Assembly (NCBI GenBank): GCA_018816735.1
Contig: JAHIVH010000129.1
Location: 479-64,478, forward strand
Reading direction: 5' to 3'
Length of the DNA: 64,000 nt
From: Pseudomonadota bacterium
GTDB taxonomy: Bacteria > Desulfobacterota > Desulfobacteria > Desulfobacterales > JAHIVH01
Of the stretch, positions 1 to 64,000 are shown one piece after another. Under the pieces are notes generated by a model. It did not search any database and had not been told where the DNA came from. It saw only the letters and a program-made list of their open reading frames with translations. The first letter of the stretch is position 1. Each line of letters opens with the position of its first letter. The position numbers were made by a program, and so were the translations under genes.

Positions 1-343
1 CCAGTAATGTGCAAATGGCCTCTTCAACTTCAGGAACCAGGGAATGCTCCACTTTACAGGCCACTTCCTCCATATCCGCACTTTTCATTTTAAGAATGCT
101 TGAGACAAGTACTTCAGCCAGCCGATGACGTCTGATAATTGCTTCTGCAATTTTTTTACCTTCACCGGAAAACATGATCATGTCCACACTTGAAATGATC
201 AGGCTCTTGTTTCTCAGGATATAAAGATCATCCTCAGAGAAATCCACAGCGCATCGCTTTTTAATACCCTCAACGGAAAAATCCTTATATTCACCCGCAA
301 CCCAGATGGCTTCAAGAATCTCCTCCTGTTTCTCGGTTAACAT
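1..343 (-). CDS. DtxR/MntR-family metal-dependent transcriptional repressor, N-terminal 114 codons (gene runs off the window start)
   Basis: Open-ended, so absent from the ORF track. My translation from the ATG at 343 is MLTEKQEEILEAIWVAGEYKDF...KKIAEAIIRRHRLAEVLVSSIL...ACKVEHSLVPEVEEAICTLL. The 'RRHRLAE' helix and 'EH' metal-site context are typical of DtxR. A GGAGG SD lies at ~352-358. It sits directly downstream of feoB. Confidence 0.8.
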   Translation of the reverse strand, partial: MLTEKQEEILEAIWVAGEYKDFSVEGIKKRCAVDFSEDDLYILRNKSLIISSVDMIMFSGEGKKIAEAIIRRHRLAEVLVSSILKMKSADMEEVACKVEHSLVPEVEEAICTLL

Positions 344-406
344 TTTTGCCTCCTCCTGTTTTAACAGTTCCTTATAGGGAATCCAGGTATGCCCAAATCA
401 TCAGTA

Positions 407-2368
407 TCACATAAATGTCACTCCCAAAAACCGGCACGTATAATTTACAAGACTGCCCATCATCACTGCGTAAAACATCACGATGACGATAATTGCCGAT
501 GCTGTTTTTGTCCCCCGTTCCTTGAACAGCACAATGGTCGCATTCATGCATGGGGAAAGAAATGTCATTACGAGAAGGTTTACCACAAGCTGAACGTTAT
601 CATATATGCCATGCAGGTGTTCTATTTCTGTGGCCCCACTTTCCCGCCGTATGATTGTTTTTATGAAAACCTGAACACTCTTTTCAGGAAGGCCCATAAA
701 TCCCTTTATAACGGGTGCCGCAATCCGTTCCAGGGCATCTAATCCACCCATTCTCTCAAAAAGAAACACGGCAAAGGACGCTGCTACAAAAACAGGGACA
801 GCTTCTTTCATGAAAAAATAGGTTTTTAATATGGCGTTTTTTAAGAGGTAAGATGCTTTGGGAATCCGCATCGTGGGAATGACCATCAGAAGGGGAGAAC
901 GCGAGCCAGGAAGAATTTTATTGGCCAGCATGCCCGCAACGACAATTTGTGTGAATATCAGGCCAAATACCGTCAGGGATGCTGAAACAGGCATTTTGCC
1001 CAATATGATAAACATCACAGCAAGAAGTGGGGCACATGGCATGCCCAAAAGCAGAAGAAATGTGGCAATGTTTTTTTCTTTTTTTGTATCAAGCACCCGT
1101 GTAGTCAAAATGGCCATGGTCACGCAAGAGAAACCCATGACAAGGGGAATGACGCCTTTCCCGTTTAAGCCCATTTTCCGAAAGACTTTGTCCAGAAGGA
1201 TGGATAGTCGTGATAAATATCCGGAGTCTTCAAGAGCGCCAAATATCAGATAGAAACAGAAAAGGACCGGGAGCACCAGTCCAAGGGCCAAAAAAACACC
1301 CGTGGGAAGGATGCCAAAGTCCGGGTTGATGATCATGTCCTTTAAAAAATCGCTTGGCAAGGGGGCTATCAGCTTTGTGATAAAAGGAATGAGAAATCCT
1401 TTGAAGAATTTTTCATTGATGATATCGACCAGATAAGTTGCACCAAATGAGCCAATAAACAGGTACATGATTGCCACAACAAACAGGGCTATGGGAATAC
1501 CTGTGACAGGTTTTGAGCACCAGTCTCCCAGTCTGGCCATGAAAGGGCTTTTGGACGGTGTCTCTATGGTCTGTATCTGTTCGGTAAGCTGTTCGGCCTT
1601 TCTGTGGTAAATATTGGTCAAGAGAATGCCTGACGATGTGGTATCTTCTTTTCGGTACTGTTCGGTAATATTTTTTAACCGGCTCAGCATGCCTGCGCCG
1701 TATTTCTCAAGGATGTAACGCTCGATCTCCGTATCACCGGTAAGAAAGAGAATACCTGTGATCCTTGATGAGAGTTCATTATCATTGAGTAACGTATCAA
1801 AATGGTTGAGGCTTTTTTCAATCCATTCCGGGTATTCGATTAATTTTTTGGGTTTCTTTATGTTTGGAATAGCGGTAAGAATTTTTTTTACGCCGATGCT
1901 TTCCCTTAAATTCGTGGGGAAGATATCCACGCCGAATATATCTTTCAGCTTCGCAATCTCAATTTCAATGCCAAGTGACGAGGCTTCGTCAATCATATTG
2001 ATGGCAAAGATCATGGGAATTTCATACTCGGAAAGCTGAATGGCCGTTGTAAGGGATCGCTTGATGGTTTTTGCATCCATCACGAGAATAATCCCTTTCA
2101 CATGGTATCCGGTTGTTCCGGGAATGAGAATATTCCTGGCTGTTTTTTCATCTTCATTGGATGAAAAGATTGAAAAAACACCTGGTGCGTCGATCGCGGA
2201 TAGCTCGGTTCCTTTAATAATGGCGGTGTGAAGGAGGACAGAATTTCCCGGAATCGTTATGTGTTTGCTGTCATTACTTGATATTCTTGAAAAAAGCGTG
2301 GTCTTGCCGACATTCATGTTGCCTGTAATCACGATTGCCGACATGCTTGTTCTGATACGGTCAACCAT
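407..2368 (-). CDS. feoB: Ferrous iron transporter FeoB (N-terminal G-domain plus polytopic permease)
   Basis: 653 aa. G1 motif 'GNMNVGKTTLF' and G3 'DAPG', followed by a long hydrophobic multi-TM C-terminal part. An alternative ATG at 2344 gives the canonical short N-terminus. The ATG at 2368 overlaps the upstream gene's stop by 8 nt. Confidence 0.93.
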   Translation of the reverse strand: MVDRIRTSMSAIVITGNMNVGKTTLFSRISSNDSKHITIPGNSVLLHTAIIKGTELSAIDAPGVFSIFSSNEDEKTARNILIPGTTGYHVKGIILVMDAKTIKRSLTTAIQLSEYEIPMIFAINMIDEASSLGIEIEIAKLKDIFGVDIFPTNLRESIGVKKILTAIPNIKKPKKLIEYPEWIEKSLNHFDTLLNDNELSSRITGILFLTGDTEIERYILEKYGAGMLSRLKNITEQYRKEDTTSSGILLTNIYHRKAEQLTEQIQTIETPSKSPFMARLGDWCSKPVTGIPIALFVVAIMYLFIGSFGATYLVDIINEKFFKGFLIPFITKLIAPLPSDFLKDMIINPDFGILPTGVFLALGLVLPVLFCFYLIFGALEDSGYLSRLSILLDKVFRKMGLNGKGVIPLVMGFSCVTMAILTTRVLDTKKEKNIATFLLLLGMPCAPLLAVMFIILGKMPVSASLTVFGLIFTQIVVAGMLANKILPGSRSPLLMVIPTMRIPKASYLLKNAILKTYFFMKEAVPVFVAASFAVFLFERMGGLDALERIAAPVIKGFMGLPEKSVQVFIKTIIRRESGATEIEHLHGIYDNVQLVVNLLVMTFLSPCMNATIVLFKERGTKTASAIIVIVMFYAVMMGSLVNYTCRFLGVTFM

Positions 2369-3056
2369 GTTGTCTTTCTTCCAAAGGAGCTGAAATTAAT
2401 CTGGAAGCCTTGCGAAGGAAGTGTTGATAGACATGTCTGTCATCTGGTGTCATCTTTTGAGGGTCAAATTCGATTCTATCAATGATAAATCCGTTTTGAG
2501 TGTTTTTGAACCCCTGATTTATTGAGAGTTTTTTAGAGAGTCTTTCAAATTCCGTTGACAGGGGGGCTTTCCCCAGGTCAATGTCAACAATTTTCCATGC
2601 ACTGTTTTGTCTTTCCACTGTAAAAAGTGTTTGAACAGGCGGGAGCGCGGCACCTTGTGTCAAGCTTTCAAGCAGGTTTTCCTTCTTTTCTTTGAAGAGA
2701 ACACTTATCCCTATTCTGTTGCTTTTGAAGAAAGGTATCCAGAAAGCCTCTCTCGCCACCTGTATATGATAGGTGTCATGATCAAGAAGATTGAAATGGG
2801 AAAGCAACGAGAGCTCAAGAAGGAAGGCCGAATCCTCAAAGCTCTGCTCATCAGCGGCATGATTTAATATACTCATGGCGGATAAACATCGGGCCGCATA
2901 AAGATACTCATTTGCCTTGATATTTTTTAAAAACCCGGAAACAAGATCATTTGCCTTATTGTTTTCTCCAAGAAGTGACACAAACATGAGGATGATCACA
3001 AAGCAGATTATAATTGCCGAAAAAAATGTTTTTTTTGCGAATTGTTCTTTTCCCAT
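2361..3056 (-). CDS. Hypothetical protein with a single N-terminal TM anchor, translationally coupled to feoB
   Basis: 231-aa ORF with N-terminal hydrophobic helix 'FFSAIIICFVIILMFVSLL'. No motif I recognise. Its stop overlaps the feoB start. Confidence 0.55.
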   Translation of the reverse strand: MGKEQFAKKTFFSAIIICFVIILMFVSLLGENNKANDLVSGFLKNIKANEYLYAARCLSAMSILNHAADEQSFEDSAFLLELSLLSHFNLLDHDTYHIQVAREAFWIPFFKSNRIGISVLFKEKKENLLESLTQGAALPPVQTLFTVERQNSAWKIVDIDLGKAPLSTEFERLSKKLSINQGFKNTQNGFIIDRIEFDPQKMTPDDRHVYQHFLRKASRLISAPLEERQHG

Positions 3057-3119
3057 ACCGGATTTATTCCTGAAAAAGGCTTTTTTTCTTTTATCACAAG
3101 ACGGTTGGCTATTATGAAA

Positions 3120-5339
3120 TTACCGTTTTGAAATCGTTTTTTGAGCTATCGATTGACTTTTGATCATCGAGATATAATCAACAAGAATATTTTCGGTTTC
3201 ATTCAGTATGGGATCTGTTTCGTCCTTACTCGCATTTGCAGTATCTTCCAGTTTGTCCGGGTTTACATCTTCTTCTTTATCAATATCCTCAGACAGTTCG
3301 GTCAATGGCTCAAGTCCCTTTGCCAACCGTCTTTTGTTTTCTATTCCCATCCGCCATGCTTTTGACTGATCTATCTCTTCTTTTCGAGCTTTTTCATTTA
3401 ATGATACTTTTGCATCGTCCTTTATACCGTTCAAATGGTCTATGCCTGCCATAAGATACAGAAAATCAGGATCTTTTTTAATACGTTCGTTGTGTCCCGT
3501 TAGCAGTTCCTGAATCATGTATGCATTATCCTGATAGGGAAGATAGGGCACCGGGGAAATTCTGTCCCAGGCCAATGCATCCGAATACGAACTTTCACCA
3601 ATTTTTTCCATATCATAAATGGATGGATACGGAATGTCGGGGATCACTCCCTTATGCTGGGTGCTGTTACCTGAAATCCGGTAGAATTTGGCAAGCGTCA
3701 GCTTCAGCTGGCCCTCTTTTAAGGGGCGAAGTGTCTGTACCGTTCCTTTGCCAAAGGTTTGAGACCCAACGATAAGGCCTCGATTGTAATCCTGGATTGC
3801 ACCTGCAAATATTTCAGATGCAGATGCGCTCATACGATCCACAATGACGACCAATGGCCCATCATATTGAATTTCTTCATCCGTATCCCGGTATTCGAGA
3901 ACCTGCCCGCTTGCCTCTCTGACCTGAACAGTGGGCCCTTTTTTAATAAAAAGTCCTGTAAGTTCATTTGCTTCCTGAAGCGCGCCTCCGCCGTTATCTC
4001 GCAGATCAACGATTAATCCGTCTATATGTTCTTCAGAAAACTCCTTTAGAAGCCGTCTGACATCACGCGTGGTACTTTTATAGTCCGGATCCCCATTTTT
4101 GGCTCCTTTAAAATCAATATAGAACGTGGGGATATCCAGAAGGCCAATTTTATAGGGTTTGCCATTGATTTCTTTTTGTACGATTTCCTTCTTGGCAGCC
4201 TGTTCTTCCAGTTTAACCGTATTCCTTGTGATATTGATAAACTTTGTCTGGTGGTCATCTTTTTCATTTTCAGGAATAATTTCAAGGCGAACGACAGTCT
4301 CCTTGGGACCACGAATCAGCTGGACCACTTCATCCAGCCTCCAGCCAACGACATCAACCATTTCACCCTGAATACCCTGTGCAACGCCCACAATACGGTC
4401 ACCCGGTTTCAGAAGTTTGGATTTGTCTGCCGGTCCGGCCGGTACGAGTCTTGAAACCGTGGTATACTCATTTTTGGTCTGAAGAACGGCACCTATGCCC
4501 TCCAGTGACAGACTCATCTGGATATCAAAATCCTCGGAAATGCTCGGTGAAAAATAAAGGGTGTGCGGATCATAGGACTGGTTCAGTACGTTCATGAATA
4601 CGCGAAACACATCTTCACTGTTTGTCTGGGCTATGCGGTTCAGCTGGCTTCTGAACCTTTTGCTTAATATTTCAGGAATCTCTTCCATGGATTTATTCCC
4701 CAGTTTCAGACTTAACACGCTGTTTTTAAGCCGTTTTCGCCAGAGATCTTCCATTTCTTCTTTTTTTCCGATCCATGGCGTGCCTTTTCGGTCTGCTTCA
4801 AGTTCTTCCTGAATCGTAAAATCTATGTCTGAACTGCCGCTTTCAACCTTTTGAATCATGGTGATCAATCGTTCGATGATGCGCTTGTGGTATCTGTTGT
4901 ATATGATAAACGCACCATCGAGATCACCTGTTTTGTAAATATCATCCAGAAAATACCTGTATTTTTCCAATTCTTTAATATCACTGGCATAGAAATAACT
5001 TCGGGTGGAATCGAGTTCTTCCAGATATCTGTCAAACATTTTTGAGGAAAAGGCGTCATTCAGTTCAATCGTCTTGTAATGTTGCTGGTTAAGCTTTTTA
5101 ATGATTTCCTTGCAAACAGCGCCATGATATTTCATGGGCTCAATTTTTTTGTATATCTCATTGAAATCAAGTGGCTGCGATTTCAGAAAGAACTTTTTGC
5201 TTGCTTTGATTTCCTGGCTATCGCCATGATTCCCGAAAAGCGTTGAGGTACCAATAAATGTTAAAATCAGAACGAAAATGGATAAGGTTACGTATTTGTC
5301 CCAAAATTTTTTTGGCATTTTTTTATAAACTCCGAACAT
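3120..5339 (-). CDS. prc: Tail-specific / C-terminal processing protease (S41 family, Prc/Tsp-like)
   Basis: 739 aa with an N-terminal signal/anchor and a PDZ-like 'LEGIGAVL...PAGPADKS..LKPGDRIV'. S41 catalytic region 'DRMSASASEIFAGAIQDYNRGLIVGSQTFGKGTVQ'. Confidence 0.9.
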   Translation of the reverse strand: MFGVYKKMPKKFWDKYVTLSIFVLILTFIGTSTLFGNHGDSQEIKASKKFFLKSQPLDFNEIYKKIEPMKYHGAVCKEIIKKLNQQHYKTIELNDAFSSKMFDRYLEELDSTRSYFYASDIKELEKYRYFLDDIYKTGDLDGAFIIYNRYHKRIIERLITMIQKVESGSSDIDFTIQEELEADRKGTPWIGKKEEMEDLWRKRLKNSVLSLKLGNKSMEEIPEILSKRFRSQLNRIAQTNSEDVFRVFMNVLNQSYDPHTLYFSPSISEDFDIQMSLSLEGIGAVLQTKNEYTTVSRLVPAGPADKSKLLKPGDRIVGVAQGIQGEMVDVVGWRLDEVVQLIRGPKETVVRLEIIPENEKDDHQTKFINITRNTVKLEEQAAKKEIVQKEINGKPYKIGLLDIPTFYIDFKGAKNGDPDYKSTTRDVRRLLKEFSEEHIDGLIVDLRDNGGGALQEANELTGLFIKKGPTVQVREASGQVLEYRDTDEEIQYDGPLVVIVDRMSASASEIFAGAIQDYNRGLIVGSQTFGKGTVQTLRPLKEGQLKLTLAKFYRISGNSTQHKGVIPDIPYPSIYDMEKIGESSYSDALAWDRISPVPYLPYQDNAYMIQELLTGHNERIKKDPDFLYLMAGIDHLNGIKDDAKVSLNEKARKEEIDQSKAWRMGIENKRRLAKGLEPLTELSEDIDKEEDVNPDKLEDTANASKDETDPILNETENILVDYISMIKSQSIAQKTISKR

Positions 5340-5919
5340 TCATATAAAAATCAATCAGGTCCAATTTTGTGTTTTCACACACACACCACCCGTATATATA
5401 ATGATATTATCACTATTTTGCAACAGCACACCTGTTAAAAGACAATTTTCTTTTGAGAAAATCCTGAACAGCGAGGCTTAAAGTGGAAAAAAAGGGAGTG
5501 TTATTATGTATTTGCAATTATGGTTATGCAGTTATTGCCCGTAGTTCTATCTTATCATGAATACTGTTTGTCTTAATGATGGAATATCGCATGGTTAAAC
5601 ACCTCTTGTTTAAAAATATTTGTTTACATCAAATAAAGATTTATATATAGTAAAAAATTCCCTAAATTTTTGCAGTCGTAAGATTTGCGGTAAAAAAGGG
5701 GAAAGTATTGGAGGATAAGCTTTTATATCCCCAAATACTTTATTTATCAAGAACGATTTTAACGTATTTGTAAAAAAAAGGAGTTACTCTCAACCATTTG
5801 ATAATATTTTCTGTCTAAAAGCGTTTATGTTTGGCCATTCTTCTCAAGGAGACATTAAGAATGCTTGAAAGGGTCATGACCGGACAGGATACTTTCGTGG
5901 ACGGAAATTTTGAATTTAA

Positions 5920-9465
<3,546 letters not shown>

Positions 9466-9497
9466 AATGCATCATCAAAATTGATTGATCTTTAAAG

Positions 9498-9533
9498 GGG
9501 CGGTTTCTTTTTTTTGAAATCGCCCTTTTTTTT
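9498..9533 (+). terminator. Rho-independent terminator after PFOR
   Basis: GGGCGGTTTC (9498-9507) pairs with GAAATCGCCC (9516-9525): 10 bp with one G-U and a T8 loop. It is followed by T8 (9526-9533), 33 nt after the stop codon. Confidence 0.8.
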
Positions 9534-9609
9534 ATGTGATGTTTACCGACTTTCTGCCTGGATTCATGGGTAGCAAGGACATTTCATAATCAAATATCCC
9601 TATGCGTAT

Positions 9610-10695
9610 TTACTGATCGATTGTCATGTGACAAACCCCTGTGGGTGTATTCTGTTGATAGGGGAAATACTTTTTCTTAAACCATAGCGCCACATTTACA
9701 AGACCGATGAGAACCGGAACCTCCACAAGCGGTCCGATCACTGCTGCAAATGCCTCCCCTGAATTGATGCCAAATACCGCCACGGCAACCGCAATGGCCA
9801 ATTCGAAATTATTTGAAGCTGCTGTAAAGCTTAACGTTGCGGCCTGCTCGTAGGTTGCCTTTGCCTTGATGGAAAGATAGAACGATAAAAAGAACATGAT
9901 GACGAAATAGATACAAAGCGGTATGGCAATCCTTATCACATCCATGGGAAGCTGTACAATGTACTCCCCTTTAAGAGAGAACATGATAAGGATAGTAAAG
10001 AGAAGTGCGATCAATGTCAAGGGACTGATCCTGGGGATGAATTTGTTCTCATACCAGTCTTTCCCTTTCATTTTAAGGCCGACGTATCGTGTAAGCATTC
10101 CGCCAATAAAGGGGATTCCCAGGTAGATAAATACACTTTCCGCAATCTGACCGATGGATATATCCACAACAATACTTTCAAGGCCGATCATTTTGGGTAT
10201 CAGTGTAATAAAGATATAGGCATAGATGGAAAAGAAAAGAACCTGAAAAATCGAATTAAAGGCCACAAGGCCAGCGCAATATTCGGTATCACCTGATGCA
10301 AGATCGTTCCACACAATGACCATGGCAATGCACCGGGCAAGCCCGATTAATATCAGGCCTACCATATATTCATGATGGCCTGATAGAAAAAGAACCGCCA
10401 GAACAAACATCAGTACCGGGCCGATAATCCAGTTCTGGATCAGAGATAAGGCAAGGATTTTGAAATTTCTGAAGACTTCCCCCAGCTCTTCATATTTAAC
10501 CTTGGCAAGAGGCGGGTACATCATGAGAATAAGGCCAATGGCGATAGGGATGTTGGTCGTCCCGATCTGGAATCGATTGATGATGCCACGAATGTCCGGA
10601 TACAGATAGCCGATTGTGACACCGATGAACATAGCCAGAAAAATCCATAAGGTCAGAAAACGATCGAGAAATGAAAGTCGTTTTGATTGAGGCAT
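9610..10695 (-). CDS. acr3: Arsenite efflux permease, ACR3 family
   Basis: 361 aa and polytopic. The N-terminus '[25 protein letters not shown]' and overall pattern are typical of Acr3/ArsB(ACR3). It is the last gene of the ars operon. Confidence 0.88.
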
Positions 10696-10725
10696 ATGGT
10701 ATTTCCTTTAAAGGTTTAAAACAGG

Positions 10726-11433
10726 TTATAACCGGATAAACGGACGGATGATAAAATAAATTCCCAAAAGAGATATCATCACGCCGGCACACTTCCTGAA
10801 CCAGTTTCCAGCTCCCTGTAATGTAGTGTTCTCGAGAAATTTTTTGACAACAGCTGTTGAACTGCCGGAAATGGCAATGGGCAGACAATGACCCACTGCA
10901 AAAAGAAAAATCATCATGACACCAACAGCGATTTTTTCCTGGACAGTGATAATGGCAAGGATCGGTGCGATAAAGCCAAATGTGCATGAACCGGAAAGAA
11001 TACCATAGGAAAGGCCTAAGATAAATGCCCCCCAAACCCCTTTCAGATTTAACCGGTGCAAAAAATTTCCGGATGTCTGACAGGCGTCAACACCCATCAT
11101 GCCCAACGCCACCCATATCAGTATTGCGCCGACCATTATTTGCCAGTAGTTCCCAATGTCTCCCATCATTCGGCCAAGAAAAGCACAAATAATGCCTACA
11201 AGTGCGATGGTGATAAAAAGGCCGGTTGTGAAAGCGGCAGCATATACGCTTGCCTGTCCGGGTTTTAAAATTTGCTTCTGTCCGCCGACGTATGCGATGA
11301 TCAAGGGGATGGATGCCAGATGGCATGGGCTGAATATAACGCTGATCACACCCCAGAGGAAGCATCCGAGAGCGGCAATGCCTGTGCCACTTGAAATCCA
11401 TTCGTTTATGGTGATAAAAGCTGACTCAAACAT
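10726..11433 (-). CDS. ccdA: CcdA/DsbD-type transmembrane thiol:disulfide electron transporter
   Basis: Polytopic, with the two conserved membrane cysteines in 'FSPCHLASIPLI' and 'SGSCTFGFIAPIL'. I placed the start at the ATG at 11433 (MFESAF...), 7 nt after the upstream stop. The track ORF extends to 11475. Confidence 0.8.
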   Translation of the reverse strand: MFESAFITINEWISSGTGIAALGCFLWGVISVIFSPCHLASIPLIIAYVGGQKQILKPGQASVYAAAFTTGLFITIALVGIICAFLGRMMGDIGNYWQIMVGAILIWVALGMMGVDACQTSGNFLHRLNLKGVWGAFILGLSYGILSGSCTFGFIAPILAIITVQEKIAVGVMMIFLFAVGHCLPIAISGSSTAVVKKFLENTTLQGAGNWFRKCAGVMISLLGIYFIIRPFIRL

Positions 11434-11440
11434 AGTATAT

Positions 11441-11842
11441 TTAGTTTCCCGGATGATCTTCAGGAGCAGGAACACCCAGTTTTTTCAATTGAGCTGTAAT
11501 TTCCGTTTCACTGAAGAATCCTGTATGCCGGAATACTTCCTTGCCATCCTTATCAAAAAATATCTGCGTTGGGATGGCCTGTATGCCAAATCGCGTGGCT
11601 TGTTCCCGATTCTCCCAGACATCGATGAATACAATCGACGCTTTGCCCTGATATACTTTTTCCATTTTTTCCATAATCGGCGCCATCATTTTGCAGGGAA
11701 TGCATTTTTGGGCACCCAGATCGATCATGGTAACCATTCCTTTTTGAGGAAATGAATCGATGGTTTCAGCGGCAGACGTAATTGCAGTCAATGAGAAGAC
11801 AAAAAATATTCCTGTGAATAGCAAGAAAACGGCAGATTTCAT
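11441..11842 (-). CDS. Secreted thioredoxin-fold protein (TlpA/ResA-like), CxxC = 'CIPC'
   Basis: 133 aa with signal peptide 'MKSAVFLLFTGIFFVFSLTAITSAAE' and thioredoxin motif 'GAQKCIPCKMMAP'. Confidence 0.8.
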   Translation of the reverse strand: MKSAVFLLFTGIFFVFSLTAITSAAETIDSFPQKGMVTMIDLGAQKCIPCKMMAPIMEKMEKVYQGKASIVFIDVWENREQATRFGIQAIPTQIFFDKDGKEVFRHTGFFSETEITAQLKKLGVPAPEDHPGN

Positions 11843-11899
11843 GATATATGTCCTGTAGCATGATTAACCAAAGTCATCACACCTGTTTAATGTGGTTTT

Positions 11900-12133
11900 T
11901 TATTTTTCCAGCCAATCTTTAATCTCTTTTTCTTTAGGTACTCTACCTGAGATTTTAACTTCACCGTCAACAACAACCGCAGGTGTGCTGAAAACACCGA
12001 AACCCGCTATCTGCATTAAGTCCGATACTTTTTCAACCGTGGCATCGATCTTGTTTTTTGTGACATAATCTCTTAATAGTTTTTCTGTTTTTTCACATTT
12101 GGCACAACCCGGCCCCAATATTTTAATTTCCAT
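11900..12133 (-). CDS. Small cytoplasmic thioredoxin-fold protein (redox-active disulfide protein 2 type)
   Basis: 'MEIKILGPGCAKCEKTEKL...TPAVVVDGEV'. I set the start at the ATG at 12133 with a GGAGA SD. The track ORF's N-terminal extension would overlap arsC. Confidence 0.8.
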   Translation of the reverse strand: MEIKILGPGCAKCEKTEKLLRDYVTKNKIDATVEKVSDLMQIAGFGVFSTPAVVVDGEVKISGRVPKEKEIKDWLEK

Positions 12134-12161
12134 TATTTTCTCCTTTTTGTTCTCATATTCG

Positions 12162-12608
12162 TTATGCTTCCAATGATCCCGGCATGTTTTCAACAAATGA
12201 GCGAATCTCGTCTCTTATCCGTCTGTAATGGCTCAAAATGACTGATTTGTCCGTTTCTCCTTCCGACAATTTGGGAGGATCGTCAAACCCCCGATGAAGC
12301 CTTTTTGTTCCTCTTGGGAAAAAAGGGCACGTTTCATTTGCGTGACCGCACAATGTCACCACATAATCAAATTGTATTTCTGCCACTTCATCGACACTTT
12401 TTGAGATATTTCCGGAAATATCAATCCCCAGTTCCAAAAGAACGTCTATGGCATTAGGGTCTATGCCTTTTGGGGCAGTTCCGGCTGAAAAGGCGCAAAA
12501 CAGGTCGCCTTTAAGTTTATGGGTCAATGCCTCGGCCATCTGGCTCCTGCAGGAATTGCCTGTGCATAAAAACAGAATATTAAAGTTTTTTTGATGTGTC
12601 ATTATCAT
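12162..12608 (-). CDS. arsC: Arsenate reductase, LMW-PTP / thioredoxin-coupled type
   Basis: 148 aa. P-loop 'LCTGNSCRSQMAEA' (C-X5-R-S), redox cysteine pair in 'TLCGHANETCP', and 'FDDP' Asp. Confidence 0.92.
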   Translation of the reverse strand: MIMTHQKNFNILFLCTGNSCRSQMAEALTHKLKGDLFCAFSAGTAPKGIDPNAIDVLLELGIDISGNISKSVDEVAEIQFDYVVTLCGHANETCPFFPRGTKRLHRGFDDPPKLSEGETDKSVILSHYRRIRDEIRSFVENMPGSLEA

Positions 12609-12645
12609 AATACTTCCTTATTCATTAAGCATTTTCATCTGTGTA

Positions 12646-13701
12646 TCAGATAATCACGTTAAAAATATATCCCACAATCAGGATGCCGCACGTCACAATG
12701 GCAATGAACACAGCGATCAGTCTGGGTTTTAAGACTTTTCTCAAAATAACCATTTCAGGAAGTGATAGCGCGATGACACTCATCATAAATGCCAATACGG
12801 TGCCTAGTGCCGCACCTTTACCGATAAGCGCCTCCACCACGGGAATGATTCCTGCGGCATTTGAATACATGGGAACCCCAATAATTACAGCCAGGGGCAC
12901 AGACCACCAGGCCGATTTCCCCATGATTGACGCCATCAAGTTTTCCGGCACGTATCCGTGAATCACTGCGCCTACGCCTATACCGAGAATGACATATAGC
13001 CAAACCCTTCCGATAATTTCTTTGACAGCGTCCCATCCATAGATAATTCGGTCAGACCAGGAGCGTTTTTCGTCCGGAATGGCATGGGGGCCGGCATGGG
13101 TGTCCATAACCCAGTCTTCAACGCCATTTTCAAGTTTAAGGCGTCCGATGACCCATCCGGCAAGGATGGCAATGGACAAACCCGTGCCCAGGTAAATTGC
13201 TGCGACTTTCCATCCCAGAAGAGCGTATAGAAGTCCCAATGCAATTTCATTGACCATGGGTGCTGCAATCAGGAAAGAAAATGTTACACCCAAAGGAACG
13301 CCTGCCGTGACAAAACCGATGAAAAGAGGTACGGCAGAGCATGAGCAGAACGGTGTGACAATCCCCAATAATGCGGCTAAAACGTTTCCTGCGAATTCGC
13401 TTCTTCCGGAAAGAACCGCACGTGTTTTTTCCGGCGTAAAAAAGCTTCGGATAATTCCCACGCCAAAAACGACCAGGAAAAGCAGCATCATCACTTTGGG
13501 GGTATCATAAAGAAAAAATTCTACCGCTTTTCCCAGATGGGAGTTTTCAGCAACGTTTAAAAGCCTGTAGGTTACCCATGAGGATAATTCCGGGAGCATA
13601 CCATATAAAATCCACCAGACATAGGTAAGCATGGCTCCGGAGATCAGGTAAAAAATAAATTTTTCGTTTTTGATGGTTTTTGTATTCATATAGCTTTTCA
13701 T
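12646..13701 (-). CDS. Predicted permease of the ArsP/DUF318 type (two-repeat membrane protein with a CxC motif)
   Basis: 351 aa and polytopic, with 'IVTPFCSCSAVPLFIGF'. Its position between arsR and arsC fits the organoarsenical permease family. The family assignment is from memory, not a search. Confidence 0.7.
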   Translation of the reverse strand: MKSYMNTKTIKNEKFIFYLISGAMLTYVWWILYGMLPELSSWVTYRLLNVAENSHLGKAVEFFLYDTPKVMMLLFLVVFGVGIIRSFFTPEKTRAVLSGRSEFAGNVLAALLGIVTPFCSCSAVPLFIGFVTAGVPLGVTFSFLIAAPMVNEIALGLLYALLGWKVAAIYLGTGLSIAILAGWVIGRLKLENGVEDWVMDTHAGPHAIPDEKRSWSDRIIYGWDAVKEIIGRVWLYVILGIGVGAVIHGYVPENLMASIMGKSAWWSVPLAVIIGVPMYSNAAGIIPVVEALIGKGAALGTVLAFMMSVIALSLPEMVILRKVLKPRLIAVFIAIVTCGILIVGYIFNVII

Positions 13702-13727
13702 AAATATATTAAAAAGAATTCTGTCAT

Positions 13728-14072
13728 TTACCGACCGCAGATATCCTCGCGGCGGACAGATGGCAGCTTATCGATCATGCCTTTTATTGCAGGATCGTCC
13801 TCAAGCCAGTGTTTCAGGTTACCCAGCAGATTGGCTGCATAGGGGCTGTCTTTCCCGTCTGAAAGATAATAATTGACCCACTTTTCCGTTTTCCGGGAAC
13901 ATACAAGGCCAGCTTCTTCCAGTATTTTTAAATGCTTGGAAACCGTAGGTTGCGCTATTCCTAAAACCTCGCGAAGCTCGCAAACACACATGGTCTTATG
14001 CTGAAGCAATTTAACAATTTTTGTCCTGTTTGGATCTGACAGGGCTTTTATCACTTTGGTGAACGCGTTCAT
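13728..14072 (-). CDS. arsR: ArsR/SmtB-family metalloregulator
   Basis: 'LSDPNRTKIVKLLQHKTMCVCELREVLGIAQPTVSKHLKILEEAGLV' (wHTH with a CVC sensing site). I placed the start at the ATG at 14072 (AGGA SD). The track ORF starts at 14114. Confidence 0.9.
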   Translation of the reverse strand: MNAFTKVIKALSDPNRTKIVKLLQHKTMCVCELREVLGIAQPTVSKHLKILEEAGLVCSRKTEKWVNYYLSDGKDSPYAANLLGNLKHWLEDDPAIKGMIDKLPSVRREDICGR

Positions 14073-14082
14073 TTTTATCCTC

Positions 14083-14102
14083 ATATTACTATGCGGTAAT
14101 AT
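14083..14102. promoter_or_regulatory. Candidate ArsR operator: 7-6-7 perfect inverted repeat ATATTAC-N6-GTAATAT
   Basis: Read directly: atattac (14083-14089), tatgcg, gtaatat (14096-14102). It lies 11 nt upstream of the arsR ATG. The background is AT-rich, so a chance occurrence is possible. Confidence 0.3.
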
Positions 14103-14250
14103 ATACCACCACATCTATTCGTCAAGGATAATATGTTTGATTCTTGGAAAAAAGTTGTTTTCCGGGTGGAAATTCGGCATATTGGTCCTTGAATATAGTT
14201 TATAGGCTTTTAAACGTATTTTTGTAATGATGTGAACAGGATGTTTGAAA

Positions 14251-14652
14251 ATGACCAAAAAGATCATGATTATTGATGATGAACCGGATATCCGGACGTA
14301 TCTGATGGCAATTTTAGAAGACAATGGATTTTCAGTATGCACGGTTTTGGATAATACGGAGGTCAAAAAAGGGGTGCTTTCAGAAAAGCCCGACCTCATT
14401 ATTCTTGATATCATGATGCCCCAGCGGTCCGGCATTTCTATATACAAGGAGCTTCGGACATGCAGTGCCTTAAATGCCATACCTGTGGCATTGATCAGTG
14501 GCATGATGCCGGAAAAGGATTTTATTGAAAAGGAGTTTCCCGCTCTGGTTGATGATAAAAGCGTATCCCCGCCAGACGGGTATATTGAAAAACCGGTCCA
14601 GGTGGAGAAGCTTGTTGCGCTGGTGACACAGCTTGTTGAAGAAAGAGGATAG
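14251..14652 (+). CDS. Stand-alone response-regulator receiver (CheY-like), RR1
   Basis: 'KIMIIDDEPDIR...KPDLIILDIMMPQRSG' with no output domain. ATG at 14251; the track uses the TTG at 14245. Confidence 0.9.
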   Translation: MTKKIMIIDDEPDIRTYLMAILEDNGFSVCTVLDNTEVKKGVLSEKPDLIILDIMMPQRSGISIYKELRTCSALNAIPVALISGMMPEKDFIEKEFPALVDDKSVSPPDGYIEKPVQVEKLVALVTQLVEERG

Positions 14653-14654
14653 TG

Positions 14655-16460
14655 ATGCCTGAAAAAATTAAATTAATGGACTGGATCAGGGAGCATCTGT
14701 TTAATGTGGTGCCCATGTCCATCGCGGTGATCGATAGAGACTTCAACCTTGTATATGCAAACAAGCCTTTTGAGGAGAAGTTTGGAAAGTGGAAAGGGAA
14801 AAAATGTTTTTCTGTTTATAAAAGCAGCACAACCATGTGTTTGAACTGCAAGGGCGCAGAAGCGTTTCAGGACGGAAAACCACGGGTAAACGAGGAGATC
14901 GGTTTTGATAAATCAGGAAAACTCACCAAATATATCAAACATACAATGCCGGTGGTTGATTCAGATGGAAGCATTCCGTTTCTGGTTGAAATGGCCACAG
15001 ATATCACAGAAGCTTCTATCATCAAAAAGGAATATCAACTTCTCTTTGACCAGGTACCCTGCAGTATCCTGGTTATTGACAGGAATTTCAGAATTGTACG
15101 AACCAATAAAAAAATTCGCGAAACATTTGGTGATCTGACAGGAAAGTATTGTTACAGCTCCCTTAAGGGTTTCAACGATAAATGTCTGGAATGCACGGCT
15201 AGAGATACGTTTTCAGACGGTGAAATGCATACCGGGAATCATGTGTGGCGAACAAAAGATGGTGAAGATATTCATTCTCACGTATCAACGGTGCCTCTTT
15301 TCAAGGAAGACGGGACATTTGACATGGTGATGGAAATGGCTGTGGATATTACCCATACACTTGAACTCGAGGATGAATTGAAAATCGCCTATTCTTTCAT
15401 GGAAACCATGATCGCCACGGCTATTGACGGTATCATCGCCATTGACATTGAAGGCGACATTATCATTTTTAACAAGGCTGCGAGAGATATTTTCAATATT
15501 CATGACAAGCGGAAAATGACAAAGATAGAGCTTGAGGTACTTCTTCCCGAAGGATTTATGGCTCAGGTGCTCTTGGGACCGGGACATGTTTATCTTCCTG
15601 AAGCATATGTCAAAACCATAGACGATGATAAAAAGCCGGTTCGGTTGTCAGGAAATAAAATTGAGTTTGGAGACGGAAAGTCCGGTATGGCATTTTCCAT
15701 ACAGGATTTAAGGGAGTTAAAGCGCCTTGAATCGGAAAAGCTCGAAGCCGAACGAATGGCTGCTGTGGGACAGACAGTGGCAGGCCTTGCCCATGGTGTC
15801 AAAAATCTGATAACCGGCCTTGAAGGCGGTATGTATATGATGAATTCCGGAATGAAGAAAGGCGATGTGGATAGAATTCAAAAAGGGCTTGAAATGCTCG
15901 ATAGAAATATCTTAAGGGTGTCGACTTTCGTAAAGGAATTTCTTAATTTTTCCAAAGGCCGTAAAATAAAAGTGGGTGAATGCGAACCTGGAAAAATTGC
16001 AAGAGACGTTGTGGAACTTTATGCCAGCCAGGCAGGAAAATTTTCTGTCGAGCTGATTTGCGAAACAGACGACAATATCATGCCTGCGCTTATGGATGGA
16101 GAAGGCATTCATGAATGTCTGACCAATCTCGTGGGAAACGCCATTGATGCGTGCCGGATGAGCGACAACCAAGGTGGCAATCATGTCTGGGTTAAAACTC
16201 ACGAAAAAGATGATGTGATTGTCTATGAAGTTGTTGACGATGGATGTGGAATGGATTACGAAGTCAAGAAAAAAGTCTTTACCAATTTTTTTACGACAAA
16301 AGGTCTGGGCGGAACTGGCATCGGCCTGTTAACGACCAAGAAAATCGTTCAGGAACATGGCGGGAAAATAGAACTTCAGTCTGAGGAGGGCAAGGGAACC
16401 ACTTTCAGGATTCGCCTGCCGAGAAACCGACTTCCCAAACCTGAATCAATTGATATTTGA
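14655..16460 (+). CDS. Soluble multi-PAS sensor histidine kinase with two C-x10-C-x2-C PAS domains (HK1)
   Basis: No TM segment. 'GKKCFSVYKSSTTMCLNCKG' and 'GKYCYSSLKGFNDKCLECTA'. H-box 'AGLAHGVKNLITGLEGG'. ATPase boxes 'NLVGNAIDA', 'DDGCGM' and 'GGTGIGL'. Confidence 0.9.
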   Translation: MPEKIKLMDWIREHLFNVVPMSIAVIDRDFNLVYANKPFEEKFGKWKGKKCFSVYKSSTTMCLNCKGAEAFQDGKPRVNEEIGFDKSGKLTKYIKHTMPVVDSDGSIPFLVEMATDITEASIIKKEYQLLFDQVPCSILVIDRNFRIVRTNKKIRETFGDLTGKYCYSSLKGFNDKCLECTARDTFSDGEMHTGNHVWRTKDGEDIHSHVSTVPLFKEDGTFDMVMEMAVDITHTLELEDELKIAYSFMETMIATAIDGIIAIDIEGDIIIFNKAARDIFNIHDKRKMTKIELEVLLPEGFMAQVLLGPGHVYLPEAYVKTIDDDKKPVRLSGNKIEFGDGKSGMAFSIQDLRELKRLESEKLEAERMAAVGQTVAGLAHGVKNLITGLEGGMYMMNSGMKKGDVDRIQKGLEMLDRNILRVSTFVKEFLNFSKGRKIKVGECEPGKIARDVVELYASQAGKFSVELICETDDNIMPALMDGEGIHECLTNLVGNAIDACRMSDNQGGNHVWVKTHEKDDVIVYEVVDDGCGMDYEVKKKVFTNFFTTKGLGGTGIGLLTTKKIVQEHGGKIELQSEEGKGTTFRIRLPRNRLPKPESIDI

Positions 16461-16488
16461 CAATATAACTGGTGAAATTACCTTACCA

Positions 16489-18243
16489 ATGAACGGGAAA
16501 AAAAATCTGGTATTATTCCTTGGAGACGGGGTAAATAATCTTCATCTGATTGCAGAGTGTCTGGCAAGAGAGATAAACAGGGAGCCTGTGGAATTTATCA
16601 GTGCATCCATGACGCCACCTCTGATTAATCCGTTAACCGCCAAGGTCATGCAGGCTTCGGGATTTGATATCTCAACGCTTCCTCTGCGTTCACTTCTTGA
16701 TGTGGAACCGTTCATGTTCGATTTGATTATCACCGTTGGAGATTTTGATCAGGATTGCAGACCCACGCTGCCGGGCATGCCGCCTCATTTTCACTGGGAT
16801 GTGCCTGATCCTCCGCCAGGTACAGATGTTGAAGAACTTTTCAGGTCCTTGAGAGAAGCAAAGGACATGATCCTCAATAAACTGGATACCATATTTTCTT
16901 CAGGACTATTGACGGCCCTTTTTGTAACACGACGAAAACTTGAAGTGATTATCGATAACCTCCTGGATGGTGTTATGGCGCATACCACCAATCGACGGAT
17001 TTTCTTTTTCAATAAGGCTGCGGAGAATATTACCGGATACAGACGGGAAGATATTCTGGGGAAAGACTGCCATGATGTTTTTCCTGGCAGGTTTTGCGGT
17101 GGGGATTGCGAATTCTGCGAAAGTGCAGAGAAAAATATGAAAGGTCATGTCATGAAAAAGGAAATCTTTTTCAGACGTCTGGAGGGAGATGAACGTGTTC
17201 TTAAAATGTCCATCATGCCGCTTTCAGATGAAGAGGGAAAGGATATTGGCGCACTTCTTTCATTCAGGGATGATACTGAACTGGATCAACTGAAAAGACG
17301 GCTAAGACATCATCATACGCTTGGAAATCTTGTGGGGAAAGACCCTAAAACACTGGAGCTTTTTGATCAGATCAGAGAAGTGAGCTCGGTAATGGTTCCG
17401 GTTTTGGTTGAAGGGGAGAGTGGCACAGGAAAAGAACTGGTGGCAAATGCCATTCATGATATTGGTCCCAGGACCGGGAAGCCTTTTGTTGCCATCAATT
17501 GCGGCGCATTGCCGGAAGGGATTCTCGAAAGTGAACTTTTTGGCCATGTCAGTGGTGCGTTTACAGGTGCCGTTCAGAACAGGAAAGGCCGATTCGAACT
17601 GGCTGACGGGGGAACGATTTTTCTGGACGAAGTGGGTGAACTGACGTCTGCCATGCAGGTTAAGCTGCTTCGCGTGCTTCAGGAAAAGAGATTTGAAAGG
17701 GTTGGGGGAGAAAAGACCATTCAGGTCGACGTCAGAGTGATTAGCGCTACAAATCAGAATTTAAAAGAGCTGATTGACAAAAAAATGTTCAGACGGGATC
17801 TGTATTACAGACTGTGCGTCATGCCTATTTCTCTTTTGCCTTTAAGGGAAAGACGCCTTGACATACCCACGCTGGTGGAACATTTTCTTGAAGTGATTGC
17901 AAGTGAGGTCAAGCGGTCTGTCCTGGTACCGTCCAATGATGTGATGGATGCATTGTCCCGTTATGACTGGCCGGGAAACGTAAGAGAGCTTCGAAACGCA
18001 ATCGAATACACGTATGTAAAATGCAGAACCGGAAAAATTATCCTGGACCACCTGCCTCCGGAGATTGTGAATTTCAAACAGAAAATAAAAGTTAAACCTG
18101 GCCCCTCTCTCAAGCACAACAAGGAGGAAGTGATCCTTGCGCTGTCACAATCTGAAGGCAACAGAAAAGAAGCTGCCAAAATTCTTGGCATCGGCCGAGC
18201 GACACTTTACCGGTATCTGGATGTTTATGAGCTTAATTCCTGA
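16489..18243 (+). CDS. Sigma-54-dependent transcriptional activator (bEBP): degenerate ArsC/LMW-PTP-like domain, Cys-rich PAS, AAA+, Fis-type HTH; no receiver domain
   Basis: AAA+ 'GESGTGKE', 'GAFTGA', 'ESELFGH', 'WPGNVREL'. C-terminal HTH 'NRKEAAKILGIGRATLYRYL'. PAS 'GKDCHDVFPGRFCGGDCEFCES'. The N-terminal ~130 aa is colinear with the ArsC at 12162-12608. The start is either the ATG at 16489 or the TTG at 16450. Confidence 0.9.
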   Translation: MNGKKNLVLFLGDGVNNLHLIAECLAREINREPVEFISASMTPPLINPLTAKVMQASGFDISTLPLRSLLDVEPFMFDLIITVGDFDQDCRPTLPGMPPHFHWDVPDPPPGTDVEELFRSLREAKDMILNKLDTIFSSGLLTALFVTRRKLEVIIDNLLDGVMAHTTNRRIFFFNKAAENITGYRREDILGKDCHDVFPGRFCGGDCEFCESAEKNMKGHVMKKEIFFRRLEGDERVLKMSIMPLSDEEGKDIGALLSFRDDTELDQLKRRLRHHHTLGNLVGKDPKTLELFDQIREVSSVMVPVLVEGESGTGKELVANAIHDIGPRTGKPFVAINCGALPEGILESELFGHVSGAFTGAVQNRKGRFELADGGTIFLDEVGELTSAMQVKLLRVLQEKRFERVGGEKTIQVDVRVISATNQNLKELIDKKMFRRDLYYRLCVMPISLLPLRERRLDIPTLVEHFLEVIASEVKRSVLVPSNDVMDALSRYDWPGNVRELRNAIEYTYVKCRTGKIILDHLPPEIVNFKQKIKVKPGPSLKHNKEEVILALSQSEGNRKEAAKILGIGRATLYRYLDVYELNS

Positions 18244-18289
18244 ATGGGGATCAAGGGAAGGGCTATGATGTCTACTACAGGGGTTTCCA

Positions 18290-19237
18290 ATGGATAAACC
18301 GCTACCCATTTTATACAGAAACGAATACAATATGGGCTTTATGGGCGTTCAGAGACTCCACCCCTTTGATTCGGAAAAATTTGGTAAAATCAAACGTTAT
18401 CTGATGACCCATGCAGGCCTTGAACCCTCATCTTTTGTTCGACCGGATCAGGCAATCAGTGAAGCGGAACTTCTCATCGTTCATACAAAAGCGTATCTTG
18501 AGTCTTTGAAGAAGTCTTCGACTGTGGCAAGAATTGCAGAGCTGAAACTCCTTGCTTTTTCGCCCAATCTCTTACTCCGGAAATTTTTTCTGGCACCAAT
18601 GAGATATGCAACTTTTGGGACCATTAAGGCTTCCGAGCTTGCGCTTGAAAGAGGTTGGGCCATTAATCTTTCAGGCGGGTATCATCACGCAAAACGCGTT
18701 GATGGGGACGGCTTCTGTTTTTATGCCGACATCCCCCTTGCCATCCGGAAATTGAGAGAGAAGAATAATTCCCTTAAAGCGTTGGTCATAGACCTTGATG
18801 CCCATCAGGGAAACGGTATTGAAGATTATTTTAAGGATGACAAAAATAGTTTTATCATGGATGTGTATAATCGGGAAATCTACCCTGAAGATGAGCCCAT
18901 GAAAGCACATATTGATTTTCATTTTCCGGTTGCCTCAGGCACCGGAGACAACGACTACCTCTCTCTACTTGAAACAAATGTCCCCCATGCCATTCGATCA
19001 TCAGGCCCGGACATCATTTTTTATAATGCAGGCACAGATATTCTTGATGGTGATCCACTGGGAAAGATGAACATTACGGATAACGGCATTGTCAAACGGG
19101 ATGAAATCGTTTTCAAGGCAGCCATGGACGCTAAAATCCCCATCGTCATGGTGTTGTCCGGCGGGTATACCAAACGTTCCGGTTTTGTGATCGGCAGATC
19201 GGTCACGAATCTTTTAAAGACCGTATTGCCGCGATAG
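18290..19237 (+). CDS. Zn-dependent deacetylase/deacylase of the histone deacetylase family, class IV (HDAC11-like)
   Basis: 'WAINLSGGYHHAKRVDGDGFCFYADI', 'VIDLDAHQGNG', 'YNAGTDILDGDPLG', 'VLSGGYTK'. All catalytic and Zn motifs are present. It is colinear end-to-end with my recollection of human HDAC11. Confidence 0.88.
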   Translation: MDKPLPILYRNEYNMGFMGVQRLHPFDSEKFGKIKRYLMTHAGLEPSSFVRPDQAISEAELLIVHTKAYLESLKKSSTVARIAELKLLAFSPNLLLRKFFLAPMRYATFGTIKASELALERGWAINLSGGYHHAKRVDGDGFCFYADIPLAIRKLREKNNSLKALVIDLDAHQGNGIEDYFKDDKNSFIMDVYNREIYPEDEPMKAHIDFHFPVASGTGDNDYLSLLETNVPHAIRSSGPDIIFYNAGTDILDGDPLGKMNITDNGIVKRDEIVFKAAMDAKIPIVMVLSGGYTKRSGFVIGRSVTNLLKTVLPR

Positions 19238-19440
19238 ACAGCACCTTTCTGTTTGTGAAAGAAAAGATTTTTGAGAGCATATTATTTAATATCTATTTTA
19301 TTATTCATTTTTATATTGCATCAATCAAGGATTATTGTCATTTATAAACGATTTGCCCATCATTATCATTTATCCATTTCATTCCTTCGTCTCACATTAA
19401 ATTCCCTTATAAGAATAATAATTAAAACTGTTTCGTGTCC

Positions 19441-19657
19441 CGTGTCTCAAGTTCGTTTCAGGTCACTTCTAAAGACATGCCATAATTAACGCATCTTCTG
19501 ATTAATTCGTAATTTCAGCCAACTATAAAAAGCGATCCATTGATCAGGACGCGGATTCCTCTGAATTATCCTGAGACACGATAAATATTCAACATCATAA
19601 AAATATATAACTAATTGTAATTATTTATATATTTTAATTTAATTTATTAGAGACACG
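19441..19657. repeat. Three copies of (T)GAGACACG in the sigma-54 promoter upstream region: candidate enhancer (UAS) sites
   Basis: cgtgtctca at 19441-19449 (minus orientation), tgagacacg at 19572-19580, and gagacacg at 19650-19657 abutting the -24 element. They are embedded in very AT-rich DNA. Confidence 0.45.
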
Positions 19658-19659
19658 TC

Positions 19660-19675
19660 TGGCACGAAATCTGCT
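19660..19675 (+). promoter_or_regulatory. Sigma-54 (-24/-12) promoter TGGCACgaaatCTGCt
   Basis: TGGCAC-N5-CTGC has the correct GG-N10-GC spacing, 46 nt upstream of the ATG at 19721. A bEBP gene lies 1.4 kb upstream. Confidence 0.6.
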
Positions 19676-19720
19676 CTTAACTCTATCGGCACATCTGAGG
19701 TTCAAAAAAAGGAAAACGCG

Positions 19721-19945
19721 ATGGATGGGAAAACCACAACAGACCTTGCGAACAAACATTTAAAAATGGTGATCGACCTTTGCTACGAGATGCTGGAATT
19801 GGCAGATCATGGTGATAAATTCCGGCTGGATACCGGTTGTGGCGTCGTATATGGGACTTTGCGGGATGTGGCGTATAAGGTGAGAAAACTCGCTGAGAAA
19901 GAACTTGTGCAGCATGGTACGGAAGAGAGTTACCAAGGAGAATAG
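19721..19945 (+). CDS. Small hypothetical protein (74 aa), first ORF behind the sigma-54 promoter
   Basis: ATG preceded by 'AAAGGAAAACGCG'. Helical-looking, non-low-complexity sequence 'LKMVIDLCYEMLELADHGDKFRLDTGCGVVYGTLRDVAYKVRKLAEKEL'. No family recognised. Confidence 0.55.
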   Translation: MDGKTTTDLANKHLKMVIDLCYEMLELADHGDKFRLDTGCGVVYGTLRDVAYKVRKLAEKELVQHGTEESYQGE

Positions 19946-20046
19946 ACAGCGTACATACCTTGAATAAGGTTTATTTTTTAACCATAATTAACCGGAAGAG
20001 GCGGGATGCAAAGGTTTCCTCTTCCTAAAAAAAGGAAAAACTGAAG

Positions 20047-20430
20047 ATGAGCGAAAAGAAAAAAATTTTGGTAGTGGATGATGAAAAAGACGTCCTGACC
20101 TATCTGACCACACTTCTTGAAGACAACGGCTATGAAACTGTTTCTGCCGGAGATGGACTGAAAGGGTTTGATCTTGCCAAGAGCGAAAAACCGGATCTGA
20201 TCACCCTGGATATCACCATGCCGGATCAATCCGGTGTAAGGACATATCGCTATTATAAGGAAGATGAAGAATTAAAAGATATACCTGTCATCATTGTCAC
20301 GGCTATTGGCGATTCCATGAGAAGTTTTTTGAAGAAACTGGCTGGTTTTAAGGAACCGGAAGGATTTATGAACAAACCGATAGATGAAGCCGAACTTTTG
20401 AAAATGGTTTCGGATCTTTTAAATAAATAA
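20047..20430 (+). CDS. Stand-alone response-regulator receiver, RR2
   Basis: 'KILVVDDEKDV...KPDLITLDITMPDQSG...IPVIIVTA', 127 aa, no output domain. Confidence 0.9.
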   Translation: MSEKKKILVVDDEKDVLTYLTTLLEDNGYETVSAGDGLKGFDLAKSEKPDLITLDITMPDQSGVRTYRYYKEDEELKDIPVIIVTAIGDSMRSFLKKLAGFKEPEGFMNKPIDEAELLKMVSDLLNK

Positions 20431-20488
20431 GCCTTTGTTGTCAGAAGAAGATACCCATTCTGTCAATGAGTGATTAAAGGAGAATGAA

Positions 20489-21427
20489 ATGTCTCAATTT
20501 GTGTATGTTGTTGCGTATCTGTCGATCATTGTTTTTTTTGTTGCGGTCGTAAAAAAGATCAAGAATTATCTGGACAAACCCATTCATGTCAGGTGGGAGC
20601 TTTATCCGGTTGCCCATGAGGGCGGTGGGCGAGATCAATATGGTGGAAGCTATCTGGAAGACGTGGGCTGGTGGGGAAAAGAACGGGACGTGTCTATGAT
20701 CGGTGAGTTAAAGGTCATGATTCCCGAAATCCTTTTGCTTAAAGCAGTATGGGAACATAATCGTCCCCTGTGGTATGCGACTTACCCCTTTCATCTTGGA
20801 CTTTATCTGATTGTCGGGTTTATAGGAACCCTTCTGGTTACATCCGTTTCAGGACTGATCGGCCTTGAACATGCGTTTTATATGTTACCTGTGTCTGCGT
20901 TGACCAATTTGCTTGGCCCTGCCGGATTCATTTTATGCATCGCAGGGGCTTTGGGCCTTATTTATAAAAGGATGACCGATCCGGGGTTAAAAAATTATTC
21001 AAGCCCCGGGCATTTCTTCAATCTGATGCTCTTTATTGTGACCATGGGTGTGGCAACACTTACCTGGCTTTTTGTCGATCCTTCATTTCAACTTACCAGA
21101 CAGTTTGTGTCCAATCTGATCAGTTTCAACATAGCGCCGATTGACAGTTCATTGTTTATGGTTCAGGTGATTTTGGGCGTTCTGACCCTGGCATACATTC
21201 CTCTGACGCATATGTCCCATTTTTTTATGAAGTATTTTCTCTATCACGATATCAGGTGGGGTGACGAGCCAAATATCAATACCCCGAAAACCGATGCAAA
21301 GATAGGTATTGTGTTGAATTATCCCGTAAGCTGGTCTGCGTCTCACATTGCAGGACACGGCAAGGAAACCTGGGCTGAAGTCGCCACTTTTAACCCCGCA
21401 GCAGAACCGGAAGAAGGAAAGGAGTAA
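20489..21427 (+). CDS. NarI/DsrM-like integral-membrane cytochrome b (quinol-interacting subunit)
   Basis: 312 aa with multiple TM helices carrying conserved His ('YPFHLGLY', 'IPLTHMSHFFMKYFLYHD'). It is paired 3 nt upstream of an HdrD/DsrK-like gene. Confidence 0.7.
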   Translation: MSQFVYVVAYLSIIVFFVAVVKKIKNYLDKPIHVRWELYPVAHEGGGRDQYGGSYLEDVGWWGKERDVSMIGELKVMIPEILLLKAVWEHNRPLWYATYPFHLGLYLIVGFIGTLLVTSVSGLIGLEHAFYMLPVSALTNLLGPAGFILCIAGALGLIYKRMTDPGLKNYSSPGHFFNLMLFIVTMGVATLTWLFVDPSFQLTRQFVSNLISFNIAPIDSSLFMVQVILGVLTLAYIPLTHMSHFFMKYFLYHDIRWGDEPNINTPKTDAKIGIVLNYPVSWSASHIAGHGKETWAEVATFNPAAEPEEGKE

Positions 21428-21430
21428 AAA

Positions 21431-23026
21431 ATGAGCAATAAAAATGTGAATATCAAAGATATCGGCAAAGATACAAAAAAACTGGCAAGTGTCGCCAATG
21501 AAGATCTAATGCCTCTCCCCGGATGGGATGCAGAAGAAAATGAATGGGCGGAAATTCCTGCAGAGACAAAGGGAAAATATGCCTGTATTCTGGATGATGT
21601 CTGTATACTGCCCATACCCATGCCCAAAACCGTCAAGGAAGAGGAAGCGCTCGTCAACACGTTTATTGATGGCATGAGAAAGCTTTTTACCAAGGAAAAC
21701 AACTGGACATTTCTGGCCATGCTCGATACATCCATGGAACATTGTGCCAAATGCAATACCTGCTCAGAAGCCTGCCATCTCTACGAAGCAACCGGTGGGC
21801 ATGAAATGTACCGTCCGAATTTCCGTTCGGAGATTTTCAGAAGAATATATAAAAAATATGTTAAAAAAGAACCCTTCGCCAAATGGCGAAACGGAGATGT
21901 CGATCTGAACTGGCGTACGATCGCGAGACTTGGAGAGCTGGCCTATCGGTGTAATGTCTGCAGGAGGTGCGCTCAAACTTGCCCGATTGGTGTGGATAAT
22001 GCGCTGATTGCCCGTGAAATCCGAAAGATTTTCAGTCAGGAATTGGGGATTTCGCCCCCTGAACTTCATGAAAAAGGCTCCATGTATCAGCTTAAAACCG
22101 GTTCTTCCACCCAGATGACCAAGCTGGTTGTCAAGGATAACGTGGAATTTATTGATGAGGACTTTTCCGAAGAAACGGGTTTTGAATTCAAAACCCCCTG
22201 GGATGTGGAAGGTGCGGATATTCTTTTGATTCATAATGCCGGTGAGATCATGGCCTGGCCGGAGAATATCGCCGCGTTTTCTATTATTTTTGAGGCCGCC
22301 GGTCTGTCATGGACGCTTTCAAGTGACCTGGCAGCCTATGACAGCATTAACTACGGTGTGTTTTATGACGATGTCCAGTTTGCCAGAACAGCCATTCTTC
22401 AGGCCCAGGCAGCCAAAAAACTCGGTGTGAAAAGAATCGTTCTTGGAGAGTGTGGGCACGCGCATAAAGCATTGACAGTTATTGCAGACAGGGTTCTTCC
22501 TGAACCGTTGAAAGTGCCCAGAGAAAGTTGCTTTCCACTTTTAAGGGATATTGTCATGTCAGGTAAAATCAAGTTCGATCCTGAGCGCAACAATTTTCCG
22601 GTCACCCTTCATGATCCGTGCAATGTGACACGCCTGATGGGAATCATCAAACCGCAGCGTGAAATCATGGCAAAACTCTGTCCCCAATTCCGTGAAATGA
22701 ATCCTCATGGGCCGCATAATTATTGCTGCGGTGGGGGAAGCGGATATGCCATTATGTCCAGAAACAATATTCCGGAATGGCGATATAAAATTACGGGCAG
22801 GAAAAAAATGGAGCAGATCTTTAATGCCTTTTCAGATTGCAGAGGGCCGGAAACAAAAAAATACGTCTGTGCCCCCTGTTCAAATTGCAAAGGGCAGCTG
22901 AGAGATCTTTTTGAAAGGTATGAAATGCTCGAAAAGGAAAATATGACTTACAGCGGGGTTGTCGAACTGATTGTAAATGCAATGGTTGATGTTGAGCCGG
23001 GTTTTATCAAGTGGGGAGAAGAGTAG
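21431..23026 (+). CDS. HdrD/DsrK-like iron-sulfur protein with CCG domains
   Basis: Two ferredoxin motifs 'CAKCNTCSEACHLY' and 'CNVCRRCAQTCPIG'. CCG-domain signatures 'HDPCN' and 'NYCCGGGSG...CAPCSNCKGQL'. Confidence 0.8.
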   Translation: MSNKNVNIKDIGKDTKKLASVANEDLMPLPGWDAEENEWAEIPAETKGKYACILDDVCILPIPMPKTVKEEEALVNTFIDGMRKLFTKENNWTFLAMLDTSMEHCAKCNTCSEACHLYEATGGHEMYRPNFRSEIFRRIYKKYVKKEPFAKWRNGDVDLNWRTIARLGELAYRCNVCRRCAQTCPIGVDNALIAREIRKIFSQELGISPPELHEKGSMYQLKTGSSTQMTKLVVKDNVEFIDEDFSEETGFEFKTPWDVEGADILLIHNAGEIMAWPENIAAFSIIFEAAGLSWTLSSDLAAYDSINYGVFYDDVQFARTAILQAQAAKKLGVKRIVLGECGHAHKALTVIADRVLPEPLKVPRESCFPLLRDIVMSGKIKFDPERNNFPVTLHDPCNVTRLMGIIKPQREIMAKLCPQFREMNPHGPHNYCCGGGSGYAIMSRNNIPEWRYKITGRKKMEQIFNAFSDCRGPETKKYVCAPCSNCKGQLRDLFERYEMLEKENMTYSGVVELIVNAMVDVEPGFIKWGEE

Positions 23027-23167
23027 GCCCCAAAAAGTCAGTCCTCACCTCTTGCTTAAAGGACGAATAAACCTGAAACAGGCGGCCTTTTCGTATGTGT
23101 GGTATCGCTTTGATCAATACCCCTCCCGCATACGCCAAGGCCGCCAAAATAAAAAAGGACTTATAAA

Positions 23168-23695
23168 ATGGCACACGCATCTGAAAAGAAAATTCTGGTT
23201 GTTGATGATGAACCGGATGTCAGGCATTTTCTCGCCGCATGCCTGGAAGACGCAGGGTTCAATGTGGAAACTGCTGTGGATGGTGTTGACGCCCTTGAAA
23301 AGGTTAAAACAAATACACCTGATCTGATAACTCTTGACATGGTCATGCCCAGAAGGTCAGGCATTAATTTCCTGCGAAAATTAAGAAAAGAGAAAAAGGA
23401 ATGGGCCAATATTCCGGTAATTGTCATCACTGCCCATGCCAGAGATGAATTTGGAAGTGAAGACATTCAGGAATTCCAAGCTTTTGCAGCACGTCATCGA
23501 CCACGATGCACGCTTGAAAAACCGATTACCCCATCGAGTCTTGTCAAGGCCATCAGCGAGATTTTAGACGTTGAAACCGATATGCTGGAAAAAAGCCGGA
23601 AAGAGGGAGATGACAATCGTGAAGACCTGATCCGGATGATACAACAGACCGATCCGGAAACATTGAAAAAGATTCAGACGATGTTGAACAAGTAG
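23168..23695 (+). CDS. Response-regulator receiver with a ~50-aa acidic/helical C-terminal tail, RR3
   Basis: 'KILVVDDEPDVR...TPDLITLDMVMPRRSG...IPVIVITA', then 'DVETDMLEKSRKEGDDNREDLIRMIQQTDPETLKKIQTMLNK'. Confidence 0.88.
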   Translation: MAHASEKKILVVDDEPDVRHFLAACLEDAGFNVETAVDGVDALEKVKTNTPDLITLDMVMPRRSGINFLRKLRKEKKEWANIPVIVITAHARDEFGSEDIQEFQAFAARHRPRCTLEKPITPSSLVKAISEILDVETDMLEKSRKEGDDNREDLIRMIQQTDPETLKKIQTMLNK

Positions 23696-23794
23696 GTTTT
23701 ATTCAATTACCCGTAATTGATTCTGACCGTAATTGGGAAACGTGGAGCCTTGTCCTTTGAGGATAAATAGAATGTCAACTGTCAGGTTTTTTCT

Positions 23795-24853
23795 ATGAAT
23801 CAAAATTTTCAAGTCATTTCGTCTTCTCCGGACCAGCTTTATCAGATGATTATTGATCTTCTTCCGTGCTATATTTCCATTCAGAATAATGACCTGGAAA
23901 TTCTCTATACCAATAAATCGTTCTTGAATGATTTTGGTGAGGCCACAGGCCGGAAATGTCATGATGTTCTCAAATGCTCCGCATTTATGTGCGGGGAATG
24001 CCCGGTTAAAAAATCGTTTGAAGACAATGCCATTCATTTTGGCGAGGATTCCGTACTCACAAGAGAGGGGGCACCGATTCAACTTCTGGTATACGCCGTT
24101 CCGATACCTGCCGGAAGGGACCGATCGGTGATAGAGTTTTCCATTGATATTTCAAAAATTAAAAATACCCAGAAAGAACTGGCGCTTCTGGGGCGATCAG
24201 TAGCCCTTATCTCTCATGGCATCAAAAATTTGCTGGAAGGGCTTCATGGCGGGGAGTATGTGGTTGATGAAGGATTAAGAGAGGAAAACTGGCCGCTTGT
24301 TGAAAAAGGGTGGAAAGTCGTAAAAAATAACATCATTGATATTTCAATGATTGCTCAAAATATTCTTTATTCTTCCAAAAAGAAGGCATTGACCATCGAA
24401 AAGGTAAAGCCAGGCGAGATGGTCAAACGCGTTGTCAGCATGCTTAATGAAAAAGCCCTTTCAATGGGCGTTTCTCTGCGAGCCGAGGTCAATCCCTATC
24501 TGCCTGAGGCCAGGCTCGACCAGTTCACCATAAAAAAAATGTTGATTAACCTGATCTCAAATGCACTTGAAGCCTGTGAAAGGGATAGGGAAAAAAACAA
24601 TCATTTTGTGGTGGCAAGGGCACTTGCCTATAACGAGCTTCAGTATAAATTTGAAGTTGAAGACAATGGTATCGGCATGGATGAAGACATGCGAAAAAAA
24701 ATTTTCCAGGAGTTTTTTTCAACCCGGGGGACGAGTGGCACCGGTTTGGGCCTGTCGGTTGTTGAAACCATTGTAAAAGAACACCAGGGCAAGATTGAAG
24801 TTGAATCCGTGCCCGGCCAAAAAAGTCTTTTTCGAATTATTTTTACCTATTAA
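23795..24853 (+). CDS. Soluble PAS histidine kinase with a 4-Cys motif (HK2), paralogous to HK1
   Basis: 'GRKCHDVLKCSAFMCGECPV'. H-box 'ALISHGIKNLLEGLHGG'. 'NLISNALEA', 'DNGIGM' and 'GTGLGL'. No TM segment. Confidence 0.9.
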   Translation: MNQNFQVISSSPDQLYQMIIDLLPCYISIQNNDLEILYTNKSFLNDFGEATGRKCHDVLKCSAFMCGECPVKKSFEDNAIHFGEDSVLTREGAPIQLLVYAVPIPAGRDRSVIEFSIDISKIKNTQKELALLGRSVALISHGIKNLLEGLHGGEYVVDEGLREENWPLVEKGWKVVKNNIIDISMIAQNILYSSKKKALTIEKVKPGEMVKRVVSMLNEKALSMGVSLRAEVNPYLPEARLDQFTIKKMLINLISNALEACERDREKNNHFVVARALAYNELQYKFEVEDNGIGMDEDMRKKIFQEFFSTRGTSGTGLGLSVVETIVKEHQGKIEVESVPGQKSLFRIIFTY

Positions 24854-24868
24854 AGAGGAGGAAGATGC

Positions 24869-25255
24869 ATGGATAGAAAAAAAATCGTTATCATTGATGA
24901 TAATAAGGATTATACATTCACGATGGGTGTATTTCTTGAAAAAAACGGCTTTGAAGTTCACACTGCCAATAATGGTGAAAAAGGCATGGAAATGATCGAA
25001 AAGGAAAAACCGGATCTGGTTCTTCTGGATGTGATGATGGAAACGCTTTTTTCCGGGTTTGAAGTGGGAAGAAAGATTCGTCAGCATCCGGAAATGAAAG
25101 AAATCCCGATTATTGGCATATCCGGCATGCATAATGAAATTAAGGTGAAGTTTGAAAAAGAGACGGACGAAGATTATTTCCAGCCGGATGAATTTTTTGA
25201 AAAACCGGCGGATAAAGATGCTGTTTTAAACAAGATCAATCAGTTGATCGGTTAG
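24869..25255 (+). CDS. Stand-alone response-regulator receiver, RR4
   Basis: 'KIVIIDDNKD...KPDLVLLDVMMETLFSG...IPIIGISG', 128 aa. Confidence 0.88.
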   Translation: MDRKKIVIIDDNKDYTFTMGVFLEKNGFEVHTANNGEKGMEMIEKEKPDLVLLDVMMETLFSGFEVGRKIRQHPEMKEIPIIGISGMHNEIKVKFEKETDEDYFQPDEFFEKPADKDAVLNKINQLIG

Positions 25256-25617
25256 ATAAAATATGATCATCACGGATATACCGTCTTTAAAAAAAAGATG
25301 TGAAATAATTATATCCGTGATATATGTAATGCTAAATTCAGTTTGCTCACCACAGAAGCCTCGGATCTGTTTTCATGGCGAAATACGATACGCTTCCTTC
25401 TTCAGACCGCCATATTTTGAATGCTTTTTGACTTAGGTCAATGTTTTTGACAGACATTTCGGTTATACGTTTGGCATCATATGTTAGCACTTTTGATGGA
25501 TGTTATCGTTAGATGTGTTGGATTCTGAGATAAGGAACAACGATCATTTATAAAAATGGGCAGGTTTTCCAAAAAGCACCTGCTTTTAGGGAATCATGCC
25601 CGAGAGCCGGGCTCAAT

Positions 25618-26994
25618 ATGGGATTCAGATTAAAAGGATTTCCGGGAAAAGGCACATTTAAAAGAGGTGTCCATCCACCGGAACGAAAAAATTTATCACA
25701 AGATATATCCATAGAAGTCATTCCGCCACCTGAGAAACTTCTGATACCCTTGCTTCAGAATATTGGGGAGGCCTGTAAAGCCGTTATCGAACCAAAACAG
25801 GAAGTCGTATTCGGGGAAAAAATAGCAGATGCCGATGGCTTTATCTCTGCCCCTCTTCATGCCCCTCTTTCCGGAAAAATCGCAAAGTTTGCCATGACAA
25901 CGCTTCCCAATGGCAGACATGTGAAAGCCATCCAGATAGATGCCCATAAGGAGCAGGTTTCAGAAGATGCGTTATGGCATGATATGTTTTTCAGAGATTG
26001 GCCCAAAGATGTTTACAGCCTGTTTTCTTCGGAAGAAATTTCAAAAAGAATCAGGAACGCCGGCATTGTAGGCCTTGGTGGCGCTGCATTCCCTACCCAT
26101 GTAAAAATCAAGTATAATCAGAAAAAGTCAATCGATGCGCTGCTCGTAAATGGTTGCGAATGCGAGCCCTATCTGACAACAGATTATCGTGTGATGGTTG
26201 AAGCACCGGAGCCCGTCATTACAGGTGCCCTGTTTGCCGCCATGGCGACGAATGCCGGTCAGATTGTCGTTTGCATTGAAGATAATAAACCGCTTGCCGT
26301 TAAAGCCATTTCAAATGCAGCAAAAGGGACCGGAATAAAGGTGGCTGTGCTTAAAACAAAATACCCGCAAGGCAGTGAACGGCATATGATAAAAGCGGTT
26401 ATGAATCGCGTCATCCCTTTAGGAGGGCTTCCGGGAGATGTGGGCGTAGTCGTCAGCAACGTGGCGACGATTGCTGCGGTTGCCCGGGCGGTGCTTTATG
26501 AAAAACCCCTTACGCACAGGGTCGTGTGCGTGACAGGTGGCGGCATAAAAAGACCGGCCAATCTTCTTGTGCCTCTGGGTATGAGCTACAGGGCACTGAT
26601 CGATTATTGCGGCGGCATGACGGAAAATGCTGCAAGAATTTTGTCAGGTGGTCCCATGATGGGATTTTCGTTTACCGATCTTGATATGCCCGTGACTAAA
26701 GGTACAAGCGGCATCACCGTTTTAACCCATGATGAAATAAAACGGGACAAAGAAACCGCGTGTCTTCGATGTGGCAGATGCGTTGATGTCTGCCCAATGG
26801 CTCTGGTCCCGGCACGGCTCGCCCTTGCCGCCAGAAAAAGAGATGTTGAAATGGCAGAGAAATATAACATCATGGGATGCCTTGAAACCGGATGCTGCGG
26901 ATATGTCTGCCCGGCGAACATTCCGCTCATTCAATTAATTCGTGCAGGAAAAGCCATGGTGATGACAAACCGGAAGCTTCAATCGAAAAATTAA
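25618..26994 (+). CDS. rnfC: Rnf complex subunit C
   Basis: 458 aa with 'GLGGAAFPTHVK', 'SGGPMMG', 4Fe-4S motif 'CLRCGRCVDVCP' and 'CCGYVCPANIP'. Confidence 0.93.
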   Translation: MGFRLKGFPGKGTFKRGVHPPERKNLSQDISIEVIPPPEKLLIPLLQNIGEACKAVIEPKQEVVFGEKIADADGFISAPLHAPLSGKIAKFAMTTLPNGRHVKAIQIDAHKEQVSEDALWHDMFFRDWPKDVYSLFSSEEISKRIRNAGIVGLGGAAFPTHVKIKYNQKKSIDALLVNGCECEPYLTTDYRVMVEAPEPVITGALFAAMATNAGQIVVCIEDNKPLAVKAISNAAKGTGIKVAVLKTKYPQGSERHMIKAVMNRVIPLGGLPGDVGVVVSNVATIAAVARAVLYEKPLTHRVVCVTGGGIKRPANLLVPLGMSYRALIDYCGGMTENAARILSGGPMMGFSFTDLDMPVTKGTSGITVLTHDEIKRDKETACLRCGRCVDVCPMALVPARLALAARKRDVEMAEKYNIMGCLETGCCGYVCPANIPLIQLIRAGKAMVMTNRKLQSKN

Positions 26995-27015
26995 CCAAAA
27001 GACATTGAAATTGTT

Positions 27016-28011
27016 ATGACCGAATCGAGCACAAGGGATATACGCACTGATTCAGAAACGAATATCATTCAGGTAATCAGTGTCGCTTCGTCTCCTCATT
27101 TGAAAAATCTTTCCCTGTCATCCAGAAAAATGATGATCGACGTGATGATTGCCCTTTTACCTGTCATGGGTATGGCCATCTATATGTTTAAATGGCTGGT
27201 GGTGAAGCAATTGATCATTGCTGTCGGGTCAACCCTTTCAGCCGAAGCTGTGTTTACCAAAATGCGAAGGAAATCCTTTTCTCTTCCGGATGGTTCGGCA
27301 GGAGTGACCGGCTTGATTTTAGGCCTTTCCATTCCTGTGATTGCGCCGTGGTATGTGGGGGTTATCGGTTCTGTTGTGGCCATAGGCATCGGTAAAGTTA
27401 TTTTCGGCGGTTTGGGGATGAATATTTTTAATCCTGCAATGGTTGGCCGGGCCTTTGTGATGATTGCATTTACAGGCGTTATGGCTGCAGCAGGATATGA
27501 AAACAAACATATTGCTGTTGATGCCATATCCATGGCCACACCGCTTGATGCGTTCAAGCAGTCCGGTTTTGTTACACCCTTAAGGGATCTTTTTTTCGGG
27601 TTCACAAATGGGTCTCCTGGAGAAATCAGTGCGCTTGCCTGTGTTTCAGGCGGTGTTTATCTGTGTTTGAGGAGAACGGCCGCCTGGGAGATTCCACTTG
27701 GCGTCATTCTTTCAGCGTCTGTGATGGGACTATTCTCTGATATGATTCATCCGGATGTGCCTTTTACTTTCCTTCACCACCTGGCTGGTGGGTCACTTTT
27801 GTTCGGCGCATTTTTCATTGCCACTGATCCGGTGACCAGTCCCATTTCAAAAAAAGGGCGGTTTCTCTTTGGCATGGGAATCGGGTTTATTCTGATGATG
27901 CTGAGGTTTTTCAGCGGTTATCCGGAGGGTGTGATGTTTGCGGTGCTGTTCATGAATGCAGTTACACCACTTATAAACCGATGGACGATACCAAAAACGT
28001 TGGGAACCTGA
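27016..28011 (+). CDS. rnfD: Rnf complex subunit D
   Basis: 331 aa and polytopic. NqrB/RnfD-like, with a flavinylation-type 'SMATPL' motif. Confidence 0.9.
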   Translation: MTESSTRDIRTDSETNIIQVISVASSPHLKNLSLSSRKMMIDVMIALLPVMGMAIYMFKWLVVKQLIIAVGSTLSAEAVFTKMRRKSFSLPDGSAGVTGLILGLSIPVIAPWYVGVIGSVVAIGIGKVIFGGLGMNIFNPAMVGRAFVMIAFTGVMAAAGYENKHIAVDAISMATPLDAFKQSGFVTPLRDLFFGFTNGSPGEISALACVSGGVYLCLRRTAAWEIPLGVILSASVMGLFSDMIHPDVPFTFLHHLAGGSLLFGAFFIATDPVTSPISKKGRFLFGMGIGFILMMLRFFSGYPEGVMFAVLFMNAVTPLINRWTIPKTLGT

Positions 28012-28023
28012 TCCAGGAGGAAC

Positions 28024-28686
28024 ATGGAAATGACAGATCGGCTTAATAAGAATTTTCTGGTTCAGGGATGGCTGGTCATTTTGCTCTGCCTGGTATTTGG
28101 AGGTTCCCTTACAGCTGTTCAGTTAACATTATCTCCTGTGATTGAAGCAAACAAGAAAAATGAAATTCTTCAGATAATTCCGGGTCTGATTTCAGAAGAA
28201 AATTCAACCGCCATAAATAAAGAAGCAACGCTGCCATTTACCGTATCACCGTTTTATGTGAACTCTGAAAAACAGGGCCGACACCTGTCCTATGCTGTAT
28301 TTGAAGCAAAAGATAAGGACGGCAATATTTCGGGTTGGGCTGCAAGAGCATCAGGTCAGGGATATGCCGATAAAATTGAACTGCTTTTAGGATTAAACCC
28401 TGAAGCTGAAAAAATTACAGGCCTGTTCATTCTGGAACAGAAGGAAACACCAGGATTGGGAAATAAAATTTCCGAAATCAAATGGCGGGATCAGTTCAAG
28501 GGCAAAAAAACGGATAAGGCCATTTCTGCCATAAAAGGAAAAGCGGTAAACGCAAATGAAATTGACGCCATTACCGGAGCCACGATTTCATCAAAAAGTG
28601 TATGCCGGATCATCAATCAAATGGTCGGAGACATACGGCCACCTTTGAAAATGAAGCTTGAAGAAAGCGTTCATGAAAAAAAATAA
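28024..28686 (+). CDS. rnfG: Rnf complex subunit G (FMN-binding)
   Basis: N-terminal anchor plus 'IDAITGATISSKSV' (the covalent-FMN S/TGAT motif). Confidence 0.9.
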   Translation: MEMTDRLNKNFLVQGWLVILLCLVFGGSLTAVQLTLSPVIEANKKNEILQIIPGLISEENSTAINKEATLPFTVSPFYVNSEKQGRHLSYAVFEAKDKDGNISGWAARASGQGYADKIELLLGLNPEAEKITGLFILEQKETPGLGNKISEIKWRDQFKGKKTDKAISAIKGKAVNANEIDAITGATISSKSVCRIINQMVGDIRPPLKMKLEESVHEKK

Positions 28687-28730
28687 TGGCTTCATTTAAT
28701 TGGGAGCATTGACAGGGTAAAGGAAAAACA

Positions 28731-29366
28731 ATGACAGCCGAACCCACTGCACCGGAAAGATTCATCAGAGGAATCCTTCCTGAGAATCCGACTTACCGCC
28801 AGCTATTAGGACTTTGCCCGACCCTTGCTGTGACGAATAACATGAAATCCGCACTGACCATGGCCGGAGCAGTCCTGTTTGTTCTGTTCTGCGCCAACGT
28901 GATGGTGAGCCTGATACGCAATCTTCTGAAACCCCATCTGAGAATCGTCGCGTTCACCCTTGTCATTGCAGCCTTTGTCACAATCGTTGACCGGTTGCTT
29001 GCCGCTTATATGTATACCATGAGCAAGAATCTCGGTCCCTACATTCCGTTAATTATCGTAAACTGCATCATTATCGGCCGGTGTGAGATCTGCGCATCAA
29101 AAGAATCGGTTTTAAAGGCAGCATCTGATGCCATCGGCCAATCCATAGGGTTTGGGATTGGACTGTCGAGCATCGCTTTTTTCAGGGAAATTATCGGTAC
29201 AGGTATGGTTTTCGGCACAAGAGTGCTTCCGCAAATATGGCCGGATTGGGTTATCATGATTCTGCCCCCAGGCGCGTTTTTTACATTTGGCCTTCTCCTG
29301 GGAAGTGTGAATTATATGGTCAATCGAAAAAACACATCAATAAAAAACAGGGACAGCATGAAATGA
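28731..29366 (+). CDS. rnfE: Rnf complex subunit E
   Basis: 211 aa with '[17 protein letters not shown]', typical of RnfE/NqrD. Its stop overlaps the rnfA start (ATGA). Confidence 0.9.
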
Positions 29367-30064
29367 CCTATATAACCGATATTTTCCTGATAGCTATCAG
29401 CGCGGCACTTATCAATAATTTTGTGCTCTACTATTTTGTAGGGATATGCCCCTTTATCGGTGTATCGAGAAACGTGGATATCGCATTCGGCATGGGCTTT
29501 GCCGTGACGTTTGTCATGACAATCGCCGGTTCTATCAGCTGGGCGATTACCACGTTGGTTCTGGTACCAGGCGCACCTTTTACCCGATTTATAGCCGGTT
29601 TTTTTCTTGACCCCGGACAGGCCGTTCAGATTGACCTCACCACTTTGAGCTATATTGTCTATATTTTTGCCATCGCTTCTTCCGTGCAATTTGTAGAAAT
29701 GTATATTCGAAAGTTTTTCCCGTCACTCTATAAATCGTTTGGTGTGTTTCTACCGCTCATCACAACAAACTGCGCGATTCTATTTGCCTGCCTGACCATT
29801 ATGAGTCATGTGGCCGGTGTTGAAAATCCGGCAGACGTCTGGGGACTTTCAAAGGCGCTTGCGCTTTCCTTTTTTGGTGGTGTCGGGTTTACGATTGCAA
29901 TCGTCATCATGGCCGGTATCCGGGAAGAGCTTGATTTCTGTGATGTGCCTGAATGTTTACAAGGTGCGGCGATTACGCTTATTGTTGCCGGAATACTTGC
30001 CATGGCGTTCATGGGATTTACCGGTGTTGATTCCGGATTGAGAGTCGCTTTGACAGGAGGGTGA
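29363..30064 (+). CDS. rnfA: Rnf complex subunit A
   Basis: I set the start at the ATG at 29363 ([22 protein letters not shown]...). The track ORF's 42-aa extension overlaps rnfE. '[13 protein letters not shown]' is typical of RnfA/NqrE. Confidence 0.9.
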
Positions 30065-30065
30065 T

Positions 30066-30974
30066 ATGGTGATGGTGACCGTCGGTCTTGCAGCCGGTAC
30101 AATGATTTTAATGGCAGTTTTATTTACTTTTATTCTGGGATGGGCAAACAGGGCATTCCATGTTGAGATTGATCCGCGTATAGGAAAGGTGATTGCCGCA
30201 CTTCCAGGCGTGAACTGCGGTGGCTGTGGTTTTGTCGGGTGCGGTGAATATGCGGAGGCCATTGTGCTCGAAAATACACCGGTGAACAAATGCACGGTGG
30301 GAGGAATGAGCTGTGCACTGGCTCTTGGTGATATTATGGGTGTGCGGGTGGATGTTTCCGTTTCCTTGCGGCCCATTGTGCATTGTGGTGCGAGAACAGT
30401 TGACAGACTTGGCAGAAGTGAATACCGGGGAGAAATGATGTGCCGGACAGCCAATCTGGTTGCAGATGTGCAAGGGTGTACCTATGGATGCCTGGGATTT
30501 GGCGATTGTGAACGTGAATGCGATTATGATGCGATTCATGTGATAGATGGGCTTGCAACGGTTGATTATGGCGCATGTGTCGGATGCGGAGCTTGCGCCA
30601 GAGTCTGCCCCAGAAACATTATCACGATCACGCCTTTCAGGTCGAACCGGATTCTTGCGGTTATCTGCTCCAATCATGATGCGGGAAAAGACGTGACAAA
30701 AGTTTGCAAGGTCGGATGCCTGGGATGCCGGGCGTGTTCAAGAATATCGAATCTGTTTGTTGTTGAAAACAACCTGTCCACCTTGAATTATGCTGAATAC
30801 ACGGAAGATCGCATGACGGAGCTGGTTGCTGCAAGCAAACGTTGCCCCCGTCATCGGCTTCAGTTTGTGGGTGAGGGAACCGGAATCGTTCCTGTGACTA
30901 TGGATGATGACAGACCGGACGTGGTTAGGGCTGATTTCAAATCTACAGTCGATGATACTGAATGGCGGGGGTAG
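30066..30974 (+). CDS. rnfB: Rnf complex subunit B, extended poly-ferredoxin form
   Basis: N-terminal TM helix, 'CGGCGFVGCGEYAEA', then several extra Cys clusters ('CTYGCLGFGDCERECD', 'CVGCGACARVCP', 'CKVGCLGCRACS'). Confidence 0.9.
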   Translation: MVMVTVGLAAGTMILMAVLFTFILGWANRAFHVEIDPRIGKVIAALPGVNCGGCGFVGCGEYAEAIVLENTPVNKCTVGGMSCALALGDIMGVRVDVSVSLRPIVHCGARTVDRLGRSEYRGEMMCRTANLVADVQGCTYGCLGFGDCERECDYDAIHVIDGLATVDYGACVGCGACARVCPRNIITITPFRSNRILAVICSNHDAGKDVTKVCKVGCLGCRACSRISNLFVVENNLSTLNYAEYTEDRMTELVAASKRCPRHRLQFVGEGTGIVPVTMDDDRPDVVRADFKSTVDDTEWRG

Positions 30975-31188
30975 AAGGGATGGTTTTATCGTGATGATTG
31001 TTGCACCAGGGAATCGGTCAAAAATTTTCATCACTCTTTTTTCATAAAAAGTCTGGTAAAAATATAAAGATGCTAAAAAAAATGCAGGCCATGCTGATCT
31101 TTCTTGCACAGATTTTGATTTAGGTATATTTTCCTTAAAAACGCTTGTTATTCAACCCTTAACTTTCTTTAACAAAAGGAAACCGACG

Positions 31189-31419
31189 ATGGAGAAAATC
31201 CAAAAAGAACTGAAGTCTGTCGCCAAAGAGATTGATGCGCTTTCCAAAAAAATTGACAAGATGTTGAAAAATATCGAAATGGAAGGGGAGAAAAAAACAA
31301 AGAAGCCAGCAAAAAAATCTTCAGCGAAAAAACAGAAAGCCAGCACTCCCAAAAAGAAAAAAGCAAGAAAAAAAGATGCAGATGTAGCAGTAGAAGAAAC
31401 CGCTACGCCAACAGAATAG
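31189..31419 (+). CDS. Lysine-rich, histone H1-like small protein (coiled-coil N-terminus, KKxKK tail)
   Basis: 76 aa with 'KKTKKPAKKSSAKKQKASTPKKKKARKK'. AAGGA SD 8 nt upstream, and a strong plus-oriented terminator immediately downstream. The antisense ORF 31152..31460 is F-rich low complexity. Confidence 0.6.
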   Translation: MEKIQKELKSVAKEIDALSKKIDKMLKNIEMEGEKKTKKPAKKSSAKKQKASTPKKKKARKKDADVAVEETATPTE

Positions 31420-31431
31420 TCCCTGTCGATC

Positions 31432-31475
31432 AATTCCCCCATGTCAGTAAGCGTTTTCATGGGGGAATTTTTTTA
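31432..31475 (+). terminator. Rho-independent terminator between convergent genes
   Basis: Perfect 12-bp stem AATTCCCCCATG (31432-31443) / CATGGGGGAATT (31458-31469), followed by a T run. Confidence 0.8.
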
Positions 31476-31476
31476 A

Positions 31477-31749
31477 TTACAATACATCTTTAAGTTTTTT
31501 TCCAGCCCTGAATTTAACCACATTCGCTGCTTTGATTTTGATTTCTTCACCTGTCTGGGGGTTACGGCCTTTTCGCGCTTTGCGGCGGGTTTTAACAAAG
31601 CTTCCAAACCCAACCAAGGTTACCTTGCCATCCTTTTTTTTCAAGGCGCCTTTAACGCCATCCATAAAGGAATCCAGAGCCTTTCCGGCAGCTACCTTGG
31701 ATATACCCGCGTCATTGGCCATTTTTTCAATTAACTCTGCTTTTGTCAT
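31477..31749 (-). CDS. hup: HU-family DNA-binding protein
   Basis: 90 aa with 'MTKAELIEKMA...GFGSF...R.ARKGRNPQTGEEIKI.A...KFRAGK'. Confidence 0.95.
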   Translation of the reverse strand: MTKAELIEKMANDAGISKVAAGKALDSFMDGVKGALKKKDGKVTLVGFGSFVKTRRKARKGRNPQTGEEIKIKAANVVKFRAGKKLKDVL

Positions 31750-32158
31750 AAAATGTTCCTCTCTTGGTTTATGGTTTCAGACAAAAAAAATGAAATGAAA
31801 AGGTGTTAACGGCTTATATGCCATGTGTTTGTCATGATTGCAATAGCAAAATACAGTATCCACGGCTAAATTTTGAATTTTTTTTAAAAATTGTTATATT
31901 CCCCCTGCGGGAATTGGATTTTATTTTAAAAATTCGATTTCCTGTAAAACTGCCATCTACGTTTTGCGAAGAAGATTATTTTGCTGAATTTTGAGAGCGA
32001 TTATGATATCCGGTTATTCAGAACATTATTCTTCAGGCTGATTGCTTCCTGGAATCATCAGTGGAAGCAGGAAAAGAAATTTCTGACCCTTATAACCATC
32101 ACTTAAACAGGATAAATAAAAGTGTTCTTAAGGGTATTCCGTTGAGAGGATCGATAAG

Positions 32159-33415
32159 ATGAAAAAAAGAATTGCAATTATTGGCGGGGGAATTGCCGGG
32201 CTCACGGCCGCTTATCTGCTCGATAAAAAACATGACATCACGCTGTTTGAGAAAGATGACCGGGTTGGCGGCAATGCATATACACACAAAACCTCTACAG
32301 GCGAAACATTTGATATTGCGGTTGGTTCGGTTTTAAATCGTGTGGCAGGGAATTTTTTAAAATTGTGTGATGAACTGGACGTCAAGCTGGTCAGGCAGCC
32401 CAAAGCCAGTTTGATCAGCATCCATGATCTGGAATCAGATGACGGCCTTTATTTGACACCGTTGAGTATCAAAGGGTTGTTTGCACAAAAATTTGCGCTT
32501 TTCAAATATACAAAATCATTTATCAAGACAGCTTATGCCAATTATAAAGCGGTCAGACTTTTGGAGAAGGGGCGGTTGAAAGATCTTACGGTTGAAGACA
32601 TGTTCTCCCTTCTGCCGGAACTGACAAGGTTTGAAAAATTAGCAATGATGGCGCCTTTTTGTTTGCTTTCGTCCATGCAATATAAAGAGGTGAGCAAAGG
32701 GCCTTCTGAATATTTTGCCGGTAAAATGAAGGCCCATGGAAAATTTAATCCTGTGATAACCATGCTCGGGAATTATTTCCCAAAGCATTTCACACAAAGT
32801 TATGTGGATGCACTGATATATGACTGCAGGGAAAAGGTTGTTCTCAATTCAAACATAAAAGCCGTAAAGAGGAATGAAGCGGCGGTTTTTCTGCAAATGA
32901 AGGATGGAAAAGAATATGCTTTTGATAAAGTCGTATTTGCCTGCAACGCAGATCAGGCATTATCCCTGCTTGACAACCCGACGGAAGATGAAAAGAGATT
33001 GTTGGGGGCCTGGATATATAAGGATGTACCTATGGTTGTTCACCGGGATCAATCAAATTCTCCCGGAAGAGAACTTTGCCAGCCATGGACCTTGATTCAA
33101 TCTTCAGATAATGGCGTGCCCCATTTTTCAATTCATTATTGCAGCTGGCTGCTCAGCCCTGCTGCTTTAAGAAAATGTGATTATTTTTCCACACAACATC
33201 CAAGTTTTCCCATCCGGGAAGACTTGATTGATATCAGGAAAATATTTCGGGTGCCCTTTTATGATTTTAAGTCATTTGGAACGATTCAGGATCTTCCTTC
33301 ACTAAATGGAAACATGCATTCATATTACTGCGGCAGTCATTTTGGATATGGTCTCCACGGCGATGCTGTAAACTCAGCCATTGAAGTCGCAAGGCATCTC
33401 GGAATCGATTGGTAA
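32159..33415 (+). CDS. FAD/NAD(P)-binding oxidoreductase (COG2907 / amine-oxidase-like)
   Basis: Rossmann motif 'RIAIIGGGIAGLTAAYLL...ITLFEKDDRVGGNAYTH'. 418 aa. Confidence 0.75.
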   Translation: MKKRIAIIGGGIAGLTAAYLLDKKHDITLFEKDDRVGGNAYTHKTSTGETFDIAVGSVLNRVAGNFLKLCDELDVKLVRQPKASLISIHDLESDDGLYLTPLSIKGLFAQKFALFKYTKSFIKTAYANYKAVRLLEKGRLKDLTVEDMFSLLPELTRFEKLAMMAPFCLLSSMQYKEVSKGPSEYFAGKMKAHGKFNPVITMLGNYFPKHFTQSYVDALIYDCREKVVLNSNIKAVKRNEAAVFLQMKDGKEYAFDKVVFACNADQALSLLDNPTEDEKRLLGAWIYKDVPMVVHRDQSNSPGRELCQPWTLIQSSDNGVPHFSIHYCSWLLSPAALRKCDYFSTQHPSFPIREDLIDIRKIFRVPFYDFKSFGTIQDLPSLNGNMHSYYCGSHFGYGLHGDAVNSAIEVARHLGIDW

Positions 33416-33542
33416 AATCGATGGTTTGTGAAACAAGTTTGGGTTGATTTTAAAATATTTTTCACATATCAATCCAATATCGATTATCAGACAATCACAA
33501 AATGACCATAGATGTTTTTCATACATGCAGGGGAAAAAACAG

Positions 33543-35978
33543 ATGACAAAACTGCCAGCTGAAAATAACCACAGGTCAAAAGTAGTTGAAAAACTCGACA
33601 GAATTTTTGAAAAGACAGGGGGCTGGTCATATGACCACAGATGGGTGATTCTTTTTGTATGTATCATGGTTTTTGGTTTATGCCTTTATCTTGCCAAAGA
33701 TGTGAGATTTGACAATAGTTTTGAAGCCTATTTTGATCGTGATGACCCGGTTTACAAAGGATTTCTTGAATTCAGAGATCACTTTGGTTCTGATGAGATA
33801 GGCTATATCCTTTATGAGGCGCCTGAAAAGAAGTATGGGGTATGGGATCTCGCCGTCATGCGCACCATAGATGAAATTTCAATTAAAATTGAAGAAAATG
33901 CGCCATTTGTCAAGCGGGTTCTTTCACTTTCAAATGCAGAGTTCATAGAGGGACGGGATGGAGAGCTGATTGTTCATGATATACTGAACGATTTTCCGGA
34001 GACTCAGGAAGATATGCTGAAAATCCGTGACAAGGTTCTCGCCAAACCCTTGTATCTGAATGGGCTTGCAGATGCATCCGGCCGATTTGGCGCCATTGTC
34101 GTTGAAATGCACAAATCGAGTATCGATCAGCTTGAGGAAATACAGGTCGATCCTGAAAAGGGTAATGATATTTATAACCTTTATCCGCAAGCCTCGGCAA
34201 TGGCTATAAAGAAGGTTCTCTCCGCATATGAGAATACGGGCATTGTGTTCTACAATACCGGTGATGTTGAACTGAATTCCGAATATAACATTATGGCCAT
34301 GAAAGAGTCTCAACGGCTGGGAATGATCACGTTCATCGTGATCGGTATTTTGCTGGCTTTTTTTTTAAGGAGTTTTTCAGGCATCGTGGGGCCGCTTTCC
34401 GTTGTCGCTCTTTCCATGTTGATTTCAGTCAGTTTTATTGGAATCATGGGTTGGAAATTTGACTTGTTATTTTCAATTTTGCCTACAGTACTTATTGCTG
34501 TGGGTGTTGCGGATTCGGTTCATATTGTCTCTGATTTCAGAACATATTACAAATCCCTGAATGACAGGCGAGGAGCCATTAAACGTACACTTTACCTGAC
34601 CGGACTGCCTTGCCTGTTCACCAGTCTCACAACAGTTGCCGGGTTCGCTTCGATGGCAATTTCCCCGATAAAAATCATCAAGCATTTTGCCATTTACAGT
34701 GCGGTAGGGATTTTCGGCGCATTTGTCCTCTCTGTTACATTTCTTGTCGTTTTCCTTTCATTTGGGAAAAAGAGCATCAACGGAAATTCACCTGAAAAAT
34801 CCCGTAAAAAGGACCTGGGAAATGTTCTTCTCAAAAAGTCACTTCAATATGTGGCACGGTTTGATATCAGGTACAAATGGACGATTATCATTGTTTCATT
34901 GATTGTCGGCATCTTTGCGGCAGGTGGTGTGCTTCAGATTAGAATCGATTCAAATTTTCTTTCGGAATTTTCAGACAAAGTAGATATCAAGAGAGTGACA
35001 AAGAGAGTGGACGAGGTCATGGGGGGAACGATAAGCTACAGCTATGTGTTCAATTCTGAAGCACCCGAAGGTATCATTGAGCCGGAGGTCCTTGCCGAAA
35101 TCAAGGCACTTCAGGACAAGGCCAATGAAATGGATATTGTAATGAAAACATACTCAATTGTTGATTTGCTTCAGGATATCAACAAAACCTTTCATGATGA
35201 AGATCCGGATTATTATGTCCTTCCGGATACCAAAGCGCAAACAGCCCAATATCTGCTTGTCTACGAGATGTCCGGTGGAGAGGAACTTGAAAATTACATT
35301 ACTTCCAGCTATGGCAGTGCCAACCTGGAAATTCGAACGAAACTCGCAAACGCTAGCGAAACGGAAAAATTTGTAGATAGCATGGATCGTTTTCTCCAAT
35401 CCAGAAATTCTGATGCCATAAAACCGATATTAACCGGAATGGGGGCGTTGTGGTATAAATTGATAAAGTATATCGTTCAGAGTCAGATCGCCGGTTTTTT
35501 GATCGCATTTTCCGTAATCGCAGTGATGATGTGCGTTCTTTTCGGGTCGGTCCGTGTGGGATTGCTTTCAATGGTTCCCAATCTGGCTCCCGTGGTCCTG
35601 ACGCTGGGTGTCATGGGATGGGCAGGCGTGCCTCTGGATTATGTCAAATTGATGATCGGATGCATATCCATCGGTATTGCTGTGGATGATACGATCCATC
35701 TTGTCAATCGATATCAACATGAATTCCGTCGGTGCGGCAATTATGAAAAAGCCCTTTTAAACAGCATGAATCACGTGGGCAGAGCGATTTTCATCACATC
35801 TGTTGTGCTGTTTTCCGGATTTCTTGTTTTTCTGAATTCACTGATGGACAGTCTTGCCCAGTTCGGTGTACTGGTTTCGGCAACTATCATTACGGCGTTT
35901 ATGGCGGATTTCTTTTTGATGCCGGCCCTGCTTTTAGCGTTAAAACCATTTGGTCCCGAATTTTCAATAGAAGAGTAG
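33543..35978 (+). CDS. MMPL/RND-superfamily exporter with a sterol-sensing-like domain (paralogue 1)
   Basis: Two 6-TM bundles and two large loops. 'VGVADSVHI' and 'GIAVDDTIHLVNRY' motifs. The start is uncertain: ATG at 33543 (GGGGA SD) or ATG at 33525; the track uses the TTG at 33444. Confidence 0.8.
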   Translation: MTKLPAENNHRSKVVEKLDRIFEKTGGWSYDHRWVILFVCIMVFGLCLYLAKDVRFDNSFEAYFDRDDPVYKGFLEFRDHFGSDEIGYILYEAPEKKYGVWDLAVMRTIDEISIKIEENAPFVKRVLSLSNAEFIEGRDGELIVHDILNDFPETQEDMLKIRDKVLAKPLYLNGLADASGRFGAIVVEMHKSSIDQLEEIQVDPEKGNDIYNLYPQASAMAIKKVLSAYENTGIVFYNTGDVELNSEYNIMAMKESQRLGMITFIVIGILLAFFLRSFSGIVGPLSVVALSMLISVSFIGIMGWKFDLLFSILPTVLIAVGVADSVHIVSDFRTYYKSLNDRRGAIKRTLYLTGLPCLFTSLTTVAGFASMAISPIKIIKHFAIYSAVGIFGAFVLSVTFLVVFLSFGKKSINGNSPEKSRKKDLGNVLLKKSLQYVARFDIRYKWTIIIVSLIVGIFAAGGVLQIRIDSNFLSEFSDKVDIKRVTKRVDEVMGGTISYSYVFNSEAPEGIIEPEVLAEIKALQDKANEMDIVMKTYSIVDLLQDINKTFHDEDPDYYVLPDTKAQTAQYLLVYEMSGGEELENYITSSYGSANLEIRTKLANASETEKFVDSMDRFLQSRNSDAIKPILTGMGALWYKLIKYIVQSQIAGFLIAFSVIAVMMCVLFGSVRVGLLSMVPNLAPVVLTLGVMGWAGVPLDYVKLMIGCISIGIAVDDTIHLVNRYQHEFRRCGNYEKALLNSMNHVGRAIFITSVVLFSGFLVFLNSLMDSLAQFGVLVSATIITAFMADFFLMPALLLALKPFGPEFSIEE

Positions 35979-36320
35979 GCCATATGGAAATGGCAGCAGC
36001 AACACATTTAATCCTTTGAATTGTATGCTTTGAAAATTATTTGCCTTGACAACAACTTATGGTTAACGATAGGTATACATAAAATTTTGACTTCGTTGTG
36101 TTGAATAAGCTCATCGAGAAAATCTAAACGTTTTATCATCCACCTTTTCCCGAAACACTTATAAATCCAACCTTATTCAGCCCGATGATTGCCTTGAAAT
36201 TTGCCATGATTAACAAAAATGAACGTGGTCAGATCATCTTTTGAAGTGTTGTATAAAAATGAAGCGGAACGACCCCAATGATAACACCATATACATTATG
36301 AATATTCAGGAGAAATACAG

Positions 36321-37301
36321 ATGATTCTTAAGATAGAAAGAACTTTTTTTTGGACCATGACGCTTATTTTTATGCTGCTGTCCACAGCCACTTCCGCTTT
36401 GGGGGATACACAAAACCTGCCTGGAAAAGTTGCTGCTGTGAATGATGCGGTTATCTCGGATCAGGATGTTGCACAAAAGATGATTGAAATCAAAAAGCAG
36501 TTTATGCAGCAAGGACGTCCTGCAGATGATCAGATGCTTGCAAGCTTCAAAAACCAGATTATCGATAATCTGATTGAAGAGGAGTTGCTCTTTCAGGAAA
36601 GCCGGAAAAAAGATATTAAAATAGACCAAATGATACTGGATAAATCATTGGCAGATATCCAAAGCAAGTTTGCCAATGAAGAAGAGTTTTTAGATGCCTT
36701 GAAAAATATGGCGCTTACCAAAGCCGATCTTATATCAAAAATTTTGCGGAATCTGTCAACACAAGAGTTGATCGGGTCTCAGATTGAAGACAAAATTAAC
36801 ATTCCTGAAACGGAAAGCCAGGCATTCTACAATGCCCACCCGGAATATTTCAAAACCCCCGAGCAGGTCAAGGCCAGCCATATCCTGATAAAGCTCGAAC
36901 CTGAAGCCGATGAAGCTGCACGATCCGCAGCACTTGTAAAAATAAAGGATATTCAGAAACAGCTTAAAAACGGAGCGACCTTTGCCTCTCTTGCCCAAAA
37001 ATTTTCAGAAGGACCCAGCAACACCAGCGGAGGGGACCTGGGATATTTTGGGAGAGGACAAATGGTCAAACCCTTTGAAGATGCTGTCTTTGCATTGAAA
37101 TCGGGAGAGACGAGCGACATCGTCGAAACGCAGTTCGGGTTGCATTTGATCCAGTTAACAGATAAAAAACCCGAAGGAACGGTTGATTATAAAGAGGCAA
37201 AGGAAAAAATATCCCAGCATTTAAAACAGGAAAGAATGAAACAGGATATCGATACCTATATTCAGGAATTGAAAAAAAATGCAAAGATAGAAAAATTTTA
37301 A
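36321..37301 (+). CDS. Periplasmic parvulin-type peptidyl-prolyl isomerase (SurA/PrsA-like)
   Basis: Signal peptide. Parvulin core 'VKASHILIK...SEGPS...GGDLGYFGRGQMVKPFEDAVFALK.GE...ETQFGLHLI'. Confidence 0.88.
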   Translation: MILKIERTFFWTMTLIFMLLSTATSALGDTQNLPGKVAAVNDAVISDQDVAQKMIEIKKQFMQQGRPADDQMLASFKNQIIDNLIEEELLFQESRKKDIKIDQMILDKSLADIQSKFANEEEFLDALKNMALTKADLISKILRNLSTQELIGSQIEDKINIPETESQAFYNAHPEYFKTPEQVKASHILIKLEPEADEAARSAALVKIKDIQKQLKNGATFASLAQKFSEGPSNTSGGDLGYFGRGQMVKPFEDAVFALKSGETSDIVETQFGLHLIQLTDKKPEGTVDYKEAKEKISQHLKQERMKQDIDTYIQELKKNAKIEKF

Positions 37302-37407
37302 GCCTTTATTCTATGCAAATGATGACTCTCAAGTCACGTGATTTTAATCAGGTGTTATGACGAGAAGATGTAAAATATATAAATAATCAGAATATGGAGA
37401 ACTTCAT

Positions 37408-37608
37408 ATGGCAGATGGTATTGTTAAATGGTTTAGCCAGGAAAAAGGGTATGGATTTATCGAACAACAAAATGGTCCGGATGTATTTGTCCATCATTCG
37501 GGCATCAATGCCTCAGGATTTAAATCCCTGAATGAGGGAGACAGGGTTACATTTGAAATCAACCAGGGTCCAAAAGGGCCAACCGCTGTGAATGTGACCG
37601 TTGTGTAA
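37408..37608 (+). CDS. Cold-shock protein (CspA family)
   Basis: '[15 protein letters not shown]' (RNP1) and 'VFVHHS' (RNP2). 66 aa. Confidence 0.95.
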
Positions 37609-37686
37609 CTGCGTTATCTGCCATTAATTTGGGAGATCCCGGAGGCCTATAAGGTGTGGCCGCATGATGTGAAATTGAGTCCAATA

Positions 37687-39378
37687 TCACATATCTGCGG
37701 CCGTAACCCTTTCCAGTTCATCAATGGTGGTAAGTCCGCGCAGCACTTTTTTTAAACCATCGTACCTGAGGGTTTCAAAACCACTTTGTTTGGCCTTTTT
37801 TTCGATTTCTATGATGGAAACGTTTTTGGCCACCATTGACCGGATTTCTTCCGTCATGATAAAGATTTCATGGATGGCTACCCTGCCTGTATATCCGGTG
37901 TGGTTGCAGTCCAGGCATCCTTTGCCTTTATAGAAGGTGACTTTTTTTTGGCCGTTCCAGATGAAATATCGTTCTATTTCGGAAGGATCCGGTTCATACG
38001 ATTCCTTGCATTTGGGGCATATCTGCCGTACAAGGCGCTGGGCCATTACACCTATTATGGAGGGGGCTACAAGAAAAGGCTCTACCCCGATTTCAACCAG
38101 GCGGGTTACTGCCTGAAGGGAATTGTTGGTGTGCATGGTGGCCAGAACAAGGTGACCGGTCAAGGCAGCCTGGGAGGCTATTTTAGCAGTCTCAAGATCA
38201 CGTATCTCGCCGATCAGTATTACATCAGGGTCCTGCCGGAGAAAAGACCTTAAAATTGATGCAAAGTTGAGTTCAACCCCGGGATTAATCTGTACCTGGT
38301 TTACGCCCGGCAATTTGTATTCCACAGGATCTTCAGCGGTCATGATGTTGACTTCCGGCTCGTTCAAATGCTGTAACACGGAAAAAAGGGTCGTTGTCTT
38401 ACCGGAGCCTGTGGGTCCGGTGACAAAAAATACGCCATTAGGCGTGTCAATGATTTTTTTGAGGATATCGATATTTTTCTGAGAAAGTCCCAGCTGTTCA
38501 ACAGTGGGTATGTGCTGTTTGCCTGCCTGCCCCAGAATACGCAAGACCATTTTTTCGCCATGAATCGTGGGGATGGAAGAAAACCTGAAATCTATCGATC
38601 GATTGGAAAGATCAAGGCTGAATCTGCCGTCCTGAGGCCGTCTTTTTTCCGTAATGTCAAGGCCAGCCATCACTTTCATGCAACTGGCAATGGGTGAAAT
38701 AAGTTCACTGCTCAGTTTGATTCTGTCGTTCAGAACCCCATCCACCCGGAATCGAATTCTGACCAGTTTTTCCTGTGATTCGATATGAATATCACTGGCT
38801 TTCTCCTTGATGCCCAGAAGCATGATTGCCCGGCAGAACTCCACGAGTGCTTTATCGCCGGCCATGGCTTTTAATTCTTCAGGGGTTATTTTGTCCGAAC
38901 CGGCAAAAGCATTCTCCATAATATTGTTCATTAAGCCGGATATAGCTTCCTTTGACTGATACTGGACTTCAATGCTGTCTTCGATTTCTTCCGGAAAGGA
39001 AAAGATCATGCTCACTTTTTTGCCTATGAGACTTTCCGCATCTTTTATCGCGTCCAGGTTCATCGGGTTTGCTGTCGCTATAGTTACGGTTCCCTCGATT
39101 TCATAAAGGGGAATCATTTTATGTTTTTTTGCCAAGTCCTGGGGAAGTTTTTTAATGATGGAGGGTTGGAAAAGTGTTTTTGAGAGTTCCACATAAGAAA
39201 CGCCAATGGAATCGCCCCATAATTTCCCTAAAATATTTTTATCGATACCCCCTTTTTTCTTAAGATGCTTTAAAATTTCATAAGTATCATCACTGTATTC
39301 AATCCTCAATTTTTTCACATCATCTTCGGTAAGTATCTTTTTTAAAACAAGAAAGTTCATGAAATTTTGATTTTTCAT
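37687..39378 (-). CDS. GspE/PilB-family secretion ATPase (T2SS/T4P type), orphan
   Basis: Walker A 'GPTGSGKTTTL', 'ILIGEIRD', His box 'TGHLVLATMHTN', tetracysteine 'CPKC...CLDCNHTGYTGR', and a T2SSE_N-like N-terminus. No other T2SS or pilus genes are adjacent. Confidence 0.9.
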   Translation of the reverse strand: MKNQNFMNFLVLKKILTEDDVKKLRIEYSDDTYEILKHLKKKGGIDKNILGKLWGDSIGVSYVELSKTLFQPSIIKKLPQDLAKKHKMIPLYEIEGTVTIATANPMNLDAIKDAESLIGKKVSMIFSFPEEIEDSIEVQYQSKEAISGLMNNIMENAFAGSDKITPEELKAMAGDKALVEFCRAIMLLGIKEKASDIHIESQEKLVRIRFRVDGVLNDRIKLSSELISPIASCMKVMAGLDITEKRRPQDGRFSLDLSNRSIDFRFSSIPTIHGEKMVLRILGQAGKQHIPTVEQLGLSQKNIDILKKIIDTPNGVFFVTGPTGSGKTTTLFSVLQHLNEPEVNIMTAEDPVEYKLPGVNQVQINPGVELNFASILRSFLRQDPDVILIGEIRDLETAKIASQAALTGHLVLATMHTNNSLQAVTRLVEIGVEPFLVAPSIIGVMAQRLVRQICPKCKESYEPDPSEIERYFIWNGQKKVTFYKGKGCLDCNHTGYTGRVAIHEIFIMTEEIRSMVAKNVSIIEIEKKAKQSGFETLRYDGLKKVLRGLTTIDELERVTAADM

Positions 39379-39530
39379 GATGATTGGTTTCTCCTGTCTG
39401 CGTGTTTTTTTTCAAGAAGTTTTTTGATTTCATCCTGCGAAAGAACACCTTTTGTTTTTATGCGCTTATCTCCTTTTTCATCTTCGACAATCTCCTTAAG
39501 CATTTTTTCAAGGTCATATCGTTCAGTCAT
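39375..39530 (-). CDS. Unlisted 51-aa ORF, translationally coupled on both sides, carrying a FliM-N-terminus-like 'LSQDEIKKLL' motif
   Basis: My translation is MTERYDLEKMLKEIVEDEKGDKRIKTKGVLSQDEIKKLLEKKHADRRNQSS. GAGGA SD 8 nt upstream. Its ATG overlaps the hybrid-kinase stop (ATGACTGA) and its TGA overlaps the ATPase ATG (ATGA). Below the track's size cutoff. Confidence 0.55.
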   Translation of the reverse strand: MTERYDLEKMLKEIVEDEKGDKRIKTKGVLSQDEIKKLLEKKHADRRNQSS

Positions 39531-40866
39531 GGGTATTCCTCTTGTTTTTTTTATATTCGGTCCATGTTTGGTTAATCATTTTTTTAATTTCCTGTGAAGG
39601 CGTGTCCTTTCTGATGTAACCGGATGCACCCAATTCAATGCACCTGGAAACGGTCTCATAATCGGATACCGATGTGAGCATGATGACAAATGCATCGGGA
39701 TCAGTCTCCATGATGTCTTTCAAGACGTCATCGCCCGTTTTCCCCGGCATGTTGATGTCAAGAAAAAGGATGTCCGGTTTTTTTTTACGAAACATATGCA
39801 TAACCTGATTCCCATTTTCCGCCTCGCCCACCACCTGGCCATTCATGGATTCAATGTTCTTTTTCATGAGAACGCGGATATGGCGTTCATCATCAGCCAG
39901 GAGCACTTTCAGCTTCCTTTTTTTCTGGCGTGTATCTTCTTCACTTGAAGCGGGATCCGGTTTAGACTCAGCCTCCGGACATTTTTCATCAGAAACAGGA
40001 TGATATGGCAGGACCAGTGAGAAAAGTGAGCCTTGTCCGGGGCTGCTTTTGACCAGGATATCCCCCTGATGGGCTTCGGCAATTTTTTTGGCAATGGAAA
40101 GACCCAGACCGGTACTTTTTTCCCCGCCCGTTGGTTTGACGCTCAAACGCTGAAATTCGCCAAACAGTTTATCCTGCTCTTCTTCGGGAATGCCTGTACC
40201 CTGGTCTTTTATATGAAAAAAGAGCTTTTCATTTTCTGTTTTTACGCTAATCATGACTGTTGTGTTTTCAGGGGAATACTTGATGGCATTTCCGATCAGA
40301 TTATCAATGACCTGGATTATTTTCTGGGTGTCAAGGCTGACCGGACTGAGTTCTTCTATGGAAAATTCGATCTTTATTTTTTTTTTCCGGGAAACGATAT
40401 GGTAGAGTTTGATCCGCTCTTCAACGAGTTTCCCAAAGGACACCGTCTCCAAAACAAGATCCAGTCGGCCACTTTCAATTGCCGAGACATCCAGGAGGTC
40501 ATTTACCAGATTCAACATATCCTGGCTTGCCTTGTGAATAATTGAAATCAGGCTTTTCTGCTCCTGGGACAGCGGATCGGTTTCTTCATCCAAAAGCATT
40601 TCGCTGAACCCTCTGATGGATACCAGAGGTGTTCTCAGATCATGGGCAGCCATCCCCAGAAAACGGTTTTTCACTTTGTTCAGTTCAAACAGTTTCTTCT
40701 CTGATATGGCGTAATTATCAATTATTTTTTTTAACAGCCTGTTTAAGGTTTCCGTATCATTTTCAAAAGCCCTAAAGTTTACAAGCATAATGATCATCTC
40801 TGATGGCTTGAGTTCATTTTTTAAAAGTTTTTCAAGATGAATATAAAACGCTTGTTTGCTATTCAT
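39523..40866 (-). CDS. Hybrid sensor histidine kinase with a C-terminal receiver domain
   Basis: H-box 'MAAHDLRTPL', 'IGNAIKYS', 'DQGTGIPEE', 'GLGLSIAK'. Receiver 'KVLLADDERHIR...KPDILFLDINMPGKTG'. I placed the start at the ATG at 40866 (MNSKQAF...), overlapping the upstream stop. The track extends to 40941. Confidence 0.88.
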   Translation of the reverse strand: MNSKQAFYIHLEKLLKNELKPSEMIIMLVNFRAFENDTETLNRLLKKIIDNYAISEKKLFELNKVKNRFLGMAAHDLRTPLVSIRGFSEMLLDEETDPLSQEQKSLISIIHKASQDMLNLVNDLLDVSAIESGRLDLVLETVSFGKLVEERIKLYHIVSRKKKIKIEFSIEELSPVSLDTQKIIQVIDNLIGNAIKYSPENTTVMISVKTENEKLFFHIKDQGTGIPEEEQDKLFGEFQRLSVKPTGGEKSTGLGLSIAKKIAEAHQGDILVKSSPGQGSLFSLVLPYHPVSDEKCPEAESKPDPASSEEDTRQKKRKLKVLLADDERHIRVLMKKNIESMNGQVVGEAENGNQVMHMFRKKKPDILFLDINMPGKTGDDVLKDIMETDPDAFVIMLTSVSDYETVSRCIELGASGYIRKDTPSQEIKKMINQTWTEYKKNKRNTHD

Positions 40867-41734
40867 TGCTGCGGAACCTTTCAAGAAGGGGGTTAATATT
40901 TCCCAGTTCACCATAGGGCCTGTCATCCAGTATCCCGTCAATTCCCACTTTTTTGAGCTTCACCAGTTTGTTGAACATAAAAACGATATCCTCCGTGTTA
41001 AAGATGCAGCTTCCATGCTGAGGAGCAATCTTGGTAAACGGAATGGTTGCCATTGTTTCAAGAGCATGAATCAGCGATCTTTCGCAGGGCATCATCATTT
41101 TGTGAAACTTGAGTATTTCCCTGACATGGCAATAGTCTTCATTGAGCGGGCATTTGTCGTAGTTCTCACAGATCCTGCATTCTTTTTTAATTTCAAGGAA
41201 AAGTTGCCACTTGCTTCCATAACTGCCGAAAAGATCGCTTGAGAACATGACTCCGGATTTCGAATCAAAGGTCACAAAACTACCACCCAAATGCGCATAA
41301 GGTGTTGAATAGAAGGCAAGCTTTCTTCCTGATGCAAAGGCAAAGTTGTACCCAAGAGTTTCAACAGACACGATTTTTGAAGACAACGAGTAATGCCTTA
41401 TAAACATGCTATTTTCTTCCTTTGAAATAATTTTTAAATCATCTCTGTCAATGATGTCTTCATAGTTTGAAACGCTGCCACACAAATCAGGGTCGTAATG
41501 CTGATAGATCAAGGCGCAAATTGATTTAGGCGTGATTCCTGTCTGAAGGATTTTCGTCATTACAGTCGGAAAATCCGGACGACTGCCCCCGTCTATCACC
41601 ACAGCCTCTTCACCGTCGATGATCAGGTAGGGGTTGCAGTGGAGGCCCTCTTGCGTGTCATTAAAGCCCACCCAAAAAACGCCATCAGCAATCTCAACGG
41701 CCCTGTCATAGTTTTCTTTGTCTCTGTTAATCAT
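40859..41734 (-). CDS. Metallo-beta-lactamase-fold, flavodiiron/ODP-like di-iron domain protein with a Cys-rich C-terminal part
   Basis: 'GVFWVGFND...CNPYLIIDGEEAVVIDGG', 'STPYAHLGGSFVTFDSKSGVMFSSDLFGS' and 'IAPQHGS' follow the FDP di-iron domain pattern. The first ligand motif is 'QHYDPDL' rather than H-x-E-x-D-H. 'CRICENYDKCPLNEDYCH' follows. Confidence 0.65.
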   Translation of the reverse strand: MINRDKENYDRAVEIADGVFWVGFNDTQEGLHCNPYLIIDGEEAVVIDGGSRPDFPTVMTKILQTGITPKSICALIYQHYDPDLCGSVSNYEDIIDRDDLKIISKEENSMFIRHYSLSSKIVSVETLGYNFAFASGRKLAFYSTPYAHLGGSFVTFDSKSGVMFSSDLFGSYGSKWQLFLEIKKECRICENYDKCPLNEDYCHVREILKFHKMMMPCERSLIHALETMATIPFTKIAPQHGSCIFNTEDIVFMFNKLVKLKKVGIDGILDDRPYGELGNINPLLERFRSNE

Positions 41735-42155
41735 AAAACCCTCATTATTTGAATAGATAGTGTTAATAATACCGAAAAAGGACGACGGTGTTTCTGCCAG
41801 TATTCAGATAGCAGGATCTGCTTCTTGATTTAAACGATTCAGTTCAGATTTGGGATTAACTCAACAACGTATTCGTATTTGGGTGCGCAGATAGTGGTTC
41901 GATCTGTTTTTTTACATGAAAAAATCTGTAAGATTTTTTCATTTTAATTACAAATATTTAATACAAAACCGGTTTAAGATCAATACAAAATTACAAGTGG
42001 GCACGGAAAGATTCGGATGATTAAAAACAGTTGCCAAATGATGACAATATTGAGATAATCCATTCCAATATAAATATCATGTTCGTAATTTCAAATTATG
42101 TTTTTTTAGCGAAACCCCGGAAAGAAAACTTCAAACAACACCAAGAGGTCAAATC

Positions 42156-43829
42156 ATGCAAGAAAAGCTATGGCATCAGCATTACGACTATAATGTCCCA
42201 ACCAGCATGCGTTTTCCACGTATCCCTGCACAAAACCTGCTTCAGTTGGCAGCCAATTTTTATCCTGACAAAGCAGCCATTAATTTTTTCGGCACGGAAA
42301 TGTCTTTCTGGGATCTTAGAAAAAATGCAATCCGCCTGGCAAATGCCTTGGCGTCTTTGGGGATTAAAAAAGGAGACAGGGTGGGCATTCATCTTCCCAA
42401 TTTACCCCAATATCCGGTTATGTATTATGCTGTTTTGCACCTGGGGGCCATTGTCGTTAATTTCAATCCGCTATATACGCCGGATGAACTGAAATCACTC
42501 GTGAAACAAACCGGCTTAAAAGCCGTGCTGACAATGGATGCCTTTATTCCCAATATAAAGGAAGTGACAAAAGCGGTTGACATTCCGATTCTCATTGCAA
42601 CATCTCTATTTGATTATAAGGATGGCATGGATTCGAGCACGTCTGAAAGCCTGAAATTGGAATCCGGATGGCATCATTTCTCGCAGCTCATCGAAAATTG
42701 CACAAACGATGCGCTGCCCAAGGTCGATATCCTTCCTGAAGACCCGGCCATGATTCAGTTTACAGGGGGGACCACAGGCATCCCCAAAGGCGCAACCTTG
42801 ACCCATGGCAATGTTATTGCTGCCGCATTTACCGCAGTCACCTGGGGAGCGCCGACTGCTGACCTTACCCCTAGAGAAAAGCGAAATGTCATGCTGGCCC
42901 TGCCCTTATTTCATGTATACGCAAATATTGTGGGAATGAACTGGGCCATGCTGAACTGTGCTACAATGATACTCGTGCCCCGGTTTGAAATTGACTCCTT
43001 TATGGATTTACTGGCCAATTTTGATTCCATCACCTTTTTTCCTGCGGTTCCCACCATGATCAATGCCATTGTGCACCATAAAAAAGCAAAAGAACTGAAC
43101 CTGGCAAAAAAAATCAACCTTTTAAACAGTGGCGGTGGGCCGATACCTGTGGAGCTCATTGATGAAGTCAAGAATCTGGGCATAACATACAGCGAAGGGT
43201 TCGGCATGAGTGAAACGACGTCTCTTGGCCTTTCAAATCCCAATCTGGGTTTAAAGAAAAATGGCTCAATCGGTATTCCCATTATCGGAATGGACGTTAA
43301 GTTGGTTGACACGGCAACCGGGGAGAAGGAAGTGCCGATTGGTGAACCCGGCGAACTCCTTTTAAAGGGGCCTCTTGTGATGAAGGGATACTGGGAGAAT
43401 CCGGAGAAAACAGCCGAAGAATTGAAAGAAGGATGGCTTTTTTCCGGTGATATCGCGAAAATGGATGAAGATGGATATTTTTATATTGTTGACAGGAAAA
43501 AAGATATGGTTATCGCAGGCGGATACAATATCTACCCCAGGGATATTGACGAGGTTCTCTACCAGCACCCTAAAATTCTGGATGCTGTTTCTGTAGGAAT
43601 CCACGATGCCTACCGGGGGGAAACCATCAAGGCGTATATCGTTTTGAAAAAAGATGAAACTGCCACGGAAAAAGAGATTATTTCCTTCTGCAAGGAAAAG
43701 CTTGCGGCATACAAGGTGCCAAAGCTCGTTGAATTCAGGAATGAACTTCCAAAATCGGCTGTTGGCAAAATTCTGAGAAAAGTACTTCGTGAGGAAGAAG
43801 CGCAAAAAAAACAGAAGGAAAAAAAATAA
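42156..43829 (+). CDS. fadD: Long/medium-chain acyl-CoA synthetase (AMP-forming)
   Basis: 'IQFTGGTTGIPKGATLTH', 'SEGFGMSETT', 'GWLFSGDIA', 'IVDRKKDMVI', 'PKSAVGKILRK'. Confidence 0.9.
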   Translation: MQEKLWHQHYDYNVPTSMRFPRIPAQNLLQLAANFYPDKAAINFFGTEMSFWDLRKNAIRLANALASLGIKKGDRVGIHLPNLPQYPVMYYAVLHLGAIVVNFNPLYTPDELKSLVKQTGLKAVLTMDAFIPNIKEVTKAVDIPILIATSLFDYKDGMDSSTSESLKLESGWHHFSQLIENCTNDALPKVDILPEDPAMIQFTGGTTGIPKGATLTHGNVIAAAFTAVTWGAPTADLTPREKRNVMLALPLFHVYANIVGMNWAMLNCATMILVPRFEIDSFMDLLANFDSITFFPAVPTMINAIVHHKKAKELNLAKKINLLNSGGGPIPVELIDEVKNLGITYSEGFGMSETTSLGLSNPNLGLKKNGSIGIPIIGMDVKLVDTATGEKEVPIGEPGELLLKGPLVMKGYWENPEKTAEELKEGWLFSGDIAKMDEDGYFYIVDRKKDMVIAGGYNIYPRDIDEVLYQHPKILDAVSVGIHDAYRGETIKAYIVLKKDETATEKEIISFCKEKLAAYKVPKLVEFRNELPKSAVGKILRKVLREEEAQKKQKEKK

Positions 43830-43919
43830 AACCACAGAGAGCACAGAAAAAAGAGTCTGACATTTCCATGCTCTGCGTTCTAATTGCCCTTTGGGGTTAG
43901 TAAATGAGATGATCCATCA

Positions 43920-45434
43920 TCAGCCAGATTCATTTTCCAGTGATATTAGATTCCTACCTCCTTCAGGCTCATATGTGACTTTACCCTTTTTCCCAATAGG
44001 ACAATGCGTTTCAAACCGGGATAGCACCTCAGGAGGACCAAACATGAAGGCAAATGCCCGCCTGCCATTTTCAAGACGGCCAGTTACCGTCATGTGATGG
44101 GGCAGACCGGATTTTTCATAAACAATTATATAGGATTCGATTTCAAGAATGCCTTCTGCCTGTTCAATCGGATCAGGAAGCGCTGCTTGTTCTATCTGTT
44201 CCTGAATGGCACTATCATCCCTGTCATGCCAGGGAAAAGCACCTTTTTCCTTGCCGTAAACTCCCACAGACCATTTGGTGTTAAACCACCCAAGGGCTGT
44301 CACCAGAGCCTTTTTCCCCAGCGTCGCTCTTATATAATTGACAACATTTGAAATAGAATGGAGCGAATAATTGTTACCAGGGCCTCCAAAATATGCAAGG
44401 CCGCCTGTCAGTGAGATTTCTCTTTTGTCGTCAATACTCACGCCAAGCGCATTCTTTGCGATTTCCACGGCACATGGAAAACAGTTGTAAAAATCAAAGA
44501 CGTCGATATCATTAATCGACAGACCGGCCTGTTCCAAGGCGAGCTTTCCGGCATTCTCAAGCGCAGGAGAGGTAAATAGTTCTGGCCGTCTGGAGAGGTT
44601 CCAGATATTGTTAAAGGAGGCCCCTCCCATGGGATAGACCCATTTTTCAGAAGGTATTCCCAACTCTTCTGCGAATGCCTCACTGGTCATCAGTACAGCG
44701 GCAGACTGATCCACATTTAAATTGGCGCTCATCCACAAGGTATAGGGGAACCCTACAAACCGGTTGGGAGCAACGGGCTTTGAAATCTCGTCAGCTGTTC
44801 TTTCAGTTCGAAACCAGGCATAAGGATTTCGGGAGGCTACTTTTGACAGCCGGGAACAGATATCACCGATGATTTTTCTATGGGTTTCAATGTCCCGGCC
44901 CGATGCATGCCTTAATGCATTTTCAATATAGGCATAGGCATATGGCGGCGCCATGATATCATAGAAAAATTCATGATCGCTGCCGCCTTCTCTTTCTTCG
45001 CCATCCAGATATTGAGGGGCTTCGTAAGCCGGCCAGTTCAGGGTGATTTCTCCTTTCTGGGCGCGCCTTGCCGCAAAACCGGCTTCTGCCCCTGTAATAA
45101 CCGTTACCCGGCTTTTGCCTGCCGTAATATCGTTCGCTGCCTTGTTGATATATAGCTGCGGGGTGTTTCCGCCTACAGGACTGTAGTATTTGTATTTTGG
45201 AGATATATTCAGGTTTTTTGCGAGTTCCCCGCATACATCCTTATAAGCATGGGAGAATATGTTAACCACACGAATGGTATCTACATGTTCCAGAAGCTTT
45301 TCCATGCCAGAGTCTTTTGCGGCATTTTTCGCCGTGATGGTCATGAGTCCCAACGGGTCGGCAGGAGAGGGCGTATCCTTTGCCTGTGTAAATTGAGAAA
45401 CGCCAACAATAACGGGTGTATGAACGGCAGTCAT
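43920..45434 (-). CDS. Thiolase-superfamily (SCP-x/acetyl-CoA acetyltransferase-like) protein with a ~110-aa C-terminal extension
   Basis: About 504 aa. The general thiolase-like layout and 'GGLAYFGGPGNNYSLHSI' are near the expected C-terminal active-site region. I placed the start at the ATG at 45434 (AAGGAA SD); the track uses the TTG at 45470. Function not secure. Confidence 0.6.
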   Translation of the reverse strand: MTAVHTPVIVGVSQFTQAKDTPSPADPLGLMTITAKNAAKDSGMEKLLEHVDTIRVVNIFSHAYKDVCGELAKNLNISPKYKYYSPVGGNTPQLYINKAANDITAGKSRVTVITGAEAGFAARRAQKGEITLNWPAYEAPQYLDGEEREGGSDHEFFYDIMAPPYAYAYIENALRHASGRDIETHRKIIGDICSRLSKVASRNPYAWFRTERTADEISKPVAPNRFVGFPYTLWMSANLNVDQSAAVLMTSEAFAEELGIPSEKWVYPMGGASFNNIWNLSRRPELFTSPALENAGKLALEQAGLSINDIDVFDFYNCFPCAVEIAKNALGVSIDDKREISLTGGLAYFGGPGNNYSLHSISNVVNYIRATLGKKALVTALGWFNTKWSVGVYGKEKGAFPWHDRDDSAIQEQIEQAALPDPIEQAEGILEIESYIIVYEKSGLPHHMTVTGRLENGRRAFAFMFGPPEVLSRFETHCPIGKKGKVTYEPEGGRNLISLENESG

Positions 45435-45496
45435 GATACAGTTCCTTATATTATCGTAGGGCTCATTCAATCTTGTTTTTAAATGAGCCCTTCCTG

Positions 45497-46660
45497 TTAA
45501 ATCACATAACCTGAAATGATTTCTTTCATGATTTCTGTGGTACCGCCTCCGATGGAGAGAATGCGGTTGTCCCTGTAAAGTCTTTCCACAAGGGTTTCTC
45601 TCATGAAGCCATACCCGCCGAAAATCTGTACTGCATCATAGGTTGCCTTGTCACTGACCTGACAGGCAAAATTTTTGGCCATGGACACTTCTTTCAACTG
45701 GTCGACACCGGCGTTCATTTTTGCGGCAACCCTGTAGGTAAATTCACGGCTGGCTTCCACAAGCGTCGCCATATCAACGAGCTTGTGGCGGGTGACCTGA
45801 AATCCATTCAGGCGTTTTCCGAATACTTCCCTGCTTTTGGCGTATTTGATGGATTCTTCAAGCGCAAGCTGTGCGGTCGTATTGGCCATCACACAAAGCA
45901 TGAGCCGTTCCATCTGAAAATTTTCCATGATGATATAAAACCCTTTGTTCTCCTCGCCAATACGGTTTTCAACAGGCACCCTGCAGTTATCAAAATAGAT
46001 TTCTGCGGTATCGGACGCCCACCAGCCCATTTTTTTCAGTGCTCTGCCCACTTTGTATCCGGGGGTATCCTTTTCAATAACCAGAAAACTGATGCCATGG
46101 GCGCCTTCTCCACCCGTTCTTACAGCACAGGTCAGTTGCTCTGCACGGACACCGGTCGTGATAAATGTTTTACTGCCATTTACAACATAATGATCGCCAT
46201 CCCTTACAGCTGTCGTCTTGAGGTTGGCCACATCCGAACCGCCAGAAGGTTCTGTGATACCAAGAGCAGACATTCTTTTTCCGGCAAGAACGGGTTTGAC
46301 AAATTTTTCATGCTGCGTCGGTGTCCCATGAATGACAATAGGGGGAAGGGCGATACCAAAAGAAGCGATACTTGAAACCAGTCCTGTTGATCCGCATCTC
46401 ACCATTTCTTCATTGAATACAATCGCTGTAAATACATCCCCTCCGGCACCACCCAGATTTTCGGGAATGCCAACACCCAGATATCCGAGATCAGCCATTT
46501 TTTCATAAAGTTTCCGTGGGTATTCACCGGCTTCTTCCCATTCTGTGACATTTGGCGTGATTTCTTTTTTTACAAATTCACGAAGTGCTTTCCTGAAAAG
46601 TTGATGTTCTTTCCCAAAGTATTCCTGGTAAGTATTTGAAGTGCTTGCGCCAACAGTCAT
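45497..46660 (-). CDS. Acyl-CoA dehydrogenase
   Basis: ACAD signatures 'ALGITEPSGGSDVANLKTTA' and 'QIFGGYGFMRETLVERLYRDNRILSIGGGTTEIM'. Confidence 0.92.
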   Translation of the reverse strand: MTVGASTSNTYQEYFGKEHQLFRKALREFVKKEITPNVTEWEEAGEYPRKLYEKMADLGYLGVGIPENLGGAGGDVFTAIVFNEEMVRCGSTGLVSSIASFGIALPPIVIHGTPTQHEKFVKPVLAGKRMSALGITEPSGGSDVANLKTTAVRDGDHYVVNGSKTFITTGVRAEQLTCAVRTGGEGAHGISFLVIEKDTPGYKVGRALKKMGWWASDTAEIYFDNCRVPVENRIGEENKGFYIIMENFQMERLMLCVMANTTAQLALEESIKYAKSREVFGKRLNGFQVTRHKLVDMATLVEASREFTYRVAAKMNAGVDQLKEVSMAKNFACQVSDKATYDAVQIFGGYGFMRETLVERLYRDNRILSIGGGTTEIMKEIISGYVI

Positions 46661-46696
46661 CGTTGTCTCCTTTTGTATAATGGTTTTAAAAAATTT

Positions 46697-47491
46697 TTAG
46701 AACATGCGTTCACCTGGTTGCGGGCCGCCTTCCGGCGGGCCTGCAAAGGCCTGTGCGATCGACATCCATTTTTCAGCGGTTATTCCTTTCGTAATGATGG
46801 CGGTATCTTTTATATGTCGTCTTTTCGTCACTACCAGAGAGAAATCAAGTGCATCCCCTTTTACGCTGTTTGCGGCATCGGAAGGACCCCACTCCCAGAT
46901 GTCTCCTGATGGGCTTGTCAGTTCTACTCTTACAGGGTCCTGAGGGATATCGAGTTTTCTGTTCATGAAGCTCCATCCAAATGTCGTCACACCGATATGG
47001 GCAACGTGTTTCAACCGTTCCGTTCCCGGGCGTTTTATTTTCAGGGCATCCACAATGTCCTGGCCATGGGCCCAGGTTTCCATGATTCTGGCGGTGGCCG
47101 ATGATCTGGCACTCATCGGCGGACCATACCATGGCAATCGGTCTTTGGGATTTTTGAGCCTGAATGCGTCAAGAAGTTTTGATCGTTCATTCCGCCACCA
47201 TGAAAGCAGTTTCGGAACAGGCAATTTGCCTCCAATCGCATTCACCTTTTTAAACACACTGTCCATGTCAGTAATACCTTCGAGCATTTTTGCCATATGA
47301 GCGGCAAAAGCATCCCCATCGGTTGCAGACAATCTTGCTGCTTCGTCATAATAGGCGATATGACTGATTTCATCTTTAATGGTCCAGTCATCCAATGGGG
47401 TGACGATTTGCCACTGATCTTCTCTTAGTTCTGATACAATTGCATCCAGTGAATTGTATTCTGCGTCAAGGTCCTTTAAAATCGATTCCAT
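46697..47491 (-). CDS. DinB-like / maleylpyruvate-isomerase-N-terminal-domain family protein (TIGR03084-like)
   Basis: 'LDAEYNSLDAIVSELREDQWQIVTPLDDWTIKDEISHIAYYDEAA'. The family is recalled from memory. Confidence 0.6.
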   Translation of the reverse strand: MESILKDLDAEYNSLDAIVSELREDQWQIVTPLDDWTIKDEISHIAYYDEAARLSATDGDAFAAHMAKMLEGITDMDSVFKKVNAIGGKLPVPKLLSWWRNERSKLLDAFRLKNPKDRLPWYGPPMSARSSATARIMETWAHGQDIVDALKIKRPGTERLKHVAHIGVTTFGWSFMNRKLDIPQDPVRVELTSPSGDIWEWGPSDAANSVKGDALDFSLVVTKRRHIKDTAIITKGITAEKWMSIAQAFAGPPEGGPQPGERMF

Positions 47492-47552
47492 GAAATATGC
47501 CTCCGTTTGTTTTGATGAATGATTAGATATTTTTGTATCAGGTCTTTAACGT

Positions 47553-48221
47553 TCAGTTTGGTTTGCTCTTTTCATTGGAAATCAGGCTGGATACGCCACC
47601 AATTGTAAAAGCCACCGCGCTGTCTGCAATGTCCATGAGATTACAGGATGAATCGTCCCAGATCATGTAATGACAGGCAATCTGAGCATAAATTCCCACA
47701 ATACTGACAGCCATAATTTCTGCTGAACGATCTGACTCGTATTTAAAGCCGATATTGTCACTGAGTTTCAAAAGGGCGTTTTTGATATCCAGGGCCATTT
47801 TCATAAATAGTTTTTTTCGCTGATCTTCAACCTCTTCCCCTTGTCCCACGGCCTCGCGGAACAGAATAATCGCTTTTTCCGGATGTTTCAGACAGAAGTC
47901 TCTGAAAAAGGAAAGCCCTGCGTTTTTTAATCCGTCCATGGAGTGATCTGCCGCACCGAATGCATCACCTATCATTTTTCTGAATTCATAACCGCTTTTC
48001 CGCATGGCCGTGAGAAGCAGATCTTCCTTGTTCCTGAAGTACGAATAGACCGTAGCGGCTGATACTTCCGAAAGATCACCGATCTGTTCCATGCTGGTCT
48101 GATGATATCCTTTTTCCGCAAACAGTTTTTCTGCGGCATTTAAAATGCTTTGATAGCGATATTCCTTATCCCGCTGTCGCCTTAAAGCACTTCTCGATGG
48201 TTTGATAATGGGTTCTTTCAT
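47553..48221 (-). CDS. TetR-family transcriptional regulator
   Basis: HTH 'ILNAAEKLFAEKGYHQTSMEQIGDLSEVSAATVYSYFRNKEDLL'. I placed the start at the ATG at 48221 to avoid overlapping the upstream ACAD. Confidence 0.9.
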   Translation of the reverse strand: MKEPIIKPSRSALRRQRDKEYRYQSILNAAEKLFAEKGYHQTSMEQIGDLSEVSAATVYSYFRNKEDLLLTAMRKSGYEFRKMIGDAFGAADHSMDGLKNAGLSFFRDFCLKHPEKAIILFREAVGQGEEVEDQRKKLFMKMALDIKNALLKLSDNIGFKYESDRSAEIMAVSIVGIYAQIACHYMIWDDSSCNLMDIADSAVAFTIGGVSSLISNEKSKPN

Positions 48222-48237
48222 CGTGATGTATCCTGTT

Positions 48238-49389
48238 TTACAGCCCTTCCAGTTTTGCGATAATATCGCACATGACTTCACTCGCCCCCCCGCCGATCGA
48301 GATCAGCCTGGAATCCCTGTACGCTCTTGAAATATGCATTTCGTTCATAAACCCCATGCCACCATGCATCTGAAGACAACCATCGGCTACTTTATTCATG
48401 AGGTCTCCTGCAATCAGTTTCCCCATGGAAATTTCCCTGGACGCATCCTGACCGGCCATTTTCAGTCTCACCACATGATAGGTCAGTTGCTTCAGACATT
48501 CGATTTCCGTCACCCATTTTGCGATTCTGTGTCGGAGAACCTGTTTTTTAATGAGGGGTTTTCCAAATACGATTCTTCCCTTTAAATAGTCTACGGTTTC
48601 ATCGATCATATTTTTTGTGGCCACATAGGCCATTGGCATGCAGGAAAAACGCTCATGTTGAAACTGCATCATTTGATGAATGAACCCTTCGTTCTCCACA
48701 CCAATCAGGTTTTCTGCAGGGATTTTCATGTTGTCAAAATAAAGTTCGGCCGTATCACTGCTGCGCATGCCCAGTTTGTCCAGTTTTCTGCTTACCTGGA
48801 ATCCCGGAAGATTGGTGGGAACGACAAAAAGACTAAAGGAGTGGTAGCCTGGTGCGTCGCTGGTTCTTGCAAGAAGCGTTAAAAAGTCAGCCTGGGTGCC
48901 ATTGGTGATATAGGTTTTTGACCCGTTTAAAACATAGTGATCCCCTTCTTTTTTCGCTGTTGTTTTGAGGGCAGCCACATCTGACCCGGCATCCGGTTCG
49001 GTTACGGCGATCGCAGCCACCATGTCCCCCTTTATTGCCGCTGTCAGGTATTTTTCTTTTAAGTATTCGCTGCCGAATTCATCAATGGCAGGTGTGGCCA
49101 TATTGGTCTGAACGGCAATGGCCATGGGGATACCGCCGCACCTGATATGGGCAATCTCTTCCAGGAAAACCGTTTCATACCAGTAGTCCAGTCCTTCACC
49201 ACCATACTTTGAGTCATACCGGATCCCTAAAAAACCCAGGTCGCCCATTTTTTTGAACAGGTCATGGAGTGGGGCCACTCCTTTTTCCTCCCATTCATCA
49301 ATATGAGGATTGATCTCGCGGTTTACGAAATCCCGGACTGCTTTCCGGACCAGCTCATGATCTTTTGTAAAATACATCTCGCTACCCAT
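48238..49389 (-). CDS. Acyl-CoA dehydrogenase (AtuD/LiuA-position)
   Basis: 'AIAVTEPDAGSDVAALKTTA' and 'QMHGGMGFMNEMHISRAYRDSRLISIGGGASEVM'. Confidence 0.92.
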   Translation of the reverse strand: MGSEMYFTKDHELVRKAVRDFVNREINPHIDEWEEKGVAPLHDLFKKMGDLGFLGIRYDSKYGGEGLDYWYETVFLEEIAHIRCGGIPMAIAVQTNMATPAIDEFGSEYLKEKYLTAAIKGDMVAAIAVTEPDAGSDVAALKTTAKKEGDHYVLNGSKTYITNGTQADFLTLLARTSDAPGYHSFSLFVVPTNLPGFQVSRKLDKLGMRSSDTAELYFDNMKIPAENLIGVENEGFIHQMMQFQHERFSCMPMAYVATKNMIDETVDYLKGRIVFGKPLIKKQVLRHRIAKWVTEIECLKQLTYHVVRLKMAGQDASREISMGKLIAGDLMNKVADGCLQMHGGMGFMNEMHISRAYRDSRLISIGGGASEVMCDIIAKLEGL

Positions 49390-49421
49390 AATGACCTCCT
49401 TAAAATGAGTTATTTAAACCT

Positions 49422-51194
49422 TTATAATGATGTTAATATGGATTCCGGCATATCTATCACCTTTGCCCGTAAATATTCGCCTAATGTTTTGGCCTGGGGA
49501 TCACTTCTCATCGATGCGGCTGCCCCTTCACCCAGAACGCCTTTGATGTAAAAATTCAGTGCATTGAGATTGGGCAGTTCATGTCTTTCCATCTTGTACT
49601 CTTTCATGTCGGGAAGTAGTCTCTTCAATTGGTCGATGGTGAGAAATTCTTTCAGGAATGAATAGCCTTGGGATGTTTTTGACCATACTCCCAGATTGGC
49701 GTTTCCCCCTTTGTCTCCTGAACGTGTGGCAAAAGCACGCCCTAACGGTGCTGATATCATTTGGCCTTTGGGCATAGGCGAACATGGAATTTCGTTGACA
49801 GACGGTTTTGGATAATCCGGAATGGGGAGAACAGCATTAACGAGATGTTCAGCGCCTCCAACCATTACTCTCTGGCATATATGTTTTGAAGACACCAAAG
49901 CCGGCCAATGCTGAATGGCCGGCATTCCGTTTGTAGGCGGGCTTGTCAGCGTAAAACCGGGGATATTGGCCAGGGCAAGTTCCACAATTTTCGATGAAAA
50001 CAGCTTGCCTGCTTTTTTCTGGTCCGGGTCCATGACGGTTATTCGCAGATATGAATAGGCATCTTCATTGGTTTCCGGATTGTCTTTTCCCGAGCGGGTC
50101 AATTGAATATCGATCGCGGAAAAGGCATTTCTGCCACCAAGTGTTTCAAGGAATGTGTCTTCCACGATTTTTGCCTTTTTCCCGATATCAAGGCCTGTTA
50201 ATACCACGGTCATGGAATTTCTGTACCCATAGAGATTATTGATGCAGACTTTTGTATGATCGGTGGGCGGTTCGCCCCTGACATTTTCTACCTTTACCCG
50301 GTCTTCACCATCCGCCTTCAGCGTGATGGTGTCAAATCTTGCGATGACATCGGGCGTGAGATAGGCAGGATCACGAATTTCATAAAGAAGTTGGGCTGTA
50401 ACCGTACCCACGGATACCAGGCCGCCGGTATTTTTGTGTTTGGTAATGACAAATGACCCATCCGCATGCATTTCAGCAACAGGAAAGCCCACGTTGTGGA
50501 ATGATGGTACTTCTTCCAGAAATGAATAATTGCCGCCGGTGGCCTGGGCACCGCATTCAATGATATGGCCTGCTACATAGGCTCCTGCAAGTCTGTCCCA
50601 GTCATTTTGTTTCCAGTTGAATTTCCAGGCGCAAGGCCCGGATACAAGCGCTGCATCGGCAATCCTGCCTCCAACGACGATATCTGCGCCAGCTTCCAGC
50701 GCTTTTGAGATTCCCCATCCGCCCAGATAGGCATTTGCCGTAATCGGAACCGCATTCGCCTCTTTGAGGCTTTTTCCTTTATCCAGGTGGGTGAAGGGTT
50801 CACCGTCTTCCTGAAGTTCATTGATCCTTCCCATCAGATCATCACCTTCGATACAGGCAATAGAAGGCGAAAGTCCCAGTTCCTTAGCCATTTTTTCAAG
50901 TGTAGCCGCAAGCCCTTTGGGATTTAATCCGCCCGCATTGGCAATGATTTTTATTTTTTTGTCGAGGCACTCTCCCATGACCTGTTCCATCTGTTTTAAA
51001 AAAGTGGCAGCATATCCTTTCTGCGGATCCTGCAATTTTGTCCTGAAAAGAATGGCCATGGTCAGTTCGGCCAGATAATCGCCGGTCAATACATCGATAT
51101 GCCCCCCTTGAACCATCTCCCTTGCGGCAGTGATTCTGTCTCCAAAAAATCCGCTGCAGTTGGCAATAACGAGTTTTTCTTTGATGTTGCTCAT
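49422..51194 (-). CDS. AtuA-like protein (DUF1446 family, acyclic terpene utilisation)
   Basis: 'KLVIANCSGFFGDRITAAREMVQGGHIDVLTGDYLAELTMAIL'. About 590 aa, the same length class as Pseudomonas AtuA. I placed the start at the ATG at 51194 (GAAGGAAG SD). Confidence 0.75.
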   Translation of the reverse strand: MSNIKEKLVIANCSGFFGDRITAAREMVQGGHIDVLTGDYLAELTMAILFRTKLQDPQKGYAATFLKQMEQVMGECLDKKIKIIANAGGLNPKGLAATLEKMAKELGLSPSIACIEGDDLMGRINELQEDGEPFTHLDKGKSLKEANAVPITANAYLGGWGISKALEAGADIVVGGRIADAALVSGPCAWKFNWKQNDWDRLAGAYVAGHIIECGAQATGGNYSFLEEVPSFHNVGFPVAEMHADGSFVITKHKNTGGLVSVGTVTAQLLYEIRDPAYLTPDVIARFDTITLKADGEDRVKVENVRGEPPTDHTKVCINNLYGYRNSMTVVLTGLDIGKKAKIVEDTFLETLGGRNAFSAIDIQLTRSGKDNPETNEDAYSYLRITVMDPDQKKAGKLFSSKIVELALANIPGFTLTSPPTNGMPAIQHWPALVSSKHICQRVMVGGAEHLVNAVLPIPDYPKPSVNEIPCSPMPKGQMISAPLGRAFATRSGDKGGNANLGVWSKTSQGYSFLKEFLTIDQLKRLLPDMKEYKMERHELPNLNALNFYIKGVLGEGAAASMRSDPQAKTLGEYLRAKVIDMPESILTSL

Positions 51195-51195
51195 A

Positions 51196-51714
51196 TTATT
51201 CTTCCTTCTCAATGTCTACAAGTATATCGCCAGGGGCGACCTTATCTCCTTCTTTTGCATTCACTTTTGTAACGGTGCCGCCAAATGGTGCAGTCAGTGT
51301 TGTTTCCATTTTCATGGCAGACAATACAACAAGCTTCTGGCCTTTTTCTATCCGGTCACCCCTATTGACCAGAACGGAGATGACAATAGCAGGCATGGGT
51401 GGTGTCACCACATCAGGGATGTTGGCTCCCGATCTTTTCTTGTTTTTCGCGAAACGGTGACTGTCATCGTCTTCGATATAGTAAGGCATTCCGTTTATCA
51501 CGATAATCTTTTTTCCATTGTCATCAGCCACATAGACGTTAATGCCTTTTCTGCCATTTCCATCATCCAGGTCCATGTGAATATGATGGTCTGAAATACG
51601 GGTAACCATTGCCTGAATATCCTTCTCTTCCATTGTCAGAGTAAGCGTATTTCCCTCAGTAATGGCAGCAAGGATTTTTTTTGTTTCATCGTTTTGTTTG
51701 AGATTGTATTCCAT
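51196..51714 (-). CDS. Biotin carboxyl carrier protein (separate polypeptide with an N-terminal BT-like extension)
   Basis: Biotinylation motif 'VVLSAMKMETTLTAP'. I placed the start at the ATG at 51714 (GGAGA SD). Confidence 0.88.
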   Translation of the reverse strand: MEYNLKQNDETKKILAAITEGNTLTLTMEEKDIQAMVTRISDHHIHMDLDDGNGRKGINVYVADDNGKKIIVINGMPYYIEDDDSHRFAKNKKRSGANIPDVVTPPMPAIVISVLVNRGDRIEKGQKLVVLSAMKMETTLTAPFGGTVTKVNAKEGDKVAPGDILVDIEKEE

Positions 51715-51752
51715 ATATTTCTCCGTGTTGTCGTCGGGCAAAGGAATTGTTC

Positions 51753-53240
51753 CTATGGCCGGTAAAAGCCTATGGTTTCCCATGGGGTCGGGAAATCGCT
51801 GTTTTTCACTGACTGTGGATTCTGCGTGACCGTTTTTGACAGTTCATCTGCAATAAAGGCGATGTAAGCAAGGGCAGTATCCTTCTTGTCGGGCTTCCAT
51901 GCCGGGAAATGGGTGTCTATAAAGTCTGTTGTGGTGTCTCCCTTTTTAAATGCATCTGAATTCATGATATCGATCAAAAAAGGGATGGGGGTTTTAATTC
52001 CAAGAATGACATAATCTTTGAGCGCCTGAATCATTCGCTGGATAGCCAGTTCCCTGTTCTCCGCGTGGACAACGAGTTTTGAAAGGATCGGATCGTATTC
52101 AACAGGCACCGTATATCCCGAATAGATACCGCAGTCATTTCTTATTCCGGGGCCTTTGGGTTCCTTCATGAAAAGAATTTTTCCCGGTGACGGGAAAAAG
52201 GCGTTTTCCGGGTCTTCTCCGTAAATTCTGCACTCAATGGCATGGCCTTTGGCTGAAATGTCTTTCTGGGAAAGTGTGAGTTTCTCTCCGGCAGCGATCC
52301 TGATCTGATGTTTTACAAGGTCTATTCCTGTAATCATCTCTGTTACCGGATGCTCTACCTGAAGTCTGGTGTTCACTTCAAGAAAGTAGAACTGGTTGTT
52401 CATATCGAGGAGAAATTCAACCGTACCGGCATTGACGTATCCCGCGGCCTTTGCAGCAGAAACAGCGGCCTTCCCCATTGCTTGCCTTAATTCATCTGAC
52501 AGGGCAGAAGACGGCGATTCTTCTATGATTTTCTGATACCGCCTCTGGATGGAGCATTCTCTTTCAAGAAGGTGAATCACATGGCCATGGGTGTCTGCAA
52601 GAATCTGAATTTCAACGTGGCGGGGTTTTAATAGATACTTTTCAAGATAAATTGACCCGTTCCCAAAGGCCTGACTGGCTTCTCTTTCGGCTGCTTCACA
52701 GGCATCTTTCATGTCCGTTTCTTTGAATACGATTCTCATTCCCTTGCCACCACCTCCAGCGGCTGCCTTGATGAGAACGGGATATCCAAGCTCTTCGGCT
52801 TTTTTCATTAAAGAGGAGATATCTGTTTCCGGTTCACTCATGCCGGGTGTGACCGGGACATTACTTTTGATCATGATCTGTCTTGCGATGGTTTTGTCTC
52901 CCAGGTTTTTGATGACATGGGCCGGCGGACCGATAAATACAATTTTTTTCTTTTCACACAGTGCCGCAAAATCGGCATTCTCCGAAAGAAAACCATAACC
53001 CGGGTGAATGGCCTCAGCACCGGTTTCCTTGGCAGCCTTGATGATGGCAGCCATATTCAGGTAGCTTTCCTTTGGGGCTGATTTCCCGATATAAACCGAC
53101 TGGTCTGAAAAAAGTCTGTGGGCGGCGTTGATGTCTGCATCTGAATGAACAGAAACCGTTGAAATGTCCATTTCACGCAACGTTTTCATGATACGTAAGG
53201 CGATTTCACCACGATTTGCGACTAATATTTTTTTAAACAT
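51753..53240 (-). CDS. Biotin carboxylase (ATP-grasp) subunit of an acyl-CoA carboxylase
   Basis: 'KILVANRGEIALRI', 'GYPVLIKAAAGGGGKGMRIV', 'EVNTRLQVEHPVTE'. Confidence 0.93.
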   Translation of the reverse strand: MFKKILVANRGEIALRIMKTLREMDISTVSVHSDADINAAHRLFSDQSVYIGKSAPKESYLNMAAIIKAAKETGAEAIHPGYGFLSENADFAALCEKKKIVFIGPPAHVIKNLGDKTIARQIMIKSNVPVTPGMSEPETDISSLMKKAEELGYPVLIKAAAGGGGKGMRIVFKETDMKDACEAAEREASQAFGNGSIYLEKYLLKPRHVEIQILADTHGHVIHLLERECSIQRRYQKIIEESPSSALSDELRQAMGKAAVSAAKAAGYVNAGTVEFLLDMNNQFYFLEVNTRLQVEHPVTEMITGIDLVKHQIRIAAGEKLTLSQKDISAKGHAIECRIYGEDPENAFFPSPGKILFMKEPKGPGIRNDCGIYSGYTVPVEYDPILSKLVVHAENRELAIQRMIQALKDYVILGIKTPIPFLIDIMNSDAFKKGDTTTDFIDTHFPAWKPDKKDTALAYIAFIADELSKTVTQNPQSVKNSDFPTPWETIGFYRP

Positions 53241-53271
53241 GATGCCCGAATTCCTGTCCATGGGTTTGATT

Positions 53272-54888
53272 TTACATTCTGAATATACCGTGACCGTATA
53301 TATCGTCCCGGATGGGTGCGTTTAAGGAGGCAGAAATACTCATCCCCAGAATATCTCTGGTTCTTGCCGGATCGATGATGCCGTCATCCCACATTCGGGC
53401 TGTGCTATAGTAGGCATTTCCTTCCTTTTCCGCAGCATTGATGATCGGTTGTTTCAAAAAGTTTACTTCTTCTGCTGTCAGATCCGGTTTGCCCAGTCTC
53501 GTATTCTGATCGTTGGTGATTTTAACAAGCACATCTGCTGCCTGAGGACCGCCCATGACGCCTATTTTGGAATTGGGCCACATCCATAAAAAGCGGGGGG
53601 AATAGGCCCTGCCGCACATGGCGTAATTGCCTGCACCAAACGACGCACCCACAAGCACCGTAAATTTGGGGACAGATGCAGTGGAAACAGCGTTGACCAT
53701 TTTATGTCCGTTCTTGGTGATGCCTCCCTGTTCATAGGCTTTGCCGATAATGAATCCGTTTATGTTCTGCAGGAATACCAGTGGTATTTCCTTCTTGTCG
53801 CACAACTGAATGAACTGGGTGGCTTTTAATGCGCTTTCGGAAAAGAGAATGCCGTTGTTGGCGAGAATGCCCACCGGATATCCGTGAATATGCGCATAGC
53901 CGCAGACCAGTGTCGATCCGTAATGCTCCTTGAATTCGAGAAATCGGCTTCCGTCTACGATTCTCGCGATAACTTCCCTGCAATCATATGGTACGGCAAG
54001 ATCGCGGCTGACAATTCCATAAATCTCCTTGGGATCATAAAGGGGAGGTTCCGGCTGGATCCTGTTCAGTTTTGTTTTCTCTTTGGCAGGCAGGTTTCGG
54101 ACGATATTTCTTATTATCCGGATGGCATCTTCGTCATCTTCCGCAATATAATCGGAGACGCCGGATTCGTAACAGTGAACCTGTGCACCGCCAAGCTCGT
54201 CAGCCGTGACTTCTTCACCGGTGGCTGCTCTCACCAGAGGCGGCCCGCCCAGAAAAATCGCCCCATGACCTTTTACATGCACAATTTCATCACACATGGC
54301 AACCCCGTAAGCACCTCCCGCCGTACATAACCCCATAACCGCCGCAATCTGGGGAATACCCATTTTGGATTTCATGGCCTGGTTGTAGAAGAGCCTGCCG
54401 CCCCCATCCAGATCCGGGAAGATTTCAGACTGAAGTGGCAGATAAGCGCCTGCTGAATCGATCAAACTGATATTAGGCAACCGGTTTTCCATGCAGATGG
54501 TCTGACAGCGTAACCCTTTTTTGACACTGATCGGATAACCGGCACCGCCCTTTATCGTGGCATCGTTGATAGAGACAAAAACCTCTCTCCCTTCCACAAT
54601 ACCGATACCTGCGATCAGGCCAGCTTTATGCACTTTGCCGTCATACAGGTCCTTGCCGACAAGTGCGCCAATTTCCAGAAAAGGCGTGTTTTTATCTAGC
54701 AGGAGGTCCAGTTTTCTTTTGGCAGGGATTTTACCCGATTCTTTCAGCCGGTTTCTGGCTTTTTCAGACCGGTCTTCCATGGCTTTTTTAAGCTCCTTTT
54801 CCAGGTCCTGGAGAAGGGTAGTCATAGCTTCTTTGTTTTTAGCGTATTCTTCTGAATTGATATCGACTCGGCTTTCAATAATATCCAT
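53272..54888 (-). CDS. Acyl-CoA carboxylase carboxyltransferase (beta) subunit, MCC/GCC (LiuB/AtuC) type
   Basis: 538 aa with a two-domain CT layout. 'IDSAGAYLPLQ', 'MGLCTAGGAYGVAMCDE' and 'VLVGASFGAGNYAMCGRAY'. Confidence 0.9.
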   Translation of the reverse strand: MDIIESRVDINSEEYAKNKEAMTTLLQDLEKELKKAMEDRSEKARNRLKESGKIPAKRKLDLLLDKNTPFLEIGALVGKDLYDGKVHKAGLIAGIGIVEGREVFVSINDATIKGGAGYPISVKKGLRCQTICMENRLPNISLIDSAGAYLPLQSEIFPDLDGGGRLFYNQAMKSKMGIPQIAAVMGLCTAGGAYGVAMCDEIVHVKGHGAIFLGGPPLVRAATGEEVTADELGGAQVHCYESGVSDYIAEDDEDAIRIIRNIVRNLPAKEKTKLNRIQPEPPLYDPKEIYGIVSRDLAVPYDCREVIARIVDGSRFLEFKEHYGSTLVCGYAHIHGYPVGILANNGILFSESALKATQFIQLCDKKEIPLVFLQNINGFIIGKAYEQGGITKNGHKMVNAVSTASVPKFTVLVGASFGAGNYAMCGRAYSPRFLWMWPNSKIGVMGGPQAADVLVKITNDQNTRLGKPDLTAEEVNFLKQPIINAAEKEGNAYYSTARMWDDGIIDPARTRDILGMSISASLNAPIRDDIYGHGIFRM

Positions 54889-55547
54889 GATTCGGTAACC
54901 TCTGCTAACAGGAAAAATGGGTTAATATCGATGGAACTTTTTCATTTCTAAATAATATTTATAATAAATACAAATATTTAAAATATTGAAATGTTATATG
55001 AATATCATTTAATTGCTAAATCGGATTCAACTAAATGTCAAGCTATTATTTTTTTCAGTTTGTAAAAATAGATAAATGTAATATTTTTAATTATTTATTA
55101 TGTATAAATCGACATAAAGTATTATCGAATTTATATATATTTAAACATATATTGTGAGTATTATATTCACTTTATCGTTGCATATAGGCCCATCCGGCAG
55201 TCTGATATCCCGGGTAGGGATTCGAAAGAAAAACCCTATCCGCTTGTCACAAAGGATTATTGGGGATTCCATGTCGGCTGTGATTTGATCGTTAAGATGA
55301 ATACGTAAAAAGTTTACAGACTTGAATCAACAAATGGTAATTTTGTGAATTACATCTACATTTTTGTGGATGGTCATACAAAATGAAAAGTTAACAGTTG
55401 ACATCTTTACTATTCAGTTGTATTAAACCAGTACTTACCATTGATATAGTAACTTCAAACGTATATTTTCGTCGACCACGAAAAATTCACTGCAGTTGCG
55501 TCATAAACTCATTTCTATCCGGGAAGCTTCCCTAAAGGAGACACGTT

Positions 55548-57893
55548 ATGATACATATTGCGAATTTCGCATTCAAACACTGGAAATGGATCGTCGGCAT
55601 AAGTACGGTATTGTCCCTGATAAGCCTTTATTTTATTCTTCAGATCAGGGTAGACAATTCCATCGAAACCCTATCCATAGACAATGACCCTAAACTAGTT
55701 CTCCTTCGGCAGGCGGAAAAAACCTTCGGCGGCAACGAGTTTGTGGTCATTTCGTTCAAGGGTCACGATATTTTTTCAACACGGGTTCTTTCCATGATCG
55801 AAGCCATTACCACGGATATTGAAAAAATAGAAAATGTGGAATCGGTTTTGAGTCTTACCAATGCGGATATTGCGAAAGATGATGATGAAGGATTTGGGAC
55901 GAGAGCGCTCATCCCGAAAAACGATCGGATCGAACAATACACGGACACCCTCAAGCAAGAAGTCGTCTCAAACCGGATGTACGAAAAACTGCTCTATTCG
56001 ACGGACGGAAACGCCACGTCCATCATCGCGTGGATCGTCCCTTTGGGAAATGATGACGCTGCGCGTTGGCGTGTGGTGAACGCGATTAAGGATGTGTTAA
56101 GTGCGCATAAGGATGGCCGGCAATTTTTTTTGTTCGGTTTTCCGATCACTTCTGAAATTCTATACAGAATTACGATACAGGATCAGCTCGTCATACCGGT
56201 TATTCTCTCCTTACTAATAGGATGTCTCCTGTTCTGGATTTTTCGGGACGTTCGGTTGGTTATTCTTCCTTTCATTGTTCTTGGCATGACCGCGTTATGG
56301 GTGATGGGACTTTTTACCATGGAAGGAAACACCCTGGATGTGGTGACGTTTATAATCCCCAGTGTGCTGATGATCGTATGTTTATGTGATGCCGTCCATA
56401 TTATATCGGAATATAGAGAAACAACCTCGCAGGATGGTGATCGTGTGGAGGTTCTGAAAACCATTATCTCGCGTATCGGAACCCCCATCATGCTGACGAG
56501 TCTGACAACGGCTATCGGTTTTTTTTCCCTGGCTACAAGCAACATTAGAAGCATTCGGAATTTTGGTATATATACAGGGCTGGGGGTAATTTTTGCTTTT
56601 GGTGTGTCTGTAGCCCTGCTGCCGCTGGTCATGGCCGTGTTGCCATTAAAAAAAAATAGGCAGGAAAAAGATGATCGGACCCTGGCGGCCTTTGAAACGT
56701 TCCTTACGCGTCTGGCCGGATGGTTACTTAACCACAAAGTGAGTGTTATGGCATTGGCGCTCGTCGTCATCTCGGTTTGCCTGACCGGTGCGTTGAAACT
56801 TGAGCCCAATATGATCATCTTGGGTATGTTGAAAAAAAACGTGGCAAAGGAAGTTACCGAAGCCCAGCAATTTGTTGATGCGGAAATGGCCGGATCGGCT
56901 GAATTCGATGTCATGTTTAAAAGTGATCGGTCCGGTGCCATGCTCACGCCTGATAACCTGGAAATGATCGCTCGAATTCAGCGCCGCGTTTCAGAAATGT
57001 TCGGCATGCGTAAAAGTTTGTCGATAAACGATTATCTGAAAGAAATGAATCAAGTGCTTAACAACAATGATCCAACGTTTTATCGTATCCCCGATACCCA
57101 GGAGGAAATTGATGATTTAATGGAAATCTATTCCCTGGATGGCAAAGATGACGATTTGGAAGAGGTGGTCAGTTATGATCATGATGTGGCAAGACTCAGA
57201 TTGTTTACATATACTGCGCCGGATTCAAAGACAACACGACAGTGGATTAATCAGGCTGAAACCATTTTGCAGGAGGAATCAAGAGGGACGGATGTGTCCG
57301 TGGAAATCACCAGCCGGCCGATTGTTTGGGTGGATATGGTTGAGTCCCTGATTACGGAGATGATGAAAACATTCTCCCTGGCATTCCTCCTCATATTCTG
57401 TTTGATGTTCCTCCTTTTTCGTTCGTGGAAACTTGGGGTGATCAGTGCGATTGTGAATGTCATCCCCATCACTGTGACGTTCGGATGCATGGGTTGGTTT
57501 CACATTACCTTGAATATGGCCACTGCCGCGATGCCCAGCATCGCCATCGGCATTGCCGTGGATGATACCATTCACTTTATCTGGCGGTTTGAAAAGGAAT
57601 TCCGCCGTCACCGGACGTATCATGACGCTCTTATCCATACCCTGAAAACCGTCGGAAAACCGATTGTAATTACCTCGATACTCATTTGTACCGGGTTTGC
57701 CGTGATGTTTTTTTCCAGGTTGACCATTCTCACTGAGTTCGGCCTGTTGCTGTCCTTGACGGTTGCCGCAGCGCTTGTCGCGGATTTGTTTGTCGCACCG
57801 GTATTGATATTGATTTTCAGGCCTTTCAAATTGCAAGCCGAAGAGATGGTCGATGGCCTGGCAATGCCGGAGAAAGGCATGCTGGCGGACTGA
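55548..57893 (+). CDS. MMPL/RND-superfamily exporter (paralogue 2), visibly GC-richer than its surroundings
   Basis: 781 aa. 'LCDAVHIISEY' and 'GIAVDDTIHFIWRFEKEFRR' parallel 33543..35978. AAGGAGA SD. Confidence 0.85.
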   Translation: MIHIANFAFKHWKWIVGISTVLSLISLYFILQIRVDNSIETLSIDNDPKLVLLRQAEKTFGGNEFVVISFKGHDIFSTRVLSMIEAITTDIEKIENVESVLSLTNADIAKDDDEGFGTRALIPKNDRIEQYTDTLKQEVVSNRMYEKLLYSTDGNATSIIAWIVPLGNDDAARWRVVNAIKDVLSAHKDGRQFFLFGFPITSEILYRITIQDQLVIPVILSLLIGCLLFWIFRDVRLVILPFIVLGMTALWVMGLFTMEGNTLDVVTFIIPSVLMIVCLCDAVHIISEYRETTSQDGDRVEVLKTIISRIGTPIMLTSLTTAIGFFSLATSNIRSIRNFGIYTGLGVIFAFGVSVALLPLVMAVLPLKKNRQEKDDRTLAAFETFLTRLAGWLLNHKVSVMALALVVISVCLTGALKLEPNMIILGMLKKNVAKEVTEAQQFVDAEMAGSAEFDVMFKSDRSGAMLTPDNLEMIARIQRRVSEMFGMRKSLSINDYLKEMNQVLNNNDPTFYRIPDTQEEIDDLMEIYSLDGKDDDLEEVVSYDHDVARLRLFTYTAPDSKTTRQWINQAETILQEESRGTDVSVEITSRPIVWVDMVESLITEMMKTFSLAFLLIFCLMFLLFRSWKLGVISAIVNVIPITVTFGCMGWFHITLNMATAAMPSIAIGIAVDDTIHFIWRFEKEFRRHRTYHDALIHTLKTVGKPIVITSILICTGFAVMFFSRLTILTEFGLLLSLTVAAALVADLFVAPVLILIFRPFKLQAEEMVDGLAMPEKGMLAD

Positions 57894-57987
57894 GTTAACC
57901 CCAGATTGGGAAGGGAAGGGTTTGCCAAATGGGGTCGCCCTTTAATGGGCGACCCCATTACTTGCAACGACTTTTTGTGTTAATTTT

Positions 57988-58887
57988 TTATTTTGACAAT
58001 ATTTCTTTTATTCCGAAACTTAAACTGTCTGTAACTGTATAAAGGATTCCCATTAAAGCTTTATCATACTTCTCTACATTAAACGGGCCTTTTTTGCCGT
58101 CTGTTACTTCGTCAGCAGTTATAAGTTCAGTTTTCATTTTAACAAGAGGCTCATTCTGAGTCAAAAAATCGTATCTCATTTTTTTGTTGCCTTTAAAACC
58201 TACTTCCTGTGGCTTTATTTCCGCACTCATAATAACATCAAATTGTTTAAGAATCGGTTTGAAATTTTTATCTTTGTCCACTTTAAACTTAACCTGAACA
58301 ACAGCTTCAGCACCGACGCTGTGTGTTATCTCACAGATATTGATAAGAAGTTTAATCATCTTCAAAGGATTTGACGGAAAAATACCAAGGTTCGATGCAG
58401 AAACAGACTGTGTTTTTTCTACAACGGTTGGCTTATAGAGCCCAGCAGATGCGCCTCTGCCCTCTTTTTCTTCTTCTAAATTAAAATTTGCATATTTTTC
58501 GTTTGCCAGAAGATCTTCTCTTGAAACCACTTCGATTCCATTTTTTTCAAATGCTTCCTTTACAGCCTGATAAACAAGATTAGATGTATCCGTATAGAAG
58601 TCCTTGCCTAAGTTTAAAGTATTTGTATTTGTTGTTATTCTGCCGGTATATCTTTGACTGTTGGCGCTGCTAGTAACTTCTTTGGAGGTAACATACTCGC
58701 CATAACATTCCATAATTACGAGTTTTTTAATACCAAGTTTTTTAAGCTTTTTAAGATTGAGATCAAGTGTTTTTTTTGTAAACTTCTTTAGGTCGCTTGC
58801 ATCTTCCTGCTTAAAGACATAAGCCCCAGCAAAAGTTGATGATACTGAAAAAGCAAAAACAAAAAGAATAACCAACAGTTTTTTCAT
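57988..58887 (-). CDS. Secreted hypothetical protein (AT-rich orphan)
   Basis: 299 aa. Signal peptide 'MKKLLVILFVFAFSVSSTFAGA', GGAGGG SD, K/N/T-rich. No motif recognised. Confidence 0.6.
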   Translation of the reverse strand: MKKLLVILFVFAFSVSSTFAGAYVFKQEDASDLKKFTKKTLDLNLKKLKKLGIKKLVIMECYGEYVTSKEVTSSANSQRYTGRITTNTNTLNLGKDFYTDTSNLVYQAVKEAFEKNGIEVVSREDLLANEKYANFNLEEEKEGRGASAGLYKPTVVEKTQSVSASNLGIFPSNPLKMIKLLINICEITHSVGAEAVVQVKFKVDKDKNFKPILKQFDVIMSAEIKPQEVGFKGNKKMRYDFLTQNEPLVKMKTELITADEVTDGKKGPFNVEKYDKALMGILYTVTDSLSFGIKEILSK

Positions 58888-59291
58888 TTTTTCCCTCCTG
58901 AATTGAATTTAAAAGAATTTGGATTATTTAAAATAAGTTTATATTCAATTTTAACAAGTATATCAATACATTTTTTCTTAAAAAAATAATCGCAACGCCT
59001 AAAGAATTAAAGAATAAAAGGGGAGAATTAATAGGGACATCTTCTTCATTATCAAACGATATAGAAAGTATTTTGGGACTGATAAAAAATGGCTTTTTAT
59101 CGATTCAGACTGAAAATCAGTTAAAAGTTGACTGTAAAAGTAAAAAGCCTCACCCTGTATTCCTGAATGAAGCTGTCTACGTTAGGGTGACTTGGCTGAA
59201 GCAATTTTTCAGATTTGGATAGTAGTATATTCAACCTCTTGAAAAAACAGTTGATCTGAAAGCAAATATCGGATACACTTCAAAATCTCTT

Positions 59292-59306
59292 GGGCAGGTT
59301 TTCTGC
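59292..59306 (+). promoter_or_regulatory. Possible sigma-54 promoter GGGCAGgttttCTGC upstream of the chemoreceptor gene
   Basis: GG-N10-GC spacing is correct, and GGCA/TGC cores are present. It lies ~155 nt upstream of the ATG at 59462. It deviates from TGGCAC at two positions. Confidence 0.3.
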
Positions 59307-59461
59307 GTGCCCGATTCACCTTGAGTTTCACGAAATAAGTAAAATAAGTAGCGGGGCAGAATTCGCTAAACTGTCTCAATTATGAAAACCACCGTGAACA
59401 CAGGATAGCATCAATTGGTCTGAAGAGACGTCGGTGTTTATCCGGAGGAATCAAATTGCTT

Positions 59462-61759
59462 ATGAAAAAATCGAATGGCCTTTCATCACCCGGCGTATCC
59501 TGCCAGAATTTAAAAACCATGAATGCATTTTCCGGATATCCGGGTATACTGGCTTTACTCCTATTGCTTTTGATTGCAGAAACAAGGATCGTTTTTGCCG
59601 CACAACCCGTATTTGTTGATGCCCATCTGAAGCAAATCACCATTGGACAAAATATTGAGTACTTCGAGGACCGGCAAGGCGATATGCAAATAGAAGATAT
59701 TGCCGGAAAAGAGCTAGACTGGCAGGAAAATGACAAAGTGTCTCTGGCTTTTGGTTTCACAAAATCTGTCTATTGGTTCCGGTTTACAATCAAGTTCGAT
59801 GACGGACTCAATGAAAAAATATTTATGGAGCTTGACTATCCGCTTCTGGATGATGTCACGCTGTTTACCCTGCAGTCTTCCGGTGAATATGACATTATTA
59901 AAACCGGAGATCATATGCCATTTGATGCCAGGGAGGTGGCTCACCGGTATTTCGTCTTTCCCCTTACCCCAAACAAAGGAGAAACGACTTATTATATGAG
60001 GGTCCAGACCCAGAGCAGTCTCCATTTCAAGGCAGTTTTGTGGTCACAGGCCGAGTTCGTTAAGCAGATCAACAGCACTTTTCCGGTATTATGGGTATTT
60101 TACGGGATTATGATCGCCATGGCCACTTACAATCTGCTGATCTTTTTTTCTTTAAGAGATATCGGGTTTATAGCTCTGGTATCTTTCATTATCCTGATCA
60201 GTCTCGTCCAGTTGGCGTTAAACGGGTTTGCCTTTCAATACCTCTGGCCCAACTCAGTATGGTGGGCCAATATCTGCGTGCCGATATTGCTCTGCCTATC
60301 CATGATCGCGGGATTTTTTTCTGTCCGGTTGCTTTTTACAGTCTGGTTGGGCGAAAATCCCCGTGTCAGGATGATGACCTATATCTCAGTGGTTCCCCTG
60401 TCCCTTTGTGCGCTGTTTACATTTATAGGACCGTATTCCATCAGCATGAAGATGACCATTTATTTTGCCATTCTGACCATTGTTATCATGATCATCATGA
60501 TGGTCATGGCATTCAGGTTTGGTGAACGTCAGGCGACACGACTGGCATGGCGGGCTTCTCTGGGAACGTTTAGCGCCATTTTAGGTGGCGGCGCTTATGC
60601 GCTTATGGCTTTGGGGGTTCTGCCCGTCAATTTCTTCTCTACATATGGGTTTCAGATTGGCAATGTGCTCATGGTCTTTTTCCTGTCCTTTGCCTTTGCC
60701 GACCGGTTTTCCCTGATGAAGGATGCCATGGACACAGGGACCCATATTTATGAAATGCTTAAAGGTTTTACGTCGTCGCATCAAAAAGATGAAGCAGCTC
60801 GCGATCTTTCATCAGCCAGCCAGCTTGATGAACTTGATAAGGACTTTACCCGGTTTCTTGACCAGTTCAGAGAAACATTGAAGGATGTAACGGAGAAAAC
60901 GGATATTATAGACAACTCATCTCACCAGTTAACCGAACTCTCCGTGAAGATGACAAGCGGTATCGAATCCATAGGAGAGAAATCACAAGGCGTGACCACC
61001 GTAGCCTTGAGCATGGATGAAACCATGCAGCGTATCGTGGGTACCATGGCGCAAACGATTAATCACACCGACCATGTATCTGAGGCGACTAAAAATATGA
61101 CCAGCGCGATCACACAAATTGTTAAAAATGCCAACAGCGCAAATGAAATTACAAAAAAGGCTGTGGAACAGGTCGGTGCTGCCAGTGCAAAAATTGAGGA
61201 GTTGGGACAATCTGCTCAGGAGATCACCAAGGTTACCAAAATGATTACGGAAATTTCTTCCCAGACCAATCTTTTGGCGCTGAATGCCACCATTGAAGCG
61301 GCAAGAGCAGGCGAGTCCGGAAAAGGGTTTGCCGTTGTCGCAAATGAGATCAAGGAACTGGCCAGGCAAACAGCACAAGCCACCGAACAGATCAAGGTGC
61401 AGATCGAGGCAAATAACCAGACCACTTCTGATGCAATAGATGAAATTGTAAGGATATCAGAGATCATCAACAACGTGAACCATATCGTTACCATGATCGC
61501 CGAGGAAGTTGAAAAGCAATCTCAAACGACTCAGAATATTACTGAAAATATCATTCAGGTTGCCGGTGGCATTTCGTCGGCCAATGATGATGTGGGCCAG
61601 GGCTCACAACTGGCAGGCCGGATTTCAAAAGATATTTCAGCGGTCCATCAATCTGTGGGAGAAATGACAGATATCAGCAGTTCGGTAGTTCAAAGCGCTG
61701 AATCCCTGGCAAAGCTGTCCAATCATTTGAAACAGATGGTCAGCCAGTTCCGGATTTAG
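59462..61759 (+). CDS. Methyl-accepting chemotaxis protein with a 7TMR-DISM (DISMED2 plus 7TM) input module
   Basis: Periplasmic 'SVYWFRFTI...LDDVTLF...GDHMPF..R' DISMED2-like region, then ~7 TM helices. MCP hairpin '[38 protein letters not shown]'. Start alternatives are 59456 (TTG), 59462 and 59519. Confidence 0.85.
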
Positions 61760-61801
61760 GGGCCTTCGAAAACGCCACTCATCTGAAAACGGTATTTCGC
61801 A

Positions 61802-62263
61802 CTACTTTTCGCCCGGTATGCCGGCATCCGGCGCGATCACCTGACCCTTTTTGCTTTTGCGGATAATGTCCGTGACCATCTGCTGGGCTTCGTCCCCGGT
61901 CAGCGTGTCTTTGTAACCCGGCATGGCCAATCCGAAGAACTTTCCCTTCAGGATGACCGCCACCATCTTGTCGTCCCGAGTGCCGCGCTGCCATTTTGGA
62001 TCAGTGAAGTCCTGGCCGCGAAGCTTCTTGCCCGCCACGCTAATAGCTGAGCCGTCCGGCCCGTGGCAACTGACACAGTTCTGCTGATAGAACCCCTTTA
62101 GGTCTTTTTTTACAGGTTCATGGGCTGAGGCAGGTGCAATGCAAACAGCAAGCACCAGTGCAAATATCAGTGTGACGCGCTTTGCCTGCTTGTGTGTGCC
62201 GGGGCATTCAATATTCGTATTTTCAGGTTGCTTCCTGTGGTGTCGATTGATCGGTCGTTTCAT
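61802..62263 (-). CDS. Monoheme class-I c-type cytochrome, secreted
   Basis: Single 'CVSCHG' site, distal 'LAMPGY' Met, and a signal anchor 'VTLIFALVLAVCIAPASA'. The gene is markedly GC-rich relative to its flanks. Confidence 0.8.
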   Translation of the reverse strand: MKRPINRHHRKQPENTNIECPGTHKQAKRVTLIFALVLAVCIAPASAHEPVKKDLKGFYQQNCVSCHGPDGSAISVAGKKLRGQDFTDPKWQRGTRDDKMVAVILKGKFFGLAMPGYKDTLTGDEAQQMVTDIIRKSKKGQVIAPDAGIPGEK

Positions 62264-62501
62264 TTTTCTACCCTCCTTGATAAACTACAGATGCAATATC
62301 ATCATGACACTCCTGCACAATGCATAAAATTTTTCCAGTTAAAATGCAACCCGATAATTTCTCTTGACATGCGATCAAGAGTGAATTATGAAAATGGCTA
62401 TTGATTTAATCAATTTTATAAATTGATTAAAATAAACCGGTTTATTTTCAACCTGGCAGACCCAATACACCCAACGATCCCAAAGAACCCGAGGAGATGA
62501 C

Positions 62502-64000
62502 ATGAATAATGAAATAAAGAGATTCGCTGGTTGCGATCTTGGAAAGGCTTCTGCGTCATTCGTCATTCTTGGTATTGATGAGCGCGGGAATTCCACTGTG
62601 GAAAGCACGGACTATGAAATTCACGAGGGAAAACCCTTTGACGTATTTTTTAACTGGTATAAAAGAAAAAGAGTATGGGAGTGCCAAGGGCTTGGCGCAA
62701 CAGGGGTTTATGTGGAAGATTTCATATCTCCGGCTCTTGTCTTCCCAGGCGAAGGATGCCAGGAAGCTGTTTTGGAAAATGATTCGTCTTTCCCTGAAAC
62801 ATTGAATTTGATCAATATTGGTGCTTGCGGATATAGCGCGTTAACCAGAGAACCTGTAAAACAGACGCCAAATGTTTCATCAGATGCCACAAAGCATTCT
62901 TTCAACAAGAAATTCCAGACCTGGTTTGTTGAAAATGAGAAGTGTTCATCTGGCACAGGAGAAAATGTTCAGAAAATTGCCGGGCGTTTTGGAATAGGAA
63001 TTGACGAAGCAGATACCCTGGCAATGCAGGCCTATAATCAAATTCCCATTACGGCCAGGTGCTCGGTATTTGCCAAAAGTGAAATGACACACTACGCAAA
63101 TCAGGGGAAAGACAAGCGGGAACTTTTTGCCGGCTATTTCAATTCTCTGGCCAGAAATTCTTCGGGCCTGCTCAAATTGAATCGCGTGAAAGGCCCGGTT
63201 TATCTTATAGGTGGGTGTGCCCGCATATGCTCATTTGTAAACGCTCTTGAAGAACAGCTTGAAGAAAAAATAATCATTCCGGAGAATTTTCTTGGTTTTG
63301 AAGCCCTGGGTGCCGCACTGCTTGCCAGCCAGGACAAAAGCGGCGCTGCCAAAAGTGTATTGCCCGAAAACCCGTCGGAACTCGTAAAAAAACATCAGGC
63401 AAAATTCACTGCACTGAAACCGGCTTACCAATGGCGTGATAATGTTGCCATTCTTGACGCGCCCTCTGTGCGTCACAATTGGGAAAAGGTTCCAACCATA
63501 CTGGGTCTTGATCTGGGATCAACAGGAGCCAAGGCTGTATTGACAGATATAAACACAAAAGCGGCTGTTTTTGATGTCTATGATACGACGCGAGGTAATC
63601 CTGTCGATGCGGCCCGGCGTTTGGTGGACGCCATCCTCAGGAAAGGGAATCCTGATATTCGCGCGATTGGTGTTACAGGGTCCGGTCGTGAAGCTGTTGG
63701 CATATTGTTACGTGCCGTCTTTCCTGATGCGTGCGATCGTATGATCATTTTAAATGAGATTGTCGCACATGCCACTTCCGCAATGCATCTGGACAGTGAC
63801 AAGGGAGATGACCTGACGGTTATCGAAATCGGAGGGCAGGATGCCAAATATATCCGGTTAAGTGGCGGTCGTATTGTTGAAAGTGATATGAACAAGGCCT
63901 GCAGCGCGGGTACAGGTTCTTTTTTGGCAGAGCAGGCAGCCTGTTATGATATTCTGGATATGGATGAATTTATAGGCATGGCATCTGCTGCGGACTCTCC
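62502..64000 (+). CDS. Double BadF/BadG/BcrA/BcrD (HgdC-like) ATPase, 2-hydroxyacyl-CoA-dehydratase-activase-related; 5' part, continues past the window end
   Basis: Open-ended, so absent from the track. ATG at 62502 after a GAGGAG SD. I read 499 codons without a stop. The second module has 'LGLDLGSTGAKAVL', 'IEIGGQDAKYI' and 'ACSAGTGSFLAEQA'. The first module has 'GCDLGKASASF', 'CSSGTGENVQKIA' and 'ARCSVFAKSEMTHYANQG'. Confidence 0.8.
   Translation, partial: MNNEIKRFAGCDLGKASASFVILGIDERGNSTVESTDYEIHEGKPFDVFFNWYKRKRVWECQGLGATGVYVEDFISPALVFPGEGCQEAVLENDSSFPETLNLINIGACGYSALTREPVKQTPNVSSDATKHSFNKKFQTWFVENEKCSSGTGENVQKIAGRFGIGIDEADTLAMQAYNQIPITARCSVFAKSEMTHYANQGKDKRELFAGYFNSLARNSSGLLKLNRVKGPVYLIGGCARICSFVNALEEQLEEKIIIPENFLGFEALGAALLASQDKSGAAKSVLPENPSELVKKHQAKFTALKPAYQWRDNVAILDAPSVRHNWEKVPTILGLDLGSTGAKAVLTDINTKAAVFDVYDTTRGNPVDAARRLVDAILRKGNPDIRAIGVTGSGREAVGILLRAVFPDACDRMIILNEIVAHATSAMHLDSDKGDDLTVIEIGGQDAKYIRLSGGRIVESDMNKACSAGTGSFLAEQAACYDILDMDEFIGMASAADS

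Follow-up and report, generated by a model that had tools for sequence, protein, structure and literature searches.

A widespread family of ~50-residue proteins encoded between a CheY-like receiver and a PilB/GspE-superfamily ATPase: a candidate receiver-to-ATPase adaptor

Phosphorylation signalling to the ATPases of type IV pili and type II secretion systems is poorly understood beyond a few model systems. In the flagellar switch, the N-terminal peptide of FliM binds the groove between helices alpha4 and alpha5 of CheY (PMC9126983). In the archaeal CheY-CheF-ArlCDE system, CheY is linked by a dedicated adaptor to a motor of the type-IV-filament class (PMC7534055; PMC9126983); CheF, a large dimer of the DUF439 type, docks close to where CheY is phosphorylated and not in the alpha4-alpha5 groove (PMC9126983). 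The PilB cofactors PilZ-FimX and c-di-GMP on MshEN are accessory inputs at the N-terminal domain of the extension ATPase, and the terms 'small protein' and 'adaptor' are absent from the review that covers them (PMC11656802). Cyanobacterial PATAN-REC regulators of the PixG/TaxP type contact the type IV pilus motor protein-to-protein, and the titles and abstract openings of two reports on them mention no separate peptide (bioRxiv 10.1101/2021.06.11.447907; PMC11181946).

We analysed a 64-kb stretch of DNA, here called the window, in which a short ORF lies between the genes for a hybrid kinase with a CheY-like receiver and an ATPase of the PilB/GspE superfamily. The features of this module, in order of transcription, are as follows.

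40859..41734, minus strand: ODP-family diiron protein, first gene of the module (Pfam ODP, E=2.3e-50)
39523..40941, minus strand: hybrid histidine kinase with a C-terminal CheY-like receiver (Pfam HisKA 91-158, HATPase_c 204-313, Response_reg 346-457)
about 39571-39906, minus strand: receiver domain of the hybrid kinase (Pfam Response_reg, E=4e-26)
39537..39541, minus strand: Shine-Dalgarno sequence GAGGA, 6 nt 5' of the micropeptide ATG (39530-39528)
39375..39530, minus strand: micropeptide gene, 51 aa, MTERYDLEKMLKEIVEDEKGDKRIKTKGVLSQDEIKKLLEKKHADRRNQSS (ORF list; family alignments A1/A2/A3)
39477..39524, minus strand: acidic motif 1 / helix 1 (residues 3-18, ERYDLEKMLKEIVEDE), where conservation in the family is highest
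39414..39443, minus strand: FliM-like motif 2 (residues 30-39, LSQDEIKKLL), at the beginning of helix 2
39378..39413, minus strand: basic C-terminal tail, EKKHADRRNQSS, Lys/Arg-rich family-wide and variable in sequence (A2/A3)
37687..39378, minus strand: 563-aa ATPase of the PilB/GspE superfamily, N-domain of the MshEN type (Pfam T2SSE, E=7.6e-129; MshEN, E=1.3e-13)

The first-pass annotation had described a 51-aa ORF with its own GAGGA Shine-Dalgarno sequence and overlaps with both neighbours. This holds: the ORF shares 8 nt with the upstream kinase ORF at the kinase stop and 4 nt (ATGA) with the downstream ATPase ORF at the ATPase start. It is not unannotated, as had been claimed, since an identical 51-aa protein is present at NCBI as 'hypothetical protein KJ737_26250' from a Proteobacteria MAG. 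When this protein was used as a single query, the sole match was to itself, and an exact-sequence search of the contig index with the window micropeptide returned no match; the family emerged only after syntenic loci had been collected and profiles built. Pfam gave only DUF7181 and DUF3781 for the window micropeptide, at E=0.02-0.12 and far under their cut-offs, and membership in either was dismissed. Neither Pfam nor NCBIfam holds an entry for a micropeptide family linked to a receiver and an ATPase.

The upstream protein does end in a CheY-like receiver, as first proposed: Response_reg covers residues 346-457, and the best solved-structure matches are CheY proteins, with archaeal CheY 6er7 at the top. 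Alignment to E. coli CheY showed that the phospho-acceptor set is present, with equivalents of the acidic pocket (DD, D57), T87, K109 and the aromatic Y106. The true start of the hybrid kinase is probably an internal ATG near 40866, and the ODP-family diiron protein encoded ahead of it, of a family that binds oxygen, is likely the sensor partner of the kinase. The downstream ATPase scored 554.9 bits against the NCBIfam PilB model (cut-off 675.65) and 561.9 bits against the GspE model (cut-off 630.25), so that it falls short of both equivalogs and is a member of the T2SSE superfamily only. Its PDB matches are PilF, PilB and GspE, at about 1e-126 to 1e-115. At the N-terminus of the ATPase, the RLG/G/Q residues are missing from the MshEN c-di-GMP motif, which was reportedly described by Wang and colleagues in 2016, a study cited in PMC11656802. 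The lack of these residues makes another input to the ATPase plausible.

We then assessed the micropeptide at the level of the family. A 7-sequence profile yielded 38 homologues, and an exhaustive profile search gave 546 protein cluster representatives at E<=1e-3, nearly all of them 44-67 aa in length; the family as a whole is taken to span 44-70 aa. The window micropeptide aligns over its full length to the family profiles, with 66-81 bits. Members are annotated as Desulfobacterales-type, Nitrospirae and Lentisphaerae, among others, and Desulfobotulus mexicanus carries the module (locus L037). Identity at codon positions 1/2/3 is 0.60/0.69/0.41, so that third positions are the most variable, and dN/dS in close, unsaturated pairs is 0.12-0.31. 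GGAG/AGGAG-like sequences precede most of the homologues. The first-pass annotation had suggested checking whether the reading frame is conserved in homologous loci; it is, in 546 clusters and 24 syntenic loci. An RNA element in place of a gene was also considered and rejected, since Rfam gave no match here and the codon positions vary as they do in coding DNA. Judged by these patterns of substitution, the ORF is a genuine protein-coding gene under purifying selection, and the micropeptides are a widespread, hitherto uncharacterised family of ~50-residue proteins. The micropeptide is very probably a functional protein of the receiver/ATPase module. Gene-length cut-offs hide conserved subunits, as this case illustrates.

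To place the family in its genomic context, we compared 24 related loci, of which 6 were found via the ATPase and 18 independently via the N-terminal motif of the peptide. A receiver lies upstream of the micropeptide, and an ATPase downstream, in 23/23 loci whose contigs reach that far in the respective direction. In most related loci the kinase and the receiver are separate genes. ODP and histidine kinase genes lie upstream in about half of the 24 loci, as in the window; the order ODP-kinase-receiver-peptide, followed by the ATPase where the contig reaches, is found in L036, L038, L041, L044, L049 and L053. The receiver-peptide-ATPase trio is constant across loci, while the input kinases are variable. 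In 19/22 loci the stop codon of the peptide gene overlaps the start of the ATPase gene, and the distance from receiver stop to peptide start is -8 to +17 nt in most. These arrangements indicate that the micropeptide is translationally coupled to the ATPase and co-inherited with receiver and ATPase. Neither the window nor any related locus has fli or che genes in its core module.

Rearranged loci retain the same three components. In L056, a Pro-rich linker of roughly 90 aa connects the peptide to a second, PilT-like ATPase at its N-terminus, and this fusion gene is followed in one operon by ODP, kinase, receiver and ATPase. The fusion gene occurs on 6 contigs, and the 3 places listed for it come from three assemblies; the natural fusion is P0277, and P0259 is a possible second. 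In L060/L061, the receiver and peptide genes overlap by 8 nt and are followed by two prepilin-type genes, a 586-aa gene and then the ATPase, which thus lies four genes from the peptide. In both rearrangements, receiver, peptide and ATPase all remain in one operon. A contig scan with the window ATPase returned only ~35-45%-identical ATPases. In Omnitrophota and Planctomycetales, several loci have a receiver adjoining the ATPase (roughly 40% identical in Omnitrophota) with no small ORF between them, and they were for this reason rejected as orthologous modules.

The family has a two-motif architecture, in which EK[YF]DLxxMLKEIxEDE is followed by a variable 8-12-aa linker, h-SQ[DE][DE]I[KQR][KR][ML][LIV] and a Lys/Arg-rich tail. 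Motif 1, unmentioned in the first-pass annotation, is conserved at least as well as motif 2; L7, L11, E13 and I14 are nearly invariant in alignment A3, and D6 as well in A2. The consensus of motif 2 is h-S(88%)-Q(98%)-[DE]-[DE]-I(99%)-[KQR]-[KR]-[ML]-[LIVM], and K/R is found at motif position +11 in 93% of family members. AlphaFold2 predicts the acidic helix 1 at residues 7-21 (pLDDT 83-86) and the basic helix 2 at residues 32-50, and the micropeptide helices score 83-88 on their own. The predicted helix-linker-helix has no compact fold (pTM 0.33), as is expected of a peptide that folds on its partners.

We next compared motif 2 with the CheY-docking peptide of FliM and FliY. LSQDEIKKLL is identical at 7/10 positions to residues 6-15 of E. 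coli FliM, LSQAEIDALL (FliM from NC_000913.3). The strict pattern LSQxEIxxLL has one occurrence in the six-frame translation of the 64-kb window, inside the micropeptide ORF, and about 1e-3 chance matches per window are expected by an estimate from rough amino-acid frequencies. The core reported in the first-pass annotation is thus present in the window ORF, but as a family trait it did not hold up: just 3/150 family members fit it. Where the EIDALL of FliM has Asp-Ala, the family has K/Q/R and then K/R, and the window micropeptide has Lys-Lys. At the motif-2 positions, the family HMM gave E. coli FliM, with the sequence from NC_000913.3, a score of 5.3 bits, and T. maritima FliM and B. subtilis FliY, both with provisional sequences, 12.2 and 11.4 bits; the best unrelated background score was 8.8 bits in 375,675 residues. 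Neither the window micropeptide nor 38 family members matched any FliM/FliY model or PDB chain in searches of Pfam, NCBIfam and PDB at E<=10. The FliM-like motif sits in the C-terminal half (residues 30-39) of a stand-alone 51-aa protein, in which Pfam finds no FliM middle domain or CheC-like domain. The pattern h-S-x-x-E-h is a generic helix N-cap or hydrophobic-staple pattern, and the resemblance of motif 2 to FliM may therefore be convergent or trivial. Overall, the short sequence resemblance makes motif 2 a putative FliM-like receiver-docking helix, an assignment that we regard as doubtful, and the FliM analogy leaves the conserved motif 1 unexplained. The family profile also matches tandem SQDDIEKLL-repeat proteins, the top one being P0160, whose genomic context has no flagellar or chemotaxis link.

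The receivers that accompany the micropeptide form a recognisable subfamily, marked by K-D-[TS]-P in deviation from the usual K-P. Across 23 sequences, their alpha4-beta5-alpha5 region is strongly conserved (in CheY numbering, V95 87%, A103 100%, Y106 96%, E115 96% and W124 91%), and at the positions of CheY K119 and K122 they carry M/I/L and E/D instead. Together with the K/R of the peptide in place of Asp-Ala in FliM, this is a charge reversal that would be compatible with the same docking mode. Peptides that deviate from the motif (L043 and P0157, with LSRDGLKK) showed no clear pattern of co-variation with their receivers in the few cases available. We also considered the micropeptide as a copy of receiver helix alpha5, which reads TPSQEIKKMI in the window, and rejected this, since SQ is missing from the orthologous consensus TP[IL]xEMKK[LI]I.

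The reading that we favour over the alternatives, tentatively and at somewhat less than an even chance, is that the micropeptide is a receiver-to-ATPase adaptor, and thereby completes a conserved output module as its third subunit. We infer the binding steps, their dependence on phosphorylation and the direction of the effect as follows. The ODP protein would sense O2 or a related redox signal and thereby set the activity of the kinase, which would phosphorylate the receiver. The alpha4-beta5-alpha5 face of the receiver would then bind helix 2 (h-S-Q-D-D/E-I-K-K-M/L-L) in a geometry like that of CheY~P on the FliM N-terminal helix, while the peptide would be held to the ATPase N-domain by its acidic helix 1, its basic tail or both. 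Phosphorylation of the receiver would in this way alter how active the type-IV-filament ATPase is, or where it localises. The long-linker ATPase fusion and the near-universal translational coupling argue for a physical association of the peptide with the ATPase.

The same two observations fit a different arrangement, in which the peptide would serve the ATPase alone, in a regulatory or structural capacity. It would then be an N-terminal extension that has become detached and binds, or completes, a degenerate MshEN-like N-domain, and the receiver would have the ATPase itself or some other target, with no contact to the peptide. The stop/start overlap in 19/22 loci and the N-terminal fusion P0277, possibly with P0259, agree with this, as does the observation that among the best 150 of the 546 matches all micropeptide fusions are to T2SSE ATPases and none to receivers. 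One of the best background matches to motif 2, although a weak one at 5.7 bits and comparable to the 5.3 bits of E. coli FliM, is the N-terminal helix of the ATPase itself, KKILTxxDxxxLLEKY; this helix and motif 2 share the pattern 'h-[ST]-x-[DE]-[DE]-h-x-x-L'. Moreover, the receiver-ATPase adjacency without a small ORF in Omnitrophota indicates that the peptide is dispensable for such adjacency in general. However, in L060/L061 the peptide stays beside the receiver with the ATPase four genes downstream, and in L056 no peptide precedes the orthologous PilB-like ATPase, the peptide being carried by the different, PilT-like ATPase; the peptide is therefore not specific to a single ATPase N-domain. 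The peptide also always accompanies the K-D-[TS]-P receiver subfamily, and it matches neither the Pfam MshEN model (PF05157) at E<=1 nor the 24-residue c-di-GMP motif. Taken together, we consider a role confined to the ATPase unlikely, if still worth weighing.

A role confined to the receiver, with no bridging to the ATPase, is distinctly improbable. The peptide could occupy alpha4-beta5-alpha5 and block dimerisation, stabilise or destabilise the phosphorylated state, or modulate the flow of phosphate. It co-occurs strictly with K-D-T-P receivers, even where the ATPase is distant, its start frequently overlaps the receiver stop, and the presumed contact region of the receiver is highly conserved; these points are offset by the long-linker fusion to an ATPase and by the near-universal coupling of the peptide to the ATPase gene. 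Known phosphatases of this kind carry catalytic motifs, D-x-x-x-Q in the CheZ type and E-x-x-N in the CheC type. Neither is conserved in the family alignments A2/A3, in which no CheZ-type or CheC/CheX-type motif is apparent, and a CheZ/CheC-type phosphatase role of the peptide was rejected on these grounds. Finally, a chance ORF or translational-coupling spacer with a coincidental FliM-like motif, as might be suspected of a very short, lysine/glutamate-rich ORF in an AT-rich genome that overlaps both neighbours and matched just itself in a single-sequence search, is extremely improbable and, as far as sequence analysis goes, refuted by the conservation pattern: the amino-acid sequence, beyond the open frame, is conserved in >500 clusters with dN/dS well <1 and a clear third-position excess of change, the peptide is kept when fused to another gene or relocated, and Rfam has no match at the site.

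If the micropeptide does couple receiver and ATPase, the module would be a minimal signalling-to-motor interface of three small proteins or domains. It would extend the CheY-peptide docking principle beyond flagella and suggest a route by which strict anaerobes could tie pilus or secretion activity to oxygen exposure. The adaptor reading has a more specific form, to which we give rather low credence: the micropeptide would be a portable, stand-alone FliM-type docking helix that brings a phosphorylated single-domain receiver to a PilB/GspE-like or PilT-like ATPase with an MshEN domain no longer able to bind c-di-GMP, so that an O2 pathway (ODP-kinase-receiver) directly switches a type IV filament motor in anaerobes. 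Were this true, a flagellar-style 'switch peptide' would have been reused by a pilus or secretion machine, and the tandem SQDDIEKLL-repeat proteins would be multivalent receiver-binding scaffolds.

The proposed adaptor shares features with each of the described systems. PATAN-REC regulators are response regulators of a sensory pathway that act on the type IV pilus motor, as proposed here. Their contact with the motor is ascribed to the PATAN domain on the regulator itself. The PilB cofactors differ in that they are c-di-GMP-based and far larger than 50 aa, whereas the present ATPase clade lacks the c-di-GMP-binding residues. The archaeal CheY-CheF-ArlCDE system is close in that archaeal CheY 6er7 is the top structural match of the window receiver, but CheF has no sequence relation to the micropeptide, and the present module is bacterial and free of che genes. 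In comparison to FliM/FliY, the micropeptide stands alone at ~50 aa with a second, better conserved acidic motif, has neither flagellar context nor detectable profile-level homology, and would have as its target motor a PilB/GspE-type ATPase, not the flagellar C-ring. It resembles the FliM/FliY N-terminal peptide in its short amphipathic helix, where h-S-Q comes first, then an acidic position, an Ile that never varies and two hydrophobic residues at i+3/i+4, as well as in the CheY-like partner encoded beside it. In one lineage, as with FliM-N, a long flexible linker also tethers it to a motor protein at the N-terminal end.

We found the small ORF on the minus strand, lying between a hybrid kinase gene and an ATPase gene, in the following arrangement:

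40859..41734, minus strand: oxygen-binding diiron protein (ODP) family gene, upstream of the kinase gene
39523..40941, minus strand: hybrid kinase ORF (HisKA, HATPase_c and C-terminal Response_reg domains)
39537-39541, minus strand: Shine-Dalgarno-type GAGGA, 6 nt before the micropeptide ATG
39375..39530, minus strand: micropeptide ORF with ATG start, product MTERYDLEKMLKEIVEDEKGDKRIKTKGVLSQDEIKKLLEKKHADRRNQSS
37687..39378, minus strand: ATPase ORF (MshEN domain and T2SSE ATPase domain)

The micropeptide ORF overlaps the stop codon of the kinase ORF by 8 nt and the start codon of the ATPase ORF by 4 nt (ATGA). Reading the sequence bore out the first-pass annotation on the position of the ORF, the GAGGA, both overlaps and the presence of the motif. 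Its description of the ORF as unannotated has to be dropped, since NCBI already lists an identical protein, named as hypothetical, from a Proteobacteria MAG. The annotated start of the kinase is uncertain: the longest ORF begins with TTG and shares 83 nt with the ODP gene (40859-40941, minus strand), and an internal ATG (residue 26, about 40866) would give an 8-nt overlap that resembles the kinase/peptide junction and the 11-nt ODP/kinase overlap in the related locus L036. Other neighbours in the window include a complete-looking Rnf operon (RnfC/D/G/E/A/B-type; 25618-30974, plus strand), followed by genes for an amine-oxidase-like flavoprotein, an MMPL/sterol-sensing-domain transporter, a SurA-like PPIase and a cold-shock protein (CspA), as well as acyl-CoA metabolism genes. 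These fit an anaerobic Desulfobacterota-type genome.

A search with the single 51-aa protein returned only itself, and we therefore approached the family through the neighbouring genes. The closest relatives of the ATPase (55-65% identical) come mostly from Desulfobacterales-type MAGs, together with Desulfobotulus mexicanus and one Nitrospirae MAG. All six relatives that we looked up on their contigs follow a ~130-aa single-domain receiver gene and then a called gene of 45-66 aa, whose product is homologous to the window ORF. A profile built from these seven sequences identified 38 family members. In an exhaustive run of a family profile against 1.84 billion cluster representatives, 546 matched at E<=1e-3, of which 123 also passed E<=1e-10; nearly all matches are 44-67 aa long. 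Across 25 codon-aligned genes, mean pairwise nucleotide identity was 0.60, 0.69 and 0.41 at codon positions 1, 2 and 3, and dN/dS was 0.12-0.31 for pairs with unsaturated dS. The profile matches, the codon-position pattern and dN/dS all show a reading frame that is conserved in homologous loci; the micropeptide gene is real and conserved. Rfam has no match at the site, Pfam and NCBIfam hold no model for the family, and full-text literature searches found no account of it.

A metagenome scan seeded only with the N-terminal motif of the peptide gave 18 further loci, and thus 24 with the six derived from the ATPase. Wherever the contig reached far enough, a homologous receiver lay upstream of the peptide (23/23 loci) and the ATPase downstream (also 23/23), so that the three genes are inherited together. 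The peptide and ATPase genes are also translationally coupled, with the peptide stop overlapping the ATPase start in 19 of 22 loci (ATGA, GTGA, TAATG or longer overlaps of up to 41 nt). A histidine kinase gene directly precedes the receiver in 11 loci. In six of these (L036, L038, L041, L044, L049 and L053) an ODP gene is visible upstream of the kinase, and the resulting run of five genes, in which kinase and receiver are not fused, has the same order as the window. In L032, L033, L037 and L040 the kinase is of another type or placed elsewhere. Receiver, peptide and ATPase form the constant core, and the input varies.

The best solved-structure matches of the window receiver are CheY proteins (6er7, 1tmy and 4iga, T. 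maritima CheY); 4iga is reportedly the complex with a FliM peptide that Ahn et al. 2013 described. Aligned with CheY, the receiver has the acidic pocket and the equivalents of D57, T87, Y106 and K109, and the alpha4-beta5-alpha5 region is strongly conserved among 23 orthologous receivers.

Residues of the receiver family at CheY positions (share of 23 receivers)
I95: V, 87%
A103: A, 100%
Y106: Y, 96%
K109 onward: K-D-T-P in place of the usual K-P (K 100%, D 96%, T 100%, P 96%)
T115: E, 96%
K119: M/I/L, together 96%
K122: E/D, together 78%
F124: W, 91%

In the structure 1F4V of Lee et al. 2001, CheY K119 and K122 reportedly contact acidic or polar FliM residues. The receiver family is hydrophobic or acidic at these positions, and acidic residues of FliM correspond to basic ones in the peptide, a charge reversal that would be compatible with use of the same groove. 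The peptide-linked receivers (window 39571-39906, minus strand; loci L031-L056 and L060) carry K-D-[TS]-P rather than the near-universal K-P after beta5, and this subfamily has a conserved alpha5 E-M-K-K-h-I-K-E-x-W.

The window ATPase (37687-39378, minus strand) scores below the NCBIfam cut-offs for PilB (555 vs 676) and GspE (562 vs 630) and matches PilF, PilB and GspE in the PDB at about 1e-126 to 1e-115; within the PilB/GspE superfamily it falls into a separate clade. The clade has the signature LGKLWGDSIGVSYV[DN]LxKTLFQ, and its first ~58 residues are without the R-L-G/G/Q residues that Wang et al. 2016 are said to have described for the MshEN c-di-GMP motif. No PilC/GspF platform or pilin gene adjoins the ATPase in the window.

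An alignment of 148 sequences, with motif statistics for 150 members, divides the peptide as follows:

Motif 1: M-x-E-K-[YF]-D-L-x-x-M-L-x-E-I-x-E-D-E, acidic; L7, L11, E13 and I14 nearly invariant
Linker: 8-12 variable residues, of low AlphaFold2 confidence
Motif 2: h-S(88%)-Q(98%)-[DE]-[DE]-I(99%)-[KQR]-[KR]-[ML]-[LIVM]-x-x-[KR], the FliM-like stretch
Tail: Lys/Arg-rich, of variable sequence

From the same alignment, AlphaFold2 predicted helices at residues 7-21 and 32-50, on either side of the linker (mean pLDDT 80, pTM 0.33); the pTM of only 0.33 suggests two helices without a compact fold. S31 is placed so as to cap the start of helix 2, and the residue preceding it is hydrophobic. One face of the helix is formed by I35, L38 and L39, which have the i, i+3, i+4 spacing of FliM I11, L14 and L15.

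The first-pass annotation had assigned motif 2 to the CheY~P-docking motifs of FliM/FliY. Sequence comparison supports a real resemblance at the motif level: LSQDEIKKLL (residues 30-39) is identical to E. coli FliM 6-15 (LSQAEIDALL; from NC_000913.3) at 7/10 positions, LSQxEIxxLL as a strict pattern has a single match when all 64 kb of the window are translated in six frames, and family motif 2 and FliM have in common S, Q, an acidic residue, Ile and a hydrophobic pair. This resemblance is not evidence of FliM-family membership. Pfam, NCBIfam and PDB searches did not link the micropeptide family to FliM/FliY, and only 3 of 150 members satisfy the strict pattern. The pattern h-[ST]-x-x-[DE]-h is also a generic hydrophobic-staple/capping-box helix start. 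Scores of the family HMM at the motif-2 positions speak for the resemblance, with 5.3 bits for E. coli FliM (verified sequence) and 12.2 and 11.4 bits for the presumed sequences of T. maritima FliM and B. subtilis FliY; among 375,675 background residues from the DNA analysed, the best unrelated scores were 8.8 and 5.7 bits. The 5.7-bit match, a point against, is the ATPase's own N-terminal helix (KKILTQKDIHNLLEKY). Within EIDALL, the conserved CheY~P-binding motif of FliM/FliY (PMC9126983), these proteins have Asp-Ala, whereas the micropeptide family has Lys/Arg-Lys/Arg.

The strongest non-family profile matches, also a point for the resemblance, are proteins with tandem 'MSQDDIEKLLAA' or 'ISQDDIDRLL' repeats, which could be multivalent arrays of CheY-docking-type motifs. 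P0160-P0163, P0165, P0168 and P0181 are long proteins with 4-11 tandem 'PSGGKMSQDDIEKMLAA' copies behind a conserved ~150-aa N-domain. P0171 and P0254 are membrane proteins with many 'ISQDDIDRLL' repeats, and the C-terminus of P0171 weakly resembles FliL (Pfam E=6e-4). The P0160 gene (L062 6001-7647) is flanked by genes for a GGDEF and a RelA_SpoT protein, and no flagellar genes are nearby.

We inspected the best 150 of the 546 profile matches for fusions. In P0277 (514 aa; read on six contigs, of which L056-L058 represent three assemblies), the peptide precedes a second MshEN/T2SSE ATPase, of PilT-like type, whose N-terminus it joins through a flexible, Pro-rich linker of ~90 residues. The L056 operon (6001-11523) begins with the P0277 gene and continues with ODP, kinase, receiver and, after a 70-nt gap that holds no small ORF, a PilB-like orthologue of the window ATPase; a single phospho-signal might here choose between two motors. 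In a Lentisphaerae MAG (L060/L061; L060 554-5335), the peptide ORF overlaps the stop codon of the receiver gene. Next come two genes of prepilin type (N_methyl), one for a 586-aa product without a Pfam match and, last, one for a 698-aa MshEN/T2SSE ATPase with an extra N-terminal region, membrane-associated in appearance. The presence of these pilin-like genes links the module to type IV filament machinery. P0259 (88 aa; L059 504-770, on a 1-kb contig) is a micropeptide homologue that runs into the start of an MshEN-type helix (LGEALEREGLITGEELNRV) and then stops; it is a pseudogene or else a different type of ATPase fusion that a frameshift has disrupted. Omnitrophota/Planctomycetales loci encode ~40% identical ATPases with a canonical receiver (K-P-F) directly upstream and no small ORF between; the Omnitrophota receivers beside these peptide-less ATPases are of the ordinary type.

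The arrangements at L056-L058 and L060/L061 show that the peptide may lie apart from either the ATPase or the receiver, and that all three remain in one operon. The peptide is very probably a functional subunit of the receiver-ATPase module. Fusion to ATPases and tight coupling to the ATPase gene favour a subunit of the ATPase alone, the main rival, but the Lentisphaerae arrangement and the attachment of the L056 peptide to a different ATPase argue against it and we consider it unlikely. A modulator of the receiver alone is improbable, and a non-functional coupling ORF scarcely credible.

We tentatively regard the micropeptide as a putative receiver-to-ATPase adaptor, the likeliest of these readings, though one that falls a little short of probable; a FliM-like form of the putative docking is possible but doubtful. 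In such an adaptor system, ODP, an oxygen sensor in Treponema denticola chemotaxis (PMC7666581), would control the histidine kinase, which would phosphorylate the CheY-like receiver. The micropeptide, made in step with the ATPase, would bridge the receiver and the ATPase N-domain, with helix 2 in the receiver alpha4-alpha5 groove and helix 1 and/or the basic tail on the ATPase, and receiver phosphorylation would thereby modulate the type IV filament ATPase. We infer all contacts, the phospho-dependence and the sign of the effect.

The closest analogue is the N-terminal peptide of FliM/FliY; compared with it, the micropeptide family is without the position in a switch protein, the profile homology and the flagellar context. 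Archaeal CheY-CheF-ArlCDE offers a precedent in function, with an adaptor that connects CheY to a motor of the type-IV-filament class (PMC9126983, PMC7534055), although CheF is unrelated to the micropeptide and binds CheY elsewhere (PMC9126983). One review (PMC11656802) discusses PilB cofactors that are based on c-di-GMP or are large proteins, and its text uses neither 'small protein' nor 'adaptor'. Docking of a CheY-type receiver to a motor through a peptide, putative here, is of a known kind, and what appears to be new is its stand-alone form in a pilus/secretion-ATPase context.
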